A program made the translations under genes and the position numbers. Shown one piece after another: positions 1 to 64,000 of a stretch of 64,000 nucleotides of DNA. Below the pieces are notes generated by a model that searched no databases, was not told the origin of the DNA, and saw only the letters and a list, made by a program, of their open reading frames with translations. Positions within the stretch are counted from its first letter, which is position 1, and every line of letters begins with the position of its first letter. This DNA comes from Mycobacteriales bacterium (lineage in GTDB: Bacteria > Actinomycetota > Actinomycetes > Mycobacteriales > SCTD01): contig JBKJVH010000121.1 in assembly GCA_046590985.1 (NCBI GenBank), positions 8,148 through 72,147 of the forward strand. Reading direction: 5' to 3'.

Positions 1-89
1 AACCGGACGTACTGGTGCCCCTGACGCTGTCGGACTGGCTCGCCGGCCGGGATCCGGTGCTTGCGGCGGCTACTCGATTCCCGCACTGA
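1..89 (+). CDS. 3' end of an unidentified CDS entering from upstream (partial)
   Basis: Frame 3 reads PDVLVPLTLSDWLAGRDPVLAAATRFPH followed by TGA at 87-89. Third codon positions are mostly G/C. Too short to name. Confidence 0.3.
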   Translation, partial: PDVLVPLTLSDWLAGRDPVLAAATRFPH

Positions 90-264
90 CAGCACGGAGT
101 CGATCACCGGCACATCCCGGTCGCGGGGCCTGCCCGAAGGCGATGCGGGGACACGTCTCCACGTGCCCGCGCTCGGTGCTGGATCGGCAGCCGCCACGCC
201 TGGCGTTTCGCTGCAAACCCAGCAGCCGACGCCGAGGCCCGTTCAGCCTTGCTGGACCCACAGG

Positions 265-282
265 CGACTCGCCGGCGAGTCG
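265..282. terminator. Perfect 18-nt palindrome CGACTCGCCGGCGAGTCG between convergent genes (possible bidirectional terminator hairpin)
   Basis: Base-by-base check shows positions 265-273 are the reverse complement of 274-282. It lies in a 330 nt non-coding gap between the CDS ending at 89 (+) and the one ending at 419 (-). No T-tract follows. Confidence 0.3.
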
Positions 283-418
283 GCTGCGCATCCAGCACCG
301 GGCTGCCCCCGCCCGTCGCGGAGCCGCGCAGAACGCCGACTCCTCTCCGTGGGAAGTTCTGCTCCGCAGGACGAGCCGGCTCGCACGACCCAAGCTGGAC
401 CACCACCCAGGGCGGTGA

Positions 419-832
419 TCAGGCCTTCGTGAGCTCCAGGACCGGGATGGTCCGGACGCCGCGAGTCTTCTCCTCGTACTCCGCGAAGCCCGGGTAGAGC
501 GCGGCCTGCTTCGCGTAGACCTCGGTGCGCTCAGGTTCGGGCAGGTCGCGGACGGTGACGGGCCACGTCTCCGTGCCGACCTCGACAGTGGCAGGTCCGC
601 CGGCGACGAGGTTGTCGTACCAGTCGGGGTGGTCGGGAGCGCCGGCCTTGGAGGCGAACACGAAGATCGCGCCGTCCTCGCCGGGGAGGTACATCATCGG
701 TGCGACGTACTCCTTGCCGCTCTTGCGGCCGGAGTGGTGCACGAGGGTCAGCGGCGCTCCCTCGAACTGGCCACCGACGCGTCCTTCGTTGGCGCGGAAC
801 TCCGCGATGATGTGAGCGTTCCAGTCGTTCAT
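419..832 (-). CDS. Nitroreductase-family deazaflavin (F420)-dependent oxidoreductase (DUF385-type)
   Basis: Internal ATG at 832 gives 137 aa: MNDWNAHIIAEFRANEGRVGGQFEGAPLTLVHHSGRKSGKEYVAPMMYLP..., the typical N-terminus and length of this family. The upstream part of the 330-aa track ORF is Arg/Pro-rich shadow sequence. Confidence 0.8.
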   Translation of the reverse strand: MNDWNAHIIAEFRANEGRVGGQFEGAPLTLVHHSGRKSGKEYVAPMMYLPGEDGAIFVFASKAGAPDHPDWYDNLVAGGPATVEVGTETWPVTVRDLPEPERTEVYAKQAALYPGFAEYEEKTRGVRTIPVLELTKA

Positions 833-901
833 CGGGCTCTCCTGACGCCGGGGGTCTGGTCCGATCGAACCAGACTCACCAGGGTGTGTCACAGTCGCGG
901 C

Positions 902-1414
902 ATGTCCGACGTGCGCGTGACGGTCCTGTCCGACAGCGAGCCCGAGCACTGGCGCCAGGTCGAGGACCTGCGCGAGGCCGGACCGGACGACGCGGTGTTC
1001 GCGCTGGACCGGCACAGCGGCGAGGTCCGCTTCGGCGATGGCGAGCACGGCCGGCGCCCACCGGACGGGGCGGTCGTGCGGGCGTCCTACTTCAACGGCC
1101 GGCGGCTCAAGGCCGGTGACCTCACCGTCGAGCAGGTCTACCAACGCGAACCCGCGCGAAGGCCGACGACCGGCAAGATCGTGCAGATCATGCCGGCCGA
1201 CGGGTGGTCGCTCGTCCAGCGACTGAGCGGTCAGGAATCGCTCCAACCGCTGGTCGGTTGGGCGCTCCTGGACCCGCCTGTGCCGCTCTACCGGAACGGT
1301 GGGGACCCGCCGCCGGTGGCCGTGCAAGCCGTCCGCGGCCTGGTCGTCGGGCCGGCCGGGACGGTCCAGCTCGTGGACGAGCTCGCCCCCAGCTTCGCCG
1401 GCTACCGGCACTGA
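902..1414 (+). CDS. Hypothetical protein (170 aa) whose N-terminal ~60 aa resemble the start of baseplate-J-like assembly proteins
   Basis: ATG at 902 with strong GC3 bias throughout. The motif VFALDRHSGEVRFGDGEHGRRPPDGAVVRASY matches, from memory, the D-x-x-x-G-x-V-x-FGDG-x-x-G-x-x-PP-x-G signature of that family. No other tail genes are nearby. Confidence 0.55.
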   Translation: MSDVRVTVLSDSEPEHWRQVEDLREAGPDDAVFALDRHSGEVRFGDGEHGRRPPDGAVVRASYFNGRRLKAGDLTVEQVYQREPARRPTTGKIVQIMPADGWSLVQRLSGQESLQPLVGWALLDPPVPLYRNGGDPPPVAVQAVRGLVVGPAGTVQLVDELAPSFAGYRH

Positions 1415-1415
1415 G

Positions 1416-2507
1416 TCAGGCGGCCTGAAGCGCCTCGACGGGAGCGGCCGCCGGCGCGGGGGTGGACGGCAGCGACAGCCGGGCGATCTTGCGCCACACG
1501 CTCGCGTACTGCTTGGTCAGCGGACCGCTGACGTACGGCAGGCCGTAGCGGGCGCAGATCTCCTGTACGCGCGGCGCGATCTCGACGTACCGGTTGGACG
1601 GCAGGTCCGGGAACAGGTGGTGCTCGATCTGGAAGCTGAGCTGGCCGGTCATCAGGTTGAAGAGCTCGCCACCCTCGAGGTTCGCCGAGCCGAGGAGCTG
1701 TCGGACGTACCAGCCGCCGCGAGTCTCGTTCGCGGTCTCCTCCTCCGTGAACTGCTCGACCTCGTCGGGGAAGTGACCGCAGAAGATGATGGTGTGGGTC
1801 CAGACGTTCCGCGCGATGTTGGCGGTCACGTTCGCCGCCAGCGTCGTCACCGCCGAGGGGCCGGAGAGCAGCGGCCAGACGACGTAGTCCTTGACCATCT
1901 GCGGGCGGATCTTCTTCCAGATCTTCCCGAGCTTGGAGCCCGCCTCGCGCGGCGTCATCTCGCCGGTGAGGACCTTCTCGATCTCCATGTCGTAGAGCGC
2001 GATGCCGTACTCGAAGAACAGCGCGAGCCCGACGTTGATCGGCATCTGGAACAGGTGGTAGGGCTTCCAGGGCACCTCATCCGACATCCGCAGCAACGAG
2101 TAGCCGAGGTCGCGGTCCTTGCCGATGATGTTCGTGAAGGTGTGGTGCAGGTAGTTGTGGGAGTGCTTCCAGTCCTCGGCGGAGGAGGCGTGGTCCCACT
2201 CCCAGGTCGTCGAGTGGATCTCGGGGTCGCGCATCCAGTCCCACTGGCCGTGGATGATGTTGTGGCCGAGCTCCATGTTCTCGAGGATCTTGGCCACGGT
2301 CAGCATCGTGGTGCCGGCCAGCCACAGCGGCGGGAACAACGAACCGAGCAGGGTGACGCGCGCGGCGCCCTCGAGCTGCCGGTGCACGCGGACCACCTTG
2401 CGGATGTAGGTCGCGTCGGACTCGCCGCGGGCGGCGATCACGTCGTCGCGGATCGCGTCGAGCTCGCGGCCGATGGCCTCGATCTGGTCAGGGGTGAGGT
2501 TCTTCAT
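1416..2507 (-). CDS. Membrane fatty-acid (acyl-CoA) desaturase, DesA3-like
   Basis: ATG at 2507 (MKNLTPDQIEAIG...). Three histidine boxes are present: HNIIH, HNYLHH and QIEHH. The N-terminal extension in the track ORF is Arg-rich shadow. Confidence 0.9.
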   Translation of the reverse strand: MKNLTPDQIEAIGRELDAIRDDVIAARGESDATYIRKVVRVHRQLEGAARVTLLGSLFPPLWLAGTTMLTVAKILENMELGHNIIHGQWDWMRDPEIHSTTWEWDHASSAEDWKHSHNYLHHTFTNIIGKDRDLGYSLLRMSDEVPWKPYHLFQMPINVGLALFFEYGIALYDMEIEKVLTGEMTPREAGSKLGKIWKKIRPQMVKDYVVWPLLSGPSAVTTLAANVTANIARNVWTHTIIFCGHFPDEVEQFTEEETANETRGGWYVRQLLGSANLEGGELFNLMTGQLSFQIEHHLFPDLPSNRYVEIAPRVQEICARYGLPYVSGPLTKQYASVWRKIARLSLPSTPAPAAAPVEALQAA

Positions 2508-2518
2508 GGGAGCTCCTG

Positions 2519-3523
2519 TTAGACGTCGAGCGAGCAGTCGCCCGCGGGGGAGGAGATGCAGGTCTGGACGAGGTCGCCGGGCTCGCCGTGCACCGAGCCG
2601 GTACGCACATCGCGCACCTGACCGGACAGCAGCGGCACGACGCAGCCGAAGCAGATGCCCATCCGGCAGCCGCTGGGCATCAGGACGCCGGCGTCCTCGC
2701 CGGCTTGGAGCAGGGTGGGGCCGGTGCCGGACGAACCGGTCCGGGCGAAGGAAACCGTGCCGGTGTCGCCGCCCCCGACGACCAGGGGCGCGAACCGCTC
2801 GACGTGCAGGAGGTGCGACAGCCCGGCGGCCTCCCAGTGCGCGCACACCGCCTCGAGCAGCCCGGCCGGTCCACAGACCCAGGTCTCGCGGGTGCGCCAA
2901 TCCGGCACGAGCTCCTCGAGCTGGGCCATGGTGAGCAACCCGTCGGTGTCGGTGTGCCGCTCGACGAGCCGATAGGGCGCGGCCAGGCCCCGCAGCTCCG
3001 GTCCGAAGATCACGTCGGAGCGGGTCAGCGCCGAGTGCAGGTGCGTGATGTCGGCCGGAGCATCCAGTCCCCGGAGCATCCCCATCGCGGGCGTGATGCC
3101 GGAGCCCGCGGTGAGGAACAGCGCCTTGCGTACCGGCTTCCAGACGAAGTCACCGGCGGCCGGCTTGATCCGCAGGACGGTGCCGACCGGGGTGTGCTGG
3201 ACGAGCTGGGTGGATACCAGACCGAGCGCCTTCACGGTGATGGACACCTCGTCGGGGGAGGTGAGGGAGTAGGTCCGCCAGTGCTGGACGCCGTCGATCT
3301 GCACGCCGACGCCGACGTACTGGCCGGGGACGTAGCCCTCCCAACCGAGGCCGGGCTTGAGGACGAGCGTCGCGGCACCGGCGGCCTCCGGGGTCACCGA
3401 GACGACCCGGGCGCGGAGCTCGCGGGTGTTCCAGAGCGGGTTGACGAGCCCCAGGTAGTCGTCGGGCAGGAACGGCGAGGTGAACGCCGTGCCACGGCGG
3501 ACGATGGTGTCGAGCAGTCCCAC
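2519..3523 (-). CDS. Ferredoxin reductase partner of the desaturase (FAD/NAD-binding domain plus C-terminal 2Fe-2S)
   Basis: Contains DDYLGLVNPLW, RTYSLTS and a C-terminal CRMGICFGC...C cluster. It sits 12 nt upstream of the desaturase. I place the start at GTG 3523, preceded by AGGGAGAGA. The codons upstream of it (ata, tta, cta, aag) are atypical for this genome. Confidence 0.85.
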   Translation of the reverse strand: MGLLDTIVRRGTAFTSPFLPDDYLGLVNPLWNTRELRARVVSVTPEAAGAATLVLKPGLGWEGYVPGQYVGVGVQIDGVQHWRTYSLTSPDEVSITVKALGLVSTQLVQHTPVGTVLRIKPAAGDFVWKPVRKALFLTAGSGITPAMGMLRGLDAPADITHLHSALTRSDVIFGPELRGLAAPYRLVERHTDTDGLLTMAQLEELVPDWRTRETWVCGPAGLLEAVCAHWEAAGLSHLLHVERFAPLVVGGGDTGTVSFARTGSSGTGPTLLQAGEDAGVLMPSGCRMGICFGCVVPLLSGQVRDVRTGSVHGEPGDLVQTCISSPAGDCSLDV

Positions 3524-3543
3524 GACTCTCTCCCTACGGTCTA

Positions 3544-3567
3544 GTAACTTACCTATCCGTAGGTTAC
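3544..3567. promoter_or_regulatory. Imperfect inverted repeat GTAACTTAC-N6-GTAGGTTAC, a candidate operator in a divergent promoter
   Basis: 8 of 9 arm positions are complementary. It lies in a locally AT-richer 68 nt gap between the reductase start (3523, -) and the next gene's start (3592, +). A third GTAGGT half-site is at 3574-3579. Confidence 0.3.
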
Positions 3568-3591
3568 GCAGTCGTAGGTCCAGTTGTCGAT

Positions 3592-4956
3592 GTGACGGCC
3601 ATGACACACCGGCGTACGGTCGCAAGCATGCGCGCCTTGCTCCCCGCTCTGGCCCTGACCCTTCCGCTGCTGCAGGCCCCGTCGGCCGACGCGGCGGTCT
3701 CCCAGAACTGGTACCAGTACCACCGGGACTCCCTGCACGCCGGCTACAGCCCCTCGACGCCGCGCCCCACCGTGCCCAAGGCGGTCTGGAAGGCCCGGCT
3801 CGACGGTGTCGTCCAGGCCAGCCCGCTCGTCATCAACTCGATCGTCATCGCCGCGACCGAGAACAACACGATGTACGGGCTCTCCCGGCACAGCGGCCAG
3901 GTCATCTGGAAGCACCACCTCGCGACGGCGGTGCCGCTGAGGTACCTGCCCTGCGGGAACATCGACCCGGTGGGCATCACCGGCACGCCGGTCTATGACA
4001 GCGCGCACAACCGGGTGTTCGCGGTGACCACCACCCGCGTCGGCACCAAGCTTCGGCACACCCTCGTCGGGCTCAGCGCCGCCACCGGGGCGGTGCAGGT
4101 CTCGAAGGTGATCGACCCGGCCGGCCAGGACCCCAACGTGGAGAACCAGCGCGGCGCGCTGGCCCTCAAGGACGGCCGGGTCCTCATCACCTTCGGCGGC
4201 CACGCCGGCGACTGCGGCGACTACCACGGCTACTTCATCTCGGTGCTCACCGACGGCACCGGCGTGCACGTCTACCGGACCGGTACGCAAGGGGCGGCCG
4301 GCATGTGGCAGGCGTCCGGCCCGGCCGTCGACGCCCGCGGCTTCGCCTATGTCGTGACGGGCAACGGCCGGGCGACCAGCGGCGCCTGGGACGGCGGGAA
4401 CTCCGTCCAGGTCATCAACGCCTACTCCGCCCGACTGCACGACTACTTCGCCGAGAGCAGCTGGGCCCAGGGGAACGCCGACGACACCGACCTCGGCAGC
4501 AGTGGCGCGCTCCTCTACGGCAACCGGCTCTGGATCCAGGGCAAGACCTCCACCGGATACGTCCTGGACGCCGGCCACCTCGGTGGCATCGGGCACCCGT
4601 TGCAGACCGTCCAGAACGCCTGCGCGCGCCAGTTCGGCGGGCCCGCGACGGTCGGCGGTTCGATCATCCTGCCGTGCACCGACGGGCTCCGGCAGCTCCG
4701 GATCCGCGGCGACCAGAGCGTCACCCTCGGGTGGAAGGCTCCCTCGTACATCACCGGTAGCCCGGTGATCGGTGGTGGGGTGGTCTGGTCCCTGGAGCCG
4801 GGTGCGGGCACGCTGTACGGGCTCGACCTCGGCACCGGGGCGGTCCGCTACACGATCGGCGTCGGGACGACGGTCCGGTTCGCGAGTCCCTCGCTGTCGG
4901 CGACGATGGCCTTCGTGCCGACGACGACCGGGATCACCGCGGTCGGGGGGGTCTAG
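3592..4956 (+). CDS. Secreted PQQ-like beta-propeller repeat protein
   Basis: Signal peptide MRALLPALALTLPLLQAPSADA, followed by repeated beta-propeller blade-like segments (SPLVINSIVIAATENNTMYGL, GSPVIGGGVVWS, GTLYGLDLGTG). Start could be 3592, 3601 or 3628. Confidence 0.7.
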   Translation: MTAMTHRRTVASMRALLPALALTLPLLQAPSADAAVSQNWYQYHRDSLHAGYSPSTPRPTVPKAVWKARLDGVVQASPLVINSIVIAATENNTMYGLSRHSGQVIWKHHLATAVPLRYLPCGNIDPVGITGTPVYDSAHNRVFAVTTTRVGTKLRHTLVGLSAATGAVQVSKVIDPAGQDPNVENQRGALALKDGRVLITFGGHAGDCGDYHGYFISVLTDGTGVHVYRTGTQGAAGMWQASGPAVDARGFAYVVTGNGRATSGAWDGGNSVQVINAYSARLHDYFAESSWAQGNADDTDLGSSGALLYGNRLWIQGKTSTGYVLDAGHLGGIGHPLQTVQNACARQFGGPATVGGSIILPCTDGLRQLRIRGDQSVTLGWKAPSYITGSPVIGGGVVWSLEPGAGTLYGLDLGTGAVRYTIGVGTTVRFASPSLSATMAFVPTTTGITAVGGV

Positions 4957-6185
4957 CTGGTGAGGTTGCCCTTGGACCACTCGGCGTAGGAGAAGTTCCA
5001 GTCGTACATGCCGGCGTCGGACGTCACCGGCTTCACCACCGAGTGGATGATGTTCACGACGTCGCCGAGCAGGCTGTTCTCGTAGAACCACTTCGCGTCC
5101 GCGACCGAGGTGTTCACGCAGCCGTGGCTGACGTTGCGGACGCCCTGGACGCCGACCGTCGCGGGGTTGGCGTGCACGAACGCGCCGCCGTTGGAGATGC
5201 GGTCGCTCCAGGGGAGCTTCTCGTAGTAGCCGCCAGGACCGGCGGTCGGGATGCCGACGGTGCCGGAGTTGTAGGTGTGCGACTTCTCGCGGGTCAGCAC
5301 GATGTGCACGCCGCCCTTGGTCGGGTACTGGTCCCGACCGGTGCTCACCTTGACGGTACGGGCGAGCTTGCCGTCGATCGTCACGGTCATGACGTGCGCG
5401 GTGATGTCGACGGTGGCGACCAACGCCCGGCCGATGGCGAAGGTCCGCGTCACCGGCTCGGGCGCGCCCCACGCGTCGCTGTCCGGGACGTGCAGGCCCG
5501 CCAGGGCAGCCGTGACGCTGATCTTCGTACCGGCCTTCCAGTAGACCGGGCCGCGGTAGTGGACCTCGAACGAGTTGTACCAGCGCCAGGCACCCTCCAC
5601 GGCCGGCGCGGTCGTGACCTGCAGCTTGGTGAGGACGGCGGCGCGGGCCGCGGCCGACCTCACCTTCCGGTCGAAGCGCACGATCACCGGCTGCCCGACC
5701 CCGTAGGTGCCGCCCGACGGCGACAGCGTCGCGTGCAGCACGTGCTCGGCGGGGGAGGCCTTGACGGTCTTGTCGATCGTGGAGGTCCTGCCGTCAGCGG
5801 CCTTCACCTCGGCGTGCAGGGCGTAGCTCTCGTTCGGCGTGAGGGTGTGCTGGGAGACCCAGGCTGTCGGGCTCAGGATGCCGGTGACCGCGGTGCCGTC
5901 GGCGGTGGTCGCGGCGAGGCTCGTGAGGGTGCCGTCGGTGACCCGGAACGACAGGTGCGACTGCCACGGGACGGTGCTGTTCTTCTCGCCCGCTAGGGCG
6001 ACGGAGACGGTCGGGGCGGGGGTGGGCGTCGGGCCAGGACCCGTGATGCCCGCGAGGCCGCCGCCGCCCGAGCCCTGGAGCACGAGCGCGGTCCCTGCCC
6101 CCAGCGCGAGGGCGCCCGCGATGCCGAGGACGACGACCGACGTGGCCAGACCGGCGTCGGAGCGAACGGAGCGAAGCACGGGCAC
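4953..6185 (-). CDS. L,D-transpeptidase (YkuD catalytic domain with N-terminal Ig-like domains and a membrane anchor)
   Basis: Catalytic SHGCVN motif within GGAFVHANP...VSHGCVNTS, and a TM segment LATSVVVLGIAGALALGAGTALVL. Start is GTG at 6185 or 6179, after GAGG. The upstream half of the 549-aa track ORF is low-complexity shadow. Confidence 0.85.
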   Translation of the reverse strand: MPVLRSVRSDAGLATSVVVLGIAGALALGAGTALVLQGSGGGGLAGITGPGPTPTPAPTVSVALAGEKNSTVPWQSHLSFRVTDGTLTSLAATTADGTAVTGILSPTAWVSQHTLTPNESYALHAEVKAADGRTSTIDKTVKASPAEHVLHATLSPSGGTYGVGQPVIVRFDRKVRSAAARAAVLTKLQVTTAPAVEGAWRWYNSFEVHYRGPVYWKAGTKISVTAALAGLHVPDSDAWGAPEPVTRTFAIGRALVATVDITAHVMTVTIDGKLARTVKVSTGRDQYPTKGGVHIVLTREKSHTYNSGTVGIPTAGPGGYYEKLPWSDRISNGGAFVHANPATVGVQGVRNVSHGCVNTSVADAKWFYENSLLGDVVNIIHSVVKPVTSDAGMYDWNFSYAEWSKGNLTS

Positions 6186-6261
6186 CTCGGGGAACGAGCG
6201 GACGGAGTTGTTCCATTGTGCGTGATCCGGGCGTTCTGCGCTCCGGCACCGTGCTGGCACC

Positions 6262-7014
6262 TCAGCCGAGGGCCCGCCGGTCCCGGAGCTCCGGCTCGCC
6301 CAGGCGAGCCACCCGGCCGTCGTGCTCGCCGGCCCGCCAGGCACTTCCCGACACCTGCCGGTCGCCACGCTGGCTGCCCCGCCAGGACCCGCGCGCCTCC
6401 GAGGAGCGGTCGTGGAAGGCCCGTACCCGCTCGGCCTTCTCGCGCAGGACCAACGCCCCGCTGGTGCTGGGCGCGGCCTCGTCGTGCTGCTGCAGCGCCC
6501 GGGTGCGGGCCGCCTGGAGCCGCTCCTGGACGGCATGCATCCAGCCTTCGTAGAACGAAAGCCGCCAGGACACCGCGGCGATCCCGGCGTTCCGGTGCTC
6601 ACCGGCTCGCAGGCGTCGGGCGGCCGCCGAGGCCATCTGGGTGGCCAAGGAGGCCCACAGCTGCTCCACGACGTCGAGGTCCGCGGGGTAGCCGAAGCCG
6701 AGCACGAAGGTCGAGTCGTTCGCGACGTTCACCAGCACGTCGTTGGTCTGCGCCACGAGCAGGTAGAGCACCACGAGCTGCCGGTTGCCACGCTTGCCAC
6801 GCTCACCGATGCCGAGGCGGCGCTGCTCGAAGGTGTCGTCGGCGGCCTTGAGGCGGCGCGCGGCTTGCCGGGCCCGAGCCAGCTCGAGGTCGACGGCATA
6901 GGTCGTGGCCAGCTCCTGGGCGCGCGTCACGAACGCGTCGGCCTCGTGCTCGTTGTCGGTGCCCTCGGCCTGCGCCAGGAGCTTGCCGATCTTGTCCAAC
7001 ACCCGCTCAGACAA
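6262..7014 (-). CDS. DUF2786 domain-containing protein
   Basis: The N-terminus VLDKIGKLLAQAEGTDNEHEADAFVTRAQELATTY is the characteristic DUF2786 opening. It overlaps the upstream gene by 8 nt. Confidence 0.7.
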   Translation of the reverse strand: MSERVLDKIGKLLAQAEGTDNEHEADAFVTRAQELATTYAVDLELARARQAARRLKAADDTFEQRRLGIGERGKRGNRQLVVLYLLVAQTNDVLVNVANDSTFVLGFGYPADLDVVEQLWASLATQMASAAARRLRAGEHRNAGIAAVSWRLSFYEGWMHAVQERLQAARTRALQQHDEAAPSTSGALVLREKAERVRAFHDRSSEARGSWRGSQRGDRQVSGSAWRAGEHDGRVARLGEPELRDRRALG

Positions 7015-7480
7015 CGCTGTGCTCCCCGTACTCGACGCGCAGTGTGAGCGCTGCCGCAGCCCCGAGCGTCTGCTCGACGAGCTCCAGCATCCTGTGGGTG
7101 AAGGCCGTGCCGTGCGTGCTGTCGCCGTCCAGGTGGAAGGCCAGGTGGTGCGCGAGCTCGTGCAGCAGGACCGCCTCGCGCAGCGCCCACGGCGTCCCGT
7201 GCGGCGGGATCGGCAGGGCTATCGTGCCCGGTTCCTGCCAGTGGGCACGACCCTGTCCGCGGCGGGTCCTGAGTGCCACCACCGGCACGTCCCAGGGCTC
7301 GAGCACCTGACCGCAGTAGGTCTCCGCGGCTGTCAACGTCCCGAACTGCACCTCCGCTGGCAGCACCACCGAGGAACCGGCCACCTCGGCCCGGGTGGCG
7401 CCCCGTCGGGCGGCGTCCAGCCGGAGCCCCCAGGCGTCCTCCGCCTGGTAGACCCGGGCCCGCTGGCCGTCTCGCTGCAT
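7007..7480 (-). CDS. Putative zinc metallohydrolase (TIGR04338-like, HExxH)
   Basis: HELAHH motif in AVLLHELAHHLAFHL. 157 aa. Paired with a DUF2786 gene, as is typical in actinobacteria. Confidence 0.7.
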   Translation of the reverse strand: MQRDGQRARVYQAEDAWGLRLDAARRGATRAEVAGSSVVLPAEVQFGTLTAAETYCGQVLEPWDVPVVALRTRRGQGRAHWQEPGTIALPIPPHGTPWALREAVLLHELAHHLAFHLDGDSTHGTAFTHRMLELVEQTLGAAAALTLRVEYGEHSVV

Positions 7481-7630
7481 GGCAGGAGGTCTACCAGGGA
7501 TCGGTGACAGCGCGCCGGGGCCCCTGTGGACAACAGGTGAGGTGGCTCACATCCACGGCCAAGGAATCGCCCTAGGACACGACTGTGTTGCACCCTTGAC
7601 GGTGCAGCAGTCGATCTGAGGGAGCACGAC

Positions 7631-9028
7631 GTGGTGGACGGACGACCGGCGCGCATCGCCATCGTGGGTGCGGGGCCTGCCGGGATCTACGTCGCCGACG
7701 TGCTCATGAAGTCTGAGGTCGAGGTGAGCATCGACCTCTTCGAGCGTCAGCCGGCCCCGTTCGGCCTGATCCGCTACGGCGTCGCGCCGGACCACCCGCG
7801 CATCAAGGGCATCATCACCGCGCTCCACCAGGTCCTCGACAAGCCGCAGGTCCGGCTGCTGGGGAACGTCGAGTACGGCGTGGACCTCAAGCTCGATGAC
7901 CTGCAGCGCTTCTACGACGCCGTGGTGTTCACGACCGGCGCCGAGAAGGACCGCGACCTCGACATCCCGGGCATCGAGCTGCCGGGGTCGTTCGGCGGTG
8001 CCGACTTCGTGTCGTGGTTCGACGGCCATCCCGACGTGCCGCGCGACTGGCCGCTCTCGGCGCGAAGCATCGCCGTCATCGGGGCCGGCAACGTCGGCCT
8101 CGACGTCGCCCGCATGCTGTCCAAGACCGCGGACGAGCTGCTCGTCACCGAAATCCCGGCCAACGTGTACGACGTCCTGAAGGCCTCGCCGGTCGAGGAG
8201 GTGCACGTCTTCGCCCGCCGTGGCCCCGCGCAGGCCAAGTTCACGCCGCTGGAGCTCCGCGAGCTGGACCACTCACCCAACGTCGAGGTCATCGTGGCGC
8301 CGGAGGACATCGAGTACGACGACGGCTCCGTCGAGGCGATCAACTCCGACAACCAGACCAAGCTCGTCGTGCGTGAGATGGAGCGGTACGCGATGCGCAC
8401 CGCCGAGCACGGCCTCGGCACCCGGCCGCGCAAGCTGTTCCTGCACTTCTTCGAGTCACCGGTGGCCGTCGAGGGTGACGGCCGTGTGGAGCTGTTCCGG
8501 ACCGAGCGCACCGAGCTCACCGGTGACGGCAACGTCACCGGGACAGGGGTGTTCAACGAGTGGCCGGTCCAGGCCGTGTACCGGTGCGTCGGCTACCGCT
8601 CGACCGAGCTCCCGGGCCTGCCCTGGGACGCCCGCAACCACGTGGTGCCGCACGCCCTCGGCCGGGTTCTCGACATCGACGGCAACCACCTGCCCGGGCT
8701 CTACGTCAACGGCTGGGTCAAGCGCGGCCCCGTCGGCCTCATCGGCCACACCAAGGGCGACGCGATCGAGACCGTCCGCTCGCTGCTGGAGGACCTCGAG
8801 GCCGGCCCGGTCGCGGCCGAGCCGTCGCTGGACGCCGTCACCGAGTTCCTGGAGGCCCGCTCGGTGGCGTACACGACCTGGGACGGCTGGTACGCCCTGG
8901 ACGCTCACGAGAAAGCCCTCGGTGCCGCCTTTGGGGAGGTCGCCGGCAAGGACGGCACGCTCGCGCCCCGCGCCCGCGTCAAGGTCGTCGAGAAGGACGC
9001 CATGATCGAGGTCTCCCGCACCGTCTGA
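7631..9028 (+). CDS. fprA: NADPH-ferredoxin reductase (adrenodoxin-reductase type)
   Basis: IAIVGAGPAGIY dinucleotide fold, a second IAVIGAGNVGLDVARML fold, and RPAPFGLIRYGVAPDHP. 465 aa. Confidence 0.9.
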   Translation: MVDGRPARIAIVGAGPAGIYVADVLMKSEVEVSIDLFERQPAPFGLIRYGVAPDHPRIKGIITALHQVLDKPQVRLLGNVEYGVDLKLDDLQRFYDAVVFTTGAEKDRDLDIPGIELPGSFGGADFVSWFDGHPDVPRDWPLSARSIAVIGAGNVGLDVARMLSKTADELLVTEIPANVYDVLKASPVEEVHVFARRGPAQAKFTPLELRELDHSPNVEVIVAPEDIEYDDGSVEAINSDNQTKLVVREMERYAMRTAEHGLGTRPRKLFLHFFESPVAVEGDGRVELFRTERTELTGDGNVTGTGVFNEWPVQAVYRCVGYRSTELPGLPWDARNHVVPHALGRVLDIDGNHLPGLYVNGWVKRGPVGLIGHTKGDAIETVRSLLEDLEAGPVAAEPSLDAVTEFLEARSVAYTTWDGWYALDAHEKALGAAFGEVAGKDGTLAPRARVKVVEKDAMIEVSRTV

Positions 9029-9091
9029 CCCCTTGTGTCCTCAAGACTGGCCCGACGGCCGCGCGTGGGCGTGCGGACGCAAGCTGGGGCG

Positions 9092-10417
9092 TCAGGCGCG
9101 GGGGAGCAGCACCACGAACCGGCCGCCTGGGCCGGCGGTGCAGGTCAGGTCGCCTCCGGTGGCTCGGGCGAGCCGGCGCGCCAGCGCCAGCCCGAGGCCT
9201 GCGCCGCTGTGGCCGTCGTGGATGTCCAGCCGCCGACCGGGCTCGAACACGGCCTCCTGGTGGCCCTCCGGGACGCCGGGCCCGTCGTCGAGCACCTCGA
9301 GCTGGACCCCGGCCGGGACGGCGCTGATGCGGATGCGCGGCTCCGTACCTGCGTAGCGCCGTCCGTTCTCCAGCAGCGGTGCGAGGACGCGTTCGACCAC
9401 CTCTTCCTGCGCGCCGACGAACGGCACCGTCCCGACCACCTCGACAGGTACGCCGGTCTCGCTGGCCACGTGCACCGCGTCGCACCGGCCGGACGACATG
9501 TCCGCACGGGCGGCGGTGAGCAGGGTGTCCAAGATGCGCTCCATCCGGCGGGCACCCTCCCCGACGGTGACCATCGCCCGCTGAGCCTCACCGGCGGTAC
9601 GGGGCCGGCTGCCGTACAGCTCGGCCTCCGCGATGATGCCGGCCAGCGGGGTGCGCAGCTCGTGGGAGATCTCCGCCGACAGCTGCTGCTCGCGGCGGAG
9701 CACCGCCGACAGCCGGTCGAGCAGGGCATCCAGCGTGCCGGCCAGCTCCTCGAGCTCACCCGGACGGTCACCGGCCCCGAACCGGAGCGAGGTGTCACCT
9801 ACCGACCACTCACCGGCCTGCCGGGTCATCTCCGCGACCGGTCGCAGCGCGCGTACGGCCACGGCGCGCGAAACGACGTAGACCAGCACGACCAGGAGCC
9901 CGCCCAGGAGCACCGCGCCGACGACTGTGACGCGGGAACTGCGCCGGTACGGGTCCAGCGAGATGGCCGCCACGACCGTCCCGACCTGGCGGCCCTTGTC
10001 CCGCACCGCCACCGACAGCAGGGCCGTCGCCGGCGGCTCGTCCTTGCGTACCAGCTGGTTCGAGGTCCCGGCGAGGGAGTCGGCCGAGGCCTGGAGCTGG
10101 GTCGCGCCGGCAGGCCGCTCGACGGCGGTGTGGCCCTGGTACACCCAGATGCCGGTGTCGAGGGAGGTGTCCTGGTCGTTGTCAGCGATCTCCAGGCTAC
10201 CGTCGGAGCGGACGGACACGGTCGTGGTCGCGGCGGCGGCCCGGCTGCGCAGGACGTTCTCGGCCTCAGCGTCCAGGCGGCGTTGCAGGAGCAGCGAGAA
10301 GGCGAGGGTCAGCAGCACGACCGCGAGCGCCCCGGCGACCATGCCGGACAGGGCAAGGCGGCCGCTGAGGGTCCGCGGTCCGGAGGTCTGCACTCCCAGC
10401 TTCACTGGCAGGGTCAC
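9092..10417 (-). CDS. Sensor histidine kinase (two TM segments, HAMP, HisKA, HATPase)
   Basis: H-box EISHELRTPL and a G-box GAGLGLALARRLA. GTGA start/stop overlap with the upstream response regulator. Confidence 0.9.
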   Translation of the reverse strand: MTLPVKLGVQTSGPRTLSGRLALSGMVAGALAVVLLTLAFSLLLQRRLDAEAENVLRSRAAAATTTVSVRSDGSLEIADNDQDTSLDTGIWVYQGHTAVERPAGATQLQASADSLAGTSNQLVRKDEPPATALLSVAVRDKGRQVGTVVAAISLDPYRRSSRVTVVGAVLLGGLLVVLVYVVSRAVAVRALRPVAEMTRQAGEWSVGDTSLRFGAGDRPGELEELAGTLDALLDRLSAVLRREQQLSAEISHELRTPLAGIIAEAELYGSRPRTAGEAQRAMVTVGEGARRMERILDTLLTAARADMSSGRCDAVHVASETGVPVEVVGTVPFVGAQEEVVERVLAPLLENGRRYAGTEPRIRISAVPAGVQLEVLDDGPGVPEGHQEAVFEPGRRLDIHDGHSGAGLGLALARRLARATGGDLTCTAGPGGRFVVLLPRA

Positions 10418-11079
10418 GACGCAACGGCGCGGTAGCCCACCCCTCGGACCGTCTCCACGCGATCGGTGGACCCGACCTGGTCGAGCTTGCGGCGTATCCG
10501 GGCGATGTACTGGTCGAGGGTGTTCTCATGCACGATCGCACCGTCGGGCCAGCCCGCGCGGAGCAGCTCGCGGCGCCGGACGACCTCGTGTGGCCGGCCG
10601 AGCAGGGCCGCGAGGAGCCGGAACTCCGTGGGCGACAGCGACACCGTGCTGCCGTCGTTGGTCAGCGCGTGCAGGGACGGGTCCAGGGTCAAGCCGCTGC
10701 TCGTCGCGGTCGTGAAGGTCTCGCTGCGCCGGAGCAGCACCCGGATCCGGGCGAGCAGCTCAGCGATGTGGAAGGGCTTGGTCAGGTAGTCGTCGCCACC
10801 GGCGGCGAACCCGGCGAGGCGCTCGTGGACCGCATCCTTCGCGGTCAGGAACAGCACCGGCGCCTGGATGCCCCGGGCCCGCAGGGCCAGGCACACGTCG
10901 CGCCCGTCCGCGTCGGGCAGCCCGATGTCCAGGACGACCGCGTTGGTGTGGTCGCCCGCGCTGGAGAGCGCGGACTGACCGTCGCTCGCGGTCGTGACGG
11001 TCAGGCCCTCCTCGCGGAGAGCGCGGGCGACGACGTCACGCAGCGCATGGTCGTCCTCGACGAGCAGCACGTGGGACAT
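10414..11079 (-). CDS. OmpR/PhoB-family response regulator
   Basis: Receiver domain (VLLVEDD ... DIGLPDADG ... LTAKD) plus a winged-helix C-terminus (LSPTEFRLLAALL ... VRGVGYR). Confidence 0.9.
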   Translation of the reverse strand: MSHVLLVEDDHALRDVVARALREEGLTVTTASDGQSALSSAGDHTNAVVLDIGLPDADGRDVCLALRARGIQAPVLFLTAKDAVHERLAGFAAGGDDYLTKPFHIAELLARIRVLLRRSETFTTATSSGLTLDPSLHALTNDGSTVSLSPTEFRLLAALLGRPHEVVRRRELLRAGWPDGAIVHENTLDQYIARIRRKLDQVGSTDRVETVRGVGYRAVAS

Positions 11080-11141
11080 GCTCCGAGCATGACAGCCCGC
11101 ACCCGATTCGGTGAGGAGCAGTCAGGTTCGGTTCAGATCTT

Positions 11142-12509
11142 GTGCTTCAACCCGTGACCTTCGCCACCCTCGTGCGTTGGACGGGTGTGCGCCTGCGGCT
11201 CCTTGCTCTCCTCCCCCTCCTGCTCGTCGGGACCCTCCTCGTTCCCAGCGCCTCGGCAGCCGGGAACCCGACCGGTCCGGACGTGTCGAAGTACCAGCAC
11301 GACACCGGCCGTGGCATCGACTGGGGCGCGGTGCGGCGCTCCGGCCAGAGCTTCACGTTCATCAAGGCCTCAGGTCACAGCGACCGCGTCGACCCGTGGT
11401 TCGCGCGCGAGTGGGCGGCGGCGGGCAGAGCCGGCATCATCCGCGGCGCCTACCACTACGCCAACCCGTCGGCCTCGCCCACCATCGCGCGCAGCGCTGA
11501 CGCCCAGGCTGACCTGGTCGTGCGCACCGTCGGCAACACCCGCGAGCAGCGCAACCTCGGGATCGCGCTGGACCTGGAGTCCACCGGCGGTCTCAACCCG
11601 ACCCAGCTCGCCCAGTGGGCGCACGCCTTCCTCGACGGCGTCGAGCGCCGCACCGGCCGGGTGCCGATCCTGTACACCTACGTCAGCTTCTGGTCGAACG
11701 CGATGGCGAACAACCGGAGCTTCGGCGCCTACCCGCTGTGGCTCGCCCGGTACGGCCCTCGGCCGGCGCCGCTGGCCGGCTGGTCGCAGTGGACCTTCTG
11801 GCAGCACAGCAGCAGCGGCCGCCTGCCGGGCATCGTCGGCCTCGTCGATCAGAACGTCATGTGCTGCAGCACGGGCACCCTCGCAGCGCTCGCCGACGGC
11901 CGGAGCTCAGCGATCACGAAGCTCTGGCGCAAGCTCGGCGGTGCCTCCGGCGCGCTGGGGCTGCCGCTCGGGACGGAGGCGGCCGTCGCCGGCGGCTGGG
12001 CGCAGACCTTCCAGCACGGCTTCGTCGCGACGACCAAGGCGCACGGCACCCACGCCGTGCTGGGCGACATCTACCAGCGCTATCGCAGCAATCCCTCGAT
12101 CGGCATCCCGATCGCCGACCAGCAGGTGCACCCGTTGAACGTCCGGACGCAGGCATTCACCGGCGGCCAGATCGTGTACGCCCCCAGCGTCGGCGCCCAT
12201 GCCATCCCGACGGCGATCCTTGGTCGCTGGCTCGCCGACGGGGGCCTGCGCTCCCAGGAAGGCCTTCCGACTGCGGAGGCCACGCGCGTCTCCCAGCAGT
12301 TCGTCGGAGGTGGCCTCTACCGCACCAGGAGCGGTGTCCGCCTGGTCCCGGGCGCCATCCGGGACCGGTACGAGGAGCTCGGCGGCCCCGGCTCGGCGCT
12401 GGGCCTCCCCTCGGCCGAGGCCACGCTCGTGGCCGGGGGCCGGACCGTGACGTTCGACGTCGGCGCCCTCGTCGAGCTCGTGGTGGCCGGCCGGCACGTC
12501 GTCGTCTAG
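11142..12509 (+). CDS. Secreted GH25 muramidase with C-terminal LGFP repeats
   Basis: Signal peptide, then GPDVSKYQHDTGRGIDWGAVRRSGQSFTFIKASG (GH25 signature). Four to five LG(L/I)P...GG repeats follow at the C-terminus. GTG start at 11142 or 11154. Confidence 0.8.
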   Translation: MLQPVTFATLVRWTGVRLRLLALLPLLLVGTLLVPSASAAGNPTGPDVSKYQHDTGRGIDWGAVRRSGQSFTFIKASGHSDRVDPWFAREWAAAGRAGIIRGAYHYANPSASPTIARSADAQADLVVRTVGNTREQRNLGIALDLESTGGLNPTQLAQWAHAFLDGVERRTGRVPILYTYVSFWSNAMANNRSFGAYPLWLARYGPRPAPLAGWSQWTFWQHSSSGRLPGIVGLVDQNVMCCSTGTLAALADGRSSAITKLWRKLGGASGALGLPLGTEAAVAGGWAQTFQHGFVATTKAHGTHAVLGDIYQRYRSNPSIGIPIADQQVHPLNVRTQAFTGGQIVYAPSVGAHAIPTAILGRWLADGGLRSQEGLPTAEATRVSQQFVGGGLYRTRSGVRLVPGAIRDRYEELGGPGSALGLPSAEATLVAGGRTVTFDVGALVELVVAGRHVVV

Positions 12510-12514
12510 GAGCG

Positions 12515-12548
12515 AGCACCACCCTGCCTGACTGCTCAGCGTGGTGCT
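12515..12548 (+). terminator. Candidate terminator hairpin AGCACCAC-N18-GTGGTGCT
   Basis: Perfect 8-bp arms starting 6 nt after the muramidase stop. The loop is long and there is no T-tract. Confidence 0.3.
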
Positions 12549-12646
12549 TGGGGGCGGATCGCAGGAGAGGGGACCTTCGACCTCTTTGCATGAGGCGTCG
12601 CGGTGGGGACAGTGAGGTCCAGTTTCCCTTCTGGAGGCGGTGAACG

Positions 12647-13564
12647 ATGGACAGCTCACGGTTGGGTCCGATCGCGGTGGGGGTCCTGCTGCTGAGTGCC
12701 GCAGGCTGCAACAGCACGCCGACCGCTGCGCCGACCAGCAGCCCCAGCGCGACAGCGACAGCGACCGCAACCGCAACCGCGACCCCGACAGCGACAGCGA
12801 CCCCGACCCCGACAGCCACGACGGTTCAGTCGGTGGCCGGTCCGGTCTGGGAGGTCGACGCGCGCACCCTGGGTCCCGGCCCGCAGACCCGTGGCGTGTC
12901 GGTGCTCCGCTCGATGCGCACCGGGCCGCACGGCAGCTACGAGCGCCTGGTGCTGGAGTTCACGCACCCCTTCGGTGAGGTGAACGTGCGCTACGTGCCC
13001 GTCGTCCGGGCGGATCCCTCGGACAAGATCGTCCCGCTCCGGGGTGCTGCGTTCTTGCAGGTGGTGGTCCAGGGCGCTGTGGCGGACTACGCGGCTACAC
13101 CCCTTCATCCCTACACCGGTCCGTCGACCGTCACGCCAGGCTTCCCGACCCTGAAGCAGGTCTCGATCTCCGGGGACTTCGAGGCTGTGCTGAGCTTCGG
13201 CGTAGGCCTGTCACGGATCGCCGGTTTCCGGGTGCAGCGCCTCCGGTCTCCCGATCGGTTGGTGCTGGACGTCGCAGCACCTCCTACCTGGCGTCACTGG
13301 CCTGACGACAACCTGCTCGCGGCCCGGGCAGCGCAGACGGCCCTCGCCGGCGGGCACCAGCCCTGGCGCGGCGATCCGGCCCAGGTCGCGGCCGCCTACG
13401 CGCGCGCAGTCCTGAGCTGGTCGTCGCCGGTCGTGACCCGGCTGGCCGCCGACCGCTACCGGCTCGGGCAACAGGGCTCCGCGGACCACCTCACCGTGCG
13501 GACGGTCAGGCCGTTCGCCGCGACCAGCGGCCCAAGCGTCGTCGAGGTCACCGACACCCGCTAG
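12647..13564 (+). CDS. Lipoprotein of unknown function with an Ala/Pro-Thr linker
   Basis: GGAGG lies 9 nt upstream of ATG 12647. Lipobox LLSAAGC, followed by the ATATATATATATPTATATPTPTATT linker. Confidence 0.7.
   Translation: MDSSRLGPIAVGVLLLSAAGCNSTPTAAPTSSPSATATATATATATPTATATPTPTATTVQSVAGPVWEVDARTLGPGPQTRGVSVLRSMRTGPHGSYERLVLEFTHPFGEVNVRYVPVVRADPSDKIVPLRGAAFLQVVVQGAVADYAATPLHPYTGPSTVTPGFPTLKQVSISGDFEAVLSFGVGLSRIAGFRVQRLRSPDRLVLDVAAPPTWRHWPDDNLLAARAAQTALAGGHQPWRGDPAQVAAAYARAVLSWSSPVVTRLAADRYRLGQQGSADHLTVRTVRPFAATSGPSVVEVTDTR
12749..12823 (+). repeat. In-frame hexanucleotide microsatellite (GCG/CCG-ACA/ACC)n encoding (AT/PT)n
   Basis: 25 consecutive alternating Ala/Pro and Thr codons read directly from the sequence. 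Confidence 0.8.
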
Positions 13565-13653
13565 GCGGGATGGCTGGCAGGTGACCAGCTCCCCAAGCCA
13601 CACGCCACCAGCATTCAGCCGAGAGCTGAGACACACCACGGGCCCAGCAGGAC

Positions 13654-14688
13654 TTGGAGGATTCCTACAGAATCGGGACCTCAGAGCAGTGGTCGGCAGG
13701 AGGCGCGGCCGTCGCCCCGGTCCGGCAGAGTTGTGGGGTGACCTCATTGATCTCACGACCTGCCGACGCGGACGCCGGGCTCCAGGAGCACCTCACCGCC
13801 CGCCTCGAGACGGCGCTCGACGCCCATCTGTCGCGTGCGCAGCAGTGGTACCCGCACGACTACGTCCCGTGGAGCGAGGCGCGGGACTTCGCGTCGCTGC
13901 CGTTCGAGGAGACCCAGAGCCGGCTGTCGCCCGCCATCCGGGCGTCGGTGCAGCTCAACCTGCTGACCGAGGACAACCTGCCCGGCTACCACGGTGAGAT
14001 CGCCCGCGTCACCGGCAACACCGACGCCTGGAAGGTCTGGCTCGACCGCTGGACGGCTGAGGAGGGTCGGCACGCCATCGCGCTCCGCGACTACCTCACC
14101 GTGACCCGGGCGGTCGATCCCGTCGTGCTCGAGGACGAGCGGATGCTCACCGTCAGCGGTGGCTTCTCCGCGGGTGACCGGGACGGCCTCGCGGTCATTG
14201 CCTACGTCTCCATGCAGGAGCTCGCGACCCGGGTGGCCCACCGAGGCACCGGCAAGCTCTCCGGCGACCCTGGCCTGGAGAAGCTGCTCGCGCGCATCGC
14301 CACCGATGAGAACCTGCACATGGTGCTCTACCGCGACCTGTTCCTGTCGGCGTTGGAGCTCGAACCCGCGCGGGCGCTGGCTGCGTTGAAGAAGGAGATC
14401 GTCGGCTTCGCCATGCCTGGTACGGGGATCCCCGGGTTCCTCCGCCGGGCCGCTGTCGTCGCCCGGGCGGGCATCTACAACCTGGAGATCCACCGCGACC
14501 AGGTGCTACTTCCCATGCTCCGGTTCTGGGAGGTCTTCGAGCGGCCGCTGCCGCCGGACGCCGAGGTCGAGCGCGACGAGATCGCCCTGGTCATGGCAGA
14601 GATCGACCGCAAGGTCGCCAAGCAGCAGTCCCGGCCCGCACGTTCGCGGACCGGGACCGACCTGCTGGGGGCTCAGGAGCCCACGTAG
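13654..14688 (+). CDS. Soluble acyl-ACP desaturase (di-iron, DesA1/DesA2 class)
   Basis: Di-iron ligand motifs EEGRHAIALRDYL and TDENLHMVLYRDL, plus QLNLLTEDNLPGYH. Start is uncertain: the track uses TTG 13654, and in-frame GTG 13738 would give a more typical 316 aa. Confidence 0.85.
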   Translation: MEDSYRIGTSEQWSAGGAAVAPVRQSCGVTSLISRPADADAGLQEHLTARLETALDAHLSRAQQWYPHDYVPWSEARDFASLPFEETQSRLSPAIRASVQLNLLTEDNLPGYHGEIARVTGNTDAWKVWLDRWTAEEGRHAIALRDYLTVTRAVDPVVLEDERMLTVSGGFSAGDRDGLAVIAYVSMQELATRVAHRGTGKLSGDPGLEKLLARIATDENLHMVLYRDLFLSALELEPARALAALKKEIVGFAMPGTGIPGFLRRAAVVARAGIYNLEIHRDQVLLPMLRFWEVFERPLPPDAEVERDEIALVMAEIDRKVAKQQSRPARSRTGTDLLGAQEPT

Positions 14689-15272
14689 ACGTACCCGTTG
14701 CCGACGGAGCACGGGCGGGTCGTGTTGCACCGGTAGTCCCCGCTCTGGTTCATCGCAGCCGAGAAGCTCCCCCGTACTGCGCCGATGGAGTCGGTGCTGG
14801 TGATCTGCACCTTGACGTAGTAATACCCGGCGCCCGCGTTCGGCAGGAACGACAGCGCACCGGCCTGCGCAGAGGTGAGGCTGGAGGGGATCGTGACGTT
14901 CGACGAGGCCGTGTAGTAGTTCGCCCAGGCCGAGCCGTTCCAGCGCTGCACGGTGTAGGTGACCTTGATGTACTCGGTGCCGCTACTCGGGCTGGTGCGG
15001 TAGACGACCGGCCCGGTCTGGAAGATCCACGGACGCAGCATCGGACCGGTGACCGCCGAGCCGGAGTCGTAGTGCCGGCCCTCGACCTGGTAGACGGTCG
15101 GGCGCACCGCCATCGTGGACTGGGTGATCGTGTAGGCGTGCGCCGGCTGGGCCAGGACCGGCAGGCACACAGCCGTGAAGCTGGCGGCCAGCAGCCCCAG
15201 CGCGGCCGAACGTGCCCGCAGTCCCCGCTTGTGGGCCTGCGGAACGGTGGCTTCGGTCAGGGTGGTGGACAT
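14673..15272 (-). CDS. Secreted hypothetical protein (199 aa)
   Basis: ATG 15272 is preceded by GAGGAG. Signal peptide with AQPAHA cleavage site. The mature part is rich in Tyr, Thr and Ser and ends ...YRCNTTRPCSVGNGYVYVGS. It is the only credible part of the 1103-aa track ORF. Confidence 0.65.
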   Translation of the reverse strand: MSTTLTEATVPQAHKRGLRARSAALGLLAASFTAVCLPVLAQPAHAYTITQSTMAVRPTVYQVEGRHYDSGSAVTGPMLRPWIFQTGPVVYRTSPSSGTEYIKVTYTVQRWNGSAWANYYTASSNVTIPSSLTSAQAGALSFLPNAGAGYYYVKVQITSTDSIGAVRGSFSAAMNQSGDYRCNTTRPCSVGNGYVYVGS

Positions 15273-15404
15273 CTCGGTTCTCCTCGGTCGGCGCCCGGGC
15301 TGTTCCGGACGACACACACCGTGCCCGGGGCGCGGCCGCCCGTCGGTTCGCCCGCGGACGGCTCCGGCGTTCGCTGGCGAACACGTGACCGGCACAATGC
15401 CGGC

Positions 15405-18098
15405 ATGACCGAAGACCTGCTCAGGGCTGACATCCGCCAGCTGACGACGATGCTGGGGGAGACCCTCGCCCGCACCGAGGGGCAGGAGCTGCTCGATCTG
15501 GTCGAGCTCGTCCGCGGTCACGCCAAGGACAGCGGCCTGTCCGACCTGCCGCAGGACGTCGACGCGCAGCTCCGCGAGATGGACCTGAGCACGACGATCC
15601 GGCTGGTCCGTGCCTTCACGAGCTACTTCCACCTGGCCAACGTCACCGAGCAGGTTCACCGTGGCCGCGAGCTCGTCCGTCAGCGGGCCGAGCAGGGCGG
15701 CTGGCTCGAACGCGCGCTGCGGCGGATCGCCGACGCGGACGTGCCGGTGGAGGTGCTGGCGGCGGACGTCGCCCGGCTGGCCGTACGCCCCGTCCTGACG
15801 GCGCACCCGACGGGGGCGGCCCGCCGGTCCATCCTGGACAAGCTGCGCCGGATCGCGGCGCTGCTGGACGCACCGGCGTCGGCCGCCCGCACCCGCCGGC
15901 TGGCGGAGGCCGTCGAGCTGGTCTGGCAGACCGACGAGCTGCGGCTCGACCGGCCCGATCCGTTGGACGAGGCCCGCAACGGCATCTACTACCTGGAGGG
16001 CCTGGGCGGTACGGCCGTCGGCGACGTCCTGGAAGAGCTCCGTGACCAGCTCGCCCGCGTCGGCGTGACGCTGCCCGAAGGTGCCCGGCCGCTGACGTTC
16101 GGCACCTGGATCGGCGGTGACCGTGACGGCAACCCGAACGTCACGCCGCTCATCACGCTGTCGGTGCTGGAGCTCCAAGCCGTGCACGGCATCCGGTTGC
16201 TGCTGGAGCTGGTCGACGACCTGCGCCGCGAGCTGTCGGTGTCCCAGCGCGTCTCCGGGGTGTCCGCGGCGTTGCGTGAGCTGCTGGCCGCTGCGCTCGA
16301 GGCGCTGCCCGAGGTGGACCCGCGCTATCGGCGGCTCAACGCCGAGGAGCCGTACCGGCTGTTCCTCACCTGCGTGCGGCGTCGGCTGGCTCTGACGCTC
16401 GAGCGGATCGAGACCGGGTCCCGGCACGTGCCGGGGCGTGACTACCTGGCGGTGGCGGAGCTGACCGCGGAGCTGGCCGTCCTGCAGGCCTCCGTTCGGG
16501 ACCACCAGGGTGATCTGCTGGCCGACGGTGCGGTCGACCGGTTGGTCAGAACCGTTGCTGCGACAGGGATCCTGCTCGCCACCATGGACGTCCGCGAGCA
16601 CGCCGATGCACACCACCACGCCGTCGGCCAGCTGCTCGACCGGACGTGGGAGCTGGCGTTTCCCTATGCCGACCTGGCCCGCCATCATCGGCTTGCGGCC
16701 CTGTCGAAGGAGCTGACCAGTCGGCGGCCGTTGGCGGGCCAGCCGCTGCCGCTGGACGAGGCCGGCGCCAAGACCGCCGGGGTGTTCCACGCGATCCGCA
16801 CGGCGTTGGACGTCCTCGGCCCGGAGGCGGTGGAGAGCTATGTCATCTCGATGACCCAGGGCGCTGACGACGTGCTGGCCGCGGTCGTGCTGGCCCGCGA
16901 AGCGGGGCTCGTCGACCTCGCCGACGGGATCGCGCGCATCGGGTTCGTCCCGCTCCTGGAGACCGTCGAAGAGCTCGACAAGGCCGCCGAGATCCTCACC
17001 TCGCTCTTGGAGGATCCCTCCTACCGCCGGCTGGTCCTCCTGCGCGGCGACGTGCAGGAGGTGATGCTCGGCTACTCCGACAGCAACAAGGCCGGCGGCA
17101 TCGCGACGTCGCAGTGGCAGATCCACCGGGCCCAGCGACAGGCCCGGGATGTGGCGGTGTCCTTCGGCGTCCGGCTCCGGTTCTTCCACGGTCGCGGTGG
17201 CTCGGTCGGGCGCGGCGGTGGTCCCACCTACGAGGCGATCATGGCGCTGCCCAACGGGGCGGTGGACGGCGAGGTCAAGCTGACCGAGCAGGGTGAGGTG
17301 ATCAGCGACAAGTACGCCCTGCCGGTGCTCGCCCGCGAGAACCTCGAGCTGCTGCTGGCGGCCTCGCTGGAGGCGACGGTGCTGCACACGAGGCCGCGCC
17401 GCAGCTCGGCCCAAGGGGAGCGCTGGGATGCGGAGATGGCCTTGGTGTCGGCCGCAGCGCATGACCGCTATCGCGCTTTCGTCGAGGACCCGTCGCTGCC
17501 GGCGTACTTCCTGGCGTCCACCCCGGTCGACCTCCTGGCGGACCTGCACATCGGCTCGCGGCCGTCGCGTCGTCCGTCGTCCGCGGCCGGCATCGAGGGT
17601 CTGCGCGCCATACCGTGGGTCTTCGGCTGGACCCAGTCCCGGCAGATCATCCCCGGCTGGTACGGCGTGGGCACCGGCCTGCAGGCGGCGTCCTCGTCGC
17701 TCGCGGTGTTGCAGGAGATGTACGCGGACTGGCCCTTCTTCCGGGCGTTCCTGTCGAACGTGTCGATGACGCTGGTGAAGACCGACCTGACGATCGCGGC
17801 GCGTTATGTGACGCGGCTGGTGCCGGCTGAGCTGCAGCACGTGTTCGCGACCGTTCAGGCCGAGCATGCGTTGACCGTCTCGCACGTCCTGGCGGTGACC
17901 GGGGAGACAGCGCTGCTCGACAGCGATCCGGTGCTCCGGCAGACCTTGCGCACCCGCGAGACCTATCTCGAGCCGCTGCACCACCTGCAGGTCGAGCTGC
18001 TCGCCCGATCGCGGGCGGGCGAGTCAGATCCCCTGCTGGGTAGGGCTTTGCTCCTCACCGTGAACGGTGTTGCGGCGGGCCTGCGCAACACCGGCTGA
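15405..18098 (+). CDS. ppc: Phosphoenolpyruvate carboxylase
   Basis: ATG 15405 (MTEDLLRADIRQL...). Contains VLTAHPT, GYSDSNKAGG, FHGRGGSVGRGGGP and the C-terminal LRNTG. 897 aa. Confidence 0.95.
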   Translation: MTEDLLRADIRQLTTMLGETLARTEGQELLDLVELVRGHAKDSGLSDLPQDVDAQLREMDLSTTIRLVRAFTSYFHLANVTEQVHRGRELVRQRAEQGGWLERALRRIADADVPVEVLAADVARLAVRPVLTAHPTGAARRSILDKLRRIAALLDAPASAARTRRLAEAVELVWQTDELRLDRPDPLDEARNGIYYLEGLGGTAVGDVLEELRDQLARVGVTLPEGARPLTFGTWIGGDRDGNPNVTPLITLSVLELQAVHGIRLLLELVDDLRRELSVSQRVSGVSAALRELLAAALEALPEVDPRYRRLNAEEPYRLFLTCVRRRLALTLERIETGSRHVPGRDYLAVAELTAELAVLQASVRDHQGDLLADGAVDRLVRTVAATGILLATMDVREHADAHHHAVGQLLDRTWELAFPYADLARHHRLAALSKELTSRRPLAGQPLPLDEAGAKTAGVFHAIRTALDVLGPEAVESYVISMTQGADDVLAAVVLAREAGLVDLADGIARIGFVPLLETVEELDKAAEILTSLLEDPSYRRLVLLRGDVQEVMLGYSDSNKAGGIATSQWQIHRAQRQARDVAVSFGVRLRFFHGRGGSVGRGGGPTYEAIMALPNGAVDGEVKLTEQGEVISDKYALPVLARENLELLLAASLEATVLHTRPRRSSAQGERWDAEMALVSAAAHDRYRAFVEDPSLPAYFLASTPVDLLADLHIGSRPSRRPSSAAGIEGLRAIPWVFGWTQSRQIIPGWYGVGTGLQAASSSLAVLQEMYADWPFFRAFLSNVSMTLVKTDLTIAARYVTRLVPAELQHVFATVQAEHALTVSHVLAVTGETALLDSDPVLRQTLRTRETYLEPLHHLQVELLARSRAGESDPLLGRALLLTVNGVAAGLRNTG

Positions 18099-18128
18099 CG
18101 CTCTTCCCCGCGGCACCCGCTCCCACTT

Positions 18129-18200
18129 CCCTGCGCTGGTGCTGAAGTCACCGGCTTCTGTGAGCGTGAGCTGTCCCGTGGTTTCGGCACTGGCGCAGGG
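18129..18200. terminator. Weak long-loop inverted repeat between convergent ppc and the cysteine-synthase-family gene
   Basis: CCCTGCGCTGGTGC (18129-18142) against GCACTGGCGCAGGG (18187-18200). 12 of 14 positions are complementary, with a loop of about 44 nt. Confidence 0.2.
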
Positions 18201-18203
18201 AGG

Positions 18204-19262
18204 TCAGGTGTGGGCGGCGAGCCAGTCCTGCCAAGGAGCCAGGTCCATGCCCTGCGCTGCGACCCAGCTGTCGTCGTAGCAGGTGTCGTCATAGCGATCG
18301 CCGCGGTCACACAGGAGCGTGACGATCGAGCCCTCCTCGCCGCTGTCCCGCAGCTCGGCCGCCAGGTGCAGGGCCCCGATGAGGTTGGTGCCGGTGCTGC
18401 CGCCGGCCGACCAGCCGGTGGTGGCGCGGAGCCAGCGAGCCGCCGCGATCGACGCAGCGTCCGGGATCTTCAGCATCCGGTCGACGACGCCGGCGACGAA
18501 GGACTGCTCGACCTGTGGGCGTCCGATGCCCTCGATCCGGGAGCCCTTGGCAAGGGCGTTCGGGTCTCGTGCCCAGCCCTCGAAGAAGGCCGAGCCCTCC
18601 GGGTCGACGACGCACACCTCGGTGGGCAGCCGCTTGTAGCGGAAGAACCTCCCGAACGTCGCACTCGTCCCGCCGGTGCCTGCCCCGACCACGACCCAAC
18701 GCGGTACGGGGTGGCGCTCGGCTCGGAGCTGCTCCAGGACGCTCTCCGCGATGTTGTTGTTGCCCCGCCAGTCCGTCGCGCGCTCGGCGAACCGGAACTG
18801 GTCGAGGTAGTGGCCGCCGACCTCGGCTGCGACGCGGGCGGCTTCCCCGTCCAAGCTGGAGGGGTCGTCGATGAACCTGCAGCTGCCGCCGGCGTGCTCG
18901 ATGAGCTGGATCTTCTCCGGGCTGGTCGACCGGGGGAGCACGGCGATGAAGGGCAGGTTGAGCAGTCGAGCGAAGTGCGCCTCGCTGACGGCCGTCGATC
19001 CGCTCGAGGCCTCCACCAACGTGGTGCCCTCGCGGATCCAGCCGTTCACGAGGCCATACAGGACAAGGGATCTCGCAAGCCGGTGCTTCAGCGAACCGGT
19101 CGGGTGGGAGGACTCGTCCTTGAGGTAGACGTCAACGCCGGGCCGGCTCAGGGGCAGGGTGTGCAGGTGGGTGTCGGCCGACCTGGCTGCGTCGGCCTCG
19201 ATGCGCCTGACGGCCTCGGAGACCCAGGCGCGGTCGGACGGTTGGGAGAGGTCCTCGATCAC
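18204..19262 (-). CDS. PLP-dependent cysteine synthase family protein
   Basis: PLP lysine region [14 protein letters not shown] and a [10 protein letters not shown] loop. I place the start at GTG 19262, 5 nt after the stop of the upstream HxlR gene. Confidence 0.8.
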
Positions 19263-19266
19263 TCGG

Positions 19267-19734
19267 TCATGCTCGCAGGTGGCGCAACCCGTCGATCGGG
19301 CCGTCCGGCCCCTCCGCGATCCGGACCGAGCCAGGGAGGACCTCACGGCCGCACGCTTGGCAGTGCATGACGGGGACGAGTCGATGCCCGCAGTCGTGTT
19401 CGTGCACGACCGGTGGCGGTCCCTCGGTGACGTGCTCGTCGCCCCAGCGCTTGAGGGCCTGAATCACTGGGCTGAGGGCACGACCGGACGCCGTGAGGTG
19501 GTAGTCAAAACGTGGGGGAGCGGTGGAGTACGCCCGCCGGTCGACGACGCCGACCTCCTCGAGCTTGCGGAGCCGAGCGGTCAGGATGTCGCGAGGGGCG
19601 CCGGTGTTGGCAGCGAGGTCGTTGAAGCGGTGCACGCCGTGGAACAGCTCTCGAACCACCAGGAGGGACCAGCGCTCACCGACCACCTCGAGGGCGTTGG
19701 CGACGCTGCAGTGACGGGCAGTGGTGGTGCTCAC
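19267..19734 (-). CDS. HxlR-family winged-helix transcriptional regulator
   Basis: [32 protein letters not shown] ... [14 protein letters not shown] ... YHLTASG is the HxlR core. GTG start at 19734. The rest of the 486-aa track ORF is shadow. Confidence 0.85.
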
Positions 19735-19764
19735 CTCCCCAGTATGCCTGACTGGGTTGTGTTT

Positions 19765-19789
19765 TCCAACTGACCATGCTTGAGTTGGA
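19765..19789. promoter_or_regulatory. Perfect inverted repeat TCCAACT-N11-AGTTGGA in the HxlR/MFS divergent promoter
   Basis: 7-bp arms verified base by base. The region is locally AT-richer, and a further CCAAC sits at 19794-19798. Confidence 0.35.
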
Positions 19790-19809
19790 TTTCCCAACCG
19801 ACACCGGAG

Positions 19810-21201
19810 ATGCTGATGTCGCTCGACGTCCTGGTACGTACCCGCGAGATCCCCGTCGTCCGGCCCAAGACCGTGCTTGTGGTGCTGAGCGCCGCGGCCT
19901 TCATGGCCAGCCTTGACCTGTTCATCGTCAACGTCGCCCTGAGCGACATCGGCCGCGATCTCGGCAGCGGCTCGCTGTCCGACCTGAGCTGGGTGCTCAA
20001 CGCCTACGCGATCATCTACGCCGCCCTGCTGGTGCCAGCCGGACGGCTGGCGGATCGTTTCGGGCGCAAGTCGGGCTTCCTGCTGGGACTCACGGTCTTC
20101 GTCGTGGCCAGCCTCGGTTGCGCCGTGAGCGGCAGCCTCTGGGTGCTCGTCGCGTTCCGTCTCTTGCAGGCCGCCGGAGCCGCGCTGCTGACGCCGACCA
20201 GCCTGGGGCTGCTGCTGGCCGCCACCCCGCCAGCTGGTCGGGCCAGTGCCGTCCGTGCCTGGGCCGCTTCGGGCTCCCTGGCAGCGGCTCTGGGCCCGGT
20301 CGTCGGCGGTCTGCTGGTCGAGGTGTCGTGGCGCTGGATCTTCCTGGTCAACCTGCCGTTCGGGCTGGCCGCCCTGGTTGCAGCGTTCGTCCTGGTGCCA
20401 GACTCCGACCACGACCGCGGGCTGCTGATGCCTGACCTGTTCGGCGGGCTGGTGCTGATCGTGTCGATCGGGTCGTTGGCGACCGGGCTCGTGAAGGCCC
20501 CCGAGTGGGGCTGGGGCTCGGCGTCTACCGTCGGTTTCCTTGCCTTGTCGGCGATCTCGCTCGTCGGCTTCCTCGTCCGCTGCCATCGGCACCCGGTTCC
20601 GGTGGTGGAGTTGGCGCTGCTGAAGCATCGGAGCTTTGCCTGGTCCAACGCGACGGCCCTGCTGTTCTCCGCCGCCTTCGCCGCCAACCTGTTGTCGTTC
20701 GTGTTGTGGATGGAGGCGGTCTGGCACTGGTCAGCCCTGGAGACCGGTCTGGGCGTCGCTCCCGGGCCGCTGATGGTGCCGGTCTTCGCAGCGGTCGGGC
20801 ACCGGCTGACCCGCCGCTTCAGGGTGGGGCAGGTGACGGCCGCGGGTTCGCTGCTGCTGGGCATCGGCGTCGCGCTCGTGCTCCTCTCGATCGGGACCGA
20901 GCCCTCCTACGTGGCCGACTTCCTGCCAGGTTGGCTCATCGGCGGGGCAGGAGTAGGCCTGGCGCTCCCGACGATCCTGTCCTCTGCGACGGCGGACCTG
21001 GCCCCGCAGGAGGCGTCGACGGGCAGTGCCATCGTGAACATGTCGCGACAGATCGGCGCGGTGCTGGGGATCAGCGTGCTGGTCGCCGTGCTGGCGGTTG
21101 GTGACCCGCGGGCGGCGTTCACGCACGCCTGGTGGGTGATCGTCGGCCTCAGCCTCGCGGGAGCGGTGGCCGCCCTCGGGACGTCGCCCGCCCAGGCGTA
21201 G
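19810..21201 (+). CDS. MFS transporter, DHA2 (EmrB/QacA-like, about 14 TM segments)
   Basis: Contains LDLFIVNVAL, GRLADRFGRK and many hydrophobic segments. ATG 19810 or 19816; the track's TTG 19780 lies inside the operator-like repeat. Confidence 0.85.
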   Translation: MLMSLDVLVRTREIPVVRPKTVLVVLSAAAFMASLDLFIVNVALSDIGRDLGSGSLSDLSWVLNAYAIIYAALLVPAGRLADRFGRKSGFLLGLTVFVVASLGCAVSGSLWVLVAFRLLQAAGAALLTPTSLGLLLAATPPAGRASAVRAWAASGSLAAALGPVVGGLLVEVSWRWIFLVNLPFGLAALVAAFVLVPDSDHDRGLLMPDLFGGLVLIVSIGSLATGLVKAPEWGWGSASTVGFLALSAISLVGFLVRCHRHPVPVVELALLKHRSFAWSNATALLFSAAFAANLLSFVLWMEAVWHWSALETGLGVAPGPLMVPVFAAVGHRLTRRFRVGQVTAAGSLLLGIGVALVLLSIGTEPSYVADFLPGWLIGGAGVGLALPTILSSATADLAPQEASTGSAIVNMSRQIGAVLGISVLVAVLAVGDPRAAFTHAWWVIVGLSLAGAVAALGTSPAQA

Positions 21202-21357
21202 GACCGTCCCGGACGGGCCACCTGCGGACCGTTCTCCAGCGCCCGTCCCGGCAACCCAGGGTCCGGTGCCGTCGTTCGGGTCCGCCACGGAGCAGGTCCG
21301 GGTGGACCTGCTGGACTGCGGGGCGTTGTGGCAGTTGCTCGACGCCGACGGACCGCG

Positions 21358-21530
21358 GTGATCCTCACCGATGCCAACGTGCTGGTCTACGCCTTCCGAC
21401 GGGAGGCGGCGCCGCACGAGGCGTACGCCTGGCTCACCCGGATCGTGGACGGCGCGGACGAGCCAGCGCGGACGCTCAGCCGGACCGCTGACTTCAGCAC
21501 CACAGCAGGGATGTGGGGAAGACATGCGGG
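21358..21530 (+). pseudogene. Probable truncated PIN-domain (VapC-like) toxin remnant
   Basis: VILTDANVLVYAFRREAAPHEAYAWLTRIVDGADEP matches the first ~35 aa of TIGR00028-type VapC toxins. Similarity then stops, and the frame runs into the antisense of the MarR gene. GTG 21358 overlaps a TGA (21359-21361) in TA-operon style, but no intact antitoxin ORF lies upstream. Confidence 0.3.
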
Positions 21531-22016
21531 TCAGAAGTCGCCGGCGGCCTTCCGGAGGTCTTCCAGCGCGTTCACCAGCGACGTCATCCGACGCGGACTC
21601 AGACCCGGCTGGCTGAAGACGTCGCGGTTGAGCACTTCCGTCGCCTTCAGGCCGGTCTCGCGGCCGGCGTCGGTCACCTCGACCAGGGTCGCCCGTCCGT
21701 CGGTGGGGTGCGGCAGTCGCTCGACGAGTCCGGCCGCCGACAGCCGGTCCACGGCGTTGGTGATCGAGGTCGGGTGCACCTGCAGCCGCTCGCTGGCCTT
21801 CTTGATGGGCATCGAGCCGCGGCTGCTGAACACCAGGAGCATGAGCAGCTCATAGCGCGCGAACGTCAGGTCGAACGGCTTGAGCGCCTCGTCGACGCGG
21901 GCCTGCAGAATCTGCTGGGCACGCATGACCGAGGTGACCGCCGCCATCCCCTCGGCGGCGTCCTCCCAGCCGTGCTCCTCCCACTTCGCCCGGGCCAGGG
22001 CGATGGTGTCCCTCAC
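21531..22016 (-). CDS. MarR-family transcriptional regulator
   Basis: LTFARYELLMLLVFS ... MPIKKASERLQVHPTSITNAVDRLSAAGLVERL is a MarR winged helix. 4-nt overlap with the upstream icmF. Confidence 0.85.
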   Translation of the reverse strand: MRDTIALARAKWEEHGWEDAAEGMAAVTSVMRAQQILQARVDEALKPFDLTFARYELLMLLVFSSRGSMPIKKASERLQVHPTSITNAVDRLSAAGLVERLPHPTDGRATLVEVTDAGRETGLKATEVLNRDVFSQPGLSPRRMTSLVNALEDLRKAAGDF

Positions 22017-25000
22017 ACGTTGCGGCGGTACTGACCGCCGACCTCGAAGAACGCGTCGCTGATCTGTCCCAGCGAGCAGGAGCGGACCGCTGTCATCAGG
22101 GCTTCGAAGACGTTGCCGCCGGTGGTGGCGGCCTCCTGCAGCAGAGCCAGCGCGGCGGGCGCCTCCGAGATGTGGGCGGTCTGGAAGGCGTGCAGCCGGT
22201 CGAGCTGGGACTGCTTCTCGCCCTCGGTCGCGCGGGCCAGCTCCACCGTGTGTGGCGGCTCGTCGGACGCCGGCGCGAGGAAGGTGTTGACGCCGATGAG
22301 CGGCAGCGACCCGTCGTGCTTCTTGTGCTCGTACAGCATCGACTCATCCTGGATGCGGCCGCGCTGGTACCCGGTCTCCATCGCTCCGAGAACGCCGCCC
22401 CGCTCGGCGATCCGGTCGAACTCGGCGAGCACGGCGGTCTCGACGAGGTCGGTGAGCTCCTCCACGATGAACGACCCTTGGAGGGGGTTCTCGTTGATCG
22501 ACAGGCCCCACTCCTTGTCGATGATCATCTGGATGGCCAGGGCCCGCCGTACCGACTCCTCCGACGGGGTCGTGACGGCCTCGTCGTAGGCGTTGGTGTG
22601 CAGCGAGTTGGCGTTGTCATACAGGGCGCAGAGTGCCTGCAGCGTGGTGCGGATGTCGTTGAAGTTCATCTCCTGCGCGTGCAGGGATCGACCCGAGGTC
22701 TGCACGTGGTACTTCAGCATCTGCGAACGGGGGGAGGCGCCGTACTTCTCCTTCATCGCGATCGCCCAGATCCGCCGGGCGACGCGACCCATGACGGTGT
22801 ACTCCGCGTCCATGCCGTTGCTGAAGAAGAACGACAGGTTCGGCGCGAAGTCATCGATCGACATGCCGCGGGACAGGTAGGCCTCGACGTAGGTGAACCC
22901 GTTGGCCAGGGTGAACGCCAGCTGGCTGATCGGGTTCGCGCCGGCCTCCGCGATGTGGTAGCCGGAGATCGAGACGGAGTAGAAGTTCTGCACGCGATGG
23001 TCGACGAAGTACTGCTGGATGTCGGCCATCGCCCGGAGCGCGAACTCGGTGCTGAAGATGCAGGTGTTCTGGCCCTGGTCCTCCTTGAGGATGTCGGCCT
23101 GCACGGTGCCGCGGACGTTGCGAAGCACCCATGCCCGCACCTCCTCGGCCTCAGCGGCGTCCGGCTCCCGGCCCTCCTCTTCGACGAAGCGGGCGAGGCG
23201 CTGGTCGATCGCGGTGTTGAGGAACATCGCCAGGATCGTCGGCGCCGGGCCGTTGATGGTCATCGACACCGAGGTGGTCGGGGAGCACAGGTCGAAGCCG
23301 CCGTACAAGACCTTCATGTCGTCGAAGGTGGCGATGCTGACCCCGGAGGTCCCTACCTTGCCGTAGATGTCGGGGCGCAGGTCAGGGTCGCGGCCGTAGA
23401 GCGTCACCGAGTCGAACGCGGTCGACAGCCGGGTCGCCGGCTGGCCCTCCGACAGCACCGTGAACCGCTTGTTGGTGCGGAACGCGTCACCCTCACCCGC
23501 GAACATCCTGGCCGGTGCCTCGCCGACGCGCTTGAACGGGAAAACGCCTGCGGTGTAAGGGAAGTAGCCCGGCAGGTTCTCCCGGCGCAGGAACGACACC
23601 AGCTCACCAGCATCGGTCGTACGGGGCACAGCCACGCGCCGGACCTTGCTGCCCGAGAGCGTCTCGCGGGTCAGGGGCGTGTGGATCTCCTTGCCGCGGA
23701 CGGAGTAGACGAGCTCGTCGCCGGAGTACTCCTCGACCCGGGCGGGCCAGGCGTCGAGCAGCGCCTGCACAGCCGGGTCCAGGGAAGTCCCGGCGATCAG
23801 CGCGTCGAGCTCGGCGGTGTGCTCCACCAGTGCGCGGGCGGTCTCGAGGTGCTGACGGGTGCGCGCCCGGGCGGCCTGCTCGGTGGTCGTCGAGTGGTAG
23901 TGCCGGATCGTCTCGCTGATCTCGGCCAGGTAGCGCTCGCGGGCCGCGGGCAGCACCGACGTCAGGCCGGTCGAGACGTGGGTGGTCACGTGCGGCAGGA
24001 CACCCGGCCCGGCGTTCAGGCCCTTGGCGAGGAGCAGCGCCTTCAGCTCCTGGTAGAGCGCGGTGACGCCGTCGTCGTGGAAGCGCGCGGCACTGGTGCC
24101 GAACACCGGCATGTCCTGGGACCCACCGCTGGAGCCGGACCGGTTGCGGGCCATCTGACGGGCCACGTCGCGGCGGGCGTCCTCGGCACCGCGGCGCTCG
24201 AACTTGTTGATCGCCACCACGTCGGCGTGGTCGAGCATGTCGATCTTCTCGAGCTGGGAAGAGGCGCCGTACTCCGGCGTCATCACGTAGAGGGAGACGT
24301 CGCAGTAGTCGGTGATGGTGCCGTCGCCCTGGCCGATGCCCGGCGTCTCGATGATGACCAGGTCGTAGCCGGCCGCCTTGCAGGCGTTGATGGCGTCGTG
24401 CAGCTTCTCGGGCACCGGTGCACCGGACGTGCGGGTCGCGAGTGACCGGAAGTAGATGTCGCTGCCGGCCAGCGCATTCATCCGGATCCGGTCGCCCAGC
24501 AGGGCGCCACCGCCCTTGCGACGCGTCGGGTCGATGGCCAGCACAGCCACCCGGAGCTTGTCCTCGAGGTCGAGCCGGAACCGGCGCAGCAGCTCGTCGG
24601 TGAGCGAGCTCTTGCCCGAACCGCCGGTGCCGGTGATGCCGAGCACGGGCACGGGACGCGCGGCCTGCGCGCAGTTCTCGGCCAGCTCGGGGGAGCGACC
24701 GGCCTCCAGCACCGTGATGGCTCGGGCGAGCGCCGCCGGGTCGCCGGACAGGACGGCCTCGATCGACGGCGGCAGCGCAGCCAGGTCGGTGTCGCAGGCC
24801 TTCACCAGCGTGTTGATCATGCCGGCCAGGCCCAGGCGCTGGCCTTCCTCGGGAGCGAAGATGGTGACGCCGCGGGACTTCAGCAGCGCGATCTCTTCCG
24901 GGACGATAACGCCACCGCCACCGCCGAACACCTGCACGTGACCGGCGCCCACCTCGGCCAGCCTCTCGACGAGGTAGGTGAAGTACTCCACATGGCCGCC

Positions 25001-25243
25001 CTGGTAGGAGCTGACGGCGACGCCCTGGGCGTCCTCCTGCAACGCGGCCTGCACGACGGCCTCGACGCTGCGGTCGTGGCCGAGGTGCACGACCTCGACG
25101 CCTTGGCTCTGCAGCACCCGCCGCATGATGTTGATCGCGGCGTCGTGGCCGTCGAACAGGGACGCGGACGTCACGAAGCGCACGGGGTTCACGGGAACGT
25201 GCAGCGTCACGGGAAGGCTCCAAGGGAGGTCGAGGTCCCCCAC
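22013..25243 (-). CDS. icmF: Fused isobutyryl-CoA mutase (B12-binding domain, MeaB-like GTPase and mutase domain)
   Basis: N-terminal FDGHDAAINIMRR (B12 domain), GITGTGGSGKSSL P-loop, and a C-terminal mutase barrel (TNKRFT, INGPAPT, QADILKEDQGQNTCIF). 1076 aa. Confidence 0.9.
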   Translation of the reverse strand: MGDLDLPWSLPVTLHVPVNPVRFVTSASLFDGHDAAINIMRRVLQSQGVEVVHLGHDRSVEAVVQAALQEDAQGVAVSSYQGGHVEYFTYLVERLAEVGAGHVQVFGGGGGVIVPEEIALLKSRGVTIFAPEEGQRLGLAGMINTLVKACDTDLAALPPSIEAVLSGDPAALARAITVLEAGRSPELAENCAQAARPVPVLGITGTGGSGKSSLTDELLRRFRLDLEDKLRVAVLAIDPTRRKGGGALLGDRIRMNALAGSDIYFRSLATRTSGAPVPEKLHDAINACKAAGYDLVIIETPGIGQGDGTITDYCDVSLYVMTPEYGASSQLEKIDMLDHADVVAINKFERRGAEDARRDVARQMARNRSGSSGGSQDMPVFGTSAARFHDDGVTALYQELKALLLAKGLNAGPGVLPHVTTHVSTGLTSVLPAARERYLAEISETIRHYHSTTTEQAARARTRQHLETARALVEHTAELDALIAGTSLDPAVQALLDAWPARVEEYSGDELVYSVRGKEIHTPLTRETLSGSKVRRVAVPRTTDAGELVSFLRRENLPGYFPYTAGVFPFKRVGEAPARMFAGEGDAFRTNKRFTVLSEGQPATRLSTAFDSVTLYGRDPDLRPDIYGKVGTSGVSIATFDDMKVLYGGFDLCSPTTSVSMTINGPAPTILAMFLNTAIDQRLARFVEEEGREPDAAEAEEVRAWVLRNVRGTVQADILKEDQGQNTCIFSTEFALRAMADIQQYFVDHRVQNFYSVSISGYHIAEAGANPISQLAFTLANGFTYVEAYLSRGMSIDDFAPNLSFFFSNGMDAEYTVMGRVARRIWAIAMKEKYGASPRSQMLKYHVQTSGRSLHAQEMNFNDIRTTLQALCALYDNANSLHTNAYDEAVTTPSEESVRRALAIQMIIDKEWGLSINENPLQGSFIVEELTDLVETAVLAEFDRIAERGGVLGAMETGYQRGRIQDESMLYEHKKHDGSLPLIGVNTFLAPASDEPPHTVELARATEGEKQSQLDRLHAFQTAHISEAPAALALLQEAATTGGNVFEALMTAVRSCSLGQISDAFFEVGGQYRRNV

Positions 25244-25252
25244 AAGATAACT

Positions 25253-25294
25253 GGACGTCCTCCTATTTGGCTAGTGACAACTGCAAGGACGTCC
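25253..25294. promoter_or_regulatory. Two copies of the 8-bp palindrome GGACGTCC, 34 bp apart, in the icmF/acd divergent promoter
   Basis: GGACGTCC at 25253-25260 and at 25287-25294, inside a 66 nt lower-GC gap between start codons 25243 (-) and 25310 (+). Confidence 0.35.
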
Positions 25295-25309
25295 ACGTAT
25301 CTTTACGGC

Positions 25310-26467
25310 ATGCTCACCGCTTACTCCCTGCCCGAAGAGCACCTGGCCCTGCGCGACACCGTGCGCCAGCTGGTCGCCGACAAGATCACGCCGTACGCCG
25401 CGGCGGTGGACGAGCGCGCGACCTTCCCCCAGGAGGCGTACGACGCCTTGCTGGCTGCCGACCTGCATGCGGTGCACGTGCCGGAGGCGTACGGGGGAAA
25501 TGGCGCGGACGCGCTCGCGACCTGCCTGCTCATCGAGGAGGTGGCCCGCGGCTGCGCCTCCTCGAGCCTGATCCCCGCGGTCAACAAGCTCGGCTCGCTG
25601 CCCCTGCTGCTGGTCGGCACGGAGCAGCAGAAGCAGCACTGGCTCGGTCCGCTGGCTCGCGGGGAGGCGCTGTTCTGCTACGCGCTGTCCGAGCGGGAGG
25701 CCGGTTCGGACGTCGCGTCGATGAAGACCCGCGCGGTACTGGACGGTGACACCTGGGTGCTCAACGGCGTGAAGTGCTGGATCACCAACGCGGGTAAGGG
25801 CGACTCCTACACGGTGTTCGCGGTGACCGACCCGGAAGCCAAGCGGGGCCAGCACATCAGTGCGTTCCTGGTCGCCAAGACCGACCCGGGCGTCTCGTTC
25901 AGCAGTGGGGAGAAGAAGCTCGGGATCAAGGGCAGCCCGACGCGGGAGGTCATCCTGGACAACGTGCGGCTGCCGGCCGACCGGCTGCTCGGTGCCCGCG
26001 GCGAAGGCATGTCGCTCGCAATGCGAACGCTCGACCACAGCCGCGTCACGATCGCTGCTCAGGCGATAGGGATCGCCCAGGGGGCCCTGGATCTCGCGGC
26101 CTCCTACGTGAAGGAGCGCCACCAGTTCGGCAAGGCGATCGCGGACTTCCAGGGCATCCAGTTCATGCTCGCCGACATGGCCATGACGCTCGAGGCCGCC
26201 CGCCAGCTCACCTACTGCGCGGCCGCCAAGTCCGAGCGGGGCGAGCCAGACCTGACGTATTTCTCGGCGGCAGCGAAGTGCTTCGCGAGCGACACCGCCA
26301 TGGCCGTGACCGTCGACGCGGTCCAGCTGCTCGGTGGTTATGGCTACACCCGGGACTTCCCTGCCGAGCGCCTGATGCGTGACGCCAAGATCACTCAGAT
26401 CTACGAGGGGACCAACCAGGTCCAGCGCATCGTGCTGGCCCGTGAGCTTTTGAAGGCAACCCGTTGA
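25310..26467 (+). CDS. Acyl-CoA dehydrogenase (short or branched-chain type)
   Basis: ATG 25310 (MLTAYSLPEEHLALRD...). Contains YALSEREAGSD and the C-terminal KITQIYEGTNQVQR. 385 aa. Confidence 0.9.
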   Translation: MLTAYSLPEEHLALRDTVRQLVADKITPYAAAVDERATFPQEAYDALLAADLHAVHVPEAYGGNGADALATCLLIEEVARGCASSSLIPAVNKLGSLPLLLVGTEQQKQHWLGPLARGEALFCYALSEREAGSDVASMKTRAVLDGDTWVLNGVKCWITNAGKGDSYTVFAVTDPEAKRGQHISAFLVAKTDPGVSFSSGEKKLGIKGSPTREVILDNVRLPADRLLGARGEGMSLAMRTLDHSRVTIAAQAIGIAQGALDLAASYVKERHQFGKAIADFQGIQFMLADMAMTLEAARQLTYCAAAKSERGEPDLTYFSAAAKCFASDTAMAVTVDAVQLLGGYGYTRDFPAERLMRDAKITQIYEGTNQVQRIVLARELLKATR

Positions 26468-27324
26468 GCTTCGACAAAGTAGGCGTGATCGGTGGCGGCA
26501 CGATGGGTGCGGGCATCGCGGAGGTGTCGGCCAAAGCCGGTTGTGACGTCATCGTGCTGGAGGTGTCCGAGCCGGCCATCGATGCGGGACGCAAGCGCGT
26601 CGAGAGCTCGCTCGGCAGGGCGTTGCGCAGCGGCCGGCTCGAGGAGGCGGAGCACGACGCGATCGTCGGCCGGATCCGCTACGTCACCGACTACGCCGAC
26701 CTCGCGGACCGCGACCTGGTCATCGAAGCCGCGCCGGAGATCGAAGAGCTGAAGTTCACCATCTTCCGCACCCTCGACGAGGCCGTGCAGAAGTCTGCGG
26801 TGCTGGCCTCGAACACCTCCTCCATCCCGCTGGTGAAGATGGCGGCCGTGACCAAGCGCCCGGCGCAGGTCGTGGGCGTGCACTTCTTCAACCCGGTGCC
26901 GGTGCTGCCGCTGGTGGAGATCGTCGAGTCGCTGCTGACGAGCCAGGAGACGCTGCTGGCCGTCACCGAGTTCGCCGAGAAGTCCCTGGGCAAGCAGACC
27001 ATTCGCTCCAAGGACCGGGCCGGTTTCGTGGTGAACGCGCTGCTCATCCCCTACCTGCTGTCGGCGATCCGGATGCTCGAGTCGGGCTTCGCGTCCGCTG
27101 TCGACATCGACCAGGGCATGGTCAAGGGCTGCGCTCACCCCATGGGTCCTCTGGCGCTGGCCGACCTGATCGGCCTGGATACCTGCGCCGCGGTGGCGCA
27201 GTCGATGTACGCCGAGTTCAAGGAGCCGCTGTTCGCACCGCCGCCCCTGCTGCTCCGCATGTGCGAGGCAGGGCTGCTCGGCCGCAAGGGCGGCCAGGGG
27301 TTCTTTTCGTATGCCTCGTCTTGA
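26464..27324 (+). CDS. 3-hydroxybutyryl-CoA (3-hydroxyacyl-CoA) dehydrogenase
   Basis: VGVIGGGTMGAGIAEV Rossmann fold, NTSSIP, and HFFNPVPVLPLVE. 4-nt overlap with the acyl-CoA dehydrogenase stop. Confidence 0.9.
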   Translation: MSFDKVGVIGGGTMGAGIAEVSAKAGCDVIVLEVSEPAIDAGRKRVESSLGRALRSGRLEEAEHDAIVGRIRYVTDYADLADRDLVIEAAPEIEELKFTIFRTLDEAVQKSAVLASNTSSIPLVKMAAVTKRPAQVVGVHFFNPVPVLPLVEIVESLLTSQETLLAVTEFAEKSLGKQTIRSKDRAGFVVNALLIPYLLSAIRMLESGFASAVDIDQGMVKGCAHPMGPLALADLIGLDTCAAVAQSMYAEFKEPLFAPPPLLLRMCEAGLLGRKGGQGFFSYASS

Positions 27325-27715
27325 CGATCTGGAACCTGCTCATCAACGGCGTGTCGTACGCGGACCTGCGGGGCAAATACGTCACCCGGCTCCACCCCCT
27401 CAAAGCGGCTGGGTGAAGGGAACCTTCCAGGAGTAGAGCCAAACGCCAGGCAGTCCCTGCCGCCGCTACGCGGCGCTTTCCCGCGCGCAGCGGTGACGGC
27501 ACGTCGGCGTGTCGGGCGCCGCGTGCAGAAGGTTCGAGTGTCTTCATACACATTCGGTCGCGCCGTCGAACGGAATTTCCCGGATTCCGGTGCTCCAGGG
27601 CTAGCGGCTTCACAGCTCTTGGGCCAGAGTGTGCTCGTTTTCGACCCGTGCCTGGGTGAAGACCCGAACATCCATCGCTTCTTTGGTGACGTCGTCACAA
27701 AAGTCAGGGGTTCGC

Positions 27716-27859
27716 ATGCCCACGACAGCGCTCGCTCCAGGTCGCACCCGGTCGCGGCGAACCAGCCGACGTAGGGCGATCACCGTCACCTTCGCAGTGG
27801 TGGCCTCGCTGGTGCTCAGCACGCTGCCAGGGGGCCCCGGCCTGCGGATCGCGAACGCG
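27716..27859 (+). other. N-terminal signal peptide of the giant protein
   Basis: MPTTALAPGRTRSRRTSRRRAITVTFAVVASLVLSTLPGGPGLRIANA|AG. It has an Arg-rich n-region, a hydrophobic core and an A-x-A site. The SRRRAIT stretch is only weakly Tat-like. Confidence 0.6.
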
Positions 27860-30800
27860 GCCGGCGACCTGACGAGCGTGAGTGACGTGCCCTCGACGAC
27901 GCCGGCCAACCTCGGTGCCCTGGACCTCACCAGCCTGCAGTACGGCGACCCCACGGACGGCGTCGACCTGGTGCAGCCGCCTGAGCCCGACGCCACCGGG
28001 GCGGCGAGCCTCGGCTACGACCTCGTGCTCCCCCCGGGCAGGGGCGGGGTCGCGCCCGACCTGACCCTCGGCTACACCTCAGGCGACGACACCAGCTGGC
28101 TCGGTACCGGTTGGGACCTCTCAGTCGGAGCGATCTCGGTGGACGCCGCGTTCGGGGCCCCGCGCTACCTCGCCACGCAGGAGTCCGAGACCTACCAACT
28201 CGACGGTGACCGGCTCTTCCCCAACGCGATCCGGAGCAACCTGGTCGCGAGGACCGGCTCGGTCAAGGCGAACTTCGTCCGGACGGTCGATACCGCCCAC
28301 GAGCAGATCATCAGGTACGGGGCGACCCCCTCGACCTACTGCTGGCAGGTGCGGGACACCAAAGGCAACGAGCGCTGGTACGGCGGGGAGCCCGGCGCCA
28401 CCAGCGGCACCTGCACCCGGCACGACGACGCGGTGCTCACGGCGCCCGCCACCGGTGTGGACGGCGGCGTCGCGGGTGACTACTACTGGGGCCTGGCGTT
28501 CACCACCGACATCAGTGGCAACACCGTCCGGTACAGCTACGAGAAGATCACCGGCGTCGGGTTCGGTCAGAAGGCGCAGGCGAACTTCGGGGTGTCGCTC
28601 TACCTGTCCTCGATCGTGTACTCCGGCTTCCGGTTCGACACCGCTCCGGACCACCCGGCCTACCGGGTCCGGTTCCTGCGTGACGCCGGCGTGTCGCCGA
28701 TCCCGGCGGCGCGTCGCGACGTGGCCGTCGACGCCAGCTCCGGTCAGCCGGTCGTCACGCGGGACCTGCTGCGTCGGGTCGAGGTCGAGTACCTCAGCCC
28801 CCAGCACTACGCGACCGGGGCGGTCCCGACCTTCGTCAAGGGCTGGAACCTCGGCTACACCAACGGACCGTTCGACAAGGCACTCCTCACCTCGGTCGGC
28901 CAGGTCGGTGCCGACGGCGTCGAGCTCGCCCACCACACGTTCAGCTGGTATGACGACGTGCGCGACAGCGCGGGCCGGTACGCCGGCTTCGGTGCGACCG
29001 AGCAGTGGGGTCCCGGTGCCCCGGGGAACACCGCGAACATCGCCGCGACCAGCGCGCTCGGGACCTCCTACCGGGGTGGCGCCGACGGGGGTGCCTACAT
29101 CGGCTTCAACCCGCTGATCGCGTCCAAGATCGGTTCGCTCGGCGGTTCGTTCAACATCGGCGGCGGCCAGACCAACGAGGAGTCCACGCTGGTCGACCTG
29201 GATGGTGACGGCCTGCCGGACAAGGTGTTCCTCGAGGGATCGACGGTGTACTACCAGCGCAACCTCCGCCGACCGGGGACCACCGATGCCGACAAGTCAG
29301 CCGGCAGCTGGTTCGCACCGAAGCAGTCGTTGACCGGCATCGACAGCCTGGGGCGTTCCAGCGACCTGAAGATCCAGTTGCACTTCGAGGCCTATCCGGT
29401 GGTCGCGATCCAGGTCGGTGGTGGTTTCGGGTTCTCCTTCGGCGACCGCTACTTCGCCGACGTCAACGCCGACGGCCGGGTCGACTTCGTCAAGCCGGGC
29501 TCCCAGGGCGCCCACACCGTCTACTACAACGTGCTCGGCAACGACGGAGTGCCGCGATTCGTCGACTCCACCTACGCTGACACCCTCGAGGTGCCCCTCG
29601 ACGCGTTCGTCCCGAGCGCCACGCAGACCCTGCCGCCCGACATCGAGAAGCTGCTCACCGACAACAGCCCCCGGGTCGACACGGTCCGACGCTGGGTGGC
29701 CCCCTTCGACGGCGACGTGCGCGTCACCGCACCCGTCTCGCTCACGACCGGAACGTCCTACGCCGGTGACGGGGCCAGGGTCACTGTCGAGCACGACGGC
29801 GCGATCGACTGGTCCGCCACCCTGACGGCGGCCCACCCCTCGGACGACCCCGGGTCACTCGTCCTGCACGGGCTCACGGCCGGTGAGCCGGTGTACTTCC
29901 GCCTCGACGTCATCAACAACGCCTCGGGTGACGAGGTCGCGTGGTCCCCGAGCCTCGCCTACGTCGATGGCACCGGGACCGCGGTGTCGAGCCCGGCGGA
30001 CGCGCAGGGCCGCAGCCAGTCCGTGTTCTCCGCGGCGCAGGACTTCACCCTGTTCGGGCGCCCGCTCGCGCAGACGGCCGTCCCGAACACCACGGGCAGT
30101 CCCTTCCACGCCACCCTGACGGTCACGGTCACCCCGACCGCGCCGTTGACGGACAACCTGACCGTGCTCGCCTACCGGGGCCGCACCGGTGCGTCGCTGC
30201 CGTCGGTGCAGGAGGTCGGCACCACCGTCGTCCCGCAGCGCACCTCCAGCGCGGTCACCGCCAGCTTCGACGTCGTCATCCAGCCTGATCAGGACCTGCT
30301 CGGCCCGGACGGGCTTCGTGGCACCGACGACGACCGGCACGCCCAGGACTGGGTGAGCCTCGCGGTGGTGAGCGACTCGCCCGTCGACACCACGAAGTTC
30401 TCGGTGACAGCCGGGCTCACCGACCCCACGGCGACCGGGACCCCGCTCAGCGCCGACGAGCAGGCGCGGCTCGCGGCCGCCGGTGTGTCCATCCCGGACT
30501 CGTTGCCGGTGATCCCGGGCGTCCGGGTGTTCTCCCGGAGCAGCTCGACCAGCCCCTACACCCCGGTGACCCCGACCCACTCGGGCAGCGCCACCCTCAC
30601 GCTCGGGGTCGACGCGGCCGGCCTGCAGGGCGATCAGGGCAAGTCGTTCCCGGCCGTCGCGACGGTCAAGACGGCTGACGATCAGGGTCGGGTGGGCGTC
30701 GTCGCCCGCAAAACCATGTCCCTCACACAGACCCTCGGCCGCCTGGCGATCGCGGTGCCGCAGAACGACGCGTCGGCCGACAAGGTCTCGTTCACGGCGA

Positions 30801-33800
30801 CGGCCGGCCAGCGGTACTGGCTCGAGCTGAACATCCTCAACTCCTTCGTCGCCGCTCGGGTGGCGCCGACGCTGACCTCCAGCCTGGCAGTGCAGTACAC
30901 GACGACGACCTCGAAGACCGACACCAGCACCGGGGTCGCCCAGGCGAACTGGCCCGACACCGATGGGGTCTTCCCCTCCGGCAACAGGGGCTGGGGGATT
31001 GCCGGCTACAACGCAGACTCCGCGGGTTCGTCCCCGACGCTCCCGATCGACTCCAGCCACTTCGATCTGACCCAGGGTGGGTCTTACGACGAGAACACCA
31101 CCGTCCCGGATGCGGCGAACGCCCCGTCGGTGACCGACGTGACCAGCGGGACCACTGCGGTCATCCCGTCCGCGTTCCCCTACATCCCCTGGGGTCCCTC
31201 CTCGGGTGGCATGGCTGACAGGTGGCGCTCCGGCGGCAAGGACACGCTCTACGGCAACGGCGCCACGATGCAGTCCGACCGGCTCGGCGCCGACGTCCCG
31301 ATTCCGACGGCGGCCCCCACGGGAGGTCGCACCGCACCGCAGATGCTCAACGTCAACGGCGACTTCAACTTCATGGTCGGGTTGGTCGCGTCGTTCACGG
31401 CCGCAGCGGGCGGCGGGCGGGACCTCGCCGACTTCGAGGACTACAACGGCGACGGCTTCCCGGACTACCGGTCAGGGGGGACCGTGGACTACACCGGGCC
31501 CCGCGGTGCCAAGGCAGCCACCCGGAACGTCGGCGAGAACAGCTTCGACCTGTCCCTCGGTCTCGGCGGCGGCCTCGACGGCTCAGCCCTGTCGATCGGC
31601 TCCAAGAAGTCGGCGGGCAAGGCCGGCAGCACGTCGACCAAGACTTCGCGCGGCATGAAGCTCGGCGCCGGGGTATCGGTCAGTGCGGAGTGGACCAACC
31701 CGATCGACGGAGCTAGCGCGGAGATCTCGGACACGAAGTCCGGGTCGGACAAACGCGACATCCAGGGTGCGGTCGCCGACTCCCAGGGCAGCATCCCGAC
31801 CGTCGCCGGCTCCACCGGGACGATCATGGACCGGAGCCTGATCGACCTCAATGGCGACGGGCTTCCCGACCGGGTCGACACCTACTCCTCAGGTGAGCTG
31901 TGGGTCGCCCTGAACCTCGGCTACCGGTTCGCCAACACCCAGATCCAGTGGTCGACGGGCCGGGGGCACTCCGCTAAGTCGCTGAACGGGACCTTGTCGC
32001 TGGGCTTCCAGTTCGACGCGATGGAGTTCGCCGGAGGCGTCTCCTACACCGAGGGTGTCGACTTCACGCTCCTCGACTGGATCGACGTCGACGGCGACGG
32101 CGTCCCGGATCGCATGAACAACGTCGGCGGCGTCAACCCGCAGACGGTGTTCGGGTCCGGCGACGGCATGAAGGGCCGACCCGAGATCACCTACGGCAAC
32201 TACCAGCACGGCAACGTCGCCGTGGACGCCGCCAAGTGGGGCGACCAGTCCGCCGACGGGAACCTTCCCGGCGTGCCGCTGCCCGGCGGACAGCTCGATG
32301 TCGGTCGGACGACGGCGCTGTCCGGAGGCGTGGACTTCAGCTTCTACATCGGCCCGCTCTGCGTGATCGGGATCTGCTACCTGGTGATCAACCCAGGGGT
32401 GCACGGCGGCTACGACCGGACCACCAGTCAGGTGTCCATGGTCGACGTGGACGGCGACGGCTACGTCGACGCGGTCCGCAGCACCGACAGCAAAGACCTG
32501 CAGGTGCGGCTCAACACCCACCGTCGAACCAATCTGCTCAAGTCGGTCGCGAACCCGCTCGGTGGCACGTTCACCCTCGACTACACGCGCACCGGCAACA
32601 CCCGGGCGAACCCTCAGTCGACGTACGCGCTGACGTCGGTGAGCGTGGACGACGGGCACCCCGGTGATGGGGTGAGCGTGATGACCTCGACCTACACCTA
32701 CTCCGGTGGTGTGTTCGACCGGGCACTGCGCCAGGACCTGGGCTTCTCCGCTGTCAGGCAGGACGACCTGGATGCGAACGGCACCGTGCTGCGCAGCTAT
32801 CTGCGGTCCTACGCCAACAGCGATCCGTACAGCGCGGGTCAGCTGACGCAGGAGACGACCCTGGACGGCGCCGGCACGACCGTAGCCCGGGCGACCTACG
32901 CCTACGAACTGGCAGACGCGAACCCACGGGCATCATCGTTCGGGGCCAAGGTGGCCGACGTCCCGGCCACCGGCGCGCAGCTGTCCGAGGTACCGGCGGT
33001 CGGCTCCACCAACCGGGTCACGCTGTTCGACCGCGCGTTGTGGCCGAGGCTGGCGAGCGAGACCGCGACCCGCTTCGACGCAGCAGGGCACCCGCAGGGC
33101 CTGCGGACCGACTACGGCTACGACGCCCTCGGTGACGTCATCTCCGTCAAGGAGTTCAACGAGACCGAGACCCCGTACGACGACGTGCTCACCCGCATCA
33201 CCTACTCCGACTGCTCGGTCCGCTCCGGCGACCGCAGCTACGGCGCTGACAGCAGCTGGGTGTCGGTGGCCCAGTCGGTGCAGCAGTACGGCGGGTTCGA
33301 CGAGGCGGGCGGCCTGCTGCGGCACCGCGAGGCGGGGCCGAACCTCTGCATCAACGCGGCCCCGACCCGGGTCGCCGAGCTGATCGAGCCGGCGTCCGCA
33401 AACGACTGTCATCTCGACCTGTACGCGATCACCGAGATGGGCTTCGACACCCACGGCAGCTACAACACCGTCGCCCGTCCCTCGAACTCGCGTCCGACCA
33501 GCTGCGCCGACTACCCGGCGCCCACTGTGGCCGACGCCAGCTACTCCCCGGTCAACGACTGCTCCGACATCGCGCCGCCCGCGGGCTCGCCCGCGACCCG
33601 GTACTGCGTGCACTACATCTTCGACCCGCACCGCTTCACCGACATCGCGCAGGTGACCGACAACCACGGGCTGACCTCCTCGGCGACCTATGACCCGCTG
33701 AACGGGCTGATCGGCAGCGGCACCGACCAGAACGGCAACCTGACGACGTACGCCTACGACACCATCGGTCGCCGGGCGTCAGTGACCGCACCGAAGGAGC

Positions 33801-36800
33801 AGGGGACCGGGCACCCGACGGTCAGCTACCGCTACGGCGGCCTCCGCACCCAACCCGACGCTGCCGGCATCAGCTTTGCCTGGGCCGTGGCCGACCACAC
33901 CGACGTCGTGCGCCCCAGTGATCCGATCCAGACGGTCGCCTTCGTCGACGGCATCGGGCGCACGGTCCAGCGCAAGAGCGACGCCTCGGTCGCGGGCCGC
34001 GCGGGAGCATCTCGGGTTGTCGAGGGCGCCGTCGACTACGACGCCCTGGGCCGGGAGGCGAACAAGTACTACCCGCTGGTCGAGGCGGGCAGCGCCGCGA
34101 CCCTGACCACGTACAACTCGCTGACCTCGTCCTCACCCACCGCCGACACGAACGTCCCGGTGACCAAGCCCACGGTGCGGACCTTCGACGCGCTCGACCG
34201 GCTGCGCACCACGACCCTGCCGGACGGCACCACGGAGTCGACGGACTACGACCACGCCGTCGTACCCGACCCGACCTTCGCGTACGGACCCTCCTCAGGT
34301 CCGCCCGTCGTCCTCACCCGACAGATCGACACCGACGCGCTCGGGCACCAGACCCGGACCTGGGCCGACGTCGGCGGTGCGGTCTACCGCAACGAGCAGG
34401 CGCCGGCCGCGGCCAGCAACCCGGATGGGACGGCCGGCCCGCTCGCGAGCCTGCCCCCGAGCGGCGTAGCGACCACCGCACGACTGGTGGCCTCGACCTC
34501 CACTCCAGGTCTCATCGTGACCCGCTTCGAGTACAACTACCTCGGTCGTGTCGTGGCCGCGGTCGACCCGGCCGGCGCGAGGACGACCTACTCCTACGAC
34601 CTGCTCGGCGACCTGACGTCGACCAACTCGCCGGACGCCGGCGTGGTGGACAAGCAGTTCGCGCCGGCAGGCAACCTGCTGACGGTGACCCGTTCCGGCG
34701 GCACCGTGGCCGGCTACGGGTACGACCTCGACCGGCTCACGTCGATCGACTACACCGACGCGACCCCGGCAGTCCGCTACTCCTACGGCAACCCCGGCGC
34801 GACCGGCAACTCCGCCGGGCGGGTGAGATCGGTCCATGACGGGGCGATGGACCGCACCTATACCTATGACGCGGACGGCAACGTCGTGACGGAGGCGGCC
34901 ACCGAGGCGGCCGACCCGTTCGGCAAGGGCTCCGGCGGCACGCCGCCGAACGCCACCACCGGCTGGACCTTCGACAGCCTCGGGCGGGTCCTGACCACGA
35001 GCTACCCGTCCAAGGAGGTCCTGACCACTCACTACGACTTGGGCGGCCGGCCGGACAAGTTGGTCTCCGCGATCCCGCAGTCGACGCTCTACGACCAGTA
35101 CGGCACCCCGGTCCCCAGGCCCGACCTGGCCCTGACCTACGTATCGTCGGTGGGTTACGACGAGTTCGGCCAGGGGGCCAGAATCACCACGGGAACCGGG
35201 GTGGTCACCAGCTATGGCTTCGACCCGAAGCGGCGCTTCCTCACCAGCATCGACACCGACTCGACCGTCGCGCTGCAGCAGGACGGCTCGACCTCGGCGG
35301 CAGCCCAGCTGCAGCGGCTGCGCTACACCTACGACTCTGTCGGCAACGTCCGCGACGTGGTCAACAAGCTCTACGACCGCGGGTCCGCCACGTCGGTGTC
35401 CCAGCTCGGGACTCCGCCGGCCAACGGTCTGCCGGGTGCGTCGCAGCAGTCCTACACCTACGACGGCTTCTACCGCGTCACCGGTGCGGTGGGCAGCTAC
35501 ACCGACCGGAACACCCGTCGCAACTACACCTTCGCGGACGACTACTCGGCCAACGGGAACCTGGTGGCCAAGAAGCAGGTCACGACGACGACCCTGACGA
35601 CCGGGACGACCGGGACGAAGAACACGGGCGGCAAGACTGCCACGACGTCTGGTGGAAGTTCGGCGCTGAGCAACTGCAACGCGAACACCAGCTCCGGTGG
35701 CGGGGCCATGAACGACGACAGCCTGGCCTCGTTCGCCATCGCTGCAGGGGACGTCACCTATCGCAAGGACACGGCCGGCCACACGATCCACCAGATGCAG
35801 AAGCTGGCGGCCCGCGACTACACCTACGACGCCAAGGGCAACCTGGCGTCGTGGAGCGAGCCTTGCTCCAAGAGCAAGACCATCGGCCGTCAGATGACCT
35901 GGGACGCCGAGAACCGGCTGGTCCGGATCGCTGAGGGCAACAACGACACGCAGTACCGATACTCGGCCGAGGGGGTGCGCTCGATCGAGCGTGGCCCGGG
36001 CGGGACCTCCTGGTTCGTCAACGACTACTGGCGGATGGTCAACGGCGGGCTTCGCTACGCGAGCATCTATCTCGGTGGACGCCTGATCGCCAGCCACCGC
36101 ACCAGCGGGGACGACATCGCCGCCCCGCCCCCGGCGACGTGCACGGACACGGTCCTCTCGCCGTGCGTCTGCACCTCGGCCTGCTCGGTGCCGGACGCGA
36201 GCTACTGCGTCGGGGATCAGATCTACGACGCGGCGACGTCGACCTGCCAGCCCCGCCCGACCGTGCCCGGCAAGATCTACTTCCTGCACAAGGACCTGCA
36301 GGGCAGCCTCCGAGTCGTCACCGACGAGAAGGCAGGGGTGTTCCAGTACGTGGACTACCTGCCGACGGGCCGACCATGGGTGCTGGGGCAGAGCACGATC
36401 AAGGACACCCCGAACCTGTTCGCCGGGGGCTGGACCGACGCCACCTACGACCTCGTGAACTTCGGTCAGCGCTGGTACGAGACAAGGGAACAGCAGTTCT
36501 ACAGCCCCGAGCCGATGCTCGAGGAGGATCCACTGATCACGGTGGCCAATCCGGACCTGTTGTCGGCGTACACCTACGCCTCGTCGAACCCGCTGAGGTA
36601 CGTGGACACCGACGGCCGGTTCAAGAGCCCTGCCGACGTCGCGTCCAGCTTCGTGTCCTCGTTCTCCGGCCTCGACCGCGGCAAGGGCCAGAACAGGCCC
36701 AAGGCCAAGCTCTGGTTCGCCGGCAAGGCGGGCTTCGAGGAGCTGAAGGACGGCAACAACGGGGCGTTCCCGGACGCCAAGGACAAGGTCGACCGGTACA

Positions 36801-42204: not shown

Positions 42205-44119
42205 GGCTGGCCTCCTGCACGGACACGCCGGTCGGGGTGCCGGTGGACGGGGTGCGTCGCTGCGCCCGGAGCCAGTGCCCGAGCTTGGACATCTGGCCGC
42301 CGAGGCCGTCGGGGTCCCGGCCGATGCTGACCGCGGCCAGCCCGGTGAAGAGGTAGTCGAGCTGCACCTTGTCGGGGATGAAGGTCAGCTTCTCCTTCAG
42401 CACCGGGGTGATGCCGATGACGAGGGCGCCGAACATCGCGCCGGTGATGGTGTTGATGCCGCCGACCCTGACCGCGAGCAGCAGCGCGAGGCTGGCCAGC
42501 ACCGCGAAGTCCTTGAAGCCCACCAGGCCCTGCATCCCGCCGTACAGGCCGCCGGCGACGCCCGCGATGCCGGCCGAGGCCGCGAAGACGACGACCTTGG
42601 TGATGGTGGTGTTGACCCCGAGGGTGGCGCAGGCCGCGGGGGAGTCGTTGAGGGCGGTGAGCTGCCGTCCCCAACGGCCGCGGCGGACGGCGAGGACGCC
42701 GACGGCGGCTACCGCGAAGATGACCACCGTGACGACGAAGAAGGTCGACTCGGAGTTGGTGTCGATCCCCGGCAGCGAGACCCTCTTGACCTCGAGGTTG
42801 CCGCCGGTGCCCAGGTGGAAGTTGAAGAAGCCCTCGTCCATGCCCTTCGCGAAGGCGAACGTCGCAAGGGCCAGGTAGAGCCCACGCAGCCGGGCTGTGA
42901 TGAGCGCGATGACGGTCCCGGCCGCCGCGGCCAGCAGGCCGGCGTACAGCAGTCCGATGGGGGAGCGATCCACGAACGTGCCCATCGCGAAGGCGCCCAT
43001 GCCGACGAACGTCAGCGCGCACAGCGAGGTCTGGCCGCTGTAGCCGGTGAGGAGCACGAGGGACAGCAGGGTCAGCGCCAGGATGGCGACGCGCGACCCG
43101 ACCAGCAGGTTCGCCGAGGACAGCGCGCCGGCGAGCACGACCGCCATGACGACCAGTCCGCCCGCGCCGGCGAGGGACTGCTTCAGGCCGGGCACGGTCG
43201 GCGCCACGCGGGCCGCCGCGCTGGAGGTGCGGAGCCGGCCGGCCGGGATGAACAGCAGCAGCACGCCCAGGAAGATCATGGGCACCGCCTTGGTGAGCTC
43301 GTCCGCGGTCTTGCTGAAGAACGGCACATGCGGGGCGAGGTAGACCGGGTAGAGCTGCACGATCAAGCCCAGCACGATGCCGCCGACCGCCGTGCGCGGC
43401 AGGCTCTTGAGGCGGCCGAACAGCGCCGCGGCATAGCCGTTGATGACGAGCAGCGTGAGGATCGTCGCGTTCAGCCCGGCGGTCGGAGCGATGAGGATGG
43501 TGGACAGGCAGGCCAGCGACGCGCCGATCGACCAGGACAGCTGCTGGATGCGGGCCGGTGAGACCCCCGCCATGGCGCACAGGTCAGGGTCGTCGACGAC
43601 GCCGCGCATGGCGATGCCGATGCGGGTCTTGGTGAACAGCGTGCGCAGTCCGAGGGCCACTCCGAACGCGGCCACCACGATGAGGATCTGCGTGTAGGTG
43701 ACGTTGACACCGAGGACGTCGATGGGCTTGCTGCCGCGGAAGAACTCCGGGAGAACGCGTGACTGCGACCCGTCCCAGATGAAGTTGGCGGCGCCGAGCA
43801 GGAACAGCAGCAGGCCGAGGGTGATGACCAGCGTGACGTCCACCGACGCCCCGTGCAGCGGTCGGATCACCGCTCGCTCGATCCCGGCGCCGAGCAAAGG
43901 CGCCAGCACGAACAGCACCACGAACAACGCGACGAGCACCGGCCAGTGCCACTTCACCGTGAGCTGCCAGTAGGTGAACGCGCCGATCATCCCGATGGCG
44001 CCGTGCGCGAAGTTGAAGATGCCTGAGGTCGTGTAGGTGACGACCAGGCCCGTGGCGCTCAGCGCATACACGCAGCCGGTGACGATCCCGACGACGAGCA
44101 GTCCGAGGAACGCTTCCAT
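42191..44119 (-). CDS. Fused LivH-LivM type ABC permease
   Basis: 642 aa. The N-terminal half is LivH-like (GIVTGCVYALSATGLVVTYTTSGIFNFAHG) and the C-terminal half LivM-like (LLTGYSGQTSLCALTFVGMGAF). Confidence 0.85.
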   Translation of the reverse strand: MEAFLGLLVVGIVTGCVYALSATGLVVTYTTSGIFNFAHGAIGMIGAFTYWQLTVKWHWPVLVALFVVLFVLAPLLGAGIERAVIRPLHGASVDVTLVITLGLLLFLLGAANFIWDGSQSRVLPEFFRGSKPIDVLGVNVTYTQILIVVAAFGVALGLRTLFTKTRIGIAMRGVVDDPDLCAMAGVSPARIQQLSWSIGASLACLSTILIAPTAGLNATILTLLVINGYAAALFGRLKSLPRTAVGGIVLGLIVQLYPVYLAPHVPFFSKTADELTKAVPMIFLGVLLLFIPAGRLRTSSAAARVAPTVPGLKQSLAGAGGLVVMAVVLAGALSSANLLVGSRVAILALTLLSLVLLTGYSGQTSLCALTFVGMGAFAMGTFVDRSPIGLLYAGLLAAAAGTVIALITARLRGLYLALATFAFAKGMDEGFFNFHLGTGGNLEVKRVSLPGIDTNSESTFFVVTVVIFAVAAVGVLAVRRGRWGRQLTALNDSPAACATLGVNTTITKVVVFAASAGIAGVAGGLYGGMQGLVGFKDFAVLASLALLLAVRVGGINTITGAMFGALVIGITPVLKEKLTFIPDKVQLDYLFTGLAAVSIGRDPDGLGGQMSKLGHWLRAQRRTPSTGTPTGVSVQEASLVHG

Positions 44120-44123
44120 GTCG

Positions 44124-45677
44124 TCAGGCCGCCGGGAAGTAGGTGCCGGAGCAGTCGAAGCCCTTGGCGGGCTGGATGCGCTTGAACACGCCGCCCTGCA
44201 CCTGGGCCAGCAGGTAGCAGGACGCGGGTTTCTTGCCGGCTGGGTTGGCCGGCGCCAGCAGCCCGCTGCCGTCGAAGCTGGTGATGCCGTTCAACGCGGC
44301 GATCAAGCCCTTCCGGGTCGCCTTCGGCCCGGCCTTCTTCAGAGCCTGGACGAACAGCTCCGCGGAGGTCCAGCCGTACACGGCGAAGATGTCCTTGGTC
44401 TGGCTCTTGTCGACCTGGTTCATCCAGGTCTGGAACTGACCCACAGCCGGGACGCGGGAGGCTTCGTCGGGGTTGAAGAACAGCGCGAACTGCTGGTCGT
44501 TGAACACGCCCTCGGCGTTGGCGCCGGCCTGCTTCAGGAAGTTCGAGTCGTACGCGGTGGCCCCGAAGATGATGGGCCAGTCCTTGCTGCCGCTCTGGCC
44601 CTTGAGGGCGTTGACGAGCCGGGCGGTGGTGGCGCCGTCCGTGGTGTTGACGTAGATCATCTGGACGCCGTTGCTCTTCATCTTGATGACGGTGCCGGTG
44701 AAGTCGGTGTCGGTGGCGCCGTACGGCTCGTCGTAGGCGACGTGCCCACCGGAGTGGTCGATGGCCTTCTTGGTGTTGTTCCAGATGGTGGGGCCGGTGC
44801 CGACATTGGCGTAGATCGCGCCGATGTGCTCCCAGGCGGCGCCGTACTTCTTCTTGTTGTAGTCGAGCGGCCCGGTGCGCCAGCCGCCCCCGAGGGGCGC
44901 GGTGCTGTAGTTCGACTTCAGCTTCTGGGTCTGGAGCCCGAGCGCGTTGGAGACATCCGGGACCTCCAGGTGCTGTGAGAGCACCTGGGTGCCGCAGTCG
45001 TCGTACAGGGAGAAGCTGCCGACGAAGGCGAACACCGAACCGATGCGCGACTGGGTCTGGGACTTGTTCTGGCCGCAGTCGAGCTGGCTGTCGCCGAAGT
45101 TGACGTTGATCTGCCGACCGTTCACGCCGCCCTGGCTGTTGATCATCGCGAAGTAGGCCTGGGTGCCGACGATCGCGCCCTTGAACAAGCCAGGGACCGG
45201 GCCGGAGGCGTCCGCGATGTTGCCGACGGTGATGCTGTTCGCGGTCACCCCGACGTCAGTGGCGCCGCCGTTGCCGGCCGCGCCTGCGGTGGTGCCGCCG
45301 GCGCTCGTGCCGCCCGTCGTGCCACCTGTGGCGCCGCCTCCGGGTTTGGTCCCGGTGGTCGTGCCACCGGTGGTCCCGAGCGCGCCGGTCGTCCCTCCTG
45401 TCGTACCGAGCGCACCGGTCGTGCCACCGGTCGCGCTGCCGCCGGTCGCACCACCGGACGAATCGCCTGTGGTGCTCCCTTGCCCTGAGCCGGCACCACC
45501 CCGGCCGAGGGCCTGATCGGCGGCTGCCTGACGCAGCGAGGCGTTGACGCGCGCTCCGCAGCCGGTGAGGGTGAGCACCCCCACAACAGCCAAAGCGACG
45601 AGCGGTGAACGTCGGGTCACAGGTCGGGTCCTTTCCGCGCGGGGGAGGGTGTGTCGGCGGTGTTGCACCACCGTCAC
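44124..45677 (-). CDS. LIV-type ABC substrate-binding lipoprotein with a long Gly/Thr linker
   Basis: Lipobox LTLTGCGA, then about 85 aa of G/T/A/S repeats ([10 protein letters not shown] twice). The periplasmic-binding fold follows ([17 protein letters not shown] ... [15 protein letters not shown]). Confidence 0.85.
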
Positions 45678-47590
45678 GGGCTAAGGATGCCCGCTTCGAG
45701 CAGCATGCGCAGGACGTTTGCCGAAGCCGCTTCGGCCGACATCTCCGCAGTCGGCAGCCGGAGCTCTGGCTGTTCGGGGGCCTCGTAGGGAGAGTCCAGA
45801 CCGGTCACGTTGACGGCTTCACCGGCGGCGGCCTTGCGGTACAGGCCTTTGGGGTCGCGCTCCTGCACGACGGACAGCGGCGCGTCGACGAAGATCTCGA
45901 AGAACTCGCCGTCCTCCAGTCGTGCCCGCACAGCGTCCCGTTCAACCCGGTACGGGGAGACGAGCGTGACCAGGACGATCAGGCCGGCGTCGACCATGAG
46001 ACGGGCGACTTCCCCGACGCGCCGGATGTTCTCGACGCGGTCCTCCGGGGTGAAGCCGAGGTCCTTGGACAGGCCGTGTCGGATGTTGTCGCCGTCGAGC
46101 AGGTAGGTGTGCCGGCCCTGGGCGAACAGCTGCTTCTCGACCAGGTTCGCGATGGTCGACTTCCCCGAGCTGGGGACGCCGGTGAACCACAGCACGCAGG
46201 GCTGCTGGCCCTTCAACGCGACGTGCGCGGCCTTGCTGACGTCGGTGGCCTGCCAGTGCACGTTGTCCGACCCGCGAACAGCCTTGGTGAGCAGGCCGGC
46301 GCCGACGGTGTTGTTGGTCAGCCGGTCGATCAGGATGAAGCCGCCCATGTCGCGGTTGGCGGTGTAGGCGTCGAACGGCACGGGGCGGTCGAGGCTGACG
46401 GTGCAGACCCCGATCTCGTTCAGGGCCAGCGTGTCGGCGGGCTGCTGCTCCATGGTGTTGACGTCGACCTTGTGGTCGGGCTTGCTCACGGTCGCGGTGA
46501 CGGTCCGGGCGCCGATCTTGAGCAGGTAGGGCCGGCCGGGCTGCAGGTCGGTCTCGCCCATCCAGATGACGGTGGCCTCGAAGACGTCGGCGACCTCGGG
46601 GGAGTCCTCCGCCGCGGCGAGGACGTCACCGCGGCTGACGTCGACCTCATCGGTGAGGGTGAGGGTCACCGACTGGGGCGCGACGGCCCGGATGAGGTCG
46701 CCGTCCATGGTGACGATCCGCGCGACGGTGCTGACCCGGCCGGAGGGCAGGACCCGGACCTGGTCGCCGGGTCGGACGGTGCCGCCGGCGAGCTGACCGG
46801 CGAAGCCGCGGAAGTCCAGGTCCGGCCGCGACACCCACTGCACCGGCATCCGGAACGGGCCGTGCTGCAGCTCCTCGAAGTTCGGCACCACCTCCAGGTG
46901 CCCGAGCAGCGTCGGGCCGGTGTACCAGGGGGTGTTCTCGCTCCGGACCAGGACGTTGTCGCCCTTCAGGGCGGAAGTGGGGATGGTGACGATGTCGGTC
47001 AGCCCGATCCCTGCGGCGAACTCGCGGTACTCGGCGTCGATCCGGTCGACAACCTCCTGGCTGTAGTCCACCGCGTCGATCTTGTTCACCGCCAGCACGA
47101 CCTTGGTGATGCCCAGGAGCGACACCAGGAAGCTGTGCCGTCGAGTCTGCGTGAGCACTCCCCGGCGGGCGTCGATGAGGATGATCGCCAGGTCCGCCGT
47201 CGAGGCGCCGGTGACCATGTTGCGGGTGTACTGCTCGTGACCGGGGGTGTCGGCCACGATGAACTTGCGCTTCTCGGTGGAGAAGAAGCGGTAGGCCACA
47301 TCGATCGTGATGCCCTGCTCCCGCTCCGCCGCGAGGCCGTCGACGAGCAGGGCCAGGTCGAGCTCGCCGCCTTGGGTGCCGGAGGTCTTGCTGTCGTGGT
47401 GCAGCGCGGCGAGCTGGTCCTCGAACACCATCTGCGACTCGTACAGCAACCGACCGATCAAGGTGGACTTGCCGTCGTCGACCGAGCCGCAGGTGATGAA
47501 CCGCAGCAGGCTCTTGTGCTCGTGCTCGTGGAGGTAGGCCTCGATGTCGGAGGCGATCAGGTCCGAAGAGGCGTCCTTGTAGGTGCTCAC
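45674..47590 (-). CDS. cysNC: Bifunctional sulfate adenylyltransferase subunit 1 / adenylylsulfate (APS) kinase
   Basis: GTPase G1 motif [16 protein letters not shown] and DTPGHEQY. C-terminal APS kinase P-loop [19 protein letters not shown] 47590 overlaps the cysD stop by 1 nt. Confidence 0.9.
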
Positions 47591-48492
47591 TAGAAGTACC
47601 CCTCCTGCTTCTTCATCTCCATCGACGCCTTGCTGTCGTGGTCGATCAGCCGGCCCTGCCGCTCGGAGGTGGTGGCGAGCAGCATCTCCTGGATGATCGC
47701 CGGCAGGGTGTCCGCCTCGGACTCGATCGCCCCGGACAGCGGATAGCACCCCAACGTCCGGAACCGGACCTTGCGCAGCATCGGCTCCTCACCCGGCAGG
47801 AACCGGAACCTGTCGTCGTCGACCATGATCAGCGTCCCGTCGCGGTCCACCACCGGCCGCTCCGCGGCGAAGTAGAGCGGCACGATCTCGATGCCCTGCT
47901 GGCTGATGTACTGCCACACGTCGAGCTCGGTCCAGTTGGAAAGCGGGAAGCACCGGACGCTCTCGCCCTGCTGCACCCGGGCGTTGTAGAGCCGCCACAG
48001 CTCAGGGCGCTGCTGCTTGGGGTCCCAGCGGTGCTCCTTGGTGCGGACGCTGAAGATCCGCTCCTTCGCCCGGGACTTCTCCTCGTCGCGCCGCGCTCCA
48101 CCGAAGGCGAGGTCGTACCCACCCTCGGACAGCGCCTGCTTGAGGCCCTCGGTCTTCCACACGTCGGTGTGCACCGCAGAGCCGTGGTCGAACGGGTTGA
48201 TGCCGAGCCGTACCGCCTCGGGGTTCTTGTGCACGATCAGATCCGCACCCAGCTCACGAGCCTTGGCGTCCCGGAGCCGGTACATGTCCTGGAACTTCCA
48301 GGTCGTGTCCACGTGCAACAACGGGAACGGCAGCTTGCCGGGGAAGAACGCCTTCTGGGCCAGGTGCAGCATCACGGCGCTGTCCTTGCCGATGCTGTAG
48401 AGCATCACCGGCTTCTGCGACTCCGACACGGCATCACGCAGGATGCTGATCGACTCCGCCTCGAGCCGTTGCAGGTGGGTGAGGGTGGTCAT
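47590..48492 (-). CDS. cysD: Sulfate adenylyltransferase subunit 2
   Basis: [18 protein letters not shown]-loop, [10 protein letters not shown], and the C-terminal [10 protein letters not shown]. Confidence 0.95.
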
Positions 48493-49226
48493 GCGGTGAC
48501 TCCGGCGCAGATCTCGATGGCGGTCTGCGCGAACTCGGGTCGGCAGATGAGCAGGTCAGGAAGGTAGGGGTTCTCGCGGTTGTAGATCAGCGGCGAACCG
48601 TCCAAGCGGCTCACGTGCAAGCCGGCAGCAGCCGCGACCGCCACCGGCGCGGCACTGTCCCACTCGTACTGCCCGCCGCTATGAGCGTAGATCTCCACCT
48701 CGCCGAGCACGACGGCCATCGCCTTCGCACCCGCAGAGCCCATCGGCACGAGCACCCCGCCGAGGTGCTCGGCGAGCACCGTGGAGTGCGCCGTCGGGCG
48801 GGTACGGCTCACCGCAAGCCGGGGGGAGGCTGGGGCGGGGCCGAGGACGGGGAGCGGGGAACCCGTGCTCAGCGTCAGCCCCAGGGCGGGCAGCGCGACC
48901 GCCCCGATCGTGGCGATCCCGTCGACGCACAACGCGACGTGCACGGCCCAGTCGGTGCGGTCGGGCTCGGCGTACTCCCGGGTGCCGTCCAGCGGATCGA
49001 CGATCCACACCCGGGACATCACGAGCCTCGCCGGGTCCGCTGCGCCCTCCTCGCTCAAGACCCCGTCGCGGGGCGCACGCCGGGACAGCTCGGCCATCAG
49101 GTGCAGATGCGCCTCGCGGTCGCCGGCGTCCTTCAACGCGCTCCCTTGCAGGCCTTGGTCGCGCAGTGCCAGGAGCAGCTCGCCGGCGGACGTGGCGAGG
49201 TCCTTCGCTATCTGGTGGTCGCTCAC
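48489..49226 (-). CDS. cysQ: 3'(2'),5'-bisphosphate nucleotidase
   Basis: Inositol-monophosphatase-fold motifs [18 protein letters not shown] and WDSAAP. ATGA and GTGA overlaps on both sides. Confidence 0.85.
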
Positions 49227-49828
49227 GCGGCGTTCACCTCGATGACGCCCAGCGCCCGCTGGAGCAGCAGGGGGAGGTCCTTGCCGCCGTCGGAGGCGAG
49301 CCAGGTGTCCAGGCAGATCCGGACCGCCGACATGGTCAACGCGCCCACCAGCCGGGGCCGTGGGTCATCGGGGGTCAGGTCGTCGAAGCGGTGCGTCACC
49401 GAGGCGGCGATGGCCTTCTCGAAGCGGACGTACACATGCAGGGTCCAGGCCTGCAGTCCCGGCGAGGCGACAGCCATCCGCGCCTGCTGCAGGACGAGCT
49501 GGGCGCCGGCGTCGTCCAGCACCGGCTCGAAGCCCCGGAAGGTCTCGCGAACGGCGGTCATGGCGTCGAGATGGCTGGGTTGGGCGTCGAGGTTGTCGAT
49601 GAGCAGCTGCAGCCAGGGGACGCTGAACCCCTCGGCGACCGCGACCTCCTTGGCGTCGAAGTACCGGAAGAAGGTCGCCCGGCCGACCTCGGCTGCCGCG
49701 GCGATGTCGTCGATCGTGGTGGCGGCGACGCCCTTCTCGGAGGCGAGCCGGGCGGCCTCGTCGGCGATGCGGGCGTGCGTCGCCAGCCGCTTGCGCTCGC
49801 GCAGGCCGACCTCCGACATCTGAGACAT
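49223..49828 (-). CDS. TetR-family transcriptional regulator (first gene of the chain)
   Basis: HTH segment GVAATTIDDIAAAAEVGRATFFRYF. Confidence 0.9.
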   Translation of the reverse strand: MSQMSEVGLRERKRLATHARIADEAARLASEKGVAATTIDDIAAAAEVGRATFFRYFDAKEVAVAEGFSVPWLQLLIDNLDAQPSHLDAMTAVRETFRGFEPVLDDAGAQLVLQQARMAVASPGLQAWTLHVYVRFEKAIAASVTHRFDDLTPDDPRPRLVGALTMSAVRICLDTWLASDGGKDLPLLLQRALGVIEVNAA

Positions 49829-49834
49829 AGTCCC

Positions 49835-49840
49835 AAGTTA
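49835..49840 (-). promoter_or_regulatory. Candidate -10 hexamer TAACTT positioned for a leaderless TetR transcript
   Basis: The minus strand reads TAACTT GGGACT ATG, so the hexamer spans -12 to -7 relative to the A of the start codon. There is no Shine-Dalgarno sequence, and the 47 nt gap is locally AT-richer. Confidence 0.3.
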
Positions 49841-49875
49841 GACGAAATCTCGCGTCCCTGCCAGCCCCCCTGCTG

Positions 49876-51273
49876 TCACGACAGCGCCACGAGCTCGTCG
49901 AGGGCGGGCTTGAGCAGGGACATCAGGTGGTGGACGTCCGGCAGGTTGTCCGGGCAGGTGATGGCCGAGAAGCTCATCTTGCCCTGGTAGGACCAGACGG
50001 TGATGTTCAGCGAGATGCCCTCCAGGATCGGGCCGACGCTGAACAACGCGTCCAGCGTCGCACCCCCGATGTGCAGGGTGACCGGTGGCCCGGGGACGTT
50101 GGACACCACCAGGTTGAACGGGCTGGCGTGGTGGTCGGCGACCTTGAACCGCGAGTAGCTCCGGTTGAAGGCGCTGAACGCCGCGGGTGGGGCGAACTGG
50201 TAGAAGTCCTCGTAGATCTCGAGCCCGAGCTTGCGCTGTACGAGCTTGGACTCGGTCGTGGTGGCCGAGATGGCCTTGAGGCGGGCGATCGGGTCGGCGA
50301 TGTCGGTGTGCAGGGAGGTGAACAGGTTCGACACCCGGTTCCCGATGAGCCGGACCCCCTCGGAGCCGTCGTCGGTCGCGACCGGGACGCCCGCCGTCAG
50401 GCTCGAGGCCACCGTCTCGCCGTGCGAGGCGAACCAGGCGTTCATCGTGCCGGCGACGACCCCGAGGACCGTGTCGTTGAGCGTCACGCCGTGGGCGGAC
50501 TTCACCGTGCGGAAGTCCTCGAACGGCAGCACCGCGGTCGCGAAGGACCGGCGTGCGGTGATGGCGCCGTTGAACGAGGTCCGTGGGGTGTCCTTGATCG
50601 GCTTGGGCACGGCGATGGTGGACGTCCGCTTGTGCAGCTGGGTCTCGCGCACGTTCCTCGCCGTCTTGGCCAGCACCGCAGGCAGCTTGGTCAGCTGCAC
50701 GAACCAGGCGAATACCCCGGCTCGGAACAGCTCCCACCCGGTCGGCGTCCGCTCGCCCTGCCAGGACTCGGTCGCCGCCTCGGGTACGGCATGCGGCACC
50801 TCGTCCATGATGTTCGCGAGCAGCGCGTTCGCGGCGCCGCCGTCGGCGAGCGAGTGGTGCATCTTGGTCACGACGGCGATCCGGCCGTCTGCCATCCCCT
50901 CGCAGACGTGGATCTCCCAGAGCGGTCGGGACCGGTCGAGGGGGGTGCTGGCGATCAGGCCGATCAACTCCTCGAGCTCGCGCATCCCTCCCGGAGCCGG
51001 TACGGCGTCCCGCCGCACGTGCTGGCTCTGGTCGAAGTCGCGGTCCTCGACCCAGACCGGGTGGTGGAGCTGGAACGGCACCTGCACGACCCGGCGGCGG
51101 AACTGCGGCAGCAGGTGCAGCCGCGCCGCGAGCTCGTCCTGCAGCAGCCCGAAGGAGTAACCGGCCGGGACCGTCGAGACGTCGAGCAGCGCGATCTTGA
51201 GGGTGTGCATGTGGAGGGTGGGCGTCTCCATGTACAGGTAGCTCGCGTCCGCACCCGTCAGCCGCTCGACCAC
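49876..51273 (-). CDS. Wax ester synthase / diacylglycerol acyltransferase (WS/DGAT)
   Basis: Canonical HHSLADG catalytic motif, the N-terminal DASYLYMETP opening, and the C-terminal NVPGPP. Confidence 0.9.
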   Translation of the reverse strand: MVERLTGADASYLYMETPTLHMHTLKIALLDVSTVPAGYSFGLLQDELAARLHLLPQFRRRVVQVPFQLHHPVWVEDRDFDQSQHVRRDAVPAPGGMRELEELIGLIASTPLDRSRPLWEIHVCEGMADGRIAVVTKMHHSLADGGAANALLANIMDEVPHAVPEAATESWQGERTPTGWELFRAGVFAWFVQLTKLPAVLAKTARNVRETQLHKRTSTIAVPKPIKDTPRTSFNGAITARRSFATAVLPFEDFRTVKSAHGVTLNDTVLGVVAGTMNAWFASHGETVASSLTAGVPVATDDGSEGVRLIGNRVSNLFTSLHTDIADPIARLKAISATTTESKLVQRKLGLEIYEDFYQFAPPAAFSAFNRSYSRFKVADHHASPFNLVVSNVPGPPVTLHIGGATLDALFSVGPILEGISLNITVWSYQGKMSFSAITCPDNLPDVHHLMSLLKPALDELVALS

Positions 51274-51277
51274 CGTC

Positions 51278-52228
51278 CTACGTCCTCACGTCCGCGCGGG
51301 GTTGCCGGGGGACTCGTGCGGACGTCACGGGGCGGCGGGCGACCACGGACGCGAGTCCCTCGAGCAGCGCCGGCCCGAAGGCGTGGGACTTCAGGACGAG
51401 GGACGAGTGCCCCCCCTCCAGCTCGACGACGTGGGCGTCGGGCAGGGCCGCGGCCAGCTTGCGCTGCCGGCGTTCCGGGATGGTGTGGTCCTTGGTGGTC
51501 ACGACCACGCTCGCCGGCACCGAGGCCTCGCCGATCCAGGGAGCGGAGTTGAAGCCGCCGAGGGCCGCCAGCACGGCTGGCATCGCCCAGGCGCTCGTGC
51601 TCCGGAACTCAATGAGCCCCCACCCGGCGTCCGAGGAGTCGGTGGAGGGGATCTCGGGAAGCACCGCGTGCACCCGGTCGCCGCGGCCTCGGCAGACCGG
51701 GGTGAGCGGCTTCATCGCGGCCGACATGACCGGGAAGAACAATCGCTCGCGCCGGGTGCCCCGGAAGTTGCGGGCAGTCGCGCACAGCACCAGCCCGGCG
51801 ACCCGCTCCGGGTGCCGCTGCCACATCAGCTGCGCGATCGCACCGCCCATCGAGTAGCCGACGGGAATGCAGGTGTCGATGCCCAGCACGTCGAGCAGGG
51901 TGGCGGCGTCGTCGGCGCAGTCCTCGAACGTGAAGCGGGGGGAGCGAATGCCGCGGCCGTGCCAGCGCTGGTCGAGGGTCACGACGCGGTAGTGCTGCGA
52001 CAGCTGCTCCAGCACGGGGTACCAGCTGAGGTAGGCGGTGCACCCCAGCGCGTGCAGCAGCACGATGGTCGGGGCGCCTTCCGGGCCGGGGACGTCGACG
52101 ACGAACGTCTGACCCCGCCCGGGCAGCTCGACCATCCGACCCTCGGGCACGGACGGCACGCTCGGTGGCGTCACCAGCTTGCGCAGGAGCGGACCGACGG
52201 TCCGCCGTACGGCTGTTCTCGTGCTCAT
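51278..52228 (-). CDS. Alpha/beta-fold hydrolase
   Basis: HALGCT and a GYSMGG nucleophile elbow. 316 aa. Lies 4 nt upstream of the WS/DGAT. Confidence 0.8.
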   Translation of the reverse strand: MSTRTAVRRTVGPLLRKLVTPPSVPSVPEGRMVELPGRGQTFVVDVPGPEGAPTIVLLHALGCTAYLSWYPVLEQLSQHYRVVTLDQRWHGRGIRSPRFTFEDCADDAATLLDVLGIDTCIPVGYSMGGAIAQLMWQRHPERVAGLVLCATARNFRGTRRERLFFPVMSAAMKPLTPVCRGRGDRVHAVLPEIPSTDSSDAGWGLIEFRSTSAWAMPAVLAALGGFNSAPWIGEASVPASVVVTTKDHTIPERRQRKLAAALPDAHVVELEGGHSSLVLKSHAFGPALLEGLASVVARRPVTSARVPRQPRADVRT

Positions 52229-52380
52229 GCGGCTCTCCTCGAGGGCTCGGACCTTGGACCCGCTGAACGAGAACAGGTTACAGATTTGTCAGCCTTGCGC
52301 AGCCGAACTCGCTACGAGGTGGGGGAAGTCCCAGTGGTCAGGACTCGGGTCCGGTCGTTCCCCCCGGGCGGCGGGGCAGA

Positions 52381-53529
52381 ATGCCGACCGTGACTCTTGA
52401 TGTGACCGCCGTCCAGAAGCTGGTGGACCGGGCAGCCGAGGAGGTCGACGCTGGCACGCTGCCCTCCTGCCAACTCGCGCTCGCCCTCGACGGTGAGGTG
52501 CAGCTGCTCGCCACGCTCGGCGCTGCCACGGACGCCAGCCGCTACACGGTGTTCTCCGTGACGAAGGCTCTGACCGGCGCCGCGGCTTGGGGGCTCATCA
52601 GCGACGGGCTGCTCGCGCCGAGCGCGCGCGTCGCCGACCTGGTGCCCCGGTTCGCCGAGAACGGCAAGCTTGACGTCACCGTCGAGCACCTGCTCACGCA
52701 CACCGCCGGCTTCCCGCGGGCACCGATCCGGGCGGAGCAGGGCGCGACCTCGGCGCTGCGGGTGGAGCGCTTCGCAGGGTGGCGTCTCGACAGCGAACCT
52801 GGGTCGCGTACGGAGTACCACTCCGTCAGTGCGCACTGGGTCCTGGCCGAGGTGATCGAGCAGGTGAGCGGCCGGGACTACCGGGCCTACGTCACGGAGC
52901 GGGTGCTGGCACCGCTCGGCCTGACGAGGCTTCGCCTCGGGGTGGCGCCCGACCAGGCGGCCGACGTCCTCGACGTGGTGCTGGTCGGGGAGGCCGCGAT
53001 CGACGGCCCAGCTGTGCCGGTGGTGGCGACGACCGAGATGCTGCTGCGCTTCAACGACCCCGTCGTACGCGAGATCGGCGTCCCCGGGGCCGGCGCCGTC
53101 TCCGATGCCGGCGACGTCGCGCTGCTCTACCAGGCGCTGTTGCACAACCCCGGAGACCTCTGGGACCCGGAGGTGCTGTCCGATGCGACCGGGCACGTCC
53201 GGAACACCCAGATTGACCCGTTCACCGGCGTACCCGCCAACCGGACGCTCGGGCTGTCCGTTGCCGGCGACGACGGGAAGGCCGCGATGCGCGAGTTCGG
53301 CCGGTCGACCGGCCCGCGGGCTTTCGGCGCCTCCGGCCTCGGTGGGCAGGTGGCGTGGGCCGACCCGGACTCGGGACTGTCGTTCTGCTACCTCACCAAC
53401 GGCCTGCACGCCGATCTCGTGACGTCGTTCGTCCGCTCCTCCCGGATCGCCACGTTGGCCGCCCGGTGCGCGCCGTCACGTCAAAACGCCCCCACAGGCC
53501 CCCGTGTTGCGCCAGAGTGCGCACCGTGA
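52381..53529 (+). CDS. Serine hydrolase (beta-lactamase / esterase family)
   Basis: S-x-x-K motif FSVTKALTG and HLLTHTAGF. GTGA overlap with the downstream ligase. Confidence 0.8.
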   Translation: MPTVTLDVTAVQKLVDRAAEEVDAGTLPSCQLALALDGEVQLLATLGAATDASRYTVFSVTKALTGAAAWGLISDGLLAPSARVADLVPRFAENGKLDVTVEHLLTHTAGFPRAPIRAEQGATSALRVERFAGWRLDSEPGSRTEYHSVSAHWVLAEVIEQVSGRDYRAYVTERVLAPLGLTRLRLGVAPDQAADVLDVVLVGEAAIDGPAVPVVATTEMLLRFNDPVVREIGVPGAGAVSDAGDVALLYQALLHNPGDLWDPEVLSDATGHVRNTQIDPFTGVPANRTLGLSVAGDDGKAAMREFGRSTGPRAFGASGLGGQVAWADPDSGLSFCYLTNGLHADLVTSFVRSSRIATLAARCAPSRQNAPTGPRVAPECAP

Positions 53530-55100
53530 CCTTCAACCTCGCAGACCTGTACGAGGCCGTGGCCGACGCCGATCCCGACCGTGAGGTCCTCGTCGTCGGT
53601 GACTGCCGGCTCACCTACCGCCAGCTCGACGAGCGGGCCAATCGGCTCGCCGGCGTGCTGGCCGCTGCCGGCGTCGGAGCTGGTGACACCGTCGGCCTGC
53701 AGCTGGCCAACGGGTCGGAGTACCTCGAGGGCATGCTCGCCGCCTTCAAGCTGTCGGCCATCCCGGTGAACATCAACTACCGGTACGTCGAGCGGGAGCT
53801 GCGCTACCTGTTCGAGGACTCCGCGATCGTCGCGCTGATCGTCCACCGCGCCTTCGCGGGCCGGGCGGCGGCCGCGCTCGACACCCCGCTGCGCCTGGTC
53901 CTCGACGTCGCCGACGGTACGGACGGCCCTGCGGTGGCAGGCTCGCTCCCGTACGAGGAAGCCCTGGACGGTGCGTCGGCCGAGCGGCCGAGTGCGGCCG
54001 GTCGAAGCTCGGAGGACCTGTACCTCATCTACACCGGTGGGACGACCGGCATGCCGAAGGGGGTCGTCTGGCGCCACGAGGACATCTTCAAGTCCGCGAT
54101 GGGCGGCGGCGACCTCACCCAGAGCGGCGACTACGCGACCTCGGCGGCGGACCTCGGGGCCCGGCTGCCCGAGAACGGGATCATCGCCCTCGCCGCGCCG
54201 CCGCTGATGCACGCAGCCGCCCACTGGCTCGCCCTGAACATGCTGTACACCGGCGGCAAGGTCGTCCTCATGCCGCTGGGGAGGTTCGACCCTGCCGAGG
54301 TGTGGCAGACGATCGCGGACGAGAACGTCTTCAACATCGTCCTCGTGGGTGACGCGATGACCAAGCCGATGCTCGACTACCTGGAGGGTCACCAGGACTC
54401 GGTGAAGGCCGACAGCCTCTGGGTCATCGCCTCCAGCGGAGCCCCGCTCTCCCAGCACACGAAGGACCGCCTGCTGGTGCTGCTGCCCGGACGGATGCTC
54501 TTCGACTCCCTCGGGTCCAGCGAGACCGGGACGTTGGGGACCAAGGAGGGGGGGACGTTCCGGCTCAACGCGACCACGAACGTCATGTCGCCGGACAACC
54601 AGGTGGTCCAGCCGGGTTCGGGCGTCGTCGGCAAGGTCGCCCGTCGTGGCCACGTCCCGCTTCGGTACCACAACGACCCCGTCAAGTCCGCCGCCACCTT
54701 CGTCGAGGTCGATGGCGTGCGGTGGGCTCTGACCGGCGACGACGCCCTGCTGGAGGCGGACGGGACGGTGACGCTGCTGGGTCGCGGCTCCCTGTGCATC
54801 AACACCGGCGGGGAGAAGGTCTACCCCGAGGAGGTCGAGGAGCCACTCAAGTCGCACCCGGCCGTCGAGGATGCGTTGGTCGTCGGCGTGCCCGACGAGC
54901 GCTGGGGCGAGCGGGTCGTCGCGGTCGTCCACGCGCTGACGCCCGTGACGCTCGCCGAGCTGCAGGACCACGTGCGCGAGAGCGTGGCCGGGTACAAGGT
55001 CCCCCGGGATCTCGTGCTCGTCGACCAGGTCGTGAGATCGCCCGCGGGCAAAGCAGACTACCGGTGGGCCAAAGACGTCGCCGTCAGGGCACTGGGCTAA
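53526..55100 (+). CDS. Acyl-CoA synthetase (AMP-dependent ligase)
   Basis: GTG 53526 (VTFNLADLYEAVA...). AMP-binding motif LIYTGGTTGMPKGV, plus GEKVYPEEVE and the C-terminal GKADYRW. Confidence 0.85.
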   Translation: MTFNLADLYEAVADADPDREVLVVGDCRLTYRQLDERANRLAGVLAAAGVGAGDTVGLQLANGSEYLEGMLAAFKLSAIPVNINYRYVERELRYLFEDSAIVALIVHRAFAGRAAAALDTPLRLVLDVADGTDGPAVAGSLPYEEALDGASAERPSAAGRSSEDLYLIYTGGTTGMPKGVVWRHEDIFKSAMGGGDLTQSGDYATSAADLGARLPENGIIALAAPPLMHAAAHWLALNMLYTGGKVVLMPLGRFDPAEVWQTIADENVFNIVLVGDAMTKPMLDYLEGHQDSVKADSLWVIASSGAPLSQHTKDRLLVLLPGRMLFDSLGSSETGTLGTKEGGTFRLNATTNVMSPDNQVVQPGSGVVGKVARRGHVPLRYHNDPVKSAATFVEVDGVRWALTGDDALLEADGTVTLLGRGSLCINTGGEKVYPEEVEEPLKSHPAVEDALVVGVPDERWGERVVAVVHALTPVTLAELQDHVRESVAGYKVPRDLVLVDQVVRSPAGKADYRWAKDVAVRALG

Positions 55101-55110
55101 GGAGCGGCAC

Positions 55111-56514
55111 ATGGAACAGCTCAGTGCGATGGACGCGTCTTTTCTCTACCTCGAGTCACCGACCTGCCAGCAGCACGTGCTCGGGGTCATGCTGCTCGAC
55201 GCCAAGGGCGCCAAGGGTGGCTTCACCACGGAGCGCTTCCGGCAGGTGATGGCCGACCGCTTCCACCTGATGCCGGCGTTCCAGCGCAGCATCGTGGAGG
55301 TGCCGCTGCACCTGGACCACCCGTACTGGGTGCACGACCACGAGCTCGACCTCGACAAGCACCTGCACACCGCGACCCTGCCGGCGCCGGGAGACCTGAA
55401 GGCCCTCGGGAAGCTCGTCGGGGAGATCGGTTCCTCGGTGCTGCCCCGGGACCGGCCGCTGTGGGAGATGTGGCTCGTCGACGGGCTCGCCTCCGGCCAG
55501 GTCGCCATGGTCTCCAAGATGCACCACTCCACGATCTACGGCTCGGCCGGCTCCGACATGATGGCCAACCTGCTCGACCTGAGCCCGGACCACCGGGACG
55601 TGGAGCCGGCCCCGACCATCCCCGTCGAACCGCACCCGAGCAGCGTCGGACTCCTGGGACGGGCGGCCGTCAACGGGGCCCGCCGGCCGGTCCACGTCGT
55701 CAAGGGCGTGCTCGGCTCGGGCAAGCGGGTGCTGGCGATGGGCTCGATGGTCGGGCGCTCGGTGGTGAGCAAGTCGTCCATGACGTTGCCGTTCAGCGCA
55801 CCGAAGTCCCTCCTCAACGGCCGGCTCACCGCCCGCCGGGAGATGGCGTTCACCGAGGTCGACTTCGCCGACATCAAGCTGATCAAGGACACCTTCGGGT
55901 GCAAGGTCAACGACGTGGTCCTCGCGGCCGTCACCTCCTCGTTGCGCGACTACCTGGTGGCGCGGGACGCGCTCCCCGACAAGCCGCTGGTGGCGAGCGT
56001 TCCGATGAACCTCGGCGCCGGCGCGGTGGCCGGGACCGACAAGATCACGGCCATCATGGTGCCGTTGCCGGTGCAGACCGCGGATGCGGTCGACCAGCTG
56101 ATGGAGTGCGCGAAGCACAGCATCGAGAGCAAGGGCACCACAGAGGCGATGGGCGTCGACACCGTCGGTGAGGTGATCGCGCTCGTGCCGCCGTTGCTGA
56201 TCATGGGTGGCGGCAAGCTGTACGACGGGTTCGGGCTGTCGCGCCTGCACCCGCCGCTGCAGTCCCTGGTGGTGTCGAACATGCCTGGCCCACCGATCCC
56301 GCTCTACCTCGCCGGGGCCCGCGTCGATGGCGTCTACCCCTTCGGGCCGCTGCTGCCCGGTTCAGGGCTCAACATCACGGTGCTGTCCAACATGGGGAAC
56401 CTGGACGTGGGACTCATCGGCTGCCCGGACCTGGTGCCCGACCTCTGGGAGATCGCCGACGGCTTTCCGGCTGCGATCGCCGAGCTCAAGAAGCGTGCGC
56501 TCGCGCGCACGTGA
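55111..56514 (+). CDS. WS/DGAT family acyltransferase paralog with a non-canonical HHSTIYG motif
   Basis: DASFLYLESP opening and NMPGPP. The catalytic box reads KMHHSTIYGSAG instead of HHxxxDG. Confidence 0.85.
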   Translation: MEQLSAMDASFLYLESPTCQQHVLGVMLLDAKGAKGGFTTERFRQVMADRFHLMPAFQRSIVEVPLHLDHPYWVHDHELDLDKHLHTATLPAPGDLKALGKLVGEIGSSVLPRDRPLWEMWLVDGLASGQVAMVSKMHHSTIYGSAGSDMMANLLDLSPDHRDVEPAPTIPVEPHPSSVGLLGRAAVNGARRPVHVVKGVLGSGKRVLAMGSMVGRSVVSKSSMTLPFSAPKSLLNGRLTARREMAFTEVDFADIKLIKDTFGCKVNDVVLAAVTSSLRDYLVARDALPDKPLVASVPMNLGAGAVAGTDKITAIMVPLPVQTADAVDQLMECAKHSIESKGTTEAMGVDTVGEVIALVPPLLIMGGGKLYDGFGLSRLHPPLQSLVVSNMPGPPIPLYLAGARVDGVYPFGPLLPGSGLNITVLSNMGNLDVGLIGCPDLVPDLWEIADGFPAAIAELKKRALART

Positions 56515-57026
56515 TCGCTCACGGGCTGGTGCTCGGCCCGCTCCGAGGCGTGGATCTGACGTTGAGGCCTGGGCTGACGGTGCTCGCCGGTGACCACGGG
56601 ACCGGAGCGACCACGCTGCTCCGGGTGCTGGCGGGTCTGGACACGCCGACCTCCGGCACGGTGTCGGTCGGTTCAGCGTTCCTGCTCGAAGCGCCGCCGG
56701 GCTGGGAGTGGCAGGACCACGACATCGCGACCTCGGCGCTGCAAGCCCCGCACCTGGTCGGTCGCGAGATGTGGACGCTCTCGGGTGGGGAGCGCCAGCG
56801 GGTGCGGTTGGCCACGGCCCTGGAGTCGTCGGCGGACGTGCTGCTGCTCGACGAGCCGTTCGGCTACCTCGACGAGCTGGGGGTGCGGATGCTCGTCAGC
56901 ATCCTGGCGGGTGACGGCCGGCCGGTGCTGGCGGTGTGCAAGTCCGACCCTCGCGTCGCGGCCGCAGCGTCGCGTGTCGTGGCCCTGGTGGAGGGCGTGC
57001 TCATCGACGGGGACGGCTCCTCCTAG
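56511..57026 (+). CDS. Short ABC-type ATPase-like protein with degenerate Walker A and H-loop
   Basis: 171 aa. GDHGTGATT sits where G-x-x-G-x-GK(S/T) is expected. The LSGGERQRV signature and LLLDEP Walker B are intact. AVCKSD sits where the H-loop His is expected. GTGA overlap with the WS/DGAT stop. Confidence 0.6.
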   Translation: MIAHGLVLGPLRGVDLTLRPGLTVLAGDHGTGATTLLRVLAGLDTPTSGTVSVGSAFLLEAPPGWEWQDHDIATSALQAPHLVGREMWTLSGGERQRVRLATALESSADVLLLDEPFGYLDELGVRMLVSILAGDGRPVLAVCKSDPRVAAAASRVVALVEGVLIDGDGSS

Positions 57027-57105
57027 CGAAACCCTGTTGTGGCAGGGGATTCCAGCCGGGACCCTTCTGGTCGGTCCCCACCCGAAGCCGCCGGAGGTGA
57101 GCACG

Positions 57106-57591
57106 ATGTTCGACAGCACGCTGGTGCTCAACGCCAGCTTTGAGGTGCTCGAGTCGGTGTCGTGGCAGCGGGCCGTGACGCTGGTCGTGCTCGGTGATGC
57201 CGTGATCCACGAGGCGGATCCGGAGCGGGAGGTGCGCAGCCAGCACCTGACGCTGCCGTTCCCGGTGGTCGTCCGGTTGCGTGCCTACGTGCACCTGCAT
57301 CACCGGGCCCGAAGCGGGGTCAGCAAGAAGGGCGTGCTGGCCCGTGACAAGCGGACCTGCATCTACTGCGGTCGGCGCGGTGACACCGTCGACCACCTGC
57401 AGCCGCAGTCCCGTGGTGGGACCAACAGCTGGCTGAACCTCGCTGCGTGCTGCCACTCCTGCAACAACAGGAAGGCCGACCGGACTCCTGAGGAGGCCGG
57501 CATGAAGACCCGCTGGCAGCCGTGGCGCCCCGACGGCGTCGGGGCCACCCAGCGGCAGGTCTGGAGGGGCCTCCTCGCCCCCCAGGTCTGA
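57106..57591 (+). CDS. HNH endonuclease (conserved actinobacterial type)
   Basis: GGAGGTGA lies upstream of ATG 57106. Contains LVLNASFEVLESVSWQRAV ... CIYCGRRGDTVDHLQPQSRGG ... NLAACCHSCNNRKADR. Confidence 0.85.
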   Translation: MFDSTLVLNASFEVLESVSWQRAVTLVVLGDAVIHEADPEREVRSQHLTLPFPVVVRLRAYVHLHHRARSGVSKKGVLARDKRTCIYCGRRGDTVDHLQPQSRGGTNSWLNLAACCHSCNNRKADRTPEEAGMKTRWQPWRPDGVGATQRQVWRGLLAPQV

Positions 57592-57626
57592 CGGCCGGAC
57601 CGCCCCACGACGGGGCGGTCCGGCCG
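57592..57626 (+). terminator. Strong terminator-like hairpin (15-bp perfect GC-rich stem, 5-nt loop)
   Basis: CGGCCGGACCGCCCC-ACGAC-GGGGCGGTCCGGCCG begins 1 nt after the HNH stop. All 15 pairs were verified. No T-tract, as is common in actinobacteria. Confidence 0.6.
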
Positions 57627-57655
57627 GTACGGCGCCCTGGTGCAGACTGCGGGCT

Positions 57656-59311
57656 GTGGGCTTCCTCTCTCCAAGCGTCCCGGACTTCGACCTCGACGCG
57701 TGGGCGGCGCTCCCGCACCACCAGAAGCTCAAGCCGTTGGCGCAGGACTGGGCGGTCAACGGCTTCGGGACGCCGTACGCCATCTACCTGCTGTACGCGG
57801 TGAAGCTCGTCGCGTTCGTGGGGGGAGCTGCGCTCGTCATGGGTCTGCCCGGCGACGTCAGCTGGACCGACCCGGTGGCCTACCAAAAGGCAGTGGTGTG
57901 GACGCTGCTGTGGGAGATCCTCGGGCTGGGATGCGGCTCGATGCCGCTGACCTTCCGGTTCCTGCCGCCGATCGGAGGGTTCCTGTACTTCCTGCGGCCC
58001 GGCACGATCCGGCTTCCACCGTGGTCTCAGGTCCCGTTGACCCGAGGAACCAGTCGAGGGCTCGTCGACGTCGCGCTGTACCTCGGGGTGCTCGGCAGCA
58101 GTGGCTACCTGCTCAGCCAGGACAGCCTGCACCACGCGCCCATCGGTGTGTTGCTGATCTGCCTGGGGTTGCTGGGTTTTCGCGACAAGACCGCGTTCCT
58201 GGCCGCCCGCCCGGAGCACTACGCGGTCATGCTCGTGGTGTTCTTGTTCGCGCCCGTCAACCTGGTGTTCGCCCTCAAGCTCGTGATGGTCGCGCTCTGG
58301 TGGGGCGCGGCAACGTCCAAGCTCAACCGGCACTTCCCCTTCGTGGTGTCGGTGATGATCAGCAACACGCCGTGGCAGCGGTCGACCTGGGTCAAGAAGC
58401 GGCTGTGGCGTGCGTTTCCTGACGACCTGCGCCCGTCCCGCCTAGCTGAGCTGGCGGCGCACAGCGGCACCGTTGTGGAGTACCTCGTGCCCCTGGTGCT
58501 GCTCGTCTCCAGGGGAGGCATCGCCACCACCGTGGCCGTCACCGTGATGGTGCTGTTCCACGTGCACATCACCTCGACGCTGCCGCTCGGCGTGCCGCTG
58601 GAGTGGAACCTGTTCTTCATCTACTCGACGCTGTTCCTGTTCGGGCACTATGCAGGCGTCGGTCCCGGGACGCTCGATGCGCCGCTGCTCGTGGCCTTTC
58701 TCGCGCTGGTGCTGGTGGCGATCCCGGCGGTGGGGAACTTCCGGCCCGACCTGGTCTCGTTCCTTCCCGGCATGCGCTACTACGCCGGCAACTGGGCGAC
58801 CAGCGCGTGGCTGTTCCGCAACGACGGCGCGGAGCAGCTCCTCGACGAGCACCTCACGAAAGCAGCTCCGGTCGTCGCCGCACAGCTCACCCGCCTGTAC
58901 GACGCGGAGATGGCCGAGCTGTTGCTCTACAAGGGCCTCGCGTTCCGGTCCATGCACTCCCACGGCCGCGCGTTGGGTGGGCTGATGGCCCGTGCCGTGG
59001 ACGACCTGACGGCGTACACGGTGCGCGAGGGCGAGCTCGTCGCCGGGGTCGCGCTGGGCTGGAACTTCGGGGAGGGGCACCTGCATCAGGCGCAGCTGCT
59101 GGCGGCGATCCAGGAGCGGTGCCACTTCGCGCCGGGGCAGCTGCGGGTCATCGCCCTCGAGGCCCAGCCGGTGAACCGCGACAGTCAGCGGTACCAGATC
59201 CTCGATGCCGCATCGGGTCTGCTCGAACGCGGTGAGGTGAAGGTCGCCGACATGTGCAGCCGGCAGCCCTGGCTGGGCGACGACGTCACCATCCCGGTGA
59301 CCCTCAGATGA
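57656..59311 (+). CDS. DUF3556-type integral membrane protein
   Basis: The opening GFLSPSVPDFDLDAWAALPHHQKLKPLAQDWAVNGFGTPYAIYLLY matches, from memory, the DUF3556 N-terminus. Multiple TM segments. 551 aa. Confidence 0.7.
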   Translation: MGFLSPSVPDFDLDAWAALPHHQKLKPLAQDWAVNGFGTPYAIYLLYAVKLVAFVGGAALVMGLPGDVSWTDPVAYQKAVVWTLLWEILGLGCGSMPLTFRFLPPIGGFLYFLRPGTIRLPPWSQVPLTRGTSRGLVDVALYLGVLGSSGYLLSQDSLHHAPIGVLLICLGLLGFRDKTAFLAARPEHYAVMLVVFLFAPVNLVFALKLVMVALWWGAATSKLNRHFPFVVSVMISNTPWQRSTWVKKRLWRAFPDDLRPSRLAELAAHSGTVVEYLVPLVLLVSRGGIATTVAVTVMVLFHVHITSTLPLGVPLEWNLFFIYSTLFLFGHYAGVGPGTLDAPLLVAFLALVLVAIPAVGNFRPDLVSFLPGMRYYAGNWATSAWLFRNDGAEQLLDEHLTKAAPVVAAQLTRLYDAEMAELLLYKGLAFRSMHSHGRALGGLMARAVDDLTAYTVREGELVAGVALGWNFGEGHLHQAQLLAAIQERCHFAPGQLRVIALEAQPVNRDSQRYQILDAASGLLERGEVKVADMCSRQPWLGDDVTIPVTLR

Positions 59312-60699
59312 CCGACGCGTTCGTCGTCGGGTCGGGCCCGAACGGGCTGTCAGGAGCCCTCGTGCTGGCCCGCGCCGGCCTGAAGGTGACGGTGCTCGAA
59401 GCGGCCGACACCATCGGTGGCGGGACGCGCAGCAGCGAGCTCACCGTTCCCGGGGTGCTGCACGACCACTGCTCCGCGGTGCACCCGATGGGGGTCGGCT
59501 CCCCGTTCCTGCGCGCCCTGGACATCGAGTGGCTCTGGCCTGAGATCGACCTCGCCCACCCGTTGCTCGGCCAGCCGCCCGCGGTGCTGCGACGGTCGCT
59601 TCCGGACACCGTGACGGGGTTGGGGGAGGACGGTGCGGCGTGGGCGCGGCTCTTCGGGCCGCTGGCCAGGGGCTTCGACGCGCTGAACGAAGACCTGCTG
59701 CGGCCGGTGGTTCACCTCCCGAAGCATCCGCTCCTGCTGGCCAGGTTCGGCGTCCACGCGCTGGCGCCGGCCTCCCTGATCGCGCGGCGATGGCGAACCG
59801 ACCAGGCGCGAGCGCTCTTCGCCGGGGTGTCCGCCCACGCGTTCCGGCCCTTGAGCAGTCCGGGCAGCGCGGCGATCGGGTTGGCCCTCACGGCCGCCGG
59901 CCACGCCTTCGGCTGGCCGGTGGCCAAGGGGGGCTCGCGGGCGATCAGCGACGTGATGGCGGCGGAGGTCGTGGCGCTCGGCGGCACGATCGAGACCGGC
60001 GTGACCGTGCGCTCCCTGCAGGACCTGACCGGGATCGTGCTCCTCGACGTCGCTCCCGCAGCAGCCGCCGACCTCGCCGGTGACCGGATGCCGGCTCGGG
60101 TCCAACGGGCCTATCGGCGCTACCGCCACGGGCCGGGTGCGTTCAAGGTCGACCTGGCTGTCGAGGGGGGCGTGCCGTGGCGGGACGAGGCCTGCCGGCG
60201 GGCCGGGACGGTGCATGTCGGCGGCACGCTGGAGCAGATCGCGGCGTCCGAGCGGGAGGTCGTGAACGGCCGGATGCCGACCGACCCGTTCGTCCTGGTG
60301 GCGCAGCAGTACCTCGCCGACCCGGGCAGGTCCGCCGGTGACGTGCACCCGGTGTGGGCCTACGCGCACGTGCCGCACGGCTGGGACGGCGACGCGACCG
60401 AGGTGCTGCTCGACCAGCTCGAGCGCTACGCGCCAGGGCTCCGCGACCGGATCGTCGGTCAGGCCACACGGTCCACCGGCCAGCTGGCGGCGTACAACGC
60501 CAACTACGTCGGTGGGGATGTCGTCACCGGTGCGAACACGCTGACCCAGGTGGCGTTGCGGCCGAGGGTCGCGCGGGACCCGTACAGCACCGGGATCCCA
60601 GGTGTGTTCCTGTGCTCCGCCGCGACGCCTCCGGGTGCGGGGGTGCACGGCATGTGCGGCGTGAACGCGGCGCAGTCCGCGTTGCGGCACCGGGGCTGA
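59308..60699 (+). CDS. Phytoene-desaturase-family NAD(P)/FAD-dependent oxidoreductase
   Basis: ATG 59308 overlaps the previous stop (ATGA). FVVGSGPNGLSGALVLARAGLKVTVLEAADTIGGG dinucleotide fold. Confidence 0.85.
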   Translation: MTDAFVVGSGPNGLSGALVLARAGLKVTVLEAADTIGGGTRSSELTVPGVLHDHCSAVHPMGVGSPFLRALDIEWLWPEIDLAHPLLGQPPAVLRRSLPDTVTGLGEDGAAWARLFGPLARGFDALNEDLLRPVVHLPKHPLLLARFGVHALAPASLIARRWRTDQARALFAGVSAHAFRPLSSPGSAAIGLALTAAGHAFGWPVAKGGSRAISDVMAAEVVALGGTIETGVTVRSLQDLTGIVLLDVAPAAAADLAGDRMPARVQRAYRRYRHGPGAFKVDLAVEGGVPWRDEACRRAGTVHVGGTLEQIAASEREVVNGRMPTDPFVLVAQQYLADPGRSAGDVHPVWAYAHVPHGWDGDATEVLLDQLERYAPGLRDRIVGQATRSTGQLAAYNANYVGGDVVTGANTLTQVALRPRVARDPYSTGIPGVFLCSAATPPGAGVHGMCGVNAAQSALRHRG

Positions 60700-60744
60700 C
60701 CGACCGCGATGGCCAGGCATGCGTCACCGTGTCGGAAGGAACGT

Positions 60745-60769
60745 CGCGTCGCCGGCAGGAAACGACGCG
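60745..60769 (+). terminator. Candidate hairpin CGCGTCG-N11-CGACGCG downstream of the oxidoreductase
   Basis: Perfect 7-bp arms, 46 nt after the stop at 60699. Confidence 0.25.
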
Positions 60770-60835
60770 GCAACCACGAACCCTGACGGTGGAGCGGGAC
60801 CATCCCGCAGCCCAGAGAGTCGGAGGTCCGGACGG

Positions 60836-61678
60836 ATGCGCACGCTGCTGCACGTCCCGGGCCCTGCGGTCACGGTGGACCTCCGTCGCCGCAGCGACAT
60901 GCTTGTCGAGGTCATCGAACGGCTGCTGACGACCGTGCTGCACGCCAACGGGCTGCTGTTGGCCCAGGTCGCGTCGCCGTTGCTGCTGGACGGGCCGGTC
61001 GTGGTGGAGCGTGGCAGTGCCGCGACGACCACCACGTGCTCCTCCGCGCTGACCGTGCTGCGCAAGCACATCCCCGGGGGGCTGCACGTCCCGCCCGGTC
61101 ACCTGGTGCTGGCCGCTTCCGACGAGCAGGCGCTCGCCGAGTGCCGGCTGCTGCCCTTGCTGCTGTCCTCGGTGATGGACGCGCAGGTGCAACAGCAGGT
61201 CGCCGAGAACGCCACCCGAGGGGCCCTCGAGATCGCGAACCGCGACCCCGCGACGGGGCTGGGGAACCGGCGGGCCTGGCTGCAGTCGCTGCGCGTGGAG
61301 GCCTCACGCGCCCAGCGCACCGGCCGGCCGTTGACGGTCCTGGTCGTGGACCTGGACGGGCTCAAGGCGGTCAACGACGCGCAGGGTCACGCGGCCGGCG
61401 ATGAACTCATCGTGCGCGCGGCGCACGCCCTCGTCATGGCCCGGCGGGCGACCGATGAGGTGTGCCGCCTCGGTGGCGACGAGTTCGGCCTCATCGCGCC
61501 CGACACCGACGGTGAGCAGGCCGCGTCGCTCGTCGAGCGGGTCCGGCGGGTGCTGGTGTCGCAGGGAGTCGTCGCGTCTGTGGGCTTGGCGGTCGGGGCC
61601 GGTGAGGTCAGCATCGACGAGCTGTGGCAGTGCGCCGATGCCGCGATGTACGACGACAAGAGGTCGAGGCGGGGCTGA
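60836..61678 (+). CDS. Diguanylate cyclase (GGDEF) with an uncharacterised N-terminal sensor region
   Basis: DPATGLGNRRAW, DLDGLKAVND and an RLGGDEFG active site. I prefer ATG 60836, 11 nt after GGAGG; the track start is 60719. Confidence 0.8.
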   Translation: MRTLLHVPGPAVTVDLRRRSDMLVEVIERLLTTVLHANGLLLAQVASPLLLDGPVVVERGSAATTTTCSSALTVLRKHIPGGLHVPPGHLVLAASDEQALAECRLLPLLLSSVMDAQVQQQVAENATRGALEIANRDPATGLGNRRAWLQSLRVEASRAQRTGRPLTVLVVDLDGLKAVNDAQGHAAGDELIVRAAHALVMARRATDEVCRLGGDEFGLIAPDTDGEQAASLVERVRRVLVSQGVVASVGLAVGAGEVSIDELWQCADAAMYDDKRSRRG

Positions 61679-61714
61679 TCCTGGGCAGGAGGACGCCGGG
61701 CGACGGCGAACAGT

Positions 61715-64000: not shown

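Follow-up and report, generated by a model that had tools for sequence, protein, structure and literature searches.

The C-terminal tail of a giant TcB-TcC-like protein encoded in the window (the whole 64,000-nucleotide stretch of Mycobacteriales DNA that we analysed) is best explained, with a probability that we put at about 0.5, as a clade-specific, probably non-enzymatic and largely unfolded cargo or plug extension of a stand-alone TcB-TcC-like cocoon. Judged by sequence comparison, this tail is inherited vertically with its shell and is not a polymorphic toxin cassette, and the family that carries it is rare and apparently Sec-exported. RHS and Tc cocoons are generally regarded as containers for swappable enzymatic toxins. 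One conserved, half-disordered and non-enzyme-like tail, with neither an immunity gene nor a TcA nearby, suggests encapsulation beyond polymorphic toxin delivery, a non-toxin role that has so far been based mainly on eukaryotic descendants, the teneurins and SGS1.

Architecture of the giant shell protein

The gene lies inside an ORF at 27629..37210 (+), the source's own gene call being ATG 27716, and its product runs from a signal peptide through SpvB, a split FG-GAP propeller, TcdB_midN, the RHS shell and the Rhs core to a tail of 196 amino acids. Pfam recognised SpvB (E = 2.5e-10), TcdB_toxin_midN (4e-15), FG-GAP_3, DUF6443 and RHS_repeat (E = 1e-15) in the 3,164-aa protein and detected no TcdB_midC, and NCBIfam matched Rhs_assc_core at 36 bits (cut-off 32.5) as well as YD_repeat_2x. 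No published description of this giant shell protein family was found in the literature. The features of the gene up to the end of the core are the following:

27716..37210 (stop codon included), + strand: whole gene, 3,164 aa, TcB-TcC-like fusion (ORF list, translation, Pfam, NCBIfam)
27716..27859, + strand: predicted N-terminal signal peptide MPTTALAPGRTRSRRTSRRRAITVTFAVVASLVLSTLPGGPGLRIANA (read from the sequence)
29195..32515, + strand: FG-GAP beta-propeller region (motif scan, FG-GAP_3 and TcdB_midN matches)
36140..36253, + strand: six-cysteine shell insertion CTDTVLSPCVCTSACSVPDASYCVGDQIYDAATSTCQP, just upstream of the Rhs core (sequence)
36458..36619, + strand: end of the Rhs core with a candidate autoprotease triad (NCBIfam Rhs_assc_core, family alignment)

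The n-region of the predicted signal peptide is strongly basic and includes SRRRAITV, residues 21-40 form the second-highest hydrophobic 19-mer of the whole protein, and cleavage would occur after ANA. The motif scan located six calcium-type DxDGDGxxD-type motifs, which an unannotated insertion of ~640 aa (33-53% identical to the orthologues) splits into two groups, at aa 494 and 582 and at aa 1242, 1377, 1457 and 1577. The protein is collinear with three orthologues of full length (3,105-3,184 aa), to which it is 30-73% identical per 100-aa bin. The six-cysteine pattern is kept in the close relatives P0001-P0014 and is missing from the distant relatives P0017-P0022.

Layout and coding status of the tail

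The Rhs_assc_core match ends with ...YVDTDG at base 36616, the residues RF come next, and 36623 is the first base of the K after DTDGRF, so that the tail counts 195-197 aa depending on the chosen core end. A basic module of ~87 aa, a stretch of ~100 aa rich in P/A/G/S/T and an alignable C-terminal motif make up its three parts:

36620..36880, + strand: tail module, 87 aa, mixed composition, pI 9.75 (alignment A1 and 23-tail alignment)
36695-36865, + strand: conserved core of the module, RPKAKLWFAGKAG...DKVDRYTTLLGIETVDGVTKVRLAGFTV, with the conserved predicted hairpin YTTLLGIETVDGVTKVRLAG (tail alignments)
36881..37207, + strand: low-complexity Ala/Ser/Thr/Gly/Pro segment, 109 aa, pI 4.4 (composition, pI)
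37118..37207, + strand: family-alignable C-terminal stretch, in the window SAGGA..TAGDSPPPRRASVGSAAQGLEDTDP (MAFFT, last 45 residues, 22 members)

The earlier note had described a half-disordered tail in which ~87 aa of mixed composition are followed by an Ala/Ser/Thr/Pro/Gly-rich segment ending GLEDTDP, and this description holds: the 109-aa segment contains 24% A, 15% S, 13% T, 12% G and 11% P, and hydrophobic residues account for only 8% of this low-complexity half. No hydrophobic, transmembrane or pore-forming segment was seen in the tail (maximum Kyte-Doolittle 19-mer score 0.78). In low-confidence AlphaFold2 models, the module core is predicted to form a helix and then a beta-hairpin. 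The C-terminal stretch follows the family consensus PPP..DAGGD..GxDAP..Pro-rich..P(R/N)xA(S/A)PxAAxGPD(D/E).

The tail is genuine coding sequence. GC3 is only 0.66 in the intergenic stretch but reaches 0.97 for the module and 0.87 for the low-complexity part, and the other two frames across the tail hold only stops or nonsense; they show no sign of a frameshift hiding the EKHQ/ISIS element that the Chloroflexota clade carries. Independent Logan contigs from a soil-metagenome run match 36300-37500 with zero differences, apart from a 7-base contig break.

Co-divergence of the tail with its shell

A homologous tail was present in every relative with an intact C-terminus (20-odd, from soil metagenomes and Chloroflexota/Dehalococcoidia MAGs), including 16/16 of the closest relatives with intact ends; the tails were aligned for 13 relatives at first (A1) and then for 23. 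Identity between the window protein and its relatives is 24-41% in the tail and 61-74% in the last 200 aa of the shell, and across 276 pairs tail identity follows shell identity with r = 0.82, no pair showing an abrupt tail replacement, that is, a similar shell with a different tail. The earlier note had treated the region as an RHS/TcC payload, a kind of region that is usually hypervariable, and had named an alignment of orthologous C-termini as the check that could refute this: in that alignment the tail is conserved, not polymorphic, and it is homologous in all intact relatives and diverges along with the shell, which sets the hypervariable payload aside.

A profile search of 1.84 billion representative proteins gave 19 matches at E <= 0.001. 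The 15 strongest all come from the C-terminal end of members of this family, full-length or as fragments, and the remaining four (P0040-P0043), which score lowest, are weak or repetitive. By the 15 strongest matches among these 1.84 billion representatives the tail module is shown, as far as a sequence profile recognises it, in no other protein context. Profile-profile comparison found no similarity to the tails of the distant RHS relatives P0017-P0022 (probability 0.1), and the tail homology is therefore confined to the clade and does not extend to the wider superfamily. A layout of ~100 aa followed by a P/A/G-rich tail recurs in distant RHS relatives. A contig scan with window-specific peptide patterns returned only a distant Myxococcus RHS protein, a result uninformative on absence in cultured species.

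The size of most complete tails falls within narrow bounds. Its mass is 19.4 kDa in the window protein and 18.9-20.1 kDa in 15 of the 20 relatives computed, the remaining five spanning 15.8 to 25.4 kDa with at least two of them fragmentary or frameshifted gene calls. This narrow mass persists despite the rapid divergence of the low-complexity part, which is of equivalent length in the orthologues. For Tc cocoons, a lower cargo size of ~20 kDa has been described (PMC6868009), and the mass of the window tail is close to it; the tendency of complete tails to 18-21 kDa despite drift could reflect a minimum cargo size that pressurises the cocoon gate. The pI of the tail ranges from 4 to 11.6 across orthologues, and because its net charge varies to this extent there is no uniform translocation-type constraint.

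These observations leave very little room for a degenerate remnant or read-through, in which the tail would be junk left after the loss of a toxin domain, its reading frame free of stops by chance at a genomic GC content of 70%. One can cite for it that half of the tail is low-complexity sequence, that the window is rich in long spurious ORFs and that AlphaFold confidence is low, but more than 20 relatives, the three full-length orthologues among them, have a homologous tail, its length and C-terminal motif are conserved, its in-frame GC3 is high in both halves, and an independent assembly confirms its sequence. The earlier note had kept a remnant among its three options; conservation across relatives, narrow sizes, the alignable C-terminal motif and the strong codon-position signal speak against it, and we regard it as effectively refuted by the conservation data.

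Searches for a toxin or an immunity gene

Neither the tail nor the A1 profile matched anything in Pfam, NCBIfam or the PDB sequences. The best scores, ribosomal protein L25 (E = 0.19) and a low-complexity match to DnaX (E = 0.1), were taken as chance. The 93-aa tail alone had no match in a word-indexed protein database and profile A1 retrieved only P0033; such a word index is too insensitive for a short, diverged, low-complexity tail, whose homologues were found only when the shell was included or by exhaustive HMM search. AlphaFold2 gave the tail alone (13 sequences, a shallow alignment) a pLDDT of ~50 and no confident fold, and for residues 2320-3105, numbered from GTG 27629 (20 sequences, again a shallow alignment), it gave ~75 in the shell and ~25 in the core and tail; neither model is good enough to assign a fold. 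The earlier note had also suggested Foldseek on the post-core residues; run with the tail model against the PDB, it returned nothing better than a meaningless E-value of 2. That note recognised no nuclease, deaminase, ADP-ribosyltransferase, protease or pore-forming motif in the 195-aa tail, and the blank results in Pfam, NCBIfam, PDB sequences and Foldseek agree with it, matching the tail to no known toxin or structural domain.

The 23-tail alignment contains no conserved constellation of His, Cys, Ser or Glu in the tail, and the residues conserved at >= 85% are Gly, Arg, Pro, one Asp, Thr, Leu and Phe. In the same alignment, the window clade lacks the EKHQ motif seen in the Chloroflexota clade and has low-complexity sequence where the module's first half would be, and the well-conserved part of the tail is only ~55 residues.

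The surroundings of the gene were examined for partners. Past the stop codon, TGA 37208-37210, lie:

37211..37411, no strand: intergenic gap, 201 nt, without a credible ORF (ORFs >= 20 aa on both strands, flat codon-position signal)
37412..38824, + strand: GlcD-like FAD-linked oxidase, unrelated to the system (Pfam FAD_binding_4 and FAD-oxidase_C)

Because the gap is without a credible ORF, 37211..37411 holds no immunity candidate; it holds no promoter- or terminator-like site either. The oxidase, which probably starts at the in-frame GTG 37412, is not kept beside the orthologues, and the seven loci compared (the window and six orthologous loci) have seven different downstream contexts, none with an immunity candidate. 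The lack of a downstream immunity gene reported earlier for the window, where the ORF-free gap leads straight to the oxidase, is accordingly shared by the six orthologous loci. The giant gene sits in a housekeeping neighbourhood, with no TcA-sized or TcA-like gene from -27 kb to +27 kb, and no TcA was found in the flanks of the six orthologous loci, which extend to at most 10 kb and, for L004, L006 and L007, to only 0.1-3.7 kb.

It is in the light of these searches that one has to judge whether the tail is a novel small toxic effector, enzymatic or target-binding, acting against eukaryotic grazers or other bacteria, with self-protection provided by encapsulation or by an immunity gene elsewhere in the genome. 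The missing conserved catalytic-type residues, the low-complexity first half of the module in the window clade, the small number of well-conserved residues and the want of a confident predicted fold all make this quite improbable, as do two results of the family comparison, since neither the tail as a cassette in other toxin architectures nor a diversifying tail replacement was found. What speaks for an effector is that the tail occupies exactly the position of Tc and Rhs toxins, that its N-terminal half is basic, like residues 1-128 of the TccC3 HVR, also of pI 9.75, and that anti-eukaryotic Tc toxins need no immunity gene. Nor does the lack of a domain match exclude a toxin, because 128 of 171 TcC HVR clusters are without a recognisable domain (PMC7861908). 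Among the three options of the earlier note (a new small effector fold, a non-toxic cargo, a degenerate remnant), the non-toxic cargo comes out best. A practical point for annotation is that an Rhs core with an unknown C-terminus behind it is not in itself grounds for calling a new toxin.

The end of the Rhs core and the proposed mechanism

The reference autoprotease site of such cores is an Arg/Asp/Asp triad with the consensus PxxxxDPxG[W/L/F] (PMC8765631, PMC9935623). In the window protein, the candidate triad comprises R2919 in RWYE (36470), E2932 in SPEP and D2964 in VDTDGR. E2932 occupies the usual position of the first catalytic Asp, giving Arg/Glu/Asp instead of Arg/Asp/Asp; the phmmer alignment to the teneurin-like 9pt5 places AQDP of 9pt5 over SPEP. 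The two acidic residues have a 9-residue insertion between them, and in the motif DTDGR the P1 position is occupied by Arg rather than L/W/F. In the family alignment of the core, the Arg and the second Asp never vary, only Asp or Glu is found at the first acidic position, and P1 is R, Q or G.

In the mechanism that we favour, the post-core polypeptide would be largely unfolded inside the RHS shell, by analogy with TcC, Rhs and SGS1 proteins, and would probably be freed from the core by a cut after DTDGR at the Arg/Glu/Asp variant site. The tail would then be a non-enzymatic cargo or a space-filling extension of the plug, most of the selected function residing in the shell rather than in the tail, and the producer would need no immunity protein because the tail is proposed to be non-enzymatic cargo or plug. 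Two features of the sequence fit less well. The Glu in place of the first Asp, the Arg at P1 and the 9-residue insertion appear to count against the cleavage model, and a conserved short motif ending a Pro/Ala-rich linker points to an exposed segment more readily than to buried filler.

The same features could be accommodated by a teneurin- or SGS1-like scaffold, which we consider an unlikely alternative: the core would not cleave itself, the attached tail would leave the shell as a flexible tether, and the conserved terminal motif would bind a partner or the cell envelope, in a surface or adhesion role and not as a delivery device. Teneurins are without one catalytic Asp and do not cleave, and in SGS1 a portion of the C-terminal moiety threads through an opening in the middle of the shell (PMC8765631, PMC9935623). 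The altered Asp, the Arg at P1 and the core insertion thus have a place in such a scaffold, as does a conserved linear motif at the far C-terminus of a non-polymorphic tail that has no immunity gene and lies in a housekeeping neighbourhood; among PDB sequences, moreover, the core region matches the bacterial teneurin-like 9pt5 best. The acidic positions, however, never hold anything but Asp/Glu, and neither the second Asp nor the Arg varies, which suggests that the active site is retained; the tail size falls within the range of cocoon cargo; NHL, FN-plug, ABD and Tox-GHH were undetected by Pfam; and the tail carries no anchor signal or TM segment. On balance, we retain the cargo or plug extension as the preferred reading.

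Comparison with known systems

One of the closest known systems is the TcB-TcC (BC) cocoon of ABC toxin complexes. Photorhabdus TcdB2-TccC3 and Yersinia YenB-YenC2 share with it SpvB, the FG-GAP propeller, TcdB_midN, the RHS shell, an Rhs core with the PxxxxD.xG motif and a post-core polypeptide of ~20 kDa with a basic N-terminal half. The window protein differs in being a single 3,164-aa chain with a signal peptide, in the splitting of its propeller by the ~640-aa insertion, in a tail conserved in its clade and without an enzyme signature, in the Glu for the first catalytic Asp, and in a family without TcA in the flanks examined (<=27 kb) at seven loci. The usual length of a TcC HVR is 201-400 aa (PMC7861908), whereas the window tail has 196 aa, is conserved, and its identity follows that of the shell. 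Polymorphic RHS toxins of the TcdB/TcaC class share the signal peptide, SpvB, an integrin-like propeller, RHS repeats and the same phyla; in Actinobacteria and Chloroflexi, these proteins carry diverse recombining C-terminal toxins, usually with immunity genes (Zhang et al. 2012, PMC3482391), whereas the window tail is one conserved module that diverges with its shell and has no immunity gene after it.

Another parallel is mosquito SGS1, a Wolbachia-derived Tc-like Rhs/YD shell protein of 3,364 aa, in which the shell houses a C-terminal moiety of ~230 aa that is largely unfolded, non-polymorphic and conserved across its family (PMC9935623). Both are giant single-chain Tc-like shells without TcA, with extra domains inserted around the propeller and a family-conserved, non-polymorphic C-terminal moiety, whose encapsulation in the window protein is suggested by analogy. 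The helices of the SGS1 tail are predicted to become transmembrane and are followed by a Tox-SGS domain, whereas the window tail lacks a hydrophobic segment (maximum 19-mer score 0.78); SGS1 keeps Arg/Asp/Asp, and the two tails have no detectable sequence similarity. Teneurins and bacterial teneurin-like proteins (PDB 9pt5/9ifo; PMC13018210) share a YD shell with a core plug, and 9pt5 was the best phmmer match of the core region in the PDB (E = 6e-4), with weak TEN_YD-shell matches in homologues. The window protein has SpvB and TcdB parts and, by Pfam, none of the NHL, FN-plug, ABD and Tox-GHH domains of teneurins; bacterial teneurin-like proteins differ further in carrying diverse toxins with immunity proteins, while metazoan teneurins resemble the window protein as non-polymorphic scaffolds with an altered catalytic site. 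We also put forward, tentatively, that the family represents repurposed, vertically inherited, TcA-independent Tc-like shells of uncultured soil Actinomycetota and Chloroflexota, in which the terminal linear motif of a conserved disordered ~19 kDa "cargo" could engage a partner; their role would then lie in adhesion, cell-cell interaction or envelope organisation and not in toxin delivery, as a bacterial parallel to the teneurins and SGS1.

The Gene and Its C-Terminal Tail

The ORF list of the window contains a single very long ORF at 27629..37210 on the + strand, for which the source gene call, starting at ATG 27716, gives a protein of 3,164 aa. Its Pfam matches are SpvB, FG-GAP_3, TcdB_toxin_midN, DUF6443 and RHS repeats, and by NCBIfam its Rhs-associated core finishes with ...NPLRYVDTDG at base 36616. 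What follows is:

36620-37207, + strand, tail of 196 aa directly past the Rhs core
start ~37412, GlcD-like FAD oxidase, the next gene after a gap of 201 nt

Residues 1-87 of the tail are basic and of mixed composition (pI 9.75), and the final 109 are rich in Ala/Ser/Thr/Gly/Pro (pI 4.4) and end with GLEDTDP. Neither a credible ORF on either strand nor, by scanning, a promoter- or terminator-like site was found in the 201 nt 3' of the stop codon. The earlier note had described this core end, the ~87-aa mixed part with its low-complexity end, the terminal GLEDTDP, the ORF-free gap and the GlcD-like oxidase, and the gene and domain calls and the ORF scan agree with it in every detail. The tail is genuine coding sequence, because in-frame GC3 is 0.97 and 0.87 in the tail versus 0.66 in the gap, alternative frames are closed or meaningless, and the tail is matched exactly in independent contigs of a soil-metagenome run.

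The claim that the tail holds no recognised toxin motif was borne out by searches of Pfam, NCBIfam and PDB sequences (the last singly and as a family profile), all without match, and by Foldseek, a check proposed in the same note, which gave a best E of 2 with a weak tail model. AlphaFold2 reached a pLDDT of 50 for the tail by itself and of ~25 when core and tail were modelled with 650 shell residues (shell ~75). With low confidence, both models suggest a beta-hairpin preceded by one or two helices; no hydrophobic segment is present in the tail.

Conservation of the Tail among Relatives

Searched by itself, the tail gave no match. The last 593 residues of the protein retrieved 28 proteins, the 16 closest sharing 43-61% identity with the query; the named ones belong to Chloroflexota or Dehalococcoidia MAGs and the others are metagenome proteins. 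In fourteen of the 16 a homologous tail follows the core, partly disrupted in P0005 and P0016, and the C-terminus of the other two (P0009, P0015) is not intact. The first module of the tail is alignable across ~110 columns (family alignment A1; 23 sequences in the later alignment). When 1.84 billion representative proteins were searched exhaustively by profile, 19 matches reached E <= 0.001, of which the 15 strongest are the C-terminus of this family and the four others, weak or repetitive, were not counted to it. Three family matches are full-length (3,130, 3,105 and 3,184 aa) and follow the window protein collinearly all the way from the signal peptide to the stop codon; in bins of 100 residues identity is 30-73%. 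Conservation is lowest in the tail (27-38%), slightly lower than where the interior of the protein varies most (33-35%). On three metagenome contigs the orthologue is split into several gene calls (L002 1490-10999; L003 893-5537; L005 2016-11122), and P0009, P0015 and P0016 have frameshifted ends, which could reflect assembly errors or real pseudogenes.

C-terminal displacement in Rhs or TcC proteins shows itself by similar shells with unrelated tails, and no such case exists among 276 pairs. Identity over the first 100 tail residues is correlated (r = 0.82) with that over the last 200 shell residues and climbs smoothly from ~23% at shell identity <50% to ~83% at >90%. In more remote RHS relatives, which share 31-36% identity with the 593-residue query and 36-42% over the final 200 residues of the shell, the layout of the tail recurs, and its sequence does not align with that of the family (hhalign probability 0.1). 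The alignments establish the tail as a clade-specific, non-polymorphic module co-evolving with its shell, and overturn the expectation of a hypervariable payload. A degenerate remnant, another option raised from the sequence, is excluded: the tail is homologous across relatives and genuinely coding.

The residues conserved at >=85% in the 23-tail alignment are two Gly, an R..R..P element, the Asp, Thr and Leu of a D...RF.TiL helix/strand and, further, a Gly, an FG pair, another Asp and a Pro; no catalytic-type pattern of His, Cys, Ser or Glu is conserved. In the window protein and its two closest relatives, P0011 and P0005, low-complexity sequence stands in place of an F-D-L-G...E-K-H-Q...I-S-I-S element that the Chloroflexota clade has. 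Composition changes fast in the low-complexity half, A/S/T-rich in the window versus acidic and P/A/D-rich in the Chloroflexota clade, and net charge is not conserved (pI 4.05-11.6). Tail mass is 18.9-20.1 kDa in 15 of 20 relatives (19.4 kDa in the window) and 15.8-25.4 kDa in the remaining ones, partly fragmentary or frameshifted calls. The last ~45 residues are alignable across the family, with the consensus PPP..DAGGD..GxDAP, a Pro-rich run and P(R/N)xA(S/A)PxAAxGPD(D/E) (window sequence SPPPRRASVGSAAQGLEDTDP). Inside this motif lies PRRASVG (37154-37174), related to PRRASPA (P0032), PRQASPA (P0014) and PRAASLG (P0039) in orthologues; it resembles the PKA consensus peptide Kemptide (LRRASLG), a likeness that could be chance or a linear motif.

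Candidate Cleavage Site

The Rhs/Tc autoprotease consists of one Arg and two Asp, the second within PxxxxDPxG[W/L/F], and cuts after the residue following Gly (PMC8765631, PMC9935623). The candidate triad of the window protein is R2919 (RWYE), E2932 (SPEP) at the first-Asp position, on which AQDP of the teneurin-like protein 9pt5 aligns by phmmer, and D2964 (VDTDGR); the acidic residues are 32 apart, versus 22 in RhsA and 24 in 9pt5, and the P1 residue is Arg. No family member deviates at the Arg or the second Asp, and at the first acidic position only Asp or Glu occurs. Retention of this carboxylate speaks for a live site. The substitutions leave room for lost cleavage as in teneurins, and the main rival explanation is of this teneurin/SGS1-like kind: the tail would stay uncleaved and partly external, its terminal motif serving as a binding element.

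Genomic Neighbourhood

The gene lies among housekeeping genes:

upstream: PEP carboxylase, PLP enzyme, HxlR and MarR regulators, IcmF-type mutase, acyl-CoA dehydrogenase, 3-hydroxyacyl-CoA dehydrogenase
downstream: FAD oxidase, ABC/Liv-type transport genes
downstream in six orthologous loci, different in all: DUF899; MMPL; MTHFR-like gene; M16 peptidases; small hypothetical gene; contig end

No TcA-, T6SS-, T7SS- or immunity-like gene is present in the 64-kb window, and the suspected lack of an immunity candidate holds for both gap and window. The flanks of the six loci (<=10 kb covered; 0.1-3.7 kb in three) contain no TcA. The tail shows no enzyme-like conservation, confident fold or immunity partner, and a novel small toxin is a less likely reading of it.

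Rfam gives one match in the window, to the ASdes sRNA family, with 72 bits (14062-14129, - strand), where a 344-aa ORF (13654-14688, +) and a 246-aa ORF (13753-14493, -) overlap; in Mycobacterium, ASdes is antisense to a desaturase gene, a hint at an Actinomycetota origin of the contig.

Other Features of the Protein

An insertion of ~640 aa (29516-31435, aa ~601-1240) interrupts the six-bladed FG-GAP propeller (blades at aa 494, 582 and 1242-1577); it has no Pfam match in the window protein or the three orthologues and is conserved at 30-53% identity. Tc toxins use this propeller as their gate for docking on TcA, so the insertion may take over that role. The most hydrophobic 19-mer outside the signal peptide, FSFYIGPLCVIGICYLVINPG (~32330-32392, aa 1539-1559), lies in the propeller/TcdB region and is conserved among orthologues. 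Within the RHS shell is a Thr/Gly/Ser-rich low-complexity loop (35582-35704, TTTTLTTGTTGTKNTGG...SSGGG; TTTTSTTGNGGG...GSGGG in the orthologues). Right before the Rhs core, a six-Cys insertion (CTDT..C.C...C.......C.............C, 36140-36253), kept in the close clade, missing from distant RHS relatives and of low AlphaFold confidence, looks like a small disulfide-rich knob, consistent with an extracellular protein. The signal peptide (27716-27859) has a twin-arginine-like n-region, TSRRRAITV, and RR precedes the hydrophobic core in two of the three full-length orthologues; Tat export being unusual for a 330-kDa protein, Sec is more likely.

Interpretation and Comparison with Known Systems

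We infer that the tail resides in the lumen, as the C-terminal polypeptide of a TcB-TcC-like cocoon that stands alone and would keep it largely unfolded, after the example of TcC, Rhs and SGS1; its role, a non-enzymatic one, would be that of a cargo or of a space-filling extension. The activation of Tc cocoons has a size threshold of ~20 kDa (PMC6868009), and the proximity of the ~19-20 kDa tails to it is suggestive only. The expectation of a new toxin payload is corrected, and a rare conserved protein family, of which we found no published description, is defined.

The architecture falls within the SpvB-propeller-RHS "TcdB/TcaC-type" class known from Actinobacteria and Chloroflexi (PMC3482391) and is of the same kind as the Tc BC cocoon. 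Three features that define polymorphic and ABC toxins alike, the hypervariable toxin, the immunity gene and the neighbouring TcA, are all missing. The tail of SGS1 is unrelated and has latent TM helices, which the window tail lacks, but SGS1 is the closest functional analogue: both it and the window protein are giant single chains whose tail is conserved, and that of SGS1 is housed.
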